Source: Trichosphaerium sp. ATCC 40318 | Taxonomy: Eukaryota; Protista; Tubulinea | DNA: 64,000 nt | Direction of reading: 5' to 3' | Assembly (NCBI GenBank): GCA_038496445.1 | Contig: JALMLS010000552.1 | Location: forward strand, 1 to 64,000 | Shown: positions 1-64,000 of the stretch, piece after piece | Position numbering within the stretch: the stretch's first letter is position 1 | Layout: every line of letters starts with the position of its first letter | Position numbers and translations under genes: made by a program | Notes under the pieces: model-generated | Told to the model about the DNA's origin: nothing | The model's database searches: none | The model's input: the letters and a program-made list of their open reading frames with translations, nothing else

Positions 1-410
1 CCATTTGTGGTTGTACCAACTCTTGTACTCTCCATCTCGTTTGTCATTAATATAGTACGCTTGCTCAACCAACGTAGGCTTATTTCCCATATGCATATGC
101 CAGCACTTGTGTTGTCCATGTTTTTTACCACAACTCCATAGCTCGTGTTTAATATGGTATTTTGCATTTTGAATCCACTTTCCATGTTTGTTCAACTCGC
201 TATCAAACCTCGTAGACATTGCTGCTCGTTTCGATAATACAGGCAACTTTATGTATATTTCTTCGTCTAAATCCATGATATCTAACTGCAATTCCACTGG
301 AAGTTGTAATAGACCAAGTAACTCTTGTTGCTGTACAAGTATCTATAAACAATTTAGTAATGTATCAATACCTTTTTGCTTTAAACACGTACCCTACGTT
401 TTATTGACAT
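1..410 (-). CDS. F-box + MORN-variant repeat protein (runs off window start; missing from ORF track)
   Basis: ATG at 410 (MSIKRR) and GTACGT..TAG intron 392-343, then an open frame ILVQQQELLGLLQLPVELQLDIM...LSKRAAMSTRFDSELNKHGKWI...KHGQHKCWH...KRDGEYKSWY. This is collinear with the paralogues at 11431 and 42352. Confidence 0.8.
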
Positions 411-684
411 TGTTTAAACTAGTATTACCTTGTTTAATAGATAAATAGGTAGTTGATACAACAGTTATTTTTGGATGACAAACGTTGCACTGTCTGAGAT
501 TGTTTCGTGATATTAACTTAACATAATTACTACTTAAGTTGACGTATTCTTTAAAAAGTATGCTTTGTTTACCCACGTGATTCGAATGAAAGACAGTGTT
601 TTGTGAATACATACTCATGTCAAAGAAGGTTGGTCTTTGCTTGGAAATGAGTTTTATTGGAGGTGAGAGCAGTAAATCAACAAT

Positions 685-1017
685 TTACTTTTTCTCTTGC
701 GGCGGCATCGCTTTTGGCGACGGCTTTTTTGTTTTAAGGCTTAGTTTTGATTTACCAGAAGTCCTGTGCTTCATACGCGTCGGTTTTGCAAGGTTGTCTC
801 CTGATTTACCAGATGTCTGATGAGACATACGACGCCTTAGAGGTCTTGGTTTGGGTTTTGGGTTAACTTGACCAAAAACGTCTTCTCCTGATTTGCCAGA
901 TGTGCGGTGCGCCATACGCTTCACGTTACGTCTCCTGTTGTCCTTTGGGGCCACAACTTTATCACGCACTTTACCGGACGTATAGTGCGCCATACGCCTT
1001 ACTGGTGGGTTAGACAT
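685..1017 (-). CDS. Small, very basic protein with four RMxHxTSGK repeats
   Basis: 110-aa ORF from ATG 1017, K/R-rich. Repeats are RRMAHYTSGK, KRMAHRTSGKSG, RRMSHQTSGKSG and TRMKHRTSGKSK. TCACGTGA lies ~80 nt upstream. Confidence 0.6.
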   Translation of the reverse strand: MSNPPVRRMAHYTSGKVRDKVVAPKDNRRRNVKRMAHRTSGKSGEDVFGQVNPKPKPRPLRRRMSHQTSGKSGDNLAKPTRMKHRTSGKSKLSLKTKKPSPKAMPPQEKK

Positions 1018-1346
1018 CCTAGATAGTACGTTGAGAGCTACTGTAATTTTCACAGCCAAAACCGTAAACCGAATGACCGTTTAAGTTATGCCAACTATCA
1101 CGTGACTGTTGTTTTGTTAACCCAAAGACAAAAAAGTAGTGCAAGCACACGCAAGGACGGCCCCTTCGCATCAAAAAGTAGGTTCGACATTTCACTTGAT
1201 TTCTCTACGTTAATGTGCAGCACACTTATTTAATACCAAGGTAACTTTAACAGCATCCCTGTAAATGATTATTTTATTATTGTAGATGATGTAGTTAGAG
1301 ATGGTATTGGAAACTGAAATCATCTCTAACAATGACAAGTACAACC

Positions 1347-1754
1347 TTATAATTTGCCCAAGTACTCAACAATATCACTATGTCCGTTCACACGAGCAAT
1401 ATCAATAGCAGTAGCACCATCGAGGTGATGCATTGGTACGTTGACATCGAGGTCTACAACAAAAATCACGTTTTGAATTTCTTTCAAAAAAAAGAAGCAA
1501 ACTGTACCATTCACATTTTCTACGAGGTATTTTACTACTTCTAAGCTACCTCCAAGGCAAGCCCACTGTAGTGGCGTACCACCAAAACCAATAACTTGCT
1601 TTGTAGCGGCTGAAGGATGGTATACACCAAGTTCAGTGTTAAAGGCAATTGTAGCAGTGTAAGGTTCATGGTAGTTGCCTAAACGAGCGTAAAAATGGAG
1701 TTTTAAGGACTGGTTTATGGTTCGTGCCATAAAAGATCCAATCGTTGTACACAT
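1347..1754 (-). CDS. Short ankyrin-repeat protein
   Basis: GGTPLQWACLGGSLEVVKYLVEN and GATAIDIARVNGHSDIVEYL are ankyrin repeats. A 54-nt stop-free GTACAG..TAG intron (1507-1454) is translated through in the ORF track. Confidence 0.8.
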   Translation of the reverse strand: MCTTIGSFMARTINQSLKLHFYARLGNYHEPYTATIAFNTELGVYHPSAATKQVIGFGGTPLQWACLGGSLEVVKYLVENVNGTVCFFFLKEIQNVIFVVDLDVNVPMHHLDGATAIDIARVNGHSDIVEYLGKL

Positions 1755-2663
1755 GTGGTTTGTTTGGGTCTGTGTACGAAGCGGAATCTTTGTCTAGAAG
1801 GTCATAGCGTTGCTTCGCTACCAATTCAACCAAACCTAAGCGTGTAAATAACGGAGTGTAATACGCGCAGGTAGGTCTTTTAAGTATTTAGCATGCCTTT
1901 GAAGCATTGTTTGACGATTGACCTTGCAAAGCGTTAGCGCACGACGGACGCTCGTTAAAACGTACTCTGGCTTTGTTACGCCTGGTGTAAGCGACGTGAA
2001 TGGTTTTGACGTCTAAAAGTAAGGATAAGCTTTCTTTTGTTCGTTTTATCAATTACTGTTGGTTTACCTCCACTGCTGCCATAGTTGTTTGCCGTTTTGT
2101 AAAGGCTCCATTTGTTAACTGAATTATACTTAACCAGCTGTCATTCATCACCACTCCACTTGTTGTTTCAGTCAAGATCGACATAGCCCTTCTTGTTTTA
2201 GGTGTTTCAATTCACCTGATGTGAATTGCTCGGGATTCAATTGTTCAGTTCGTCATTGCTCATAACCTAAATAACTTCCATGCCTCATATTTTATAAAAT
2301 GGTTGCTATCAAGTGAATTAAGCATTTTTTGCAACATTGGTACAATGTACTGATGCTCATAGTGATAAAAAAACCCAAGCAACAAAAATGGGAATATCGA
2401 ATATCTTTTTTGTTGATTATCTAGTTTATAATCTTCTCATGTCGAAATCGTTTCTCTTCCTTATTGAGGACTGGTTACGCCTTTAATACACGACGTGTAT
2501 TTCGGAGGAATGCCTTAGCAAGACTGGACAAGTAAATATTAAGTAAGAGGTAAAAATCCAAATCGGGAATAGCAACGACGTGCAATAGCGTAAGTAATAA
2601 CGCAACGCAAATATGACTATTCACGCCATAATACTAGCTCGTACGGTATTTATAAAACAACAA

Positions 2664-5375
2664 ATGAAGCGCAACCTTACAACTTTTGTTTACGTACCTA
2701 CTTAGTTCTATTCGCTATATGTACTGCTCACGTACACAGTGCACATGAAGAACTTGACGGTAAATAGGTTTTCGTACTTTTACCCATTTAGAATTGAATT
2801 CTATTGATATTTACTCTACACGCATTGTAATAGTCGTAACCTTTGTTTTAGGGTTTGTTTGTGGTGAAAATTTTAAACATACTGAAATAGAGTATGACGA
2901 ACCTCCAGTACCAACAACTCATTCAAGATCGGCTAAAAGGTATGTTTGTAATAGTTTAATATTTTATGGAGTAACTGTACACTTTACATAACATACGACG
3001 TACTAACTATCCATAAGATCATCAGGTTCATGCATGACGTTCGTTATAAACTTTGGCGCGGGTATTAACCTTGTACGCGACGTCTACTGTTTGCAGTAAT
3101 ACTGTGGCTCTAATCTCTCATTACTAGCCTGAAAACGCTGGTATGAAAGCAACAGTACAGCTGGGAGCTGATATATGGGTACACAATCTTTACAAAGAAA
3201 TCCGTAACAACAGTTGATAGTCATCCGCTATCATCAGCGATAGGACAATATATTTGGACATGGAGGCAAGGGATGACTTTAGTTCTTCCAGCACTATCGG
3301 TTCAGCAAGTACTAGCGTAACATCATTTGGTGGCAATGCTCCTATTGTATTGTACGTTTTACGCTACTATTGACGCATATTTACACTTTTCAAAAGGGCT
3401 TATCTTGAAGCACATAATAATGCCACTTATCCTGCGGATATGACTGCATTCGATGGTATTCTTCCTCCTGTAAGTACTCCAAGTTTTTTTACAACGGTTG
3501 GCCTAGAAGTAGTAACCCGATCCAAAACCATTTTCCTGCGCGTTTTTATTACTACCTGCGCGTATACTCCCGGTACAGTTCAAATCGTTCAAATAGACCT
3601 GTAACTCTACTTTTTTTTCCCGCACGTGTTGAAACTGCGCATTTTATGAGCGAAATGAATCGTAAGCTCATTCTGTGGAAAAAAAAAAAGTAGCATGTGA
3701 ACGAATAGAACATCTGTGATTTTCCTTTTTTTTCTTCTCAATCATTCTCCTTGGCTCTGTTCTTATCTTGCTCCTAGGGTTTTACAATAGACCCAACCAG
3801 AATATCGCTCACAAGAGCTAATAGAAAAGTAATCGATCCAGACTATCAAATTACCTCCACTTTTAGAGATTCATCAATTTCGTTCAATACAGAGTTTTTC
3901 TTTGATACAGACTTAAGTGATGGTCTCACAGGGGTATGTCGCATATATACAAATCCACTTGTGGTCTTTTTTTTGCTTTCTAAGCTGTTGCCAAGTGACT
4001 TCATTTGAACTTAAAGTCGTTTTTGATCGTTTTTTTCTTAGGGTTCTATGAATTTACTTGCGGTTGTTGTTCATGAGATTGGACATGCTCTAGGTTTTAC
4101 ATCAGCACTTCAATCCGGTATATACACACATACTGCAAGAGCTGAGACAATAGCTAACTATCGTTGTTGTTTTAGTTGATGCTGCACTAGACGATGCAAG
4201 AAACCTAACAAATATTCGAATGAGGCCATATGATTTAATGAGAGTTCAATTAAGTAGCAGCTCTGCATTTGAAACAGCTGATAGACAGTGGACACCTGGT
4301 ACAAAGAATGATTTAGCAGGCTTAACAGCATTAAGTTCACTAACGTTTTAAAAGGTAATGTAGCTCACTATTTCGATCCAACGTCTGATACTGTATCTAC
4401 TGCAACGTATTCCACAGGTGTTAGTCAAGGAGACGGACGACAAACTTCTCATTGGAAGGTACCAAATCAAATTTATAAAAATGCTTGAAAGACATTGTAG
4501 ATAGTGCCTACTCAATAAAACGATTTTAGGATGCTAGGGCCATAGGTATTATGGATCCTACACTTTCAAGAAATAGGATAATAGGTATATCTACCACTGA
4601 CATATCAGCACTGAGTGGAATGGGATATGTTATAAATCGTAAGTAAACCTTTCCATCTATAACAAACTCATTTTTTTTCTTCTCATTTTAGCAGCGCTAA
4701 AGCCATTTCTTGTTTATATGCAAGCAAATGAAGGTGACCCAGGTGATGAGTTTCAGATTTGGGGTTATTTCTTTTTTGGTAATGTAACTTGCGACTTTGG
4801 TATTGCTGGTTCTACTGTTGCACAGAAAGATATTGAGTCTGGGGTCATTGTATGTCAACGAACATTTTTAGTTAATTTTTATTCAATCGATTTGTTACTA
4901 GCTTTGTACTGTTCCAAGTCCAGAAGTATCATACAATGGTACCATGGTTGTTACCTCAGATACAGGAACCTCTGACGAAAGACCATTTGTTATCAACGTT
5001 CCCTTACCACCTCCAACAACAGAAGCACCAACACCACCAGTTATCCCCTCAACGGCTGCCCCTACAACACTTCCTCCAACAACACTTCCTCCAACAACGC
5101 TCTCACCCACAACGGCTCCCCCTACAACACTTCCTCCAACTACACTTCCTCCAACAACGCTCTCACCCACAACGGCTGCCCCTACAACACTGCCTCCAAC
5201 AACAGTGCCACCTACAGCGCCAACGCCTGAACCTACCCAGGCTATCCCTACGCCAGCGCCGACATCACCAGTTGCGCCTTCAATAAATCGAATACGGTCT
5301 AATGCATATCGTATATCAACAATAGCTTTGAATACTATTGTTGTATTGAATGTACTTTGTTATTTATTCTTGTAA
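2664..5375 (+). CDS. Secreted/anchored zinc metalloprotease, NF038122-like, with Ig/TIG-like domain, PTT stalk and hydrophobic tail (multi-exon)
   Basis: Signal peptide MKRNLTTFVYVPTLVLFAICTA. Motifs LTRANRK (~3808), VVHEIGHALGFTS (~4066-4104) and spliced GDGRQTSHWK|DARAIGIMDPT (4429-4563). PPTTL repeats follow, then a hydrophobic C-terminus. Confidence 0.8.
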
Positions 5376-5789
5376 CTCCAAAAATAAAAATCTGCTATTG
5401 GAATTAGGTTCCATGTTGGTGACAACAAAATCACCTTTGCTTACGTCTTGGTACTCCAATAGATCCAAATATTCAGAGGCATTCCAATTCAATCGCTTGA
5501 GAGCAAATAAGTTGTTGAGGTCCAATGAGTGACCAACAATATAAAGGCAACTTGTAATAACATGCATTTTAGAAACAAAAAAATTCACTCTCATAGCAGC
5601 AATAGACAGCCGAGGAAATCCTCTAACGCATCCATTCTCAAGTAATTCGATTTGGAACCTTGAACTTGGCTCTGGTACTCTTTGTTTTGATCGAAAAGGA
5701 AAAACGTTTTGCATGTGCAAATTTTTTGTCAAAAAAAAAGAAACATGATCAAGTGAAGTCAAACGAACTATGAATTGTGCCCCATTGTA

Positions 5790-7529
5790 ATGGATGAATT
5801 AACAATTTACGGTTTGTCAAATCAATTACGATAGTTGTTTGTTATAATATAGCTATAGACCTTCCCATTGAGATCTACGATAGTTTTTTGAGCGAAGCAG
5901 TTGGTTCTTCGTCCACTTTAGCTGGTTTATTACCATTGCGGCTTGTTTCACGTAAATTTGAATGGGCGGTATCATCAATGCGCTTGTGGCAAGTACGACA
6001 TAATTATTATCAACTTACAGCTTCAAAATACACAATCGTCAGCAATTCACTTAAACAATGTCAACAAAACTTAATGACCTATTTTTACAGGACTTGACGA
6101 ACAAATACGAGTGGAAACATAAAATAACCTTCCAAGGCAGCGTCAAAAAAATGATTGGACACAAACAATTCGTAAGTACTTGTCTAATAGAATCCCAACA
6201 ACGCATTAATGCCTCAACAAATTCTTTCTTTTTTACAAGTACTGACATCAATGATAAAATAGATCTATGCACTTGTTCATGACCACGAAGATACTGCCAA
6301 TACTTGTAAAATACACGTGATAGATACCGATAAATCAATTATTGTTAAGACAATCCCTCTTGATTTGTTATACGTCACTATGTTTGAACGCAAAGATTTA
6401 TTGGATGATGACTTGCATTTAAGTATGACTTGTCTATTTGTGTTTTATGTGCTTACTTATTACAGTTGGTATTCATTATCAGGGACGAACTAATACCCTT
6501 TATGATATTTACTTGGATACTGGAAAGATACATAAATCTATTGTTCAGCATCAAACTTATCCGTTACAGGTAGAAGTTATTTTGTGGTTTTTTTTTGTTT
6601 TTTTGTACTCTGACTTCATTTTTTTAGCATGCTATCATGTCTAAATCGGGTGTAATTACTCTTTATTATGAGAGTTTTCCCCGCTTACCCTATGATGTTA
6701 TGAATGTTATAAATTTTGAAGATCCAGAACCGAGTGTCCATTTGGCAATGACTATACATAAAGGTGCTACTTGTGTAGGTGTTGGTACATTGGTAAATGA
6801 TTCTGTGGCGGTTGTATTATCTATTTACACTTTACGCTTGGAATCACCAACGCAAGTTTTCAAAAAAGCAAAGAAGTGCATGCATGCAGAAGCAGCTTTA
6901 GGTGGGATTGTAACACCAGAAGGGGATGTGTTGTTAATTTATAGCGACAAGACTAAGATATCAAAGTTGTACAATAACTTCGATAAGGTACTCTAACATA
7001 CGGATTTCTTTCCCTCTTTTGACCTTTAATCATGTGGAGTGCTTCTCTGACAAGAAAACAAACTTTTTGACAATGTAGTTAATGACGAACTGTCGAAATT
7101 CTTTTTTTTACAGGAAGTGTATTATTTTTGTTCGTGATTTTTTCAATTGCTATTTTTGTATTTGATTGATTCATGTTGATTACGAAAAATTAGCCAAACT
7201 ATACAGCTAGCGCTAGTTACACTATTATTTTCTTTTTTCTTACTTTTGGATTTCTAGTATGTCACGATAGCGATTCAAGGAAGCGATAAAATAAAGGGAA
7301 AATATACAGCAGCTGTAGCGCTAAAAACAATCTATATGCTTGTTTTGGAGAAGCAACTTATAGAAAGCTACATGGGCAAACAAGGCATCAAGAGCGTCAT
7401 ACAACACATCTTTATCAAATGGAATCAGTTGGCAACTTTTATGAGAGTGCAACTGAAACGCTGAAGAATCATAAACAAGACATGGAAGTGTTTCGGAATC
7501 TATTTGGAGATGACAGTGACGATTACTAA
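5790..7529 (+). CDS. F-box protein with unassigned C-terminal region (multi-exon)
   Basis: MDELTIY|DLPIEIYDSFLSEA...LLPLRLVSRKFEWAVSSMRLW fits an F-box. Further exons at ~6090-6170, 6630-6987 and up to TAA 7527-7529. Exon chain only partly resolved. Confidence 0.55.
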
Positions 7530-8156
7530 ATTAATGAAACTAAAAGACTTATCCACCTTACACCTAAGTGCATATTGTCTCGTTAACATGGAAACAACAC
7601 ATTGCGTCATGAGTCTGAGTTTTATATTTATTGCATTTTGAGAAATCAGAAACAAATTTCATATGCAGTAAGTCACGTGTACGTATTGCTCGTAGGAGTG
7701 AAATTTTTTTTTATTGTTTGACCCTTCGCATTGTTCATCAGTTAGGTTGCAGGTAGATAATTTACATATCGCTTCTACATTAGTTCTTAACACTATGACC
7801 GAACATCCTTGTTAGAATTAGCAGTTGTTAAACTAAGACCAGTAAGAACGTACATATGCACCCCAAGATCCTGTGAGTGTGCAACCAATATCATCACAGC
7901 AATTCTTACCCATTATCGCAGGTGTGTATGGACGTTCTGGCGTGACAAATCGGGATCTGATTTCTTTATACAGTCATTAAAGAAATTTCGCATTTTTTAT
8001 TGTTTTTTTAGGCAGCGACCGCCTAAAATCGTCATTCTTTGTCCGATTTTGCTCTGATGACCATTTATAGAGTAATTACAGCAACTGTGGTCCTGTGCCA
8101 CGTAATTTGTACTGTCGCTTTGTTTTTGAAATTCTTTCTCTAATGCTTTAGTTTCT

Positions 8157-10833
8157 ATGGCACTGTTTGCAGAGCCGAAATTCAATGCGTTTCTGGATGT
8201 TAGCGAAATTAAACCAGAGTTTAACACTTTTCTTGCTGCTGATGTAGCATTTGGCGTCTCAAACGCTGGTCCATCATATTTCTACGCCGTTCAAGGTAAA
8301 TGTCACTTCATTTACTTGGTTGACTTCAAAAAGGCGCAAACCAATTATCATTAGATGTAGCTACACCTACAAGTACGTAAAAGCGCCTAAAAGACTTGTA
8401 ACTCAGAAAAAATTGTAAAACCGTTTAAACCCAACAAAGAAGTGTCACGGCTCATGCTTTATTACTGTACTGGCGTCTCAAGCCGTGACAACAGTACATT
8501 GATAGTTGTAGAGTTGTTTTCGTTTGGCATTTTGGGATTTTTCCCTTACAGATGTTCTAGGTTTCTTTAATGGCGAGAACATAAGTATAGGGATAAATTT
8601 TGACGATCATACTGGACCTGTCATCGAGTATGGTGACCAGACAGCAGCATTCGTTTACCTAAACGCAGCGGGAATGCTGTCATATAGAATAATAAGCTAT
8701 TTGGTGCGGCACCTTTTTGTTTCCTCAGTACTTGTAAACTTCTTTGTTTTTTCTCATTTTTTTCGATAATAGGAGGGTGTCTTGAACCCAGGAACGGAAA
8801 ATGAGTTGATGGATAGTACTACTAACATTGGTTTTGAGTACTTTGTTTCTTTTGATAAGTCAGCATTTTTAGGTGAGTAAACCTTCTTTCGTCTTTTTTT
8901 TGGTTTTCTTTTTTCAAGTCACCTGAAAGTCAGCACATTTTTTAGTAGAACACGGCCTCTGATGTAAGTAATTGCACTCAGATTTGATAGAAAACAAATA
9001 CCTATTTTTTGGCTGTAGGATTCATTCTACTGAATATGCGGTGAGCATTTCAGAGATATTTATTCCACAGCAGTAGCAAACTTTTTATATTTTGTTGGTA
9101 CTAAGATTTAACAGAAACTGGAGCTGAAAGATTTCTTGTTTATGCGGTATTCTCCCTTTCAGATGATCCATACTATTTTTTAATTTCTAATGATACTTCA
9201 CCTACTACCCGCACACTGTCTATAAGTACGATTGATTGTTGATGCAAAGTTTTGTTAACTTGTGTCAAGATTTTCTTGATTTTCTTGATGTTCAGCAAGA
9301 CATCATTCATATGAACGCTCAAGGCTGTTTTGTAAAGCCTAATGTAGCTGATCAATCATTTTTTCATGTAATAGTATACCAGAGAGTAGACGCTTTGCTT
9401 GGATCCATTGAAGTAAGTTAAGAAAATTTTCCTGTTTTTTTCTTATTTTTATGTGCACCTTTCTTATAGTACTATAGCAGGTTGGGGTGTTACACCAAGC
9501 ACAAGGTGTACCATCTATTATAGATTTTAATAGCATATCCTTTACATCACTTGATGATACCCTATTCGCTATTGAAGTCAATGATACCAGCTTAAATATT
9601 ATATCAACAAAAGTAAACTGCTCAGACAATGATACTCCCTTTCTACCATCCTCTATAAACACAGTTGATATACCTAGTATATTACCTCAAGTGACCGCTA
9701 TTCTAGTATTAGATAGCGCTATTAATATAGATTTATTAATTGTGTATGCAGAGACAGGATCAAGAGTTACAATCCAAGCGTACAATGTACGTATTGATGA
9801 AGATTTCTTTTTAACTTTACAATGATAGCATATCACAGAAGTGTTCCTTACAACATACACAAGTAATACATTAAGTGCTAGTACAATAACTAAACTAAGT
9901 GCTACATTTGATAGAGTAGAGTGTGTGGTAACGGTACATAAGTTGTTTTATTTTTTTCCACTTTTTTTTACATTTCTGACCTAACCACATTGGAAGGTTC
10001 TCGCCTTTTTTGATGATAATACAACAAATATTATCTTTTATAACGAATCAGTTGGTGTTTTCTATTGTTCACCTCCAGCTCCAACAGAACCCCCAACTAC
10101 AATCGAACCTACAGCGCCACCAGTACCTACTCCAACAACGCCAACACCAACATCCCCAACTGTTGTAGTACCTACAGCAACACCAGTAACTACACCAACA
10201 TCACCAACTGCCGTAGTACCTACAGTACCACCAGTATCTTCTCCAACACCAACACCAACGCTCTCAACTGTCGTAGTACCTACAGCAACACCAGTAGCTA
10301 CGCCAACATCACAAACACTAAGAAACCCATCAGCAAGAATAGTTTACACAATTATCATAGAGAAGGTATTCCATTAGAAATTCCTTCCAATCAGACGTTT
10401 GATGACTTAGAAGTCATATTTTAATGAAATAATACCTATCCCCATCACATCTTGTCCAAACATATCTCAGATTAATATATCTTTCAAAAACAAAACAACT
10501 TTCGAAGCTATCCTTGAACAAGGTAATTTCACATTGTTCAATCTTTCTGTACAATGTTTAATCTTTGATACTATTCAAATAACAGTGACAACACCAGATA
10601 ATCAACAATGTACTACAGATACGTTAAAACAACTTAAATCTCTTGTTGTATTAATATCTTCATGTAATACAAATGAGCAAGATGGATTAAGTCAAAGAAG
10701 CTTAATTACTTACTCTTTAATTGCTGTATGTATCGTTATAATACTTTCTATAGTAATAGTGATATCAATTACTTTGTACCTAAGAGTAAAAAGAACTCGA
10801 GTAATAACTACTAATGCTCCTGTAATAGCTTGA
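8157..10833 (+). pseudogene. Large single-pass surface protein with Pro/Thr stalk; reading frame disrupted
   Basis: Multi-exon. The PT-rich stalk APTEPPTTIEPTAPPVPTP.. (10078-10318) is in a frame the ORF track does not show. C-terminal TM is LIAVCIVIILSIVIVISITLYLRVKR. Apparent lesions near 9823, 10320-10365 and 10420. True start uncertain. Confidence 0.5.
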
Positions 10834-11430
10834 AAGACATACTACCAAATAAAAAAAACCGGAGTTTGTTTGACTATCCATAAAGTCAATGTGTACTTAA
10901 AGCCAACTCAGTTGTAACGTTTGCCCAGTAGATGGACTGTCCTTGCTATGTTAAGATGGAATATACACATAATCAAGATATTAGTCACGAGACAGCGTAA
11001 GAATGGAACATTAAAATAGCACTTGCCATATAGTAAGGTGTATCATTCTTTGAATTTGTAGTACTTTTTTGTGCTTACACGACAGAATTAGTGAGGATAT
11101 GTCATGCACTTAACAACCAAGTTAACAAACCCTACGCTATTCTTGTCGTGCAGCAGTTTTTCTATTGGTTATTTCCCATCCCTACATGTGCCAAATTGGG
11201 AAGGTTTCTTTTTATCAAGCCCAAAAAAAAGGCACAAGAAAGTAGTACTGTAAAATAGCGTGCACTGTATACTCAAGGCTAAACTCACTTGAGTCACTTA
11301 GCGCTGTACGTTCTTTTTAATTCGATCAATGAATGCATCAATGTTGGCATTTGGTAGATGATGTTGTGTAATCACTACGTATAATGTCGTTATCAAAAAT
11401 ATGTTTATTAACGAAGTTAAGAACTTTTGG

Positions 11431-12150
11431 TTACCTCAACACGTATAGTCTTTTTAGTTGGCCACTTTCATGCCACTCTTTTTGTTCACCATGTAGTTTA
11501 CCCTCAACCCAAATATATTGTTCCTTCAGTTGTCCAGTTTCATACCACTCTTTTTGTTCACCATGTAGTTTACCCTCAACCCATATAGATTGTCCCTTCA
11601 GTTGTCCAGTTTCATACCACCTTTTTTGTTCTCCATGTTGTTTACCATCAACGCACCTGTATTGTCCCTTCAATTGTCCACTTTCATACCACTCTTTGCC
11701 TTCACCATGTAGCTCATCCCTAACCCACATAGATTGGTGTTCAAGTTGTCCAGTTTCATACCATTCTTTGGTTTCACCATGTTGTCTATCATCAACCCAC
11801 ATGTATTGTCCCTTCAGTTGACCACTTTGATACCATTCTTTCTCTTCACCATGTTGTTTATTATCAATTGTTGCAAATTGTGACTTCAAGATACCGTTCT
11901 CATACCAGCTCTTACATAATCCACTCTTATATTTGTGAGCCATTACTGTCCCACTTTTGTACCATTTTATCCATTTTCCTTTCCTTTCTAATCTCTCATC
12001 AAAGTGTGTATTGATTGCTGCTCTTTTCGAAAGTGTATGGAATTTAGTAAATGCCTCAACATTGAAAGTGCAAATATATAGTTGGAGTTCACGTGGAATA
12101 TCAAGTATAGTAAAAGAACACGTGCTGTCTTTTGTTACTTTTTCGTTCAT
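11431..12150 (-). CDS. F-box + MORN-variant (MORN_2/YwqK-like) repeat protein, intronless
   Basis: ILDIPRELQLYIC F-box-like start, followed by ~7 copies of a 23-aa unit HGExKEWYExGQLKxQxxWVxGK. Confidence 0.85.
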   Translation of the reverse strand: MNEKVTKDSTCSFTILDIPRELQLYICTFNVEAFTKFHTLSKRAAINTHFDERLERKGKWIKWYKSGTVMAHKYKSGLCKSWYENGILKSQFATIDNKQHGEEKEWYQSGQLKGQYMWVDDRQHGETKEWYETGQLEHQSMWVRDELHGEGKEWYESGQLKGQYRCVDGKQHGEQKRWYETGQLKGQSIWVEGKLHGEQKEWYETGQLKEQYIWVEGKLHGEQKEWHESGQLKRLYVLR

Positions 12151-12903
12151 ATTCCCTTGTTGATTTACTTTTGTCAGCTACAACGGTTTAATTAAAAAAT
12201 ACGTAATCAGTTACAATACATTGAGAGTAAACGGTTTCTTCTAAAAAGTACATTTAGCATGCTACCTAGCTTCGCACCAAAAACCTGCAAACTTCAATAA
12301 TTCTTCTCGTTCAATCGCTCCATTTAGCTTATTAAACACAGTGATTTCAAGGCGAAGTAGTAAAATGCGAGATTGCGCGAATAAGAACTGCAGTGTACTC
12401 GATTTTGTTGCGAAAGTTGGCAGCATGCTTTTGTGGTTGTTGATGTTGAATTTAGTGTGTTTTGAATATGTTTTACTCTTCTACGTACCATAACATATAA
12501 ATACTATGACCAAGGTATTCTAATAATGATTTTCTACTACGCTATGTGTTTGCTAGCGCAAAGTAAGTGATTGCGTCAGCAAAAAGCAACTTCAACACAA
12601 GTCAAAACAGAAAGGAAATTGTTGATACAAGGATGTACTTACAACGTGTTGTAACGTATGCCAGAATTGTGTTTTAGAACTACTGTACAATAAATTAGTA
12701 TACTCTGGATTTCAGAGTACTAGGGCTACCTACAAACCATCCCGAAAACCTCATGATTAGCAGTGACAAAACATACTGCTATTTTAAGTCATACGTCTTA
12801 GTTCTGTAGGTAAGGTCCCTAAATTCCTTAAAGAACCACATGCCATGAGTTTCATCTTTTCTGTTCAGAGCACGTTGTCCAGCATCATAAGCTTTGCTGA
12901 TAT

Positions 12904-13316
12904 TTAGAGTCTTTCACCACTATTTAAACTGTTGTGTACATATCTGGTTTTAAAGGAGGAGAGGCAGGCAGTTGCAGCGCAGTGGTTGGGTATACAAGGA
13001 AGAACATCAAAAGAGTATTTTATTGGAGCTATGAGACTTGTATACCTGTAATTAGCCATAAACCAGTAGTTACAGCTAAAAAGATAACAAGAGCTATCCA
13101 TTTTATAACCAGAATCCCAATGTAACTTTGCCAAAGAGATGAGTTTTGTGTTTTACAATCACTACTTAATCCTATGATAACACTTGCAAGAAGCAAAGCC
13201 ATAAACAGCACCACACAACAAGAAACTAAGAACAATTCATAAGTACAATGTGCATAGAGGAGATAAAATATCATAATTAAAAAATCACGTGGCCATCTAA
13301 GGCGTGCTTGATGCAA
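12904..13316 (-). pseudogene. Degenerate small multi-pass membrane protein
   Basis: Two hydrophobic segments around SSDCKTQNSSLW, then stops and frame changes. Confidence 0.3.
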
Positions 13317-13861
13317 TGCACACTACAAGTTGTATGGAGTTTTTTAACTATGTGCATGCAAAGGATACGTTTTCAAATGAGGTTATAGTCGAGTAAAGTA
13401 CTTGTCAAAGCTTTGGTGTACTAACTAATGGTCATTTGCTTATAATCAGTATGAAGTTATTGTTTAGGTTCGATTTTAAGTTTCTACCCGAACATGTGAT
13501 TTGTGGATGAATATGTCACCATTTCAGGCGTTTGAATTCGTGAGACCGAAGCTCAACATTGATCTCAACAGAAGACGCATTAACACAATTAAACTATGGC
13601 TAATATCAACAACACCCACAAACCCAGCCCTTGAAAACTTCATTTTCTTTCCAAAACTTTTCTTCTCTTTTCTTTCTTTTAACCATTTATTTCTTTTTCT
13701 TTTAAAATTCACATCTTGTATGTAATGTAATTCGCACGAGTGCGCTGTAGTGTTTTATGTACAAATATACACGACATCAGTGCGCTATTGATAGCCACTA
13801 AGACGTTGTCTTTCCTCCCAAACAATCGCATATTAGTTGTCTAGCTGGCGCAACGGTTATT

Positions 13862-14239
13862 CTAAGGTGAAAAAATAATACGGTTTTCGTGTACAGTAAC
13901 ATTATTTGTACCTAAAGTAACGGATGCTTTGCGGCGATGTTTTTCTGGTTTGGTTATAAACAGAACAAGTGCGGGTGCTCCAACACTACCAACGATAAAT
14001 ATTAAAATACTCTCAGCTATCATCCATATAGATAAAGAGAGCCCTAAATATAGTATAAGACAGTTGCCAACCACGTGATTACACCAATATTGTAAAAATA
14101 TGAACGACGTACCCAGAGTTTTACAGTCATCTACAGAGAAGTATACAATGCCAAGTACTAATTGTATGGTTGCTAGGATATAAAACGGACTACCAAATAA
14201 GCATGTAAATAGAATAACAGCGTTAATCTCTTCGGACAT
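13862..14239 (-). CDS. Small multi-pass membrane protein (spliced; 3' end unresolved)
   Basis: MSEEINAVILFTCLFGSPFYILATIQLVLGIVYFSVDDCKTLG|LSLSIWMIAESILIFIVG, with an in-frame GTACGT..TAG intron near 14112-14047. Confidence 0.5.
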   Translation of the reverse strand: MSEEINAVILFTCLFGSPFYILATIQLVLGIVYFSVDDCKTLGTSFIFLQYWCNHVVGNCLILYLGLSLSIWMIAESILIFIVGSVGAPALVLFITKPEKHRRKASVTLGTNNVTVHENRIIFSP

Positions 14240-14531
14240 GTTGTGCCGACTATTTTAATGGAGAGTTTCAAAGAAGTTCGCGACAAAGATAAAAATACCA
14301 TTATTGTAAACAGATTCTTGGCTTGTTCGAGTTGTAACGTTTGCTCAAGCTCATTTGGAACCTAGCCCGTTTCACAATACTATGTGTTGTTGAATAAAAA
14401 TGGTGTCACAGTAAGGTCGAAAGTAAGCTGTCTAGACTCTAAGTCAGCACATATCTCGAATTTTATCAAATTTCTCGCTATTACATTTGGGTACTCTTGA
14501 GGTTGTTAAAACGAACATATTGGTGAACCCA

Positions 14532-17911
<3,380 letters not shown>

Positions 17912-18160
17912 AACATTCAAAAAAATAAAAATATGAGCAAAACTCCAACAAAAGAATAAGCCAACCAAGTCCTCCATTCGAACTGCTGTCAGCGTATTGT
18001 TTTTCGGTTTTCTAATAAGAGGTGTAACACAACAGTCATTGTGGTTACATGCGCGTGTTGCACAACCATATTAGTTCATTTTCAAAGAACAACGGTTTTC
18101 GAACTTAACTGACGTTGTACTTACTTAAATCACTAATCAGACCAACAAACGCATTACAAC

Positions 18161-18448
18161 ATGTCAAGAACAATAGAAGGAGAGTATAAAGGACCATTCA
18201 AGATGGTTTTCAGAAAAGATGGCTCAATTCGAGCGTCTACAACCTTAAATAGCCATAGTGGCTCTTATGTTATAGAAGAGGATGGTACTATAGAGCTGGC
18301 AGTTTCACAAACGGAAAGGGGCTCTCTAGACGAAGAAGTACAAAAAGAAGCAAGAATACATGATGCTATTATGCTGTCAACGCCTAAAAAACTATGTTCA
18401 GACGGAACTATTGTATTTGGCGATACTACCTTTACGCCAGTCAAATAA
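18161..18448 (+). CDS. Single META (HslJ-like) domain protein, intronless
   Basis: The pattern MVF..DGSIRASTTLNSHSGSYVI...IELAVSQTERG..DEEVQKEARIHDAI fits the META layout (F..dG.v.G..gcN...gsY.....l.....sT...... e..E....aL). Confidence 0.6.
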   Translation: MSRTIEGEYKGPFKMVFRKDGSIRASTTLNSHSGSYVIEEDGTIELAVSQTERGSLDEEVQKEARIHDAIMLSTPKKLCSDGTIVFGDTTFTPVK

Positions 18449-18797
18449 ACTGTACATTTATAGCAAAGCATGTCTAAATACATGTGCACGCCAATTATAC
18501 GCCTAGAACCTGCTACAGTAGAAGATCTATGGGTGTAGTCTACTGAACATGCTTTCGTTTGTTCTGAAACGTCTTGCAAGCGCATAAAAAGCCACTAAAA
18601 TTAATCCAATTGATCTACACAGGCTTCTGCGATGACTATTTTTAGGTTGAGAGCAAATCGACGGAATTAGCTTGACTAATACTGACGACAATCCAAAACC
18701 AAAAAGAATACCGCCAGCGCGTGAAGTATTAGTCTTCAGTATACGTATTAAAGAACACTGACAAACTTACAAGCAATTTATCGTATTACAAAACGAA

Positions 18798-20029
18798 ATG
18801 GAAGCAAAAGACATAGAAAACGTGCCTCAGGTCATATCCGGCCTTATTACTCTCCCAGTTGAATTAATAGTGCATATTCTTAAACAAGGACGGTAAGGTT
18901 ACTCAGTATTTCAAAAAATTATTTTATTTACGTTTTACGTACACGTGACTTATTTATCTGAAATTCGGTTTTTTTCAGGTATACTCTCCGTTCAGCCCAA
19001 ACATGCCACCTTTTACGAGATATTGTTCACAAGCATGTTGGATATAATCTTATCTATGTTTCAAGCGATAGTGAAGTGACGATGCTATCCGGTAGTCCGT
19101 TACTGCAGAACACAAGCATCCACATGCGCTGGAAAACAAAGAACCGCCACTTGCATTTACTTTCAGGTGTACACACTATTGATGTTAGTTTTTGTAGATC
19201 AATAACAGATGAGGGCATCAAGGCATTATCGGGCGTGTATAAGATTGGTTTAGAGGGTACCTCAGTAACAGATGAAGGTTTGAAGGCATTAGCAGGTGTA
19301 CATGAGATTAGATTATCTTATACAGAAGTAACAGCTGAAGGTTTGAAAGCATTGGCAGGTGTACATACCATTGATTTATCAAGCACAGATGTAACAGATA
19401 GGGGTTTGAAGGCTTTGGCTGGTGTACATACTATCAACTTGAGGTTTTGTAAGTCAATAACAGATGAGGGAGTTAAGGCTTTGGCTGGTGTGCACAAAAT
19501 TTATTTGTCCTACACAAATGTAACAAATAAGTGTTTGACAGCTTTGAAAGGTGTGCATACTATCCATTTGGTTGATTGCAGTCCATTGGGAAATGGTATT
19601 AAGGTATTAGCAGGTGTACATGAGATTAAATTATCGTCTACCTTTATAACAGATGAATGTTTGACATCATTGGCTGGTGTACACACTATATCCTTGAATA
19701 ATTGTGTTGCAATACGCAATGAGGGTATGAAGGCTTTGGCAGGTGTACACACAATTCATTTAGCATCTACACATGTAACAGATGAAGGCGTCAAGATGTT
19801 AGCAGGTGTACATGAGATAAATTTATCTTTTACACGGGTAACAGCTGAAGGTTTGAAGGCATTGGCAGGTGTACACAGTATAGACTTGGAAGGTACATCA
19901 ATAACATATGCAGGGTTTAAGGCACTGTATGGCGTACATACTATATGGTTGGAACGTGGTGTTAAACCAGATGATGAACAGGTTAAGATGTTGACTGGTG
20001 CAGTTGATGTAAGGAGACGCATGTTCTAG
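18798..20029 (+). CDS. F-box + leucine-rich-repeat protein
   Basis: Exon 1 has LITLPVELIVHILKQG. After one intron (~18892-18979) come ~12 repeats of GVHxIxLSxxxVTDEGLKALA. Confidence 0.85.
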
Positions 20030-20776
20030 TTTCTCCCAGCTTTCTGTCTTGTATTGTGTAGTTAGTAAAAAGCCTACTCTCTCTCCATCGAAGTATTTTC
20101 AGGGTAACATTCCAAAAGAGCAATTTGAGATACTTAACTTTTACTGTTCATGGTTCTTATGCGTATTATTTATCGAGCTAATTTGCGCTTGCTCTTAAAT
20201 CTCATCCAACGTTCTAAATAAACACCCACTTAGTCTGAGGAAAAAACGTGTACGTAAAAACGGTGAGCAGCTTCCATGCACTAGCGCAACTTTATTCGTA
20301 CTATCTGTTCACAAAGCATGATCATTAATCATGCTGTCCGTTGTTGTGCATTTTGTATACGCTTAGAATATCGGTATGGTAAAACCGGGTATTTTCGGGT
20401 GTTTCACACCCGCTCTCGATATTTCCTTGCTATACTCTAGAGTACGTAGTCTTCTCCATGGCATATATTGTGATCGGAGACAGTTGGAAAAAGCTTTTTG
20501 TTTCACACTGGCGAGGATAAAGTTCTTATTCTCACCATGATCGCAACACAAGCAGCTGAACTAGCAACCACCGACAGTAAACACAGTATAAGTACTGAAG
20601 ATAGTGTATTTGATATGCAACTATATGCAGGTAAACTCATTTGTAGTTCTACTCTAATCGTGGTGGAAAGATACTATGATAAAATGTCACGTGAAACTAG
20701 AAGGCGAGTATATGCATTCCTGCACTAGCACCACATTTTTATAAAATAACGCCAAAACAGTTCTAAATACATGAGA

Positions 20777-20981
20777 ATAGCTAGTACAAGGTTTGTGGTT
20801 TTCCAAATGAGCGTTATCCATATTTGAGTAATTACGAAACAGTATCTAAAAAAAGAAGTTTTCGGTTAGTTGCACACTTTTGGATACAAAACTTGTCCAA
20901 TGTAGTTTCCACGCGTGTAAATAGCTATCGCAGGCCTTTGTGAGCGTTTTGAAATGTGCATTATCCATATTTGAGTAATTA
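20777..20981 (+). repeat. Degenerate ~60-bp direct repeat pair, ~147-bp period
   Basis: aaatgagcgttatccatatttgagtaatta (20805) versus aaatgtgcattatccatatttgagtaatta (20952), each preceded by aatagcta. Confidence 0.6.
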
Positions 20982-21686
20982 AAATAGAATTTTCAGTGAA
21001 CTACCCTTCTAGAAGCTTCTATTAATACCACAATTTATTTTTGTGAAGTTTTTATGGGTATAAAAAGAAACGACAATATTCTAGATATCAGATGGAAGTA
21101 GTTCTCCACAGCTAGTTTCGGTTTGACTAACCGAAGCGACTCACATAAACCCTTCTTAAACCTTTCGTAGTGGCTGACGAAAGTAGACACATAATGGTCG
21201 GTATAAAACCAATAAAAAATCAAAAAAAAAAAAAAAAAAGTAACAAATCTATGAGCGGCTTCCGTGATCTTAAAGTATCGGTGAACATAGAACTTACTTG
21301 GTACCAAAAAAAAAAGAATTCTCAAAAAAAATCCAGCGGCCTTACCTAGGAAGTGCATCTGAATGAAAACAAATAAAAATACCGTGTCCTTACCTAGGGA
21401 GGATACTTTTGTTTTTGTTTCAAAGAAAACGTATCTCCAAGTACTCGGATATTAAGCAGCTCCATACAATTAAAGCAGTAGCTACAAAGGGGTATTGGCG
21501 TTGTCTCATCATGTAAGGTACTTCTAATGTTTACAACCAACGCGTAAAAGAGTAATAAAACGTAATTTTAGGAATGGACACCTCCTTGAATACAGTTTAA
21601 ATAACCAAGCCTGTTCTATATATCCTGTTTCTAGATAATGGTTGAAACAACAGAAATTCTAGACACTTTTTTTTTTGACAAAGGAA

Positions 21687-22469
21687 ATGTCTTCTTCTTC
21701 TTTGAGGTTACTTGATCTCCCAAATGAAATTCAACAAGAAATCTGTACATTCAACATGGAAACGTTCACAAAATTTCATACACTATCAAAGAACGCAGCA
21801 ATCGATACACATTTCGATGAATCTCTACAACACAAGGGGAAATGGATCAGATGGTACAAAACGTAGGAAAAAGTACAGTCCAATGAATATTTGAAAAACG
21901 GCTAAACCAAGAATGGTAACAGAATGGTCAAATAAAAGAACAATGGAAGGTAGTTAATGGCAAAAGGGCATGGTAATTCCCAAATGTGGTATGACAATGG
22001 ACAACTTGCAGCACTGCACGTTTGTTAAGGCATGTAACGTGAAACTAAAGAGTGGTATAAAAATGGGAACATTAATGCACAAAGTATGTGGGTTGATGGT
22101 AAACTAAGCGAAAGTATGGTATGATAACAAACAACTTTCTTCGTAGGTGACTTATCATGTGGGTGGATGGCAAGGTGAATCTAAGCAATGGTATGATAAT
22201 GGACAAGTTCAGGGACTAGTGATGATGGCTGAAAACAAACGACATGGTGAATTCAAAAGCTGGTACGACGATGGAATACTGAAGATACACAGCTTGCGGG
22301 TTGATGGTAAACAAAGAGTGGTCATGGAACTGGTCAGCTATTTCGACAAAGTACGTGGGTAGATAATAAGAAACATGGCGAAACACATGAGTGGTATAAA
22401 AATGGCCAACTTATGACGGAAAGCATGGGGACTGATGGGAAATTATATGGTACAATGAAACAGTTCTGA
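21687..22469 (+). pseudogene. F-box + MORN-variant pseudogene
   Basis: LLDLPNEIQQEICTFNMETFTKFHTLSKNAAIDTHFDE is closely similar to 11431 and 42352. It is followed by several stops and frameshifts scattered through the repeats (e.g. 21864, 21903, 21917, 22035, 22360). Confidence 0.85.
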
Positions 22470-23113
22470 ACCAAGAAACAAAGGAAGTCTATTGCTTTGT
22501 TTTAGGACCGTTTTTATCTCAACTCTTACCCAGACCGATATTTTTATTGCCATCACGTGATGGAACGATGAAACGGCAAAACTACCATCTAACAGCGTAT
22601 CTTGATTACTTGTTACCTTGGTTTAGTGGCTCGCTTAGTATAACTTTAACATTCCATGACGTTCTCTTATTACTTTTTATTTACAATGAGGTAAACTATT
22701 TTTTGAAATTGTTTTGATTTAGCCTATGGTAGCTTACCTTGAACGAGATAGTAAACAACAGAAGAGTATGCCATGAAAGCTTGCCTATTTACTAATTTCT
22801 TAGGAAATGAGTTTGAGCTACTTAGTCTAAGAGGGCTAATGAATCAAGTTTCAGCACACTTGACTGCTTCGCGCTAGTTTTTTTGAAATTGGTTTAGTCT
22901 CATTACATTTTTGATGTAAATCATCGAAGCAACGATGACAAGCTACAGTGGCTTTGTTATTAAATACTGTGTTTTCGAGGAAACGAGGTGATAGTAAGCA
23001 ACTCTTGTGTACTTTCGAGAAGTAGTTTTATGTGAAATCGGGATTTTATCGGGAAAACTCTATAGAGATGAATAGAGTTTTAAAACTAACCATAAAAACC
23101 AAAAGTATACAAA

Positions 23114-23498
23114 ATGAACACGTTTTCTTCAATACCTACACTCTCCTTGGCCATTCTCTTTGTAGTCTTTCTATTCGCAACTCCAGTAGCAGGAAATGAC
23201 GAAGCGGAAGAAGACTGTGCTGGTAAATGGTGCTCAAGACTCTACAGACGGAATGGTGGAACGACGGTATACTGTGCTGATGTCTGGGGCTCATGCCCGT
23301 TTAAAACCTATGATTCTGTACGTCACAGAGAATACAAACTTGCGGTTTTAGTGACTTTTCGCATAGTACAATGATATCGCAGGAAAGAAAAAATGCAGAC
23401 GCTGCAATCAACGAACACCAAGTGCTGGTAGATGTAACAACCATGATGGGGCTTTGCAAAAGGAAGGTCTTCAAGTAGCCCGCTATATATGCTCATAA
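23114..23498 (+). CDS. Small secreted 8-cysteine protein (one intron, 23318-23366)
   Basis: Signal peptide to ~PVAG. Spliced mature part: NDEAEEDCAGKWCSRLYRRNGGTTVYCADVWGSCPFKTYDS|YNDIAGKKKCRRCNQRTPSAGRCNNHDGALQKEGLQVARYICS*. Confidence 0.75.
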
Positions 23499-23950
23499 AA
23501 ACTTGCTCTGGAATAGTTAATGTACATTAACTATAATAAACTTCCTATGCCTTACATTTATTCATTTTTGTGTGTTAGCTTCTACTGTGCTACTAAATTG
23601 ATACCCAAACTTCTTGAGATCCTTTTTTCTCAAACGTGAAAAATTCAGTCTCATATTATTCCTACTAAATTGCCTCCTTTGCCAGGCTCACGCTGGCATC
23701 ACAACATGCTAATATAGTTAACCAAACCTGGTACAAAATGCTAACCAGTCGTATATCAATCTTATGACCTTATGGGCAACGAACAAAAACAAAGTACTAG
23801 GTAGAAATATTGCTGTAGAAAGAATGGTCATCCAGGATACAATTAAAAAGTACAATGAGCAGTAAATCAGTGACTGTACGCTAGTAGAGTGTAATTTACA
23901 AAAATAAACCAAATTATTGCAACTCCACCAAAATTCTTTTGTTAAGTGCT

Positions 23951-24710
23951 TATTGTATGTTTCATTCAAGTTTTACTAATATTTTCTAGAAAGTGAGTTT
24001 TTAGCACTTTTAGCAGATCTAGCAAGATCTGACACTTCTGTCAAATGGTGTAGATCTATCACAATGTGAACTATTTGTGCTACAATGTTGTCCTTCATTG
24101 TATGACTTAGGTACCTTACGGTAAGTGATAGCAAAATTTTCAATGTAAGTTTCAACAGATGGAAGATGATCGCAGTATTTTACCTACGCCAACTGTACAC
24201 GGTACGATCAAACCACAGAGGTGTTCAATGCGCTAAAAGCGAATTAAAAAGGTATGATGTCCTACAAAGCTATCGCATTACCGCCAAACACGGTATGAAT
24301 GCCTCAAACACTGTTTGCTGTATGTTTTGCTTCAAAAAATTAACGTACGTGTATAACTTACTAGCGCCTACCCCACGCTAACAGAAGCGCTATGGTAGCA
24401 TCCAAGCAGCAATGAAGGTGTAACAACGTCAAAACCGCCCCAAAACACCACCAGCGTTGCTGTAGGCTTTGTAAACGCCGCTAGGCGTCAAATATGTAAA
24501 TAAAAAAGTTTGCTCTGGGGTTTGTTAAATCACGTGGGTTTGACGGTTGGATTCACTGGACAGGCGTGAGGGTAGATCACATTTAAAAAAATGACAATTT
24601 GCAAGATCTGTCAGAAGTGTCAAATCCGTCAGATCTGACAGATCGGGCAGAAACTGGATTTTTTTTGCTAAAAGTCAGTCTGTCTCAAAACTTGAATGAA
24701 ACAGACAATA
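23951..24710. mobile_element. Non-coding foldback/MITE-like element with degenerate long inverted repeats
   Basis: 23951-23974 tattgtatgtttcattcaagtttt matches the reverse complement of 24687-24710 at 23/24 positions. Inner inverted blocks acttttagca, gatctgac and tgacacttctg also match. Confidence 0.5.
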
Positions 24711-24899
24711 TGATTTACAACGTTGTTTTGATCGATATACGGCTACAAAATTTCCGGTTTGCATGAGTAAAAACCACATATTCGCGTATACACAAACAAA
24801 CCTCTTAAAGGGTATTTATTTGTTTTGATATTCCAACCATTTTTTTGGAAATCGTTTCAATTAAATGTCACGTGTTGGTCAAAAAAACTAGATATTGCC

Positions 24900-26428
24900 A
24901 TGTCGATGACTTGTTATATGTCGTCGCTACCGCGAGACATGGTATACGAGATTCTGACATTCTTACGCTCATCAAATCTGAAATCAATCTCATTGACCTG
25001 TAAACAGTTTCTGCACGTTGTACGAAACGATATTGGCTTCGCTAACATTAATGTAAAAACTTACAACGTATTACATCTATACATGCGCAAAGGACTCTTA
25101 AAATCAACCCATATTCATATACCCATGCTACAGAACCCACAAATAGCTATTTTTTTCCACGAAGCGTGGAATTTAAGGATAGATATCAGAAGAATAGGTG
25201 ATGAGGTCATAAAACACTTTAGAAGTATACGTTTACTACAAATTGGTCATAATCTTATCTCAGACGTTGGATTGGCAGCGCTTTCCAATCTTCACACTCT
25301 CTATATTGTTCCTAATGCGACAATCACTCCAACAGGCCTCCGAGCACTCTCTAGGCTAAGAAAAATAACACTGATTGGTGCATGTGTTACGGACAGTCAC
25401 CTAGAGGCTATTTCTGGAGTACCAACCATTGATTTGTCGTTTTGCAAGAACATCACTGACGAAGGTGTCAAAGCACTTGCTGGAGTTGAAAAAATACGAA
25501 TCAGTAATTGCCCTAAAGTAACTGATAAAGGATATGCGTCTTTAGCAGGTGTAAGAGAAGCACAGTTTATACCTATCGGATACAACTCAGGATCAAACAA
25601 TTTGACCGATATCGGATTGAAAGCACTTGCTGGTGTTAAGAAGCTTGTTATTCATAGAAATCCGTATATAACTGATGAAGGCGTATCAGCACTTCGTGGT
25701 ATACATACTATAGATTTAAATCGCTGTAATGTTACTGATAAGTGTATGAAGGCACTGGCAGGTGTTCACGTAATTGATCTTTCAAAAACACGTGTTACAT
25801 TCAATGGTCTTAGGTATCTCAAAGGAGTACACACAATTCAATTGGATCACTGCTTGAATATGTTGGATGAAGGTATTTCATACCTTGCGGGCGTTCACAC
25901 AATATCTCTTACTGATTGTGACTTAATCACTGATAAAGGTGTCTCAACATTGAGCGGAGTAAAAAAGATAAATCTAAAATTGTGCTCACTTATAACCGAC
26001 TTATCTTTGAGAGCATTAGAAGGTGTCAATGAGATCAAACTTGATAAATGCTACAAGATAACAGATGAGGGTTTAAAGTATATTTCAGGAGCGTATCATG
26101 TCAGTTTAGTTGATTGTAGCGAAATTACAGATAAGGGTTAAAACACCTTGTTGGAGTTAAAAAACTTGATATTTCTGGATGCTACAATATTTCAAATGAC
26201 GGTATTATATCTCTGTATGGCATTACAGAGCTAAATGCAAATGATTGCCCTCTCATCACTGACTATGGAATATTGTATTTATTTGGTCCTCTAAAGCATT
26301 GCACTTGTGATTCTGTCTCAGCAAGGATGGCTTATTTCTTTATCTGGTCTTGTGGTACCTTGATAATGAACGGGAAAGAACCTGCATACATTCACCTAAA
26401 ACAACGTTCGCCATACATAAACCAATAA
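24900..26428 (+). CDS. F-box + LRR protein, intronless, with a 1-nt frameshift near 26138
   Basis: MSSLPRDMVYEILTFL..ISLTCKQF F-box, then GVHTIDL..ITDxGxxAL repeats. The repeats continue in another frame (KHLVGVKKLDISGCYNISNDG...) to TAA at 26426-26428. Confidence 0.8.
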
Positions 26429-27269
26429 GTGAAAGGGTTTTAGATGTTTACAATCACATGATTCTTTGAGGTAAAGTTGTTGTATTTTTAATAAAATTCA
26501 TTGACTTTTTTTGGAGTTTGAAATACTTCTAGCAAATGTTGAAGCTCCTCATTATCTTCCAATTGATTTGTAGATATTGTCACTCTTTGAATTCTTTACA
26601 TTTAATTAAACCGATATTCTGATATCTATTTAGATAATCTAGACAAACTAGGTAATCACAAATATCTAGATATCCTGATGTGTGGTACACTGTGGTAGGC
26701 CACTCGTATGCTTGGTGATATTACGCTCACGCGTACCGTAGCATGAATCAAAGTGAGCTCAATGAGCATCACCTCAAGCACAGCACGCATTGAGTTAGAA
26801 GGGAAACACGGCAAACAATTGTTTTTGAGAATTTGACAGCCGTGGCCTTAAAAGTGTTCTTTATACCTTATTTCGGATAGTGCTAGCGTTAGCGAGCATT
26901 TGGAATAGCAAACAGATTGATCACTGTTTCAAAGAACAATTATTTTGGGTCTGCTTTTTTAACCCAAAGTGTACACTTGCTAGCGCAAGCTAAAAAAACT
27001 GCAGGCTTATTTTAACTTTATTGCGTGATGTAAACCATTGGCCGTGTTAGAACCTCCAGAAGTTTCCTGTTTCTGGTTTTTAAGCTGCTGTTTCTTGTGC
27101 CCATATTACTGCAATGTATAGAACAATTGCTAAGCCTGAGTTGGTATCCCTATTCTCTCCAGTAAATCTTGGAGACAATTGGAGTGTCATTCGGAGATTT
27201 TTGGAGAAACTTGTCAGTAGGCGATTTCGGGAAACTGTCGAAAACAATAATCTGTTAAATTCTCCCATC

Positions 27270-28279
27270 ATGAGCACATCAGAAGATATTGAACTTGCGA
27301 CTAACGATGGTAACCGCTTTTATAACAGTCTTTCTGTCTTGTCGTTAAATCGGTTTTTGTAGATATCGACGTTACAGCTGATGACATTGAGATGCGTACA
27401 GGTACGCTACTAGAGTAATGTGAAGTTCTTTTCTAATTTATACGCGTTTAAAGACGTTGGTGAGGATGTTGAGTCAGATGAAACTATTAGAAGGCGAGTA
27501 TACGCTTTGGTACTCGTATTGGTCATGAGAGCGATATGGACTTGTATTATTCCTTCTTTTATTGTTGTACGCTTGTTTAAACACGAAGTTTTTCATGTCT
27601 GCATCCTCTTAAACGTTTCCCGCACCTGTATGGCCTTTATGCGTAGGAGAGCCAAGCTCGACTATTTGTACAAGTTTCAGGAGCGTTTTGGGGCAAAAAA
27701 AGCCGAAAACTGTGAACAACAGAAAGCGCACGTGGTAGTTTTTTTTTTTCAACTAAAACAAAACTGTTTGCGTTTTCGGCAGTTGCTTTCAGCAAATTCT
27801 TCTCTTCAACCATTAATCTAGTTCTACTAGGGCATGTATCTCTCCTATTATAGTGAATATGACCCTCAAATTGGGCAGAATAAATTTTTTGAAGCGGTTC
27901 GTATTCCGTACCTCATTTTCTTTGTTATCTTATTTTTTTTGTCTATTAGATCATTGGTTTTATTGCAATCATGTTCATATTAAGTGCTTGTAAAATTGTG
28001 ATATGTTTCCTTGGTATCATGAGGACCATCCGTTTCGATATACTTTCTGGTGTGCTACAATCACTATACATCGTACAATTCATCGTCTTAACATTTCTGT
28101 TTGGAGTATTTACAACTTTTGCTTTTTATTCTGCTGAAGATAGAGGTCTGTTCGTTGTGTTGTACATAGTGTCCAGTATACACTTTGTTTCTAATATTGG
28201 CGAATATATCTTTGCGATAGTTTTAGAGAACCATGGAAGAAAGGGATGTTTTTGTTGTGGAGGAAAGTGTTGTTGTTAA
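27270..28279 (+). CDS. Multi-pass membrane protein with Cys-rich tail (multi-exon)
   Basis: MSTSEDIELATND start and about four hydrophobic segments. Ends GRKGCFCCGGKCCC, a palmitoylation-type cysteine cluster. Confidence 0.55.
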
Positions 28280-28470
28280 AAAAGTGAATCAAGATAAATG
28301 TAAAAAAAAAAAACCAACACAATAAACATCAATACAAACATTGCAACAGTCATTCAATTTCAAGTAAAGCAATATGTTGAAACTAAACAACAGAAAGATG
28401 CTCATAAGACCTGGTAGGCACGGCGTTTAAGACAAGAAGGTATTTATTATTAAAATTGGTTTGTGTTTTC

Positions 28471-29600
28471 TCAACAAGCATTACCATTGACTTCAATTAC
28501 AGAAATAGCAATATTGTTATCACCTAAACTCCAAGCGCAACCAATAACAGGTATCTCTGTGCTTGCTGGCCAAGGATTGTAGAAGTCAATCTAAACCAAA
28601 AAAGTCAACGTGTTGAACAACAGAAAGTGACAAACGTACAAATTTAGTTCCAGTTTCTGTGGCAGAGGCGGAGGTTACTGCACCAGTAGAGGACCAGCAA
28701 TTGTTTGTAGTGGCGCCAGCTGGAGAAACTTGTCTCACTCTTATTGTCTGGATTGGAGCCCCACTTGATGGCGCTGTGAGGGAAACAATGACGTTCATAC
28801 CGCTACCCCAGTCTAAAGAAAAAAATCAGAAAAAGAACCAAAAAAAAAGAAAGCAAATACTTACTGTTGATGTCAACGTTTGAGATTGTTGGACAGAATG
28901 CGTTACCAGATGGTGTAGGAGTGCTACCGCCCATAGGTGGAGGTGTGCCCATTGTTGGCGGTGGTGGAGGTGGAAGTGTGCCGCCAGAAACAAATTGTGC
29001 GACTGCAGGTCCAGTGAAGAAGAAAGGTGCGTTTACGTCGTATACAAGTCTGTAACCGCTGGCATCCAAAGGAAGATGACCAGGAATAGTGACGACTGGG
29101 GTCCAAGCAACACCACCAGTGTTTCCTCCAGTGATCGTGACATCAGCACATTGAAGGTAGTGCTCAACATTGATGACTTGTTGAAGAGCGTACCACTCCC
29201 AACGAAGAACTGCGTTGCCATTTGGTACCCAAGGAGGAATGTAGAGATCCCATTCGCGGATGAGATGACAATCTCTGATCTCAGCAATCTTAGCCCAAGT
29301 TTGTTCGTTGTCGAAGGAGAGGTAGAAAAAGCAATCTCCTGGATGTGGCGCTTCGAAAAACCATTCTGTTTTGTATGTTTGTCCGGCTACGTAAGTCGCT
29401 GTTGGAGCTACGAAAGGAAGGTTCCTGCACACGTGACCTGAAACCCAGTCGCCGTTCTGAAGAAAAACTGGAGCGTGTTGTTGGTCGATACGTCTACCAG
29501 CTTGAACATCTCTTGTTGTTGGTACTGTGATACGTCCATGGCCTGATACAAGCGAGATAACTGCACAAAGGCAAAGTAAAGCGATGAATCTCCCGTACAT
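28471..29600 (-). CDS. Lytic polysaccharide monooxygenase + Pro linker + CBM2-like module
   Basis: His directly after the signal peptide (VSG|HGRITVP), HPGDCFFYLS, and LRWEWYAL...EHYLQCADVTI. The spliced C-terminal domain FCPT..DINNWGSGMNV...NAC has terminal Cys and the WGSG motif of CBM2. Confidence 0.85.
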
Positions 29601-30619
29601 ATTTTGTAACTTTAATACGAGAGCTGGGTTGATGCGTTGCTTGTTGTTAAAGGAGAAATATGTTTTAAAACAAGTGGAAATTTGCATAAAAAAAAACGGA
29701 AAAAACTTGTGTACTGCTTTGTCGGACAAATATCTTACCCGTATAAATACAAAGCGGTTGCGTATGTGAGTTACCTGCAAGTTACTGGTAGTGTTAAGGC
29801 TATTACGTGGTATGATGCAGTGAGAATAAAATGCAAGCACTGAGAACAGTTCGCAAAAAAGCAATGTTGTCCTCCGTATGTTGAGCTTGTTTACATCACT
29901 TGCCAGCGTGTATACTAGCGCATCTTTTTCTGGACACTAGCGCTAGCTCGTAATTCTGTATGTAGCTTAAACTCGCCTTCAAAGGTACTGGTAGCGTCGA
30001 TCGAGCGTATGAAAGCGAAATATAAAGAAAAATAAAGTATTCGGGCTATTTCCAACCGAAAAGTGCTGTTTGCAGGCCCATCGAGCCGAAAATAACTACC
30101 CGAACTATTAGGCATTACCCGATACACAGCACAGCGCAGTCACAAATAAAATTGCTTTTTTAGCTGAGCAGCAAATACACAATTGGCAAAGTGAACGAAA
30201 AAAACAAACATACTTACCATATCACGTGATGTACAATCATGCGTGATGTCACTACGAAAACATAAAAGTTGAAGATTGTGAGACAGTCCTAGGGCTGGGT
30301 CCTTTGTTTTCAATGCAAGCGGAGGTGTGCAGACAAAGAAAAAGAAACGTAGTCATTCACGTGAACATGGCCAAGTTTCTCCATTTTTTTTTTTATTTTA
30401 ACGTGGTACACTATTTTGCTTCGCTGTTTGTCCCTTTTCAAACGTTTGTTAAAGTTCAATCACGTTAAAAGTAGTGTATAACGCGAGTACATGACAGTAC
30501 GTACCGCGGTAGAGGTGTACATCAGTTACTGCAATTGACACGTCACCTCTGATTTACGTTCTGGTACAACACTTACCAGTGTACTCAGAAAGTACTGTAC
30601 ACCTAGCTAACCAAAAAAA

Positions 30620-30868
30620 TCAAATAGTGAAATAAGCTCTACCCAAATGACGTTTTGGATCACGTTTGTTCCATGTGACCCATTTCTTTTTTATTGTATT
30701 TCTCCGCGTAGCCTTTTGCGATAAAACTGGTCGAAAGTGTTCATATGTAGCTCTACTTTTATCGTACAGTGCTCGTAAGTCAGTCATCGCTACACTTGAG
30801 GTACGTTCGTTTTTACCCAGCGCTATAGTTTGCGTATAGTTCAACGTATTACCGAGTACTAGTTCCAT
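30620..30868 (-). CDS. Hypothetical small basic protein
   Basis: 82-aa ATG-initiated ORF in aacATG context; no recognised motif. Confidence 0.3.
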   Translation of the reverse strand: MELVLGNTLNYTQTIALGKNERTSSVAMTDLRALYDKSRATYEHFRPVLSQKATRRNTIKKKWVTWNKRDPKRHLGRAYFTI

Positions 30869-31139
30869 GTTACGAATAGTTAATTGTCTTTGTGTTCATA
30901 AGTTTAGTTAAAAAAAATACGGCGAGCTTTCTCGTAAGTACGTTACGTATGTACTTTCTCTCCTATCTTGATTCTTACATTTTATATATCCAAGTACTAA
31001 GAATGTTATGCGATCATTCGTACTAATGGACAAGTAAACCCCAAAGTGTTTTGAGACACATTGTTCACTTCGTTCAACATTTCAATATTTTTTATTTGCT
31101 TTTTTTTTTTCGGTTTTTTTTTAGAATCCTCTCAGCGTA

Positions 31140-34100
31140 TCAATAGTTGTACGTCTTGAATAATAGCTACCAAACTTACTATCTGTGTCACTATCGTCTT
31201 CTATTTTTTCTAACGAAAGGATCAGTAAAATTACAGTAAGGCGTGAGACGTGAAAAAACAAGCCTGCCAATTATTTTTGAAAAAGGTAATAAAAAAAAAT
31301 GAAATTAACATAAAAGCTCAACAGCACGGTGATAAATATCTCAAAATAGTTTTCTCCAAACCACTCCTATTAGACGATTTTCGTATTAGAATAAAGCGCA
31401 ATTGTTTTGCGTCTACAACGAGAAATGTATGTTTTGGTTCAAAGTCGTTTCGCTTAAATTTAAAGAAAAGATAAAGAAGACATACCTTCTTCTGGTTCAC
31501 TAGGCTTTACTTCTTCGATTGTACCTTCAGATGATCTCACCATATAGCGTACACGATGAAATGATACTGTATCTGGTACAACTTTACCAAGATCTAATAC
31601 TTTTGTTCTACAAGTAGGATATATCTTTGAAAAAAAATGTTTTGTTATTCCGATTGGATCATCTAAAAAAACAGTTTTAGCGACAGTTGATTGACTGATT
31701 GTTATGTTTTAATAGAATAAGATATGTTTAAGAGTTGTTTAAGCGTATATTTGGAATGATTGATGTACCTAGGGTGGCGATGTAGTCAAGACCATTAAAA
31801 GTCTCTGAAAAATCTTCATCGTCAGGAAAAAATCGATGAACAACGTAATCTCGGAACGTCTCCAAAAATTCATGGTTTAATGAAACTCTATTCTAAAGAA
31901 TATATTAAACAACACACTAGCGCATACACCAAAAAAAAAAGAAAAGAAACAAAAAGAAGCAAAGAAAACACAAAAGAAGGTAAAAAATTTTTGGGCAATT
32001 CACGAAAAAAAAAACGCAATAAGTCTTGTAGGTGTATGTATTTTTTTAAAAACTATCCTTTTCACCAAACCAATATATCAATGTGTTTATAAAAGTAAAT
32101 TGAGATTTCACATAGCAAATTATGAAAGAGAGCGAAAAGGCGAAAGAAAAAAAAACCCCAAAAACCAAGAAAAAAATAAGATTTTGTTAACGTTTACGTA
32201 CCTGTTTAATATCATGACATAATGTCAATGCGGATTCAATAGATGGTGAACACCGTAGTAACATAACACTTCTATCAGTATCCAAACAATTCAAAGGCAA
32301 CAAATCCTTTAAACTTTCATAAAGGTCCCAAACAAGACTTTCTGGCATTTTTTCGTTATACTTCAAACAACCATCCAAAGCAGTATTCAAAACATCAGGT
32401 CCTCGTCCTGTAATATCTCCTAAGCAGGCTACAAAGTCGTCATAGGAGTCAGCATAGTTTATCTTCAACATAAACGCCTTATCAGATATATCAACGCCAT
32501 TCTGTTGCATCAAGTTTATAAACTTCAAAGAATAACTCTTCTTCAACATTGACTGTTGATTCACATTCTTTCCGTCTCCTTCTCTTGATAGTTTTTCCAA
32601 AATGTCATCACATATCTTAGTTAACAAAGAGTGATCAATACCAACCTTTACAGCCTTTAAAGCTACTTCTATGACAACATCAAGATTAGGTTCAGGCTTA
32701 ATCATCAAACTCTCCAAGGAATAAACAAAAAGCCTTCCATCGTGTTCATTAGCATTCCTTAAAAGTCCCATTATCTTGTTTTCCATGCTATACGTTCTAG
32801 ATCCATTTTTCATCCTATAGGCCTGAACTCTAAGTGCTGATTCGTAGTTCTTCTCTGAGTGGAAAATACCCAAAATCCTGTCACCAAAAGTACCAATAAG
32901 CGGCTCAGTAGTAGACTCTAAGTGTTCCCAAAGAGATACAACACTAAGATCATCTACAAGAGGAGAAGAACCACTATACTCCTTCATTAATATTCTTAGA
33001 GGATTTTCTTGGAATGTTGATCCGTTTCTTGCTGATAGAAGAATAGATTTATGAAAACTATGAATAGATATCATATGGTTGTTTCTAATCATTTCAGAAG
33101 TGACATTAGCGACGAGTTGACATGTATCTTTTGATACACTGACACCTTGCTTTATAGCCTCCTCTACTGTCTCAGAAACCTTATAACGCTTTACACCGCT
33201 ATAATTATCTGAAAATTGCTTTGCAAGGAGGTCGTAGAGTTCAGATGCTAAGGCAATGTTTGCTTCTTTAAAAAAAAGAAAAATCGTTAAAGCAGTTTCA
33301 ACGGGCGTCTTAGAGTTCATAATGCACAATATGAGTGGCGTGTTACATGTGTTGTTGAGCGTAACATTATTCTTCTTCATACTTTCTAGTACATCATGAG
33401 ATGCTCCATTTCGCTTATTGGTGATACAATGAGCGAGAATATTGCAGTAAACTGAAGCGTCCACTTTAATGTTTTGAGATTTTGCTTCTTTCAAAAGCGT
33501 TCGAGCCATATGTGAATTGATACCCATCACTGCCTCATACTCATCCTTTTCAGGTATTATACCTACTGATAGTAGATTTTCTAGCTGATTAAACGCATAT
33601 GTAGTATCGCCAATAACTGGTACTGCAGCAGAGAAATTATCTCGTATTTTTTGTGGATTTAAAGGCGTTTCTGTTAGACTCTGTTCATATATCGCTTTAC
33701 GCCTCATATCTTCCTCTAAAATTCAAATTTTAGGCGTTTAAGGGAAAGTAGTAATGATCCGAAGAATTACATTTTTGACACGTCAAGCAAATTGCAAAAT
33801 GTCAGAAAAAAATGAGAACGAAATGTTCGCCTGTTTTTTTGCTTCGCCCACGCATACCTGTCATTAAATATTTTTTCGGCGCTATTTTTGTTGTTGAGCT
33901 ATTGAAAGAACGCTATAGAATTGTAATTAGAGATTTTTTGAATTTATTCCTTTTTTGCGTAATATTTGGCGTACATTAGAGCCAGCGCGATTATTCCGAT
34001 CTGATCTGGTTGAAAATGAATCTCTTTGTTTTCCAGTACTTGTTCGACGCTGTTTTACGCTTTCAGAACTTTCCTTTATAAACATGTCAGTAATGTAATA

Positions 34101-34603
34101 TTTAAACCTATGGTAACGTACCTGTGATACTGAGGGGTTGTTTGTGGTGCTTTTTGTTTTACTTTTTACCGATGGACCGGTTTTGTCTCTTTCTTCCTTA
34201 GAAACGTACTTGCGTACGCTATTGTTAATTTGGCTGGTGCTCCGAGCGTTCTTTCTTAGTTTTATTACATTCGCGACCTACGCGTAAATTCAGTTTTAGA
34301 GAAACACAAAGCAAGCATTGCGAAGGTTACGAGCTTTTTGGCAAATAAATTACGTTTTTAATCAGTACATCACTCTTTCGCGTACCCTTAGGCTGCCGTG
34401 CGCTGTTGCAGTGTTCTGGTACCAATAACCTCGTAACATGTGAGGTCCTTGGCCAAGTCCTACGTGCCCAAGGCGTAGGCTATTTAATACCCTTTGATGG
34501 CTATTTGTTTCGCACTGTTCTGTACACTTCGCTATTGCCTTAACAAATTTAAGGCTCACGGAGAGCAAACACTCCAGAATCGCTTAAGAAGCTTCATTGC
34601 CAT
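31140..34603 (-). CDS. Large helical-repeat (PPR-like) protein, possibly mitochondrial (multi-exon; boundaries approximate)
   Basis: 1.5-kb exon 32187-33707 with PPR-like VDASVYCNILAHC...VLESMKKNNV. Basic N-terminus MAMKLLKRFWSV. Further exons at ~31470-31660 and 31770-31860. Confidence 0.5.
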
Positions 34604-35175
34604 ACGATTTTTATTCGCGTCAATTAATTAGTTCGAACCGTTCTTGTTGGCATAGACAGTATAAACGAATCTTCTAAACCGCATATCGCCTGCAAACTAG
34701 TTGTGTCCTCATTTTACATCTGTTTTGAGTAGTTTGTGACTTATTGTTCTTGTTTCATAATAAATACAAACCCTACGGTATGGTTTTATTGCTTTTACGC
34801 TAGACGCGAACTTAAAACGCTTGTGGAATAAAAACTACCAACTTGTTTGAGCACGTTACCAATATGCTATTATCGACGTTCAAAACGCTATTAAACGTAC
34901 AAAACAACCAGTTGCTAGTTTTTATAGCTAGTTTGTAGCTTTTTTATAAACCAAGTACACCCGAAAGAAACTCAATCGTGGTGATATCCTCCTCTCCTCA
35001 CAAAATAGATCGAAACCAAATCTATATGGTATTACCATTTTCGGAACAAACTAAAAAAATTACAATTGAGACAAAAGATTAAATCTAGACGCCCTTTGCG
35101 AGTTGTGAACATAATCGCGGAAATAGTTTTGTAGTAAACTGAAAGTCCTTTTTCCGGAAAAGACAAAAATATAAA

Positions 35176-36578
35176 ATGCACACTACCACAGCAACACTTG
35201 CTCTTTTTCTCCTATTTACAACACTGTATGCACAAACAGTGTATATAACGTACTATACGGGAACAGATTGTAATGGTGTTGGAGACACACCAGTAGCGAT
35301 TGAATGTGGAGCACCATGCGCTCCATTTGATCTAGGTGGTTCTACGGTTTTTGGTACACTAGCTTGTACAGCAACAGTACGTTTGTTATTATTAACGTTC
35401 CGATTACTTTAAACGCTTACCCCTACATAGACTGCTACTGCTACAGTGTCGCCTATTTCCGGATGTTCTCTTGGCGCTCAAACTATTAGCGTAGATTTCG
35501 ATACAGGTTGCACAGCAGTACCAATTGTAGGCGGTACGCCTTGGTTTAAATAGCTTAATTTTAGAGAAAATATTTAAAACAGCCGAAAATGCAACTAGCC
35601 TCGTCATATCCAAAATGGCTCCTTTAGCGCTAGTTACGCACGAAAAACTATTAGTGATCATTTTTAGTTTAGTTCAAATTACCAAATTGTACACTCAAGC
35701 TTGATTCTTACTTTTCCTAAGGACGCGTATCAGCAACAAAAACTGTACCTGCCACTCCACCACCGTCCACACTACCTCCAACTACTGTCCCACCTACAAC
35801 ATTGCCCCCAACTACCATGCCACCTACTACAGTGCCTCCAACTACGATGCCACCTACAACGGCGCCACCTACCACATTGCCTCCAACTACCATGCCACCT
35901 ACAACACTACCTCCGACTACCTTGTCACCTACCACAGTGGCTCCAACTACGATGCCACCTACCACGCCACCACCGTCCACACTACCTCCAACTACTGTCC
36001 CACCTACCACATTTCCTCCAACTACTGTCCCACCTACAACATTTCCCCCAACTACCATGCCACCTACTACAGTGCCTCCAACTACGATGCCACCTACAAC
36101 GGCGGCACCTTCTAATGCTGCTGTACCTACTACAATGGCTCCAAGTACTATGGCACCTACAATGCCACCTACGACTGAGTCACCAACTATGGCACCAACA
36201 ACTGGGGTACCGACAACTGAGTCGCCTACAACAGACTCTCCAACTACGATACCTACAACCGAGGCACCAACAATACCAATTCCGCCTACGACTGAGGCAC
36301 CTACAACAGCGTCTCCGACTATGACACCTACAACTGAGGCACCTACAATGCCAACAGCGCCAGTTCTACCTACAACAGAAGCACCTACTATGACAAGTGC
36401 ACCAACTACCGCTATGCCTACTGCCGGTACAAATACTCGCAGCACAGGTTCGTTTGTTTATTAGTTTATAGCTTACAGTGTTATTACATGCTAACTTTGT
36501 TTTTAAGGAGTATCTGCATTGAAATCATTCAGTGCTTTGTTGTTGGGACTTGTAATGATCACATTGCTGTCATTGTAA
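35176..36578 (+). CDS. Mucin-like surface protein, probably GPI-anchored (copy 1)
   Basis: Signal peptide, small Cys domain (YYTGTDCNG..IECGAPC), long PPTT(L/M/V/F) stalk, and short hydrophobic last exon VSALKSFSALLLGLVMITLLSL*. Confidence 0.85.
35745..36425 (+). repeat. 15-bp-unit coding minisatellite (PPTTx)
   Basis: cc(a/t)cc(a/t)ac(n)ac(n)xxx units, with a higher-order duplication (35752-35865 similar to 35962-36105). Confidence 0.85.
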
Positions 36579-37564
36579 CCATGGCTTCAAAAGAGAAATA
36601 AGAAAAAAAAAAGGAATCAAAAACAGTTTGTTATTTGAACGTGATGATTGTGAAACAAATACCTTGTAGTTATTACAATAAATATCAAATTCTAGGCAAT
36701 TGCACACCCGAATCTTACACCAAACTATATCGTCAGTTATGCTTAAAGTCGCAACTAGCAGCTGTAATATCTGTACAATTCTTGTTTTTCTCCAATTGCC
36801 TGACTGGGACAATCCCCGCCTCAGCGACAGCTTATATCTACAAAATGAGTTTTACCTATAGCATAGCATAGGTAGTCTTGAATCAATCACTATTGAAAGT
36901 GTAGCGATACTACGCCTGCTCAAACGAACGGTAAGCAGTTTGAAGCTAAAAACTATCAAGCCGCTTTAAAATATGCTTGTTCACAACTCCTACGCATGTG
37001 AAAGTGAGATTTTTCGCAATTAAATGTACAAAAACATGCGTGTACTAAAAATAGATTGTTAAAGCCATTGGATGCATTAGGAGTTGATCGATTAGCGATA
37101 AAACAGATTAACGATAATCCCATTTCAATCCGTTTTTCAGTTCATCATTAGTACCTTGTACGACAATCTATTTTTTGAGCATTTTAGCTCAATTGTTACT
37201 TTTTTTATTGATAATCCGGGTCAATTCCTGCACCACCCAGAAATAGCAAAGGAGCGCTACAAAGAACGGCGGAGTTGGTTCCGGCAGGTTTTAATAAACA
37301 TTGACTTATTCATGTACTCCAAAACTTCGTCTGCTCGTAACGTATCTTCCTGCGTTTAGTGGGTTGTCAGATTCCCCAGAAACCTTTCAGTAAATAAATA
37401 ACAACATAGCGATTATCTCCACGTGTACAGTAATAATAAACACAGAGAATACAACGCCTCCCAAATAGTCTTAAACTCTCAGCAATGCGGGTGCTATAAC
37501 TCAATAGTTAGGGAAATAGTTTTGTAGTATACTAAAAGTAATTCCGAAATACAAAAAATATAAA

Positions 37565-38522
37565 ATGCACACTACCACAGCAACACTTGCTCTTTTTCTC
37601 CTATTTACAACACTGTATGCACAAACAGTGTATGTAACGTACTATACGGGAACAAATTGTAATGGTGTAGGAGACACTCCGTCAGAGATTGAATGTGGAG
37701 CACCATGCGCTCCATTTGATCTAGGTGGTTCTTCCGGTTATGCTACAATAGCTTGTACAGCAACAGTACGTTTGTTATTATTAACGTTCTGATTACTTTA
37801 AAATACTTACACCTACATAGGCTGCTACTGCTACAATGTCGCCTATTTCCGGATGTTCTCTTGGCGCTCAAACTATTAGAGTCGATTTTGATACAGGTTG
37901 CACAGCAGTACCAATTATAGGTGGTACGGCTTGGTAGAAATAGCTTCTTTATAAAGATATAACAAGAATTGATCCGGATTGTCTATTCTGTTATTTACAA
38001 CATGCCTTGTTAACTACTTGTGGGATGCATTTTTACTTTTGGTTAGGACATGTATCAGCAACAAAAACTCCACCTACCATTCCACCACCTACCACACTAC
38101 CTCCAACTACTATTTTGCCACCTACCACATTTCCCCCAACCACCATGCCACCTACTACTACTTTGCCTCCAACTACGATGCCACCTACAACAACACCTAC
38201 TACAATGACACCTACAACTGAGGCACCTACAACAGAAGCTACAATGCCTCCAAGCACTATGGCACCAAAAACCATACCGCCTACAACTATGGCATCTACA
38301 ACTGACGTACCTACAACAGAAGCACCTACTGTTCCTACTATGACAAGTGCACCAACTACCATAGCTACAAATACTAACACAGGTTCGTTTGCTTAAACCG
38401 GATTTAGTTTATAGCTCACAGTGTTTGATCACATGCTAACTTGTTTTTAAGGAGTATCTGTATTAAAATCTTTCAGTGCTTTGTTGTTGGGACTTGTAAT
38501 GATCACATTGCTGTCATTGTAA
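37565..38522 (+). CDS. Mucin-like surface protein (copy 2, tandem paralogue, shorter stalk)
   Basis: Identical signal peptide, the same intron positions and a near-identical last exon to 35176-36578. Confidence 0.85.
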
Positions 38523-38922
38523 CCATAGATTCAAAAGAGAAAAAAAAAGGAATCAAAAACAGTTTTTTATTTGATCCTATTATCGTGAATCTCACTCAAT
38601 CATTCTTTTAATAAAACAAATATCTTGTAGTTATTACAAATAAAATATCAAATTCTACAACTCGTTTATTTTGGGTGAAAAAAATTACGAATTTTGAAAA
38701 TTCCGAGGTGGATGCTGTGCTACCATTTTATTGTTTAGTTGCAAATTTTTCCAGTTTTGACCGCCAACCTTTTGTCCTTCTTAACACCATTGATACTAGT
38801 CTTCAAATCGTGTTTTTTGTTTTCTAGTACACGTGATATTTTAGTCAAAACATTTGAGATAGACAAAGCTATTTTCCGCTTCATGAGCAAGAAAAAATGA
38901 TCAGAGGTCCACTATAGACTAG

Positions 38923-39626
38923 CTAAAGAATTTCTGGACCTAATATCGATGGAGGCTTCTTTGATAGACGCTCAGCTCTTTCATTTTCTATTCGTATTAA
39001 CTCTGATAAAAGCTCTGCTTCCTTTTTGCTCATTTGTTCATGTTGCTCGTCTGTTTCATGCTCATAACCCATTAAGTGACATACACCATGTATGACGAGT
39101 CGTGGAAGGTAACTGTTAATACAGTAGCCCTTCCTTTCGCATTGTTTCTTGACATAAGGTATTGATATAATAATGTCACCTAAATCGCTTATAGTGTTAC
39201 CAGCAGAGTCCATTTCGGCCTGAGGCGGTACACCAGGATACATACGATCATCCTAATGGTGTTTTAATACGACTAGAGAACAAACAAAAGTGACACGAAG
39301 CGCCAGAAAGAAAACTTGTTTGAAAGTAAACTTTGCGTACTGTAAACGGTATTGAGAGGATATCCGTAGGCCTGTCAATACCACGAATGCGTTTGTTGTA
39401 TTTAAGAATAGTTTTATTGTTTGTAAGGACAACACTCAAATCATAGTCACGTACGTCCTTTGAAACCGTCAGTACTACAAGACCGATTGGTTGTTTGACA
39501 GTTGGTAAATAAATTTATTAAACGTACCAAAACGCGTAAAACAGTCTTTGTACGCCGTTTCAGTGCAATTGTATTGATTTTATGACCTTTTTGGCGGTTA
39601 AGAATGTTTAGAGTTCCTAATTTCAT
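38923..39626 (-). CDS. ybeY: YbeY rRNA-maturation endoribonuclease (organellar type)
   Basis: Spliced motifs YNKRIRGIDRPTDILSIP, LGDIIISIP and LVIHGVCHLMGYEHE (H3xH5xH). Confidence 0.92.
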
Positions 39627-39843
39627 TTTCGGCACTCCTAACTCTTATACGCTGAGGATACGAGATGCTCTAAAGGGTCACAGAATATTTAAACTTAAAT
39701 CAAGTACAGATTCCGCCAATTATACATTGAACATCACACCTAGCACTTTGCTGGTATGTACATGTCCAAATCCTGTTTCTTATTCGCAACGATTGCAGTT
39801 GACTTTCATATTTCTGAAAACGCGGACAAACCTAAAGCAACAA

Positions 39844-41177
39844 ATGCGTAGAGTAAAAAATTGGTTTCAACCGACGTGGTTCTCTAAATCGTACATTATT
39901 GATTGGATCGTTACAATAGCGGTGTTTCTTGTTGAAGCGCCATTGGTACGTTAAAATAATACTCTAGTTTCATCCTAACGCTGTAGTAGTCTAATTTAGT
40001 GCTAAAACCGTATGTTCGTTTTCTCCCTGAAAATCTAGGCATTGTGGCATATCCTACCACGCCTAGTACAATTCCGCGTACGATATTCATTGCTTGAGGC
40101 GCATTCATTGTTTTATTTTTAATTATCTTGTTTTAGCGTGGTTGCTTATTCTGGTATCTCTTGGCGTACCTGTGTTCGTTTTTGGCGTGTTCTACATGCT
40201 CTTCTGGAAGAGAAAGTCATTGCATGATTTCCACCACGCAATGCTTGGTATGGTTCAAGCTTTTGTGTTTAATAACTTGTTTACGGATGCGATAAAGGTT
40301 TCATGTGGTCGTTATAGGTACTTATGCTCTCTGGGAGACAAGAATTAAACCACAAAAAAAAAAAGTCTTTTTTTCCTTCTTTGACAACTTCTGTTGTTTT
40401 ACGCTTTGGTGTTTAAGAAAAACTTATATATGTATTAGACCTGATTACCTTGATCGTGTTAAACATAATACAGGACTTGAGAGTGGAAGGTAATTTCAAA
40501 TAAGACGAGTATTCGCATGTTCTTTTGCATTAATTTTTTTTTGGGTTTTAGACGTAGCTTCCCTTCAGGACATTCTTCAACATCATTCTGTGCAATGGTT
40601 TTTGTTGCATTATACTTAAATGCTAAATTAGGTGTTTTCAAGAAGTACGGTGGTGGTACGTGCTCTTAAAATCGTTTTTTTTTGAAGTTCTGATCTTGGC
40701 GGTTTTTTTTTGTTTATTGTTTTTTTAAGAGGTTTGGAAGGTTCTAATTACAATGATGCCTCTTTCACTTAGTTGTGCTATTGCTGTTACTAGAACAAGA
40801 GATTATCACCACAACTTTTCTGATATTCTCGCTGGTGCAATCATTGGATCAGGTCCGTCTCATCAAAGCTAATGTCTTTTATCACTTTTTTTTTTTTTGA
40901 TATCACGTGACATTTTTCAACTTATTCTCTTTCATTGTTCTTACTGATTTTTGCATATTTAGTAATCGCACTGTATTGTTATCATTTGCATTTTCCTGTA
41001 CTATGGAGTGATAACGCAGAATATCCAAAAACAAGACAACCACAGAATAAAAGTGGTCAGGCAAAGTACGACTATTTCAAACAAGTTGATGAAAATGATG
41101 AAATTGCTGATGTAGAAGATATCCTCGTTACAGAGAATCCGATAAATACGAACGAGACGGACGATGGGTTTGATTAA
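39844..41177 (+). CDS. PAP2-family lipid phosphate phosphatase (DPP1/LPP-like), multi-exon
   Basis: C1 KVSCGRY|RPD, C2 SFPSGHSS and C3 TRTRDYHHNFSDILAG, with several TM helices. Head-to-head with ybeY, ~217 bp apart. Confidence 0.92.
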
Positions 41178-41723
41178 TGGCCGTGTATACTATAGTTAAA
41201 AAGCCTTCACATCTGTAAGAACGCAAGTTTATACAAGGTAAAAAAAAGTGACAATTTGATAATAATAAAAACCAAAGCGCTTGTTAATGTTTTACCCCCT
41301 TTCATGTACAACTCGTAGATATCATTGTGACATTTTAAATAACCTTTGTATTTTCCAATTAAGCACTTGAAGTTTGTCCTCACGTCTTGCATGATTTTGA
41401 CTGAACATGTAGACATTTCAGGCGTTTGATCAGAACGAGATTGACTACCAGAACGTGACCTACGACAACAGCACAGGATAGCAAGCAGAAATCACCCTCC
41501 GCACCCTTAATAATTTGGAAAACCTTTCTCAAAACAAAATTTTTTCGAAAACTTTATTTTACATTTCGCGATAGTGTATTTTGTAAATAAACCACACGCT
41601 CGCTCTGCGCTAGAGCTATCTGTCAGGGACAGATGTATTCCTCTCCTCCCAGATCGTCTTTGCTGTTTGATTGGTACAGGTCTGATTTAATATTTGAAAA
41701 CTCTTTTTTTTTTTGTCCACGTG

Positions 41724-42239
41724 TTACAAAGTGAACGATACGCTAAATACTGCTATGCTTAACACCACCGATAGAATCATTGATAGCCCAAATCCAACGC
41801 CATGTGTATCCCCAATATACATTATTCTATTACTTTGTACTAATCCATAAAACATCGCTGTGAATGCCATGACAATACTTACAACCATCAACGCCGCTCG
41901 TAAAAAGTTTCTGCTTAAAACCCTCTGATAAGCCAGTAACACTAAAAATACTACAAGTCCCCAGTTGAGTATACCTATTATTTGAGCACAGTTTATTGTA
42001 CAACTACAATATACGTTGCTGTCTATGTTGTTTAAATCCGTTTTACACACCATGTTGTTGTAGTACGATGATAACATGTCAATGTTCATTATTGCACAGA
42101 TAATCAATATTGGAGTTATAAATAGAAGCCTATGTACTTTAATATGTTGCTGATACATTATGGGTGCTTCGATACAAAAAGTTTGGACGATGTTAAGCAC
42201 CAAAACCCATATAAAAGGGTAAAGGTCAATGATGTTCAT
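41724..42239 (-). CDS. Intronless multi-pass membrane protein, unknown family
   Basis: 171-aa ORF with ~5 hydrophobic segments and a Cys-containing loop. Confidence 0.55.
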   Translation of the reverse strand: MNIIDLYPFIWVLVLNIVQTFCIEAPIMYQQHIKVHRLLFITPILIICAIMNIDMLSSYYNNMVCKTDLNNIDSNVYCSCTINCAQIIGILNWGLVVFLVLLAYQRVLSRNFLRAALMVVSIVMAFTAMFYGLVQSNRIMYIGDTHGVGFGLSMILSVVLSIAVFSVSFTL

Positions 42240-42351
42240 AAATCATTCAACATACTGGAGGTACGGAATAATCAAGTAAAGTATGCACATGTTCTTTAAA
42301 CAACATTTATTGATGACAATTTGCTAAGCTTTGCTCGTACTTTGAAGGACA

Positions 42352-43713
42352 TTACTTTATTGATGTCTTGTCGTTACTTCTGTACCAATACAACATGGAT
42401 ACATTAAACATGTTTGAAAAGTATCCCATCCAGCTGTAAACAATTCTTTTAAGCATCCGCATAGGAAATGTAATTACATTGATTGAGGTTACCATTAATG
42501 AACCCTGTGCTTTTTCGTTATCTGACTTTTCAGTTTTCTCAGTGCCAAACCATTCGTCTGTGTTTTCATCAACATGTTCACTTACACGCCATTCTGTGCA
42601 TTGTGCTTGTCTATGTTCATATAATTTTCTGGGATCTTGAGTTAGTTGACCATCAACAAATATACTCTGCTCTTGTAGTTGTCCATTATCATGCCACAAT
42701 TTCCGCTCACCTTGTATTTTGCCATTGACAACGTGTCTGGCTAGTAGTCTGATTTGTCCATTTTCATACCATTCTTTGCATTCACCATGCAGTTTACCAT
42801 CAACAAACATGCCTTCTGATTTGAGTTGGCCATTGTCATACCACTCTTTGTATTTGCCATTTATTTTATCATCAGTATGTATGCCCTCTTTGGCAAGTTG
42901 TCCATTGGTGTACCAGACTTTGAATTTACCATGTATTTTACCATCAACAAACATGCCTTCTGATTTGAGTTGGCCGTTGTCATACCACTCTTTACATTCA
43001 CCATTTTGTTTATTATCGACCCACATGTATTGTTCTTTGAGTTGTCCATTTTCATACCACTCTTTACATTCACCATTTTGTTTATCATCAACAAACATGC
43101 CTTGTGCTTTGAGTTGTCCATCGGCATACCACTCTTTACATTCACCAATTAATTTACCATCAACCCACACATATTGTTCTTTGAGTTGTCCATTTTCATA
43201 CCACTCTTTGCCTTCGCCGTTTTGTTTATCATCAACAAACATATCTTGTTTGTGAAGTTGCCCATTTTCATACCATTCTTTGGATTCGCCATGTTTTTGA
43301 CCATCAACAAATATACTCTGCTCTTTTAGTTGTCCATTGTCATTCCACAATTTCACCTCGCCTTGTAATATGTCATTGACAAGTGTCGCTTGTAGTTGGA
43401 GTTGTCCATTGTCATACCATACTTTCTGCTCACTGTTTTTTTTGCCATCAACCATTGTCCATTGCATGTGGAGCTGCCCGTTTTCGTGCCAATGCGTACA
43501 AAGTCCATTCTTTACATACTCATGAGCCTGTACTACGCCACTTTTATACCATCTAATCCATTTTCCTTTTCTTTCTAACCTTTCTTCAAAGTGTGTATTG
43601 ATTGCTGCTCTTTTAGATAGCGTATGGAATTTTGTAAATGCATCAAGAGTGAAAGTGCAAATATACTCTTGAATCTCACAAGGAATATCCAATAATGTCA
43701 GAGAGTTAGACAT
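42352..43713 (-). CDS. F-box + MORN-variant repeat protein, intronless (~13 repeats)
   Basis: LLDIPCEIQEYIC start, then 23-aa GExKEWYxNGQLKxxxMxVDGK units. Confidence 0.9.
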   Translation of the reverse strand: MSNSLTLLDIPCEIQEYICTFTLDAFTKFHTLSKRAAINTHFEERLERKGKWIRWYKSGVVQAHEYVKNGLCTHWHENGQLHMQWTMVDGKKNSEQKVWYDNGQLQLQATLVNDILQGEVKLWNDNGQLKEQSIFVDGQKHGESKEWYENGQLHKQDMFVDDKQNGEGKEWYENGQLKEQYVWVDGKLIGECKEWYADGQLKAQGMFVDDKQNGECKEWYENGQLKEQYMWVDNKQNGECKEWYDNGQLKSEGMFVDGKIHGKFKVWYTNGQLAKEGIHTDDKINGKYKEWYDNGQLKSEGMFVDGKLHGECKEWYENGQIRLLARHVVNGKIQGERKLWHDNGQLQEQSIFVDGQLTQDPRKLYEHRQAQCTEWRVSEHVDENTDEWFGTEKTEKSDNEKAQGSLMVTSINVITFPMRMLKRIVYSWMGYFSNMFNVSMLYWYRSNDKTSIK

Positions 43714-45465
43714 CTTCTACTTGTTGGAGGCTACAACAAATTATTAGAGATATAACAAAGGATGTAAGACAAAAAGACTCAAGTTAAAGCTCTACAATCA
43801 AAAAAGGATTTTGTTTTCTTCAAAATAGTAACACGTGATCATATTACACTGTTCATGTGCTACGTTCAAGAAAACAATTCAAAAAATAGCAATTAAAGAG
43901 AGTTGGTATGAACACCTTTATGCACTTTGAAATTGACCAAGATTAACGATAAAAAAGATAAACGAATACCATTTTTTTTAGTTTGTCGTTATTCATAACT
44001 TGTAGTGCGTTTCACTCAAGTTGGGCGTTGAATTTTGGCTCAAGAAAAGCATTATTAATGAAGAAAAAAATAAAAATGCTAGTGTGGCTTTTCGCTTGTT
44101 TTTTTAACACATTGTCGCTCTCTATTCGCTGAAAACAGCACTCAAAAAAGAGGGAAACTATGCGCCAAACGATAGAGAGTGTTCTGTAGAACTCAGAGTG
44201 AGCATTTTTCGTGAACAAACCAAAAAAAGCAAGAGTGTATCAAAACCAGTTTTTTTTTTTTTTCGCGCCTCTGGGCTTAATTTGTGAAACGCACAATAGT
44301 CGTAATCCGGTTTGGAACTCTAAGTGTACCAAAAACGACCAAGAAGAGTCGCTTTTTTGCTACAACCAGCACGTTGGTCCGTCAAAAATAGAATAGAGCG
44401 AAAAGGAGCTTGTGTTAGGTTTTAGCGTACGTTTTAGATTATACTGCTTAGAATACGTCTGTAATACGTTTAATTGACAATGTAAGGAACTATAAGCGAT
44501 GTTTAGGCTAAAAAACGAGGAACAAAATAGCTTTCCGCGTTTTCTGCATTGTAGCGCGTCGGTTTGTAAAACCTTAAGCGCAGAGAAGCGCTAAATATGT
44601 TTTATGTGTTTTTGCGTACCTGTTGATTTATGCTTATCAGAAATGCTGTCTAGTACGTTCAATAATTAACCGAAGTACTGCAATAACAAATTTGACGAAG
44701 AAAACCAAACGAGAAGCTGAGTTCACCAATTTGATACAATAGCGCTTTGAAAAAAGAAGAAATTTCGCAAATTTCCAAAAAACCTTAGCATCTCCCAATG
44801 CAGTTCTTGCGCATTAACCAACAATACATTCATAAAGTCACTTGGATACCATTGTGCACATACGTATGTAACCAGAGAAAATCAATAAATGGGGAGTACT
44901 CATAATACGCCTCCAAAGCCTTTCTTTGCATGAATATTATGAATCCTGTTTGCGTTTCCGAATAAATAAAGACCAACAATCATCTATAATTAACATGCTT
45001 TAATTGGATACAAGCAGTAAAGTCGAAACTTCGAGAGCTTATTTTTTCTCCTGTTTTTTTTCTTGTCAAACATTTCCTGTCACCTTTTCGCAAACAAGTA
45101 CGTGTAATATCTATTGTAATGGTTGGGTTACACTATTGATGTAGTATTTAGCTCTTGGTTTATGTCACAGAATAAAATGTCAGTTGCAGTAGTTTAGTGT
45201 AATTAGTAAGGGGTACCCAATATGGAAAGTGTACTGTCCGAACATAAAATTACAAAATAAAAGTCAGTGTACACATTGCGACCACCGTAAACCCGCTACT
45301 GTGGTGCCTTGATTTGGAAAATAGATTCTAATATAAAACCAATCGATAGATATTACTTCTCACAAACGGATATGTCGTTAACTAGTTACTGCTTCTCAAA
45401 TTATTGATTTGCTTTGACATTCGTTCTATATTACAGCTCCTCAAGATACTCACATGAGTAGCGTG

Positions 45466-46806
45466 TTAGATGTGGCTGTCTTGATATTTGATAAACTTAA
45501 AACGTTCTGATGGTGTGAACCCAATCTCTTTCATAAGTTCACCTGTGATATCTTTCAAGTCAACGCACATACGATCTAACAATAATCCAAACTCTTGTGA
45601 TCTTGTTTTGCTAAACCCTGCTGACACCAATTTTGAAACCCATGAAGATTGTTTTTTGACATGAACATCTCTTCGGATGGATGTACTTTGATCGATGACT
45701 TGTTGATTGGCTGTTCATCCAATTGTTGAGTGTCGACTGTAATACTGATTGTTGAATGTTAAGTTTTGTGGTGTTGATTCACCATAGTTATCTCCACCTG
45801 TGACCAAGTTAAAGTCATGAGATATTGCCAAGTAATGATCTCGTTTATTGGCAAACTCAAGATATTTTCTAGGTAATTTTAATGGTTTGTTTGATGAGAA
45901 CGAATCAATCCATTTCCCTTCACCCCAACCAAACAAACAACCTTTGTCATCAATTGCAAATGATGTACGGACACCAGCATGGACAGATATGATGTTATTG
46001 AGTCCTTTGATGATACCCTGGCCATACACACGAAGAATGCCCAACCCAAGACACCCATGCCAATTGTTGTATCCAAAAGAAAATACTTGTCCTGACTTGA
46101 GGAGAACAAGTACATGATAAAGACCAATGGCAATGTCAGTGGCATCATCAATACTTGGAACACGTGAAATTGTCTTTGGATTCAAGAATAATGATTTATC
46201 TCCAGCTTCATGATCTGTTATTCCCCAGATATCTTTTGTTGTTCCCCAAAGAAAGACATGACCTGTTGATGTCATTGCTCCACTTACAAACCAACTAGTT
46301 TGAATTTTTTGAACATTTTGAAGATTTGGAATAACCGCTGGTGATGAAACTTTCCACTTGTCGAATGAATGACCCAATCCTTGATGTCTGTTGTATCCCC
46401 AAGAGTAGACATGACCAGATTGTGATAACGCCATGCTCACATTATAAGCAGTGACGTGAGTGATTTTGTTGAGATTTGGAACACGTGTTGGTGACGAAAC
46501 AGGTGACTCAAAGTGACCCAGACCCAATTGACCTTCTGAATTACTGCCCCATGCATACACAATACCGTTTGAATCAGCTGCAAGGCTATGAGACGATCCA
46601 GCAGCAATACAGACGATATTTATGAGTGACTGTATTGGTCTTGCGATAGAACTCTTTTCTTCGTCTGTATTACCCAATTGGCGGTAAAAGTTATCTCCCC
46701 ACGTGTATACAAAGCCATCGTCTGCGATTACCATTGAATGGTCTAAACCAGAGGCTAAACGGTTAACATATTGCAAATTAACCTCGTTTGATTGCGGCTC
46801 TGCCAT
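45466..46806 (-). CDS. RCC1-repeat beta-propeller protein with a disrupted SAM-like C-terminal extension
   Basis: GFVYTWGDNFYRQLG, IAAGSSHSLA and VYAWGSNSEGQLGLG. Beyond TGA 45715 the frame continues, and after a 1-nt slip reads MLDRMCVDLKDITGELMKEIGFTPSERFKFIKY. Confidence 0.8.
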
Positions 46807-48472
46807 AAACGCGTGATATGGTCATAAAAATTGTTGCCTTTGAAAAATAGTCACCTGAATTCATTTTTGGTGGGCAAATCTCACATGAAACATGTTTTTA
46901 CCAATGCTCTTTTTGCTTGTATCTCGGTATCCAAGTACCTTTGCAGCTGGTATTTTGGTGATAGTGGTAGGTAATGCCTCTTTAGATACAAGTTGTTTTT
47001 ATTTAACATTAATTTTTTTTTTAACAGTATCTCTAAGTTTACATGCTACGCTTCTTGCGCGCTTCTTACGCGCTACTTTCTTCGATTGATGACTTGCTTG
47101 ATTGTGATTCTTAATCTGTTTCCATAACACCACCATCAGCATTTGGGTTTGCATTTTTTAGTTGTTTCTCTAAGTCGGCAACACGTGTTTGTAATGTCTC
47201 AACTTTTTTCTGCAGATCAACTTCTTCTCTACAATTGACTGAGCTTCGCTTGTTTGTTGTATCTGAGTTTATTCTTAGGTTCATAGACATAGATCTATCG
47301 CTCTTGTCAAGTTCTTCATCTGTTTTTGTCATGTAATACAATCTTGGGCAAGCAAAGACATCATCGAAGTAAACAGTCCAAGAACAAGACACAAAGATCG
47401 AAGAATGAACGCAACCTCACGATCACTTGATCCAAACACCTTAACAATATTAATATGTGATAGATTAACGATGTATTCTGAATACGTACTTGAATGATGA
47501 TGATGAAAACGTGAGAGCGTAAACAGCGAATCCAATGGATCTAATAAAAAAGTCTACAACTAGTAGTTGGTTGTTCAAACTTAGTGTTCCTCTTACCTTG
47601 ATTCATTTTTTACACCCTTTAGTGTTTTCTATAGATCCAGTAAAGTATGTACATCAGAACACCAGCGTTGAAGGTAAATATGATGAAGAATACGGTGGTT
47701 TTCATCGACTATAGCAAAAGAAGATAGCTGATGCTTTGCTGTTTCAACAGCGTATTGAATGATGTATCCTGAGCTGTATCCAAGCATACCTGAATATTAT
47801 GATTAGTTAATAGAAAATGAGTATTGAGGTTGTACCATTGGCAGTTGGTGCTGCGCTGTATAACTCTTCATACTTTTGGCTGAAAATCAGAAGTGAAGTT
47901 TCACTGCCGTTGCTAGCATAGGATGTAACGAGGGTCTACAACAAACTTTGCCGCTTTATAACTATGGTACACGTATGTACGAAGATGACGCTACGCCTCA
48001 GCTACACTTTCATATCTGCGTTATTGTGGAGAAACTCAATAGTTGCTAGCAAGCTCTCCACAGCACTTGCAAAACAGATTCATAGACAACAGATAAAAAG
48101 ACCAAAAGAGCGACACGTTTGGTGATTAGAGAAGTATAAAGAATATTGTCCAACGGAGAAAACCAAAGAAGGGTGGCGCTATAAACCTATATACAACGTC
48201 CTCAACAGTGTTTCTTGTTGGTAACCATAAAAAACTTTTGCGGTTTCTTTTTTTTCCGTTATTTCCCCGTTTGTTTTGTAAAATCACGTGCCGTCTCACA
48301 TATCATAAATGACAATAACAACATTATTTAATACGCAATAAAGGAAGATTAATCTCGGAACATCTTTAGCAAAAACGTCACTTGAATCTTCTGGGTTTCG
48401 GCGTTTTATTTTCCCTATCTCAACATTTCTAAAGAACGTTCGAATATCATTCTCATACTACAACCAACAAAC

Positions 48473-49349
48473 ATGCAACGCCTCTTCTTAATAGTAGCTT
48501 TATTCGTCATTACAACTTTCGCCAGAGCAGGTGTACGTGTTGCTCATGCTTCACCTGATGCTCCTGCAGTTGATATCTTTGTAAGCTCGTATCCATCTAG
48601 CCCAGTACGTCTTTGTCTTCTGTTTCACATGGGTTCTTGTCAAAAAACTGACATCGCTTTTAGACCTTTACTGCACTTCCTTTCAAAGCCGTCACCACCC
48701 CATACGCTATGCTACCTGCTGGAACCTATGATGTAAAAGTAACACCAACTGGAGCCACTACACCTGTTGTCATTGACGCATCGTACGTGATTGTTTTTTT
48801 AAACGCATTGTTGAACCCCTTTACTAACGTTTCAAAAGCCTTTCTCTAAGTGACAACACTTACTACACTGTTGCTGCAGCTGGATTTTTGGCAGATATTG
48901 GTCCTTTAGTTTACGTTGATGATGTCACCCCAGCCTTGGTACATTGAAAACTGTGTAGCAAAATACTTACAGAAGTAGGGACAAGCTAAAGTTCGCTTCA
49001 TTCACCTTTCACCTGATGCTCCAGCTGTTGATGTTGCTGTTGTAAGCGGACCAACCATCTTTGCTAATGTAAACTTCAAAGAAGCTACTGACTATGGTAC
49101 CGTTCCGCCTGGAAGTTACAACCTTGTTGTCAGAGGTACTGAGCATAATTTAACAAAACAACTGAAAAAACTAATTTGGATGATTTAGTGAGCGCCAATC
49201 AAGCACCTGTTCTTAACCTACCTGGCGTGCGATTGCTTCCAAACCATGTGTACACAGTATTTGCAGAAGGATCTGCGGCTAACCCTACATATCCTCTATC
49301 CGCTGTATTTGCAGTTGACTACCCACAAACAGAGAGCAAAATTAACTAA
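48473..49349 (+). CDS. Secreted DUF4397-domain protein (two repeats, four introns)
   Basis: AGVRVAHASPDAPAVDIF, LPAGTYDVKVTPTGA, YYTVAAAG, AKVRFIHLSPDAPAVDVAV and VYTVFAEG. Confidence 0.85.
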
Positions 49350-49571
49350 TAAAAAATTTGTACTCATACATAATTGCACGTGCTTCATTTCCTATTGAGC
49401 AACAATTTCATTTCAATGTTCTCATGTCTCCTCTAAATTCCTTATATATGATGCTTTGAAAAAGTGTTACCATGATTGATAGTGAATGCTTTCACTAGTT
49501 CTAAAAACGGAAACAAAGGCACGTGTCTTAATTGTGTTTAAGCTGTGGTACTTCCAAAGGCTAGAACAACA

Positions 49572-50775
49572 ATGGCCTCTACACTCCCTCCTGAGATTAT
49601 TTTCAACATCATGAAATGGCGTAGCAGTCAGGAAACTATTTGGTCATGCAGGTAACGTACCTATACTAAAACAATGTTTAAAAACGTGCGAGGCTGGTCT
49701 GTTTACAATGGCGTGCTATATGTAACCTAGAACTACAGAAATTAACAGTGTCTGCTCCTGTTTTTACAATAAGAACGGTCTTTACTCTTAAACGCTTTAA
49801 AAACCTCAGGTGTCTCCGTTTCACAAGTAAGACAGACTCTTCTCTCGTGTTGAACAAAGAAGAACAATCTAACACCTAAATTAAAGGCAGTTATGATGAC
49901 GAGAACTTCTATCATCTGCTGTGGAGTGTAATATCAACATTGAAGAATCTCAAGAAATTAAAGCTTGTCAACTACCCTACGTCATTGAGAACCTGGAGAC
50001 GATTGATCGACTTGGATTTATCTCACTTATGCTTTAAACACAGCAAATGGAGAACAATTGTAATGAGGAATAGCAATATCTATCTTGTTTCTTTTAACAG
50101 TTCAAATTCTTATTGGTTTTTTGTTGCCACCTCTCAGAACGACTTAGTATTTTAGTCAAGTTATTGCTTGTACAGCTTTCTTTCTGTTGGTGGTAACAAG
50201 CAAAGAATAATTTGAACTGTTTGAGGAACAGTACTGTTGAAGTTGACTTACTTGTTATTTTTTAGAATAATCCAGTACATGAAGGAAAGAATGTTTTGAG
50301 CTGGTTTCATCAAGTATTACTTGGTGATATCAAATGGTGTACTTTATTAATACTAATCAGAGGAAGAGGAAATACTAAATTTATCGTTGGACAAAGATGT
50401 GTTGAAGATACAGATAAGTGTGATTGCCTACAGAAGTCAATACCAAAAGTACTCTCCCACTTATTATGTACTATTCATCTTCTTCATTTCAGAAAAAGTG
50501 CTGCTTGGTTGTACTTAGGCGACCAAAACAAAACGAATTAGTGGATGGTATGGTGAACTATACACCAACTTTGTTAATTTGGTAAGCAGAAAAAAAGAAG
50601 AAACAACATATGACTTTTGAGCTTATAAACAAAGGGCACCAAATGAAGCCAAAGCAAAGGACAAGATGTTAACTACACACTATGCAACGCTATTCAGCGG
50701 AATTCATAGAGTATTTGTTGCTGATTCACAAGAGCTGGACACAGCCATTGAAGATGTTACACAGTGTCAACAGTA
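49572..50775 (+). pseudogene. F-box (+LRR-like) gene, probably disrupted
   Basis: MASTLPPEIIFNIMKW..WSC|RLVCLQWRAIC F-box, then LKRFKNLRCL and LKNLKKLKL. Downstream frames could not be joined cleanly. Confidence 0.5.
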
Positions 50776-51259
50776 ACTCAAATAACTATTATACCCTTTT
50801 CATAAACTTGTTTCAAAGATTGATTAGTGTCAGCTTAAGAATTGCACTTTATTAATTTAAACATATGAACAGAGCGTGGGTGCCAAAGTAGCATAAGAAA
50901 CAACAATGCCATTACGACATTGTGATGATGGGCTGCATTTAGTATTTAGGCTTGTCACGCGACCATTTTATTTTACTTGGAAAAGAAAGTTGCTCGTTAC
51001 GGGTAGATACGCTTGTAATGGAACAACACATGGTCTCACCAGGAACCATCAATGTTGACATGAATTCGTCAAAGCTGGGAATGCATACTTATTTTGGAAC
51101 GAATTCGTACAAAGAAGTTCGGACGACTTTTCGTATACATCGCAGCATGGACTAACCTGTTTTAACGTGAAGCTTAGAGATTCTAAGGTTCAGTTGTGTT
51201 TACGTGAAATGTACGCGTAGTGGCAAGTACTAATTGGTATAATTCACTTCTAAACTAAG

Positions 51260-53856
51260 ATGAAGCACCTTTTCGTGTTTGCGATAACGTTTGGCATAGC
51301 CTGTGCACTAGTAGGACTAAAAAAACATGAAAAAAACTATGTAGTCGTTCCTACTCACATTGCATTCTATAAAACAACAACAAACGTTGGTGCGTTAGTG
51401 TTAAATACGTTTAGACGAAGTTCTAACCAAGAATAGCTACAAATTCGCTTGGTGGTCCATTTGGAGGACACAGGGTACGAAACTACGCCAACACTGGTGT
51501 TTTACAGTAGTTTGTTGACATTTTTGTATTTAGACTAAGATTGCTATCGATCATGTATCTAGAATGCATCCTGGTACCTCTTGGGAAGTAACAAGCGACT
51601 ACATCACTCAACACAATAACGTGGAACATGTTTATCTACGACAGATGATAAACAGTATCCCTGTAAGTAATTGCACCAGTTTCCGGCGACAAAGCTGAAA
51701 TTCACAGAATGTTGTCAAGCTTTGGGTGTAAAATTCGTTTCTAATTTTTTTTGAAGGTCACAAATGCTGTGGCTAATGTGAATATACGTGATGGCCATGT
51801 TCTAAGCATGGGAGCTACGGTGTTTAGCGGAGAAGCACCAGAGCTTCAAGCAACTGAAGTATCACATAAAGAAGTACTTGTTTGTTGTTGCACAAAGTCT
51901 CGGATTAATGTATTCGTCAACAACAGGCTTTCTTTCATATATTAAATCACTTGGAACGTATCGACAAAATCCAAGAAAAAATACCAGACATGGAGCTCGG
52001 ATACGTTATGCTTGAAGATAAAACTCTTGCTCTTTCTCATCATGTATGTTCTTTGTTTAATTATTACACATCTGGGGCCTCACATAGTTCTGTAGACGGT
52101 AGTTGATCTCCAAAGTGTTGGTTTGTTCCATATATTTGTAGACGTAACTTCAGGACATATTCATGCTTGCTATAACTGGGTCAAATACGAGGCACGATTG
52201 AACTTTTGTTCTCTCAATAAATTCCCTGCTAATATCGTAAAATAGAAAGAAAACGCAGCCATTTACCAGATAACTAACGCTGAGTACTCTGTGTTTACAT
52301 ACCCAGATCATTTAAATCCAAACCACGGTGTAGAACGTGTTGAAGTGTATGCACTTTTTTCTTTCTTTTTTCTCAGACACTAAATAACAATGTGTGTAGA
52401 TCTGATCCATGGACGAAATTCGGTCCCTTTGCAAGTCCTGATGGATGGCACTATATTAAGGTATAGTTTAATCTACTATACTTTGTAAATCACCAACTAA
52501 ATTACTACGTATAGGGTGAGATTACTGACTACCACGTGACTGTTGGCAACAATGTTTATGCACAAGAAAACCACAACGGGTATAGAGATTGGAAACTAAA
52601 CTACAGACCGGATGGTGGCCAACAAAAACATCTTAAGTTCGAATTCCCACTTGATCTAACTAAAGAGCCTTTCTTCTACGAAGATGCTAGTATTGTAAAT
52701 ATGTTCTATTGGAATAATGTTCTACATGACTTGTTTTTTGTAAGTGGTTTTGATGAAGCCGCTGGAAACTTCCAAGCCAGCAATTTCAACGGTAAAGGGT
52801 TAGGCAATGATGCTGTTATTGCTAAGTCTATTGACTCAACTTGTAAGAACAACGCTTACTTTTCTACTCCTCCTGATGGTACGTTCTTTCGAATCCAATT
52901 CTAAGAAAAATATGAGAATTAACTGCTATTTGTTGATAGGTCAGAGTGGTAAAATGGTTTTGTGTAAATGGGACAAAACAGAACCCCAGCGTGATGCTGC
53001 TCTTGATTCTCAAATCATGATTCACGAATACGGTCATGGTGTCTCAAATCGGTACGGTTTTTTTCCGTTGTCTGCAGTTATTTTCAATTGATATCATCTA
53101 GTCTCACTGGAGGTCCACAAGATGTGAACTGTTTAAACGCAGACTTACCATCCGGTATGGGAGAAGGTTGGAGTGATTGGTGGGCTATAATGCTAGCAAC
53201 AACAGTTGATGATGCTGCAGACACTGCGTTTGTTATTGGAGCTTATGGTAAGCGTTTACCCTTTTTATAGTTTGCTAACTAGCGTAGTTAATAATAATAA
53301 AACTGGTCTCCGTCCGTTCCCTTATGCTTACAATCTTACTGTAAATCCACAAAGCTACGTGATGACTTCATTGCCAGAATACCAAGAACCACACGCCAGA
53401 GGAAGTATTTGGGCCACAATTCTCTTCAGTGTTTACTGGGAGATGCGTATGGAGTACGGCTATGATCCTGACTGGGTGAATGGTACTGCTGGAAACAACA
53501 TGATATGGCAAAATGTCGTAGATGGTCTCAAGCACGTCCTTAAAACATTATTCTAACGAACTAAGACATACATAGAATGCAACCTTGCTCTCCGAATTTC
53601 GTTCAAGCCAGAGATGCTATAATCCATGCTGATGAAGTAAACCACAGTTTTGAACATGTTTGCACAATGTGGAAGGTATGAATATCATTTTTTATTTTAT
53701 CACGTGATGGTAGTCAACACCAGCTTGTGGTGTAATAAACCAGTGCTTATTCTTTGATAGGGTTTTGCAAGAAGAGGTTTAGGCGTAAAAGCATTCGCTA
53801 CTTCAGACCCTGTTAGAGAAGATTACAGCATCCCTGACAGATGTGGTCCTTTCTAG
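51260..53856 (+). CDS. M36 (fungalysin) metallopeptidase with FTP propeptide, many introns
   Basis: Signal peptide, VEHVYLRQ..|[42 protein letters not shown]|[21 protein letters not shown] and [14 protein letters not shown]. Confidence 0.95.
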
Positions 53857-54112
53857 TACAACAATAAATACCACATACAACATGCAGTAATTATGTTTGA
53901 CGTTCAGTTATCCTTTTGAGAAAAATATGAGATTTGTACCAGCTTGCAGTTAGTTCCTACAAGCATTAAACTACTCTTTGGAAGTGCCATGGATAGTTGA
54001 GTGGTTTTAGTGACAATACAGTCACTCCAGCACGTGGTCACAACTGGTAAACAAATTGGCTACAGTCAAAATGATACAAATGTATACTAATGTTACACGT
54101 GGCACCTTCTAG

Positions 54113-57100
54113 CGGCTATGATGCACCTCCAGTTGTTCGTTTGGACCCTATTGCGCGTATCTTGTTAATGGGCGTTTATGACGATAATAATCCTCTATCA
54201 GTATTAAGCTCGTTATCCGTAACAAAAAAAAAAATTACCTGTAACAAGATGTAATAAAAACCACTGTTGACCACCACAACTTTAATACTACTACAGTTGT
54301 TACCTATTCTGATAGCGCAAAAGTCCAATCACGCTGAATAAAACGTAAAACATTAGCAAGCTATGAAATCGCGTAAAAGACGTGCCTATACACTTCATTT
54401 TCAACGTGATAATGTTGGCAGGGCTAAAGAGAAGGCACAGGCAAAAAAACGTAAAATATCTGACACTCGAGCGCAAAACAGACTAAAAGCGCAAAAAAAA
54501 AAACAAATAAGAACAACAGAGCAGAGTACAAACCTAAACAAAGTAATTGACGATGGTTGGCAAGTGTTACCGGACGAGATAATTTCCTTCCCTGAAATCA
54601 AGCATGTCTCTGAACCCTCTGGTAAAACTGGACGTTTTATATCCAACACAGCTAAGTTGTTTGAGCGGTTGATACCTAGACACATTTGGGAGTTTATTTT
54701 TGAGGCGACAGAACAAACACGTCAAGACCACGAAGATGAGTTCCCAGAATCAAACAGGACTTGGCATACTCCGTTTACCTTGCAAGAGATAATTCAAATG
54801 TTTGGTACATTACTTTTGTGGGAACAACGTTCCGGTGAGAGTAGTTACACGAATTTTTTGAACCAATTGAATGAATGGAAAAAAAAGGCACATTGGTGTA
54901 AAAAAAAACCAATTCCAGAAAGGCGATTTGGTGTTTTAAGGAAATGTCTTACTGCTGATGTGTATGAACTGTGTCGTAAGGTGTCAAAATGCTTAAAAAT
55001 GGCTTGGAAATCAGGGTACATAATTGTAATAGACGAAACAATGTTAGAATGGAAAGGAAAAGGAGACAGTATAATGTGTATCAAAGGCAAACCCCATCCA
55101 CTAGGCCTTATGATCTACCTAATGGCGGTTTATTCTGACAAACATCAACACAAGCCATACATTTTGGGAATATACCCACATTGGATGCCTCATGCAAAGC
55201 CACTGGATGCAACTAAACACTTGTTGGATTCCTTTTCATCACATTATAATTTCAAACCACATGTTGTGTTAGATTCAAGATTTATGGACAGGAGTTTTAT
55301 GGGTTGGATGCGGCACTACATTGGAAGTGATGAAGGAGGAGCTACTGTTGCAATATCTGCTAACCAGCAGAAAAAACTATTTACCACTCTTGCTTGTGAC
55401 GTTCCAGTTAACAAATGGAGAATTGCAAAGAACAACAAGACAGGTGAAGTCGCTTCTTACAAACATGTTCACAATGATAGTGGGGATCCTGTACATTGGC
55501 GACTATTAACATTAGGTTGGAGTGTTGGTAGCCACGCCATGTTGAATAGCATGCCTGCCTTTTCAAAGCTCGCAGAGTTTGAACTTTTGTGCAAAAATTT
55601 TACTGTAGACTCATTAATAGGCTTTGTTAGAAACAGCAACAAAGTAGCAACAGGCGGCAAAGAAGAGTTAGCTATGGCAGCTTTAAACTTAACTGCACTT
55701 GACGTGGCATCACTAAGAGAGGTGCGAGATATTAGAACTGCAGAACAACAAGCCAGGGAAGAGCAAAAAAACAAACAACAACGAAAAACCAACATTCATT
55801 GTGTGAAAAAGTGTTTATACGGAGGCAAAGATGACAAAAAAAAAGCAATGATGTTGTGCAATTGTTGCAGCACATGGTTCCATGGAAAATGCTTAGGATT
55901 GAGTGATAAACAACTTGCTCAATCAAACCCAAAAGAACGTTTTTACTGTAAAAGTTGTGAAAACAAACTGGTTCAAGTCCGCACTAAATCAAAAACCTGG
56001 ACCCGAGAAGAGTTAGAAAAAATGGACAAAACTGAATTACTAATCCAATGCCAAGTGTTGGGCGAAAAACGAGCTGGTAACAAACCAGCATTAATTGCTA
56101 AAATCTTAAAAGCAAGTGATCCAACATTTGAAAATAATTTTGCTATTCAAAATAAGCAATTTTTGGGGCCTCCTCGCTCTGGTCCTGCCGTGATGCATGA
56201 TTTTTATAAGTCTCACTTTGATGTTGTTGATCGTGCTAATCAAACTAAGTGGAGTACCTCAATACCTGGTCGAGCAACAGAACAATCTTATCGAATGATT
56301 ATTGGAATAATGAAAACAACCATTACATCTCTTGGTGCCATCATGGATTATAATTTGGAAGATAAATGCCCTAATCACAATCAAATACATCTTACACTTG
56401 CAAAGGCCATGTACAATGGCAACATTTATAAGTAATGTATAACAATAAATAAAAAAAAATTTCTTTGAGACTACATTTCTAATTCTTTATTCATAATGTA
56501 GCGCTAGTGAAATTATGATAGTAGCTACCTAGCTAGCAGCTGATGTAACAGAAAGTGTTTCAAATAACAACAAAGTAACGTTCTGAATTTTTTTTTTGTA
56601 TACACAAAAAACAACCCAAAAAAAGTAATCACAAACAGCAAAAGTCATAAAACAATGTTGTGTATATAAACACAGCTGTATTATATAGGATCAAATAATC
56701 AAGAAACCACATGCACAATTGTAGCATATAAATTGCGTTTTGAAAACATACAAAAAGTCCAAAAATCCATTTTGTGGAAGTGTTTGTAGCAACTTCAGAT
56801 GAACAATTCAAGCATAGTGCTCATATATGACCCATAACACGGCAATTTGAATCAAAATTATCCAAAATTGAATGAAAGAGTCTGTGTAGCAAACACGACA
56901 AATTTGAAAAAAACAGTTTTTAATTTTCAACAAACTTTATGACACTTGCCAACTCCATCACCAACATTTAGTGCTTCAATTAGTCGGTATGATATTACAA
57001 TGGTCTTCATTTACATTATAAGCAAACAACCGCAAATGCTGAGTCAAATGATGGAACATTATTGCTATATTGTAAACTCATGTATAAAAAACGGGAAAAA

Positions 57101-58281
57101 TTGGAATCAGTAGCTTTGGACTAACAACTTGTTACGAAATACTATTATCATGAAGACATATGTTTTGCACTTACAGTCATGATTAGAAATGATGATGCGC
57201 ACAGCAAAGAAATTCGAAATAAGGGTGCTGAGGCATAAGAGTAGAAAAAATTTGTTACAGCGTATCTTGTTAATGGGCGTTTATGACGATAATAATCCTC
57301 TATCAGTATTAAGGGGTACGACACATACGCGCAATTAGTAAAATAACGCGGTTTAAACCGTTTTTTTCAAAAACAACTCGAAACACGTTTATTTCATGTT
57401 AAAAGCGAGTAATAGGTGTTGGATACACTGTAATAAAGCTTATTTGGGAATACGTACTGGAATACAACAAGGAGCACTACGACCCGTTCATTATAGTCCC
57501 ACCACGAAGTAAATATCGCTTTGGTGCATATTTCGCCACCATCGACAAGATATTATGTGAATCACACGAGGGCGATTCATGGGATGACGAACCGGCTGGT
57601 TTTGGAAAGGTAATTTATAGCAAGTTTCCGTCACCTTCAGGAAAAGATATTGATATCAACATGATGCCTCTAATGATGAACAAAAAACTCTTTAAAGATC
57701 AACTCCCAGAAGAGTTGTGGCCTTTCATATACTTACTGGATATTGCTCTTACTGTAGATAGATACCAGGAAGGTACAATATGCTTCTTAACAATACAAGA
57801 GTCTTTTGTTGAAAAAGGTAAAACGCAACGAAGACCAGGTGTTCACGTTGAGTTTCCTGGTACGCTAAAAACATCACATGGATATTACGATGACGCTTGG
57901 GGTGGAGGATATGGTTTAAGCGATGGTATGTTTATTGCTACAAACTTGGATGACACGTGCGCTGTCTGGGATGTAAGCATTGAGGATAAAAAAGACGGAA
58001 CATCAGTTATTGGTTCTTTGGGTGATTTGGAACATTTGAAGAATGTCTTGCCTAGAGAAACAATGTCGTTGCTTAAAGGTAGGGCAATGTATTGGCTAAC
58101 AGATAGAACACCACATGAGGCATTACCAATGAAAGAATCAGGAAGAAGGATATTCTTTAGGTTAGTTTCGAATAAGCTTGGTATGTGGTATGAATCTCAT
58201 TCTACAAAGAATCCGATTGGTATTGTTCCTGATCCCAAAAAAACAAGGATAATCAAAGAGAACAAGTTTTTAGATGCGTAA
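54113..58281 (+). CDS. Conserved hypothetical protein (2OG-Fe(II)-oxygenase-like fold suspected), interrupted by the transposon
   Basis: Removing the element and one repeat joins GYDAPPVVRLDPIARILLMGVYDDNNPLSVLR to GTTH|..VLDTVIKLIWEYV... The core has INMMP, LTIQESFV..G.TQRRPGVHVE, WLTDRTPHEALP and FFRLVS. True start lies upstream of 54113 and is unresolved. Confidence 0.7.
54155..54208 (+). repeat. Left copy of exact 54-bp direct repeat
   Basis: gcgtatcttgttaatgggcgtttatgacgataataatcctctatcagtattaag, identical to 57260-57313. Confidence 0.97.
54208..57259 (+). mobile_element. piggyBac-superfamily DNA transposon, ~3.05 kb
   Basis: Begins right after TTAA (54204-54207). Left end gctcgttatccGTAACAAA..ctGTAACAA is inverted relative to right end TTTGTTACag. 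Holds one transposase ORF and interrupts a host gene. Confidence 0.85.
54363..56435 (+). CDS. piggyBac-like DDD transposase with inserted SAP-PHD-SAP module
   Basis: IVIDETMLEWKG, KGKPHPLGL, VVLDSRF and FYKSHFDVVDRAN are the piggyBac catalytic blocks. A C4HC3 PHD (~55797-55958) and a SAP (LEKMDKTELLIQCQVLGEKRAGNKPALIAKI) lie before the last Asp. Intact, intronless, 690 aa. Confidence 0.9.
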   Translation: MKSRKRRAYTLHFQRDNVGRAKEKAQAKKRKISDTRAQNRLKAQKKKQIRTTEQSTNLNKVIDDGWQVLPDEIISFPEIKHVSEPSGKTGRFISNTAKLFERLIPRHIWEFIFEATEQTRQDHEDEFPESNRTWHTPFTLQEIIQMFGTLLLWEQRSGESSYTNFLNQLNEWKKKAHWCKKKPIPERRFGVLRKCLTADVYELCRKVSKCLKMAWKSGYIIVIDETMLEWKGKGDSIMCIKGKPHPLGLMIYLMAVYSDKHQHKPYILGIYPHWMPHAKPLDATKHLLDSFSSHYNFKPHVVLDSRFMDRSFMGWMRHYIGSDEGGATVAISANQQKKLFTTLACDVPVNKWRIAKNNKTGEVASYKHVHNDSGDPVHWRLLTLGWSVGSHAMLNSMPAFSKLAEFELLCKNFTVDSLIGFVRNSNKVATGGKEELAMAALNLTALDVASLREVRDIRTAEQQAREEQKNKQQRKTNIHCVKKCLYGGKDDKKKAMMLCNCCSTWFHGKCLGLSDKQLAQSNPKERFYCKSCENKLVQVRTKSKTWTREELEKMDKTELLIQCQVLGEKRAGNKPALIAKILKASDPTFENNFAIQNKQFLGPPRSGPAVMHDFYKSHFDVVDRANQTKWSTSIPGRATEQSYRMIIGIMKTTITSLGAIMDYNLEDKCPNHNQIHLTLAKAMYNGNIYK
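57260..57313 (+). repeat. Right copy of exact 54-bp direct repeat
   Basis: Identical to 54155-54208; followed by the continuation of the host reading frame. Confidence 0.97.
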
Positions 58282-58609
58282 ACTAGAATAGAATACAAGA
58301 TTACATTACAGAGCACCTTCCCTGCCTTGCTTCGAAAAAAAACCAAAGGGGTACTCGTGAAGTGACAAACCTTTTTCATCTTTCAAAAAAGCAATAAACC
58401 AATGTCTTTCAGAAAAAAAGAGACGGCCATGTTGGCTCGCACGTGTCACAAGTTGTCTGGTTCACAGAGCGCGCACCTACTCACATTTATTGTAACCTTA
58501 AAACCAGATATCTTGAAACCTAACAGAAGTAAGTGTTAAGCAAAAAGCTTCAAAATCGTTGGTTCTAAGTTTACATGACTTATTTGAAAGCTTATTCTAA
58601 CCCATCAGC

Positions 58610-60014
58610 ATGGACAACGACACATTCGCATCTACAGTAAAGTGCGTATCTTTCACATCAGTTGCTACTTTTTAGGTTGTTCGTTAACGACTTTGTTTAC
58701 TAGAGATCTTTTTAACGTTACTACTAACGATAATGCCTTGGCAAAGATCAAGGAGGTTGTGAGCACCAACGCCGAAAGCGCAAATGCCGGAGCTCAGAGC
58801 GCGGTACAACACTCTATTTTATCTTAGTGGTACTAATAGACGCCATAGGGTTTGCAAAAAGACTTGAATAAGCTTCTTGAAGCTCTTGGAGTTGGAAACG
58901 TCGGTGATGCACTAACAGAGATTGCAAACCTAAAGGTACGCCTCGTGATACTATTTTCATGCGTGTTTGCGCTTTAGTAACTCCGATAACAGAAGTAAGA
59001 GCAAAAACAACAAGTTGAGTACATAGCTTGCTATAGTAATCGAGCACAGTATCCTGTACACGCCTCAAAAATAAAACCGTCTAAGAAAACATGTCGTCAC
59101 ATACTAAATACAGCTTAAACTCTTTAATCATTAACGAAGACGCTTAAAACCGCGGAATTGAGAGCGTTTCTAGCTCTATAACACGTGCTACTGTGTTGTA
59201 TGGCGAAAATATTCGATATTTCAACTTTAACGTTGGTTTGTATAACAGTGGAAGCACACGCTCTGCTGCTATATGGAAAAGCCAAAAAGAGATGACAAGG
59301 AGGTTCGTGTAGATACTGAAGTTGTTTTTGTTATAAAACTGAGCGTTATCTATTTAATTATACATTAAGGTGTTCTATGAGTACCCACAGTTTAAAGTTA
59401 TTATAATTGATGATATTGGGAGAGAACGTTCATTCTTTTACGTTAAAAGGGACAGTTTAGGCGCAAAAGAGCCACAACTAGAACATTTGGTACGTAAAAT
59501 ACAAAATCAGGTGATGTTTTCGTGTATCCCTTCGAAATCAACAAAAACACGTATTTCAGGACGTGCAAATCTCTCTATGAGTATTTTCGCTAAGAGCGTG
59601 TAATTTAGCTGATTAAAGTCCAAAAATTGCTTGGCACAACTGACACGCTTTACTACGGTACGTTCACAATATCACTGTACATGCCTGGTTTAAAACTTCC
59701 ATAAAATCATCGTAGTGCAGACTTTCTGACCAAAACACGTGATCCTTTTTTTTTTCAAATTAAAAACCTTTCAGGTTAGTCTGAGGTTTTGTTCTCTATC
59801 CCTCTTTGTTTTTACTCATTATTAATGTATACTAGCGTCTTCACACCTTCGCGTCAAGCGGAATAGATTACTGACAGCATCTTTGGATGAATTTGGAGGC
59901 TGGATTAGGATTGAGTGTCCATGTTCTTGGACTGAAAAAAATACAAAGTTAGCACCTTTTGTTGTGCTTGCTATTGGTGCACTATTCATGCTCGCATCTG
60001 TTCTCAGGAAGTAA
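58610..60014 (+). CDS. Hypothetical multi-exon protein(s) with C-terminal TM anchor
   Basis: MDNDTFASTVK|DLFNVTTNDNALAKIKEVV.. and a last exon ending KLAPFVVLAIGALFMLASVLRK*. Could be two genes. Confidence 0.35.
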
Positions 60015-60481
60015 ATATTATCAATAAAATAAGTACAATTATCAGAAGTACATCAGGGTGGTTGTGTACACGACGAAGTTGTAAACTGTCGAACTCAACA
60101 TCAGTTTTCTTTCACCCTTTGTTTAGTTAACAGTACACTCAGTACAATTGAAAAAAACCTTCCAAGCGAACATATTTGTAAGTGCATATAAACTTGCTGT
60201 CAGTGTTATTGTTTTCAGTGAGTAAAACTTGTGGCAAACGAGTATTTTCGTACTTAATAAATCTCCGAATAACTTAATCTTTTTCATTTGCGAGGCGGAA
60301 AAACGTAACAGACGTTGATTACAACTACGTATAGTAGGTGTCACCTACGTGTATGGCAGAAAACTCGGTACAGCTGGTTTATTCGTTTTTTTATAAATTG
60401 TAATTACACAGCGTGGGCAGCACGATACAAAGCCCAAAAAAGCGGATAAAGAAGATTACAAACTATTCTACAAATACCCAA

Positions 60482-62951
60482 ATGACATCAAAGCGCAAAT
60501 CGACACCTTTACGCACCCTAGCGCCAACCACAAACAAGGTGAGGTTATAAAGTTATTTCCGACTAAAGTAATCCTCAGCAGTCTTATCTACAAATTCTGA
60601 TAGCTCAGCAAAAGAAACAGGCGTCAAGCGTGCGAATGAAGACAATAAGCACTTGAATAAAAAAGGTAAAAAGGAAGTTCGTTAAAACGTTAACTTGACG
60701 TTTGCAAAACACGCACACGCCTCATTTCCTTGCGTTTTATGGCGTAAAGTAAAGGTATTAACTCAAACTAATCACGTGGTGTAGATAGAGAAAAGAAACA
60801 AAAAACGTTCGATACAGGTCCACAATACTCGTTCATGCGTGACATCAAGCCAGCAAAAGATAGACCATTAGCTTCTTCACCAGCAGTAAAAAGGAAATCT
60901 AAGACAACACCTGTTGAGTCTAATGATAACCAGTCGAATACACTTGATACACTGTCTATATTTTCTAGATTTTCTAAGACAAATAAAAATGATAGTATAC
61001 CAAATCAAATATCAGATAGAGATGTTATATCAGTAACAATGTCACAAAGAACACTTAGAGAATCAGACGAAGAAGAATCAGATAATATACCTTTTTATAA
61101 TGAACTTGATATTATATCCTCCACTGAGGAGCAACAGTTTCATCGAAACAAATCACATGATAGTGAAAATCAGGAAGATTCCGATGGAATTTCTCGGAAG
61201 TACAGGTACTACTTGTGGTGGGTAAGTACTTAGCTAGTACGATCATTTATCGTTTTACTTAGGCACCTTCGTTTAATGAATTCCTAGGTCGATGGTATCA
61301 AAGAGTTGATGAAAATCAATACAGCCAAAGATATGAAACGGATTAAGAAATATGGGCTTAAAATATACTCTTACAATGAGCCAAGATTATGTACGTGGTT
61401 TTTTTATTATATGCTTGAGAAATCTATCTATTATGCCCTTCGATTCTTGTCAGTGTAGAAGCAATTAGTGTTAACCGTAGCTTGAGAAAGTCAGAAATTT
61501 TAGCTATTCTGAACAACGCCTAAAAAAGTCAGTTGGTTTTGGAACTAATGTTTGGTTGTAGCGTTAAACTTTGATGATATCTCTCCGCTAAAACGCCTTG
61601 CAAAAGGATCATTTGTTGCTGATAAATGTAGACATCAGTTCATGTCAGATGATCACATATGTACGCTTATTAAACCCAGAAAATAATGAGATATTTTACC
61701 CTTTCTCCATTTAAGAGTTTGTAACTTACTTTTGAACGATTTTTGCCATTAATCACGTGAAAAAAACCTAAATTTTATTGGAGTTTTAGTCACCTGTGGG
61801 GAGTTTTTGCTAAGTTTTCTTGTAGATGTTCGCATAAAGAAACAAACACAACATAGAAACAAAGTTGTTATTGTAAGAGAAAAGTATAACTATTTTGTTG
61901 GCGAGAATGGACTTGTCTATATGCTACCACACAACCAAGGATTACCCGAAAGGATACCTAATATAAAACATATTGTTCAGGTTGATGCAGATTATAACCA
62001 TAGCCTTGCTCTCAGCAGAGAAGGAAAGGTATTCGGATGGGGAAGTAATAATTTCTTTGAAGTAAATCCTTCAGAACAGACTAAGAAAATTGACTCTCCT
62101 GTTCTTATTGAACTAGACGATATAATAGTATCTATAGCAGCTGGTGTAAGTTATTCAATGGCATTGACTGATGAAGGTCATGTAGTTTCGTGGGGAAGAA
62201 ATAATTGCGGACAATTGGGTCACTCTTTAGAAAAAAGCAAATCAGCGCCTAAGCGTGTTCCAGACTTAAAAGATATTACACAAGTTAATGGTGGAAGTCA
62301 TGATTCCATTGTTTTAACTTTAGATGGAACAGTGTGGGCGATGGGAAGAGTTCCAAACGAGAAGGTATGACACACCTTACCGAATATGTTTTTCTGATTT
62401 TTTACTTAAAAATCTCTTTTTTTTTCTATCGTAGCACCTTTCACAAACAACTAAATTTTTTTTCCTTCGCCAAAAGTTACGTCTTGCTATATTACCTTGA
62501 TACAATGGCGTTTTTTGTGAGTGTAAAAGTGTTTTTGTGTTCCATAATTAATCGACTAACTTTTTTTTTCTTCTTGTAAAAGTATGGCAAAGGACGGACT
62601 AAATACTCTTTTGGTGATGATACTGTAGTACTCTTAAAATACCATTACGCTCTTACATCATCTGGAAAGGTATATGAAGTAATGACATCAAAGAGAAACC
62701 TTATCAGTGGTGATTTAAAGGTAGTAGACATTTGTGGAAGCCACTTTCCTTATTTCTTGGATAACAAAGGTAATATCCATCATAAGTTTACAAGTCTTGG
62801 TTTATTGGCAGATAAGCGTTCTCATGAACGTTATCCACATAAAAAACCATGTTCAACTGTCTTTGTTGTTGGTTCAAAGACGTTGGCTTTGAATATAGTT
62901 ACTGGCAAAGCAAAGTGGATTTCTGGTACTGTTAAATATAATCTAATGTGA
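60482..62951 (+). CDS. RCC1-repeat protein with low-complexity basic/acidic N-terminus (multi-exon)
   Basis: HSLALSREGKVFGWGSN, IAAGVSYSMALTDEGHVVSWGRNNCGQLG and LDGTVWAMG. Upstream exons join via GT-AG introns from MTSKRKSTP. Confidence 0.75.
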
Positions 62952-63174
62952 TATTTTGTATACTACTTGTATATCGTTTGTTTTATAATACCTCATAACA
63001 ACACCTGTTTTGGATAGTCAGATGGTATTATTGCCCTCTTTTTTGATACTCAATGTATCTTATATTATGGCTATTGATACGGCTACAGAGCGAGAAAAAA
63101 TCAATCTCATGCTCAAAAAATAACATTTGATTTTATTAGTCTATACATAAACGTCAATGAACTCCAATTACCTC

Positions 63175-63452
63175 AAAAAGAGAACCCAGCTAGTGCTGGG
63201 CGTCCAAACACAGGGATCGAACCTGCTTGACAGCATGAACATTTGACAGGACGGCAGCGCTTATGCCAAAGGCATTACGTTCCTCTGCTACCAACAATAT
63301 GAGGTACTGACCCTCACGCCCTTCCATTAATTCAGCTATAGCTGTAATCAGCAACATACATACTGACCCGCTACACCCCTTCACATAGGTTAAATTTACA
63401 ATTGTACAAGTGTTAATAGTAAGGAAGGGCCGACCGCCTAACCTCACTTTGG
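63175..63452 (-). ncRNA. Candidate structured RNA (~270 nt), possibly Pol III
   Basis: GC-richer island with nested stems, an A-box-like TGGCATAAGCG, a B-box/T-arm GCAGG-TTCGATC-CCTGT, and a terminal CCCAGC-ACTA-GCTGGG hairpin followed by TTCTCTTTTT. Confidence 0.45.
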
Positions 63453-63486
63453 TAAAAACCAATTTTGATGAAAGTCTCTTTGATAT

Positions 63487-63699
63487 CTATCTTAACCAAT
63501 AAAGCCATTTGAGAAAGACTGTAAAATCCTTCACCATGACGAGCTCGGTTGTAGAGTTTCCAACACCATTTAATGAGAATGCCCAGAACCACAAGGTTCC
63601 TTTCAGTAAGCACAATGGCATTGTGTAGAGTGTGTGAGCTATAAGAAAAAGTATAGCCAAGGGAACAAAAAATAACATGACAGTAAGGAGTAGCTTCAT
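63487..63699 (-). CDS. Hypothetical small hydrophobic protein
   Basis: 70-aa ATG ORF, signal/TM-like. Confidence 0.3.
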   Translation of the reverse strand: MKLLLTVMLFFVPLAILFLIAHTLYTMPLCLLKGTLWFWAFSLNGVGNSTTELVMVKDFTVFLKWLYWLR

Positions 63700-64000
63700 T
63701 CATTAAACGTCATAAATACCCATATTGTGCTGAACAACAACATGTAGAAAACATAAGAACGCTTAGCAAAATTGTTACTTTTTGTGACGTGATAGCAGAC
63801 ATATTAGGCTTTATTAGGTCAATCTACATGAACAATTTTTACTTCTCTCCCAAGAATACAGTCATTTAGTTTTTATTGGAAAAGGACCTCGTATCTAGCT
63901 TTTGATGTAGCTATACAGCCACACCTTGTTTGGTAACTGAACTGCCCTTGACACAAAGTTTTTTAGCACCTACTAGCACTTTAATACCTTCATCTGTAAT

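Follow-up and report, generated by a model that had tools for sequence, protein, structure and literature searches.

The window, i.e. the whole 64-kb stretch of DNA analysed, contains a 3051-bp element which interrupts the first exon of a host gene, and encodes a piggyBac-type DDD transposase devoid of the C-terminal Cys-rich domain (CRD). The element is best explained, with a probability close to 0.8, as a recent insertion of an autonomous DNA transposon belonging to a distinct piggyBac lineage which lacks the Cys-rich tail, and in which a SAP domain and, in an accessory role, a PHD finger plausibly assist the transposase. Coordinates of all features are reported in Table 1.

Table 1. Features of the inserted element, of the encoded transposase and of the interrupted host gene
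Feature	Position	Strand	Details
Interrupted host gene	54090..58281	+	exon 1 from ATG 54090; exon 2 to 58281
Left copy of the 54-bp host duplication	54155..54208	+	host exon 1, codons for RILLMGVYDDNNPLSVL
Inserted element, 3051 bp	54209..57259	+	bounded by two copies of an exact 54-bp repeat
Left terminal inverted repeat (TIR)	54209..54248	+	CTCGTTA terminus; GTAACAA twice, split by an A-run plus TTAC
Transposase ORF	54363..56435	+	single open frame, 690 aa, intact
Catalytic D224, first Asp (IVIDET)	55032..55034	+	family-conserved; profile-aligned to piggyBac D268
Catalytic D304, second Asp (VVLDSRF)	55272..55274	+	invariant alignment column
Beta-stranded insertion domain, aa 326-385	55338..55517	+	DSSP strands 351-357, 363-370, 376-384 (model)
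SAP-like helix-loop-helix 1, aa 400-447	55560..55703	+	model helices 399-412, 415-424, 433-441
PHD finger C4HC3, aa 480-532	55800..55958	+	Pfam PF00628, PDB phmmer and fold
SAP domain, aa 543-590	55989..56132	+	family profile and homology to the P0001 segment
Catalytic D623, third Asp (VVDRAN)	56229..56231	+	nearly invariant; profile-aligned to D447
Right-end remnant	57251..57259	+	one inverted sub-terminal motif copy (TTTGTTACA); terminal TAACGAG absent
Right copy of the 54-bp host duplication	57260..57313	+	100% identical to 54155-54208

The AF2 model of the ORF (mean pLDDT 87.9) displays the features of the piggyBac fold, i.e. a split all-helical DNA-binding/dimerization domain (DDBD), an RNase H-like DDD core and a beta-stranded insertion domain. 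In VIA-align the model superimposes on T. ni piggyBac (6x67) with Z 30.7 and an rmsd of 3.2 A over 363 aa, residues 81-688 being matched to residues 117-515 of piggyBac; Z scores are 29.4 with piggyBat and about 17 with Tn5. A profile of the family hits 6x67 with an E value of 2.6e-15. Pfam DDE_Tnp_1_7 is found in the ORF with 26 bits, against a gathering score of 22.4, over aa 203-286 only, and reaches 1e-12, over some 250 profile positions, in distant members of the family. Both the fold and the Pfam score agree with the piggyBac-type identity proposed in an earlier note made from the sequence alone. The Asp blocks VVLDSRF and VVDRAN singled out there are indeed present, and correspond to the second and third catalytic residues, the first being provided by IVIDET. 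The piggyBac residue paired with D623 in the profile alignment stands in the sequence GGVDTLDQ. In piggyBac the three-stranded insertion domain contacts target DNA (PMC7351741), and the topology of the same domain in the model agrees with it. No Cys cluster was detected at the C-terminus. The ORF stops 67 aa past D623, and all the full-length relatives, which invariably bear a SAP, similarly stop about 70 aa past the third Asp, in line with the reported lack of the Cys-rich domain.

A module of some 210 aa follows the insertion domain and precedes the D623-bearing helix. It comprises, in order, a helix pair resembling a SAP, then a long helix, the PHD finger and a SAP. PHD and SAP are thus nested, within one chain, between the second and the third catalytic Asp, as originally read from the ORF. 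In the predicted model the module emerges next to the target-binding insertion domain. The two SAP segments are not equally marked. The second one had been described as a clear SAP, and deserves the name by family profile and homology, but not on the basis of the query alone, which scores 13.3 bits, under the Pfam cut-off of 23.9. The homologous segments of the relatives P0001, P0034 and P0054 exceed this cut-off, and the family profile of aa 543-590 retrieves from PDB the SAP of Ku70 (1e-6), along with SIZ1-type, Tho1, Hcc-1, DEK and MKL1 SAPs. The first one had been called a degenerate SAP. A SAP-like helix-loop-helix is predicted here, and the likeness to the family SAP profile is moderate (hhalign probability 75%), but no Pfam match was found in aa 400-447. 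Atlas searches using the module retrieved ordinary PHD proteins only.

The PHD finger is complete, as previously claimed. Pfam PF00628 is matched with 30 bits, against a cut-off of 24 (E 5e-7), the eight zinc ligands (C480, C484, C499, C502, H507, C510, C529 and C532) are all in place, and the model adopts a PHD fold, which fits solved PHDs, including H3K4me3-bound ones, at 2.0-3.0 A. A phmmer search of PDB with the finger retrieved CFP1 (2e-6) and PHF2 (6e-6). By sequence and fold, the closest solved PHDs are those of CFP1, PHF2, DIDO1, BPTF, PHF8, MLL1-PHD3, TAF3, Spp1 and ING1, almost all of them K4me2/3 readers; in both respects the finger, as aligned and modelled, resembles H3K4me2/3 readers. 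Residues forming a methyl-lysine cage are expected at four positions: an aromatic residue before the first Cys, another after the second Cys, Met or Tyr three residues before the third Cys, and Trp two residues before the His. In the HMMER alignment to PHF2, three of the four positions are kept. Y486 pairs with the second cage Tyr of PHF2, and M496 and W505 are the Met and Trp to which attention had been drawn at the outset. His479 stands where the first cage Tyr would be expected, and Asn is found in place of Asp after the third Cys. Unlike typical readers, the finger is strongly basic (net charge +7, pI 9.1), and such a charge fits binding to DNA or to the acidic patch as well as the reading of a histone tail.

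Removal of the 54209-57313 interval restores a coherent host gene, encoding a protein of 328-330 aa, with an intron of 94-100 nt starting with GT at 57316. The protein has 85 homologs, the N-termini of which are matched by the exon-1 peptide (E 6e-18), and the 54-bp duplication encodes a conserved N-terminal motif of this protein family. The insertion point lies about 119 nt past the ATG, in the 5' coding exon, and only about 230 bp separate the host gene from the upstream one. Both the reconstruction of the gene and the matches to homologs confirm the initial notion that the copy lies within the 5' coding part of a host gene. The insertion is recent, because a conserved host gene is interrupted, and the flanking duplication is 100% identical.

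The insertion is also atypical, being flanked by a 54-bp duplication of host DNA and carrying a truncated right TIR. The left TIR contains direct sub-repeats (54213-54225 and 54235-54247), and has the same layout as the 45-nt TIRs of L010, a relative which bears a PHD; its CTCGTTA terminus is common to the TIRs of the relatives L007-L009 and to L001. TIRs of relatives measure 37-45 nt. At the query locus, the left end and the reverse-complemented right end have 8 nt in common, which is not above shuffled sequences. No minus-strand CTCGTTA was found near the right end, and a search extended to 58400 yielded no right TIR. The copy is probably immobile, because of the 54-bp host duplication and the loss of the right terminal repeat. 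Neither the protein nor the element nor the terminal motif occurs elsewhere in the window, which hosts one copy only. In the four relatives L007-L010, A/T-rich sequence marks the junctions, whose flanks seem to be in inverted, not direct, orientation; neither TTAA nor a 5-bp motif is cleanly duplicated there. The 54-bp duplication ends in TTAAG. A canonical TTAA duplication (54204-54207 and 57270-57273) was considered and discarded, since it would force the last 11 nt of the element to coincide with host sequence.

An exhaustive phmmer search identified 144 relatives, all residing on environmental (metagenome) contigs. No match came from a word-seeded search with the entire ORF, an exact search for the ORF in public assemblies retrieved no record, and a metagenome scan gave no relative. 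No paper describing a SAP/PHD-bearing, CRD-less lineage was found in the literature searched. The transposase is a member of a distinct, undescribed lineage of CRD-less piggyBac elements, known only from metagenome contigs. A full PHD is found in three lineages only. The PHD-bearing architecture is kept by two further organisms, the identity being 31-34%: the P0005 gene (L002-L006) carries a short GT...AG intron, the P0102 element (L010/L011) has TIRs of 45 nt. The Met and the Trp are conserved in both PHDs, which are acidic, opposite to the basic finger of the query. In other recently mobile relatives the PHD site is reduced to four Cys. As one relative of the Cys4 type has been found at three different sites with near-perfect TIRs of 37-43 nt, a full PHD is dispensable for mobility. 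The order of PHD gain and loss was not given by the tree.

SAP may have taken over the DNA-binding function formerly provided by the lost Cys-rich domain, and could recognize either the element's own sub-terminal repeats or A/T-rich target DNA. PHD would be an accessory module contacting chromatin, most likely through the H3 tail, and might tether the transpososome to nucleosomal targets, or activate it there, from a place beside the channel for target DNA. The finger could be a dedicated H3K4me3 reader, which steers integration to the first nucleosomes of active genes or switches it on there, as the PHD of RAG2 does. Guidance of this kind is plausible, since K4me2/3 is read by the closest PHD relatives and three of the four cage positions are kept, M496 and W505 being at the two most diagnostic ones. 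The retention of these two residues in the distant PHD transposases, the location of the module beside the target-binding insertion domain in the predicted model (PMC7351741), and the position of the copy, close to the ATG and downstream of a short intergenic gap, point in the same direction. However, the position comes from one insertion, and an atypical one, His replaces the first cage aromatic, Asn replaces Asp after the third Cys, and the charge of the finger is reversed in P0005 and P0102. We regard this specific reading as possible, though doubtful; it predicts that copies should pile up just downstream of transcription starts. Marginally more doubtful is the full scenario, in which a single-chain transposase reads H3K4-methylated nucleosomes through a PHD placed beside the target channel, and thereby integrates shortly past the starts of active genes. 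By analogy, such reading would be the cis-encoded equivalent of the RAG2-PHD/RAG1 pair, independently evolved in a cut-and-paste element.

Alternatively, PHD and SAP may together replace the Cys-rich domain from a different place in the chain, being involved in binding sub-terminal repeats or in dimerization, and not in chromatin reading. The CRD of piggyBac is itself a PHD-like cross-brace finger, positively charged and able to bind DNA (PMC5861402, PMC8086355). The basic nature of the query PHD fits this hypothesis, and so does the fact that the lineage, though lacking a CRD, features long TIRs with paired sub-terminal motifs, which need a binder. Yet, end binding can do without a full PHD, because relatives with four Cys only have perfect TIRs and occupy several sites. 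Moreover, P0005 and P0102 have acidic PHDs, the signature formed by the Met, W-x-H and G-x-C-x-G is shared with histone readers and not with the piggyBac CRD, and Pfam zf-Tnp_2 is not reported in the ORF. The hypothesis is accordingly held to be improbable. It is far less probable that the ORF is a domesticated gene serving the host, as PGBD genes or PiggyMac. The intact frame, the maintenance of the catalytic triad, the absence of a right TIR, and the loss of the CRD accompanied by the gain of chromatin-type domains, as seen in some domesticated transposases, would suit a gene of this sort. They are countered by the recent insertion into a conserved host gene, flanked by identical duplications, and by a left end which is the TIR common to mobile relatives. 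A recently inserted copy of a CRD-less transposon remains the preferred explanation.

The transposase shares with T. ni piggyBac (6x67) and Myotis piggyBat (9c0f) the DDBD, the DDD core of RNase H-like fold and the beta-stranded insertion domain; to judge from the left end of this copy and from the TIRs of relatives, it also serves a cut-and-paste element with TIRs. Identity to these proteins is only about 14%. Marked differences are the absence of the C-terminal CRD, the extra SAP-like/PHD/SAP module before the third Asp, the termini (CTCGTTA... in place of CCC...), and the fact that no clean TTAA duplication is seen at the junctions examined. Clusters from green algae and diatoms in ESM-Atlas likewise pair DDE_Tnp_1_7 with SAP, but no PHD is on record for them; they probably belong to the same broad CRD-less lineage, though the likeness is given by a similarity score of only 0.83, a lead and not an alignment. 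Histone readers encoded by mobile elements, and thought to bias the landing site, include the chromodomains of chromovirus integrases. The PHD carried by ORF1 of Jockey-type LINEs is thought to act similarly (PMC4120745). These readers reside in other classes of elements and are terminal domains, whereas the query PHD is nested in the catalytic domain. Within the piggyBac superfamily, a precedent for chromatin reading is set by the ciliate proteins PiggyMac and Tpb2p, since their zinc finger contacts the H3 tail (PMC8086355, PMC3861120). In these proteins, reading is done by the C-terminal CRD, which in PiggyMac is not a canonical PHD, and the proteins are products of host genes acting on heterochromatin marks; here a canonical PHD of the reader type is embedded in the catalytic part of a transposable element. 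RAG1/RAG2 and RAG-like transposons also couple a DDE recombinase to a PHD, which in RAG binds H3K4me3 (PMC5175335, PMC7204232). In RAG, however, the PHD belongs to another subunit, RAG2, and catalysis is carried out by a Transib-related subunit, which is not a homolog of the transposase described here. The likeness is functional only.

The piggyBac transposon is one of the main gene-delivery tools, and its targeting is usually changed by artificial fusions. The lineage described here has naturally lost the Cys-rich tail, and tolerates, beside the active site, an insert of 210 aa made of two or three folded domains, which marks a permissive site for engineering. The largest effort to mine piggyBac elements demanded both a CRD and a TTAA duplication (PMC13461360), and would therefore have missed this lineage. 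If the PHD truly reads H3K4 methylation, the element would be a self-contained, chromatin-guided DNA transposase, and an independent parallel to RAG.

The 690-residue ORF encodes a piggyBac-superfamily transposase, on which three independent routes (homologs, comparison of the family profile with solved structures, and fold) agree. Its Pfam match to DDE_Tnp_1_7, the piggyBac family model, is short (aa 203-286; 26 bits, cut-off 22.4). Searched exhaustively with phmmer, 1.84 billion representatives yielded 144 related proteins, and distant full-length relatives reach ~1e-12 against the same model. The family profile matches the T. ni piggyBac transposase (PDB 6x67) with E 2.6e-15, and piggyBat with 5e-9. 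The three catalytic Asp blocks quoted in the earlier note are present as D224 (IVIDET), D304 (VVLDSRF) and D623 (VVDRAN); in the profile alignment to 6x67 the family's first Asp corresponds to D268, and D623 to D447 (in GGVDTLDQ). An AlphaFold2 model built from 88 sequences (mean pLDDT 87.9, pTM 0.77) superposes on 6x67 (Z 30.7, 3.2 A across 363 residues; model 81-688, piggyBac 117-515) and on piggyBat (Z 29.4), with Tn5 transposases coming next (Z about 17). The fold match spans the split helical DNA-binding/dimerisation domain, the catalytic core and also the insertion domain. In piggyBac the last of these is a three-stranded unit (residues 372-433) between D346 and D447 (PMC7351741), and strands 351-357, 363-370 and 376-384 of the model occupy its place. 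Where piggyBac has a disordered N-terminus, this protein is predicted to start (aa 1-63, 54363-54551) with a long, strongly basic helix (net +16, pI 11.5) that contains KRRK-type clusters and probably serves as a nuclear localisation signal.

Fold, triad and profile are shared with the superfamily, but the classical C-terminal Cys-rich domain (CRD) is missing, as first noticed from the sequence. The CRD of piggyBac covers residues 553-594 (PMC7351741), and the structural alignment stops short of it, at residue 515. The ORF ends 67 residues past D623, and every full-length relative ends at the same place.

Coordinates of features in the window, the transposase and its relatives
Feature	Position	Strand	Remarks
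AA9 (lytic polysaccharide monooxygenase, formerly GH61) ORF	28803-29864	-	match E 1.5e-10
M36 fungalysin-type metallopeptidase gene	52536-53860	+	upstream of element; short introns; Pfam E 1e-33, 9e-19 on two exons
Exact 54-bp direct repeat around element	54155-54208 and 57260-57313		host coding DNA
GTAACAA motif, left end of element	54219 and 54241
Transposase ORF	54363-56435	+	690 aa, single uninterrupted frame
Right-end remnant	57251-57259		one inverted motif copy, TTTGTTACA
First SAP candidate	aa 399-441		two short helices, loop, helix (AlphaFold2 model)
Long helix	aa 445-472		AlphaFold2 model
Zinc-finger-like unit	aa 480-535		two short strands (AlphaFold2 model)
Helix-extended-helix unit	aa 548-585		AlphaFold2 model
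Cys4-type relative insertions	L007 439-2802; L008 97-2460; L009 100-2463

After the insertion domain about 210 residues (aa 396-606) depart from the piggyBac fold in the model, which resumes at the D623 helix. The complete PHD claimed for this region is borne out by a Pfam match (aa 484-532, E 5e-7, 30 bits, cut-off 24) and by all eight zinc ligands (C480, C484, C499, C502, H507, C510, C529, C532). By sequence, the solved structures closest to this PHD are those of CFP1 (2e-6) and PHF2 (6e-6), followed by DIDO1, BPTF, PHF8, MLL1-PHD3 and TAF3. Modelled separately (pLDDT 84), the module finds only PHD fingers among PDB folds, at 2.0-3.0 A over about 50 residues, and the structures of most of these include an H3K4me3 or H3K4me2 peptide. 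Probabilities are 0.96-1.0; the small size of the domain accounts for the weak E-values. Pfam reports no SAP on the whole 690-aa protein. The second SAP candidate, described earlier as clear, falls below the Pfam cut-off when taken alone (13.3 bits, cut-off 23.9), but is clearly homologous to segments of three related proteins (P0001, P0034, P0054), each above that cut-off; a profile of the segment from 11 family members matches the SAPs of Ku70 (1e-6), a plant SIZ1-type protein, Tho1, Hcc-1, DEK and MKL1. By homology it can be taken as a true SAP. The first candidate, supposedly a degenerate SAP, has no Pfam match, and aligns to the family SAP profile with an hhalign probability of 75%; it may be called SAP-like, no more.

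The 144 relatives all reside on short environmental contigs (JGI, ENA, Logan), and none has a functional name. Alignment and domain census indicate that the SAP that immediately precedes the third Asp is common to essentially all relatives covering that region. The PHD has a narrower distribution. The transposase forms a close clade (support 100/99) with P0001, P0145/P0002, P0005 and P0009, and a full PHD at the corresponding position has been identified only in the transposase, P0005/P0147 and the fragment P0102. P0001, P0145/P0002 and P0009 carry there four Cys only (CxxC...CxxC; columns 560-680 of the family alignment), a segment that is either a reduced PHD or a PHD precursor; the inner branching of the clade favours neither. 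The gene of P0005 is complete: P0005 itself covers its C-terminal half, and the N-terminal half lies upstream across a short GT...AG intron (loci L002-L006), so that the DDD+PHD+SAP architecture is found also in at least two other organisms, at 31-34% identity. A feature-based Atlas search revealed unnamed algal/diatom clusters pairing DDE_Tnp_1_7 with SAP, to be regarded as a lead only.

The relatives are mobile elements. A Cys4-type relative occupies three different sites (L007-L009), bounded by near-perfect terminal inverted repeats (TIRs) of 37-43 nt starting CTCGTTAAG..., and a PHD-bearing relative (L010/L011) has two different left flanks and 45-nt TIRs. The window element starts at 54209 with CTCGTTA, the same heptamer found at the L007-L009 termini and, in locus L001, 135 nt ahead of the start codon. 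Its first 40 nt are laid out as the L010 TIR: terminus, short motif, A-run plus TTAC, motif repeated. The right TIR has been lost in the window copy: the TAACGAG terminus to be expected does not occur in the vicinity, and the left end does not match the reverse-complemented right end above shuffled controls. Junctions of the relatives are A/T-rich (e.g. TTTAA|CTCG, TAAT|CTCG, CGAG|ATTAGG); clean direct repeats were not seen at them, and the canonical TTAA does not fit. At L007-L009 both flanks, read towards the element, show CCT followed by 3-5 A/T bases; they resemble an inverted rather than a direct repeat, and in L009 the inversion is perfect (CCTAAT|...|ATTAGG). Either the target preference is palindromic, or the outermost bases of the TIRs vary.

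As the earlier note held, the window copy resides in the 5' coding region of a host gene (54090-58281), about 119 nt past the start codon. With 54209-57313 excised, the ATG at 54090 opens a gene with a GT...AG intron (94-100 nt), whose second exon is the ORF ending at 58281; the rebuilt protein has 328-330 aa. For the downstream part, 85 homologs were found across diverse eukaryotes, and the exon-1 peptide (RLDPIARILLMGVYDDNNPLSVLRG) matches the homologs' conserved N-terminal motif (E 6e-18 to the homolog P0151). The family, widespread in eukaryotes, includes a Hydra 'uncharacterized protein', has no Pfam domain, and shares the N-terminal motif RLxPIARxLLxGVYDD. The insertion is recent, since the 54-bp repeat copies are identical. 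The duplication and the truncated right TIR are not the footprint of a normal piggyBac-type insertion. An ordinary insertion beside TTAAG, with a later right-end break repaired by copying the host flank, would fit; so would an aberrant insertion with widely spaced joins. Three ATGs in the right part of the element, from 57189 (57189-57315), are in frame with the right repeat copy and the exon-1 splice donor; transcription beginning inside the element could still yield a chimera in which 24 residues from the element precede RILLMGVYDD.... The M36 gene, the next one upstream, ends ~230 bp ahead of the host ATG. Elsewhere in the window, the AA9 match would be unusual if the genome is that of an amoeba, because this family is best known from fungi.

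It is doubtful that the PHD is a specific H3K4me3 reader targeting integration. The nearest relatives of this PHD are K4me2/3 readers, and the Met and Trp recognized earlier at reader-type positions (M496, W505) lie at cage positions and are kept in P0005 and P0102; Y486 aligns to the second cage Tyr of PHF2. However, the first cage Tyr is replaced by His479, Asn takes the place of the usual Asp following the third Cys, and the domain, at net +7 and pI 9.1, is basic, in contrast to the acidic PHDs of P0005 (net -4) and P0102 (net -5). The window copy, the one insertion examined for targeting, sits in the stretch expected to carry a transcribed gene's first nucleosomes. Analogies with known systems are functional: the CRDs of ciliate domesticated piggyBac proteins touch histone H3 (PMC8086355, PMC3861120), in RAG1/RAG2 a PHD on the second subunit reads H3K4me3 (PMC5175335), and some retroelements carry their own reader domains (PMC4120745).

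No piggyBac with a SAP, or with a PHD within the core, is described in the literature searched. A large mining study demanded both CRD and TTAA duplication (PMC13461360), and a CRD-less lineage would have been excluded for this reason. As far as could be found, a canonical reader-type PHD and a SAP lodged within the catalytic part of a mobile enzyme of piggyBac type are undescribed. The catalytic machine is complete and lacks the CRD; the SAP is universal, and the PHD, placed directly after the insertion domain, is optional. In piggyBac the CRD binds sub-terminal repeats of the ends, and the insertion domain lines the target-DNA channel, mutations in it separating excision from integration (PMC7351741, PMC5861402). 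Here the SAP, perhaps with the SAP-like unit, may have taken over DNA binding from the CRD. The PHD would be an accessory module contacting chromatin at the target, since those Cys4 relatives whose TIRs are perfect, and which occupy several insertion sites, manage without it.

Follow-up and report, generated by a model that had tools for sequence, protein, structure and literature searches.

The locus described here raises the question of how a DNA transposon came to lie between two exact copies of 54 nt of host coding sequence. The original prediction had taken this repeat for a target duplication standing in place of the 4-bp TTAA, and had offered three origins for it: attack of the two transposon ends on two TTAA sites 39 bp apart, a family that makes long duplications, or a one-ended insertion repaired by synthesis.

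The Repeat and the Interrupted Host Gene

Within the window (the whole 64-kb stretch of DNA that was analysed), positions 54155–54208 are identical to positions 57260–57313, forming an exact 54-nt direct repeat (100% identity, 3105 nt from start to start), whose chance expectation in 64 kb is ~1e-23. A whole-genome search retrieved just these two exact copies, plus paralogues at 78–87%; no empty allele of the window site was found in the assembly by this search, which returned only those paralogues. At three paralogous loci, which we used as empty-site proxies, the 54-nt stretch occurs once and is followed straight away by the downstream sequence. The repeat is thus real and tied to the insertion, as originally proposed, and it is also host coding sequence, namely the 3′ part of the first exon of a host gene (...ARILLMGVYDDNNPLSVL).

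The left copy (54155–54208), single in the paralogues, represents the original host sequence. It belongs to the upstream copy of exon 1 (54090–54208, forward strand), which by translation has its ATG at 54090 and 39 codons, with ATG and frame kept in two paralogues (C182a/b), and which now reads directly into the transposon at 54208. The insertion site, TTAAG, lies two to three bases upstream of the exon 1 splice donor, and the remainder of the gene is found at 57316–58281 (forward strand), where a likely splice donor (GTACGA, 57316) precedes an intron and an open exon-2 frame (57403–58281). This downstream part is collinear in the paralogues, and no Pfam match was obtained for it (57316–58281). 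The host gene was examined exon by exon.

Target Duplication in the Transposon Family

Apart from the window copy, the genome contains 13 copies with full 39-bp inverted repeats, and all of them (13/13) are flanked by exact duplications of 5 bp, never 6, with the consensus N-T-W-A-N (T at position 2, A or T at position 3, and A at position 4, each in 13/13). Three of the duplications do not contain any TTAA (CTAAA, ATAAA, and GTAAA), and neither a 4-bp TTAA duplication nor a long one was seen in any of the 13 two-ended copies. The empty-site proxies, i.e., the window paralogues and the partner arm at a second locus (C576, see below), agree with a 5-bp duplication. The assumption of a 4-bp TTAA duplication for this family had to be given up accordingly, and the same census excludes a family that makes long duplications. 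The termini of the family read CTCGTT.../...AAAGAG within a 39-bp imperfect inverted repeat, where the first C is kept and CCC is absent; within the right repeat, a ~13-nt motif occurs twice in direct orientation and there is a T10 run. The sister of the window copy, C397, has a complete right repeat, a 5-bp duplication (ATAAA), and an intact ORF, and differs from the window copy by 39 substitutions in 3051 bp (1.3% divergence).

A Canonical Left End and a Truncated Right End

The transposon copy in the window (54209–57259, forward strand, 3051 bp) is 99% identical to C397:13474–16561 and, according to the alignment of their right ends, is devoid of the last 30–31 bp of the 3088-bp element. 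The left copy of the canonical 5-bp target duplication, TTAAG (54204–54208), fits N-T-W-A-N and abuts the terminus at the same position as in 13/13 other copies, with CTCGTT set directly against its 5-bp target as in all other family members. The element starts at 54209 with CTCGTTATCC, immediately 3′ of TTAAG, and its left terminal inverted repeat is complete (54209–54247, forward strand, 39 bp), with two copies of the ~13-bp motif and an A run between them; the C397 right end, read as its reverse complement (16523–16561, minus strand), matches it at 90%. What had been described as TTAA followed by 11 nt is, on the left, the target and the first bases of this inverted repeat, with no spacer between them.

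On the right, the alignment tracks C397 through TTTGTTACAG and then passes into host sequence. The right inverted repeat breaks off at 57251–57259 (forward strand), its final remaining bases, with the inner motif TTTGTTACA; this is the truncation point. The following single G (57260) can be assigned to either element or host as a 1-nt microhomology. Occupying the place of the missing terminal 30–31 bp are 49 nt copied from host positions 54155–54203 (57260–57308), after which comes the right copy of the canonical target duplication, TTAAG (57309–57313), continuous with the downstream host sequence. The 54 nt are therefore the sum of 5 nt of normal target duplication and 49 nt of host repair copy, contiguous with the canonical target, so that the description of the repeat as a target duplication stands for TTAAG and falls for the other 49 nt. 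Both junctions of this copy are known from the assembly alone.

Several details of the original prediction can be revisited in this light. The two TTAA sites in the repeat (54165 and 54204) and the equal spacings of motif, 11 nt, and TTAA on both sides are literally present, and the nucleotides that follow the right-hand TTTGTTAC do derive from the host, as the right-end alignment confirms. That TTTGTTAC is, however, the inner and not the outer of the two repeated motifs in the right inverted repeat, so the symmetry of spacing between left and right is coincidental, and the right end that had been predicted as normal is not that of C397, whose full right end exceeds that of the window copy by 30–31 bp. 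A right junction without a transposon terminus must have been made by host end joining and not by the transposase, which excludes an attack of the two ends on two TTAA sites 39 bp apart. Nor do the zero mismatches indicate a recent event, since at 1.3% divergence a stretch of 54 nt should show ~0.7 differences, and 54 identical nucleotides cannot date it.

A Second Scar in an Older Copy

The same architecture was found in a second, older copy (C576), in which the right tip has lost 11–13 bp and is followed by 15 nt that repeat the left flank exactly, made up of the 5-bp duplication TTTAT plus 8–10 nt, with a 2-nt microhomology at the junction. Here the empty-site proxy was the other arm of a local inverted repeat, which the element does not interrupt. 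The stump ends at a different position, non-homologous to the stump end in the window. C576 is a second independent case of right-tip loss with a flank repeat and brings the clear cases to two. It had been considered at the outset that the locus might be a one-off among copies with plain TTAA duplications and full terminal inverted repeats; the full repeats were indeed found (13 copies), but all of the duplications are of 5 bp and the architecture recurs in C576. Each of the four ends without a partner in the census is a left end (one-sided p ~0.06), a bias that is only suggestive. A copy on C8, cut after 462 bp with no flank repeat, is uninformative. Another on C459 was at first read as a hairpin-derived palindrome, an interpretation that weakened on closer reading, and it may be no more than a degenerate right repeat in inverted, head-to-head arrangement.

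The Transposase and Its Placement

The ORF noted at the outset is intact and encodes a 690-aa transposase (54363–56435, forward strand) with a PF13843 core and the aspartates D224, D304, and D623. Its PF13843 match, which spans residues 203–286 only, scores 26 bits (cut-off, 22.4). A word-based protein search with this ORF gave no match at E <= 0.001, while an exhaustive profile search found 156 relatives, the full-length ones scoring 37–47 bits on PF13843 and covering up to 327 of 349 profile positions. In the nearest Atlas cluster, PF13843 is present at 100% and SAP at 55%. In a 10-sequence alignment with PF13843 relatives, D224 (in DE) and D304 do not vary, and conservation of D623 is at least 90%; we infer that they are equivalent to piggyBac D268/D346/D447. 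A PHD finger at residues 484–532, between the second and third Asp, is the only Cys-rich module; it is N-terminal to the third Asp, and nothing lies C-terminal to the catalytic core, with Pfam and PDB sequence searches detecting no C-terminal cysteine-rich DNA-binding domain. By phmmer, the protein matched PHD fingers only and no piggyBac chain in the PDB.

The family shares with the piggyBac superfamily (T. ni piggyBac and piggyBac-like elements; PF13843) a match to PF13843 above the curated cut-off, three conserved Asp, cut-and-paste movement, terminal inverted repeats starting with C, subterminal repeated motifs, and a preference for AT-rich palindromic targets often containing TTAA. Unlike the superfamily, it has a 5-bp N-T-W-A-N target duplication in place of the 4-bp TTAA, termini CTC...GAG in place of CCC...GGG, and a transposase that is devoid of the C-terminal cysteine-rich domain and in which the second and third catalytic Asp are separated by the PHD finger together with SAP-like segments. 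A survey of 157 elements found TTAA in all of them, save a few single copies with mutated 4-bp sites (PMC5381638), and our literature search, of incomplete coverage and without Repbase, found no report of 5-bp duplications in piggyBac. Among relatives outside this genome, P0001, P0014, P0016, and P0039 have contigs that are too short or no DNA, and only the contig L063, encoding P0056, has clear 47-bp inverted repeats; their flanks, ATACC/ATTCC, match at 4/5 positions and are not TTAA, which is no more than suggestive of a 5-bp duplication. For a family with a PF13843 transposase, a target duplication of 5 bp that is not TTAA is more unusual than the scar itself.

Origin of the Scars

The reading that we prefer, and to which we would give an even chance of being right, is that integration involved the left end alone, the eroded right end being joined by the host; among the three origins first offered, the one-ended insertion repaired by synthesis is the sole survivor. 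The transposase would transfer only the left end into one target strand, and the free 3′-OH of the nicked target strand would be extended along the intact strand, displacing about 54 nt of the old strand, still attached to the transposon. The other target strand would then break at the branch, and the untransferred right end, perhaps an unopened hairpin, would be nibbled back by 30–31 bp and ligated to the break by host end joining. The cut in the second target strand, 49 nt (window) or 8–10 nt (C576) away, is an assumption of this scheme and counts against it. In favor of one-ended integration are the restriction of the exact repeat to this site, the single stretch in the paralogues, the complete right end of C397, the switch to host sequence in the right-end alignment, the 5-bp duplications of the 13 two-ended copies, and the second case on C576. 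The copy also has the features of a half-site product: a canonical left junction, a right end without its terminal bases that shares 1 nt with the host (2 nt in C576), and a host duplication longer than the canonical one and adjoining the canonical target (54 = 49 + 5; in C576, 15 = 8–10 + 5, plus the microhomology).

One-ended insertion of retroviral DNA by integrase is known to leave one normal and one truncated end with a host duplication much longer than the canonical (PMC5041404), as seen with ASLV with one defective end and with HIV-1 under a sub-optimal integrase inhibitor or with weak integrase mutants. The window copy has in common with these products the canonical junction on one side, the truncation of the other end and its joining by host enzymes, and a duplication at the aberrant end far longer than the canonical 5 bp. 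Those are, however, retroviral DNAs in cultured cells with duplications of up to kilobases, whereas the element studied here, fixed in a genome assembly, is a natural DNA transposon whose duplications measure 15 and 54 bp. In human cells, piggyBac frequently gives single-ended products, so that a piggyBac-type enzyme can transfer one end without the other, although in that assay the second end stayed on the donor plasmid, while here it is free, eroded, and joined beside the target (PMC3952818).

Against one-ended integration stand the small number of clear cases (two) and the fact that a normal insertion followed by a later break and repair of the right end gives the identical product, and sequence alone cannot separate the two. 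In this alternative, the main rival, which we consider somewhat unlikely, a two-ended insertion with its 5-bp duplication would come first, and an abortive excision or an accidental break would later cut the right end alone. The element side would lose 30–31 bp, and the host side would gain 49 nt by synthesis, templated by an empty homologue or by the left flank with the 5-nt target duplication as primer, before the two were end-joined, much as in aborted synthesis-dependent strand annealing (SDSA) with end joining. Exactly the observed product would result, including the junction microhomologies of 1 nt (window) and 2 nt (C576), and there are hints of two haplotypes in the duplicate contigs at other loci (C397/C428 at 99.7%; C231/C7), in which case an empty homologue could have existed. 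Yet cutting one end alone is at odds with cut-and-paste excision, normally concerted; an insertion-free template is required, as repair from the sister chromatid would merely restore the end, and no empty allele is present in the assembly; and synthesis tracts of 8–49 nt are short for SDSA. Filler DNA has been documented at transposon break sites (PMC5023962), as have aborted SDSA with end joining, and templated insertions, after P-element excision in Drosophila (PMC2895639). The latter would share with the window copy a break at the transposon end, short templated synthesis, end joining with low microhomology, and a terminally deleted element that still encodes transposase and cannot move; in the P-element assay, however, the template was the sister copy of the element and here the host flank was copied.

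The other alternatives fare worse. Template switching during replication is improbable: a strand stalled in the right inverted repeat, for which its T10 run and two direct ~13-nt motif copies would be suitable, would move to the left flank at a 1-nt match, copy up to the left TTAAG, and return through the 5-nt identity of the target duplications, giving an identical product, but this involves two switches over 3 kb, the first with 1 nt of homology, and the same double switch independently in C576. There is a very small chance that the long duplication is not present in the organism and arose in the assembly, e.g., from a mis-joined heterozygous insertion. The assembly does contain redundant contigs (C397/C428 and C231/C7), and 54 equals k-1 for the common k-mer size of 55; however, the right junction is a novel join with 1 nt shared, of the kind that assemblers, which join via long shared sequence, cannot invent without reads, the truncation lies inside the element and not at a repeat boundary, and the architecture recurs in the old diverged C576 copy, on another contig and with a 15-nt repeat. 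The likelihood of a true transposase insertion with a very long stagger, through distant ends, a long-duplication family, or a cryptic inner end, is close to nil: the stump ends in ...CAG, faintly resembling the true terminus ...GAG, but 13/13 intact copies have exactly 5 bp, the right junction has lost the terminal 30–31 bp kept by every mobile copy, the C576 stump is at a non-homologous position with a flank repeat of 15 nt and not 54, and in DDE enzymes synaptic-complex geometry fixes the stagger (PMC5041404).

Implications for the Family

We think it unlikely that the scars express an asymmetry inherent in a branch of piggyBac not described before, with a 5-nt cut stagger, in which the left end would be transferred first or alone appreciably often and the right end would often be a closed hairpin opened by the host. 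If this were true, right ends that are truncated or palindromic and have enlarged flank duplications should arise regularly as by-products, and copies that no longer move but still encode the enzyme should build up as stationary sources of transposase.

The analysis removes a false lead, as no long-stagger transposition chemistry is involved, and leaves what is likely a clean natural example, twice in one family, of how a eukaryotic genome handles a half-finished DNA-transposon insertion, with an outcome that matches experimentally forced one-ended retroviral integrations. Beyond the scars, the 13 two-ended copies reveal a PF13843 (piggyBac-type) family with 5-bp N-T-W-A-N duplications, where the literature treats TTAA as defining the superfamily, with consequences for how target length is determined in these enzymes and for automated transposon classifiers built on TTAA. 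Immobile helper elements are familiar from 'wings-clipped' P and fractured Ac. The window copy, with an intact transposase gene and one usable end, is probably immobile, a natural 'clipped' element with one dead end, and it may supply enzyme from a fixed position to the 1.1–1.2-kb non-autonomous relatives with matching ends (C2 and C193, 99% alike), which makes it a candidate stable supplier of transposase for these small elements.

Transposase and Target Duplication of the Family

The piggyBac-like copy inserted in exon 1 of a host gene (window 54209–57259) carries a single ORF of 690 aa (54363–56435), intact as the original prediction had claimed. Its match to the piggyBac transposase family in Pfam (PF13843, DDE_Tnp_1_7) reaches 26 bits, the cut-off being 22.4 bits, and covers only residues 203–286, and Pfam also places a PHD finger at residues 484–532. 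A word-based protein search with this ORF gave no match, and an exhaustive HMMER profile search recovered 156 relatives, the full-length ones being PF13843 proteins (37–47 bits), many of them with a SAP domain. The alignment with the PF13843 relatives shows no variation at D224 (with E225) or D304 and next to none at D623. Among Atlas clusters the closest is 'Transposase IS4/SAP', with PF13843 in 100%. From the Pfam match, the relatives, the conserved Asp residues and the cluster together, we assign the predicted enzyme to the piggyBac-type family as a divergent member, in which additional modules separate the second catalytic Asp from the third.

Elsewhere in the assembly there are a sister copy with 99% identity (C397:13474–16561), an autonomous relative on contig C455 (76%) and about a dozen non-autonomous derivatives of 1.1–1.5 kb. 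All family copies start with CTCGTTAT, and all the two-ended ones close on the right with a similar sequence of 39 bp in reverse complement; it contains a motif of roughly 13 nt twice, with a homopolymer run between. The five bases outside the left end equal those outside the right end in 13/13 two-ended copies, a match of six being found in none, with T at position 2, A or T at position 3 and A at position 4. The target duplication of this family is thus 5 bp, N-T-W-A-N, contradicting the plain 4-bp TTAA that had been expected; in fact TTAA is absent from three of the 13 duplications (CTAAA, ATAAA, and GTAAA). The five bases before 54209 in the window, TTAAG, also fit this pattern. Two TTAA sites and two 11-nt spacings are literally there in the window, as described originally, but the parsing of the left end as TTAA + 11 nt + GTAACAAA was mistaken, the 11 nt being made up of the last target base and the ten outermost bases of the inverted repeat.

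In a survey of 157 piggyBac-like elements TTAA was the target duplication, with a few single-copy 4-bp deviants ascribed to mutation (PMC5381638), whereas here a 5-bp N-T-W-A-N duplication extends across 13 copies. Our literature search, of partial coverage and with Repbase outside it, turned up no element of the piggyBac superfamily reported to have a target duplication of 5 bp. It is this family-level property that departs from what is known, the scar described below being a newly seen natural example of an already known type of event. A distant PF13843 and SAP relative (P0056) on a JGI metagenome contig (L063, 76–2193) has perfect inverted repeats of 47 bp and flanks ATACC/ATTCC, identical at 4/5 positions and different from TTAA, which hints that the 5-bp duplication may not be confined to this genome. 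Two pairs of contigs also share an insertion together with its flank, the end of C428 (L004) with C397 (L002; 99.66% identity over 1756 bp) and the end of C7 (L011) with C231 (L009), so the assembly contains redundant or allelic contigs.

The 54-nt Repeat and the Right End

The exact repeat in host coding sequence was confirmed, window 54155–54208 and 57260–57313 being identical at 54/54 nt. Throughout the assembly (70.3 Mb, 642 contigs, of which C135:1–64000 is the window) exact copies occur only at these two sites, the remaining hits being diverged paralogues (78–87%). The stretch is the 3' end of host exon 1 (ATG at 54090, 39 codons, last residues ...ARILLMGVYDDNNPLSVL), whose ATG and reading frame are retained in two paralogues on C182. 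Three paralogous loci (C182 twice and C80) served as empty-site proxies, flanks and exons being compared separately, and in them the 54 nt are single and directly continuous with the downstream sequence.

The window copy is collinear with the C397 sister as far as TTTGTTACAG (57251–57260). Beyond that point C397 continues for 30 bases to its terminus ...AAAGAG and the duplication ATAAA, whereas the window copy passes into host sequence that exactly matches the bases from 54156 on. The right inverted repeat thus lacks its terminal 30–31 bp (G at 57260 is assignable to element or host), replaced by 49 nt (57260–57308) that repeat the host bases directly left of the target; a second TTAAG (57309–57313) and unchanged downstream host sequence follow. 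The 54 nt are therefore 49 nt of extra host copy plus the 5-bp target duplication. A joint made by a transposase needs the transposon's own 3' terminus, and since this is absent from the right junction, that junction is a product of host end joining. Two options of the original prediction fall with the missing terminus, namely that the two ends attacked different TTAA sites and that the family makes long duplications; the latter is independently ruled out by the tabulated lengths (5 bp in 13/13).

Origin of the Scar

The third option, a one-ended insertion repaired by synthesis, is the one we favor, giving it about an even chance; it fits the truncated right end and the 49-nt host copy, and in this as in every model whatever follows the joining of the left end is inferred. 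The transposase would have joined the left end into one target strand, and the free 3'-OH across the nick would have been extended on the still-intact partner strand, displacing the old strand with the transposon attached to it. The intact strand would afterwards have broken at the branch, where the right end, untransferred and eroded by 30–31 bp, would have been ligated. Such a course makes a distant template unnecessary and explains why the extra copy starts exactly at the canonical target. The same junction pattern is seen when integrase inserts only one retroviral DNA end, with one normal junction, the other end truncated and a host duplication far longer than 5 bp (PMC5041404), and single-ended products of piggyBac occur in cells (PMC3952818).

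The observed product would equally be yielded by a normal insertion that later suffered a break at its right end only, the element being eroded, the host side extended by 49 nt and the ends joined. The template could be an insertion-free homologue, or the left flank via the 5-nt duplication, and the process resembles the aborted SDSA plus end joining that follows P-element excision (PMC2895639); we consider this possible, although rather unlikely. A double template switch during replication seems improbable. An assembly artefact is more improbable still, because a single base is common to both junction partners, whereas assemblers join via long shared sequence, and because the same architecture recurs on contig C576. 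A true long-stagger event is hardly credible.

The C576 copy (L005 1501–3022, some 87% identical to C455) is joined normally on the left (...TTTAT, then CTCGTT), and its right repeat ends 11–13 bp early, followed by an exact 15-nt copy of the left flank (L005 1486–1500 = 3023–3037; the whole, 1486–3037, is C576:7907–9458). These 15 nt correspond to the 5-bp duplication plus 8–10 nt, with a microhomology of 2 nt. The target lies within one arm of a local inverted repeat, and the uninterrupted partner arm (L005 1149–1262), with the 15 nt once, represents the empty state. The architecture is that of the scar in the window. In a census of intact termini, four left ends lack a proper right partner (C135, which is the window contig, C576, C459, and C8) and no right end lacks a left one, a suggestive asymmetry that is not significant (one-sided p about 0.06). 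The C459 copy is internally deleted (L050 101–500, C459:14449–14850) and joined normally on the left (TTAAA, then CTCATT); in place of its right end, TTTAA is followed by an oppositely oriented, degenerate right inverted repeat of about 33 nt, which could be either the palindromic scar of an end hairpin that was opened wrongly or a fragment placed head to head.

Host Gene, Age, and Consequences

The insertion point lies 2–3 nt upstream of the exon-1 splice donor, and the start codon is now 3.1 kb from the remainder of the gene. Within window 57260–57315 the extra 49-nt copy puts back an in-frame ATG downstream of the element (57272–57274, M of LLMGVY), and restores 14 codons and the splice-donor context that a plain 5-bp insertion would have lost. 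The interrupted gene (54090–54208 + 57403–58281) is a member of a small family of paralogues (C182 twice, C80, and C64) for which Pfam gave no match; its nearest Atlas look-alikes (0.97–0.98) are unnamed hypothetical proteins, for the most part phage or bacterial. At 52536–53556 the + strand carries several short open frames that resemble parts of one intron-split putative zinc metalloprotease gene, with a HEYGHG motif, fungalysin-like as judged by eye.

Over 3051 bp, 39 substitutions (1.3%) separate the window copy from that on C397; at this divergence about 0.7 differences are expected in 54 nt, so the zero mismatches, taken originally as a sign of a recent event, are a weak indicator of age. 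Between these two full-length copies (window 54363–57259 against C397 as L051), 14 substitutions fall in the 2.07-kb ORF (four amino-acid changes) and 25 in about 0.8 kb downstream of it, a density about 4.5 times higher, and this distribution suggests that the transposase ORF has been under constraint, consistent with selection. The window copy is probably immobile, with one usable end left and a full transposase still encoded, and non-autonomous relatives with matching ends, 99% alike, are found on C2 and C193. It may therefore serve as a stationary source of enzyme for these relatives.
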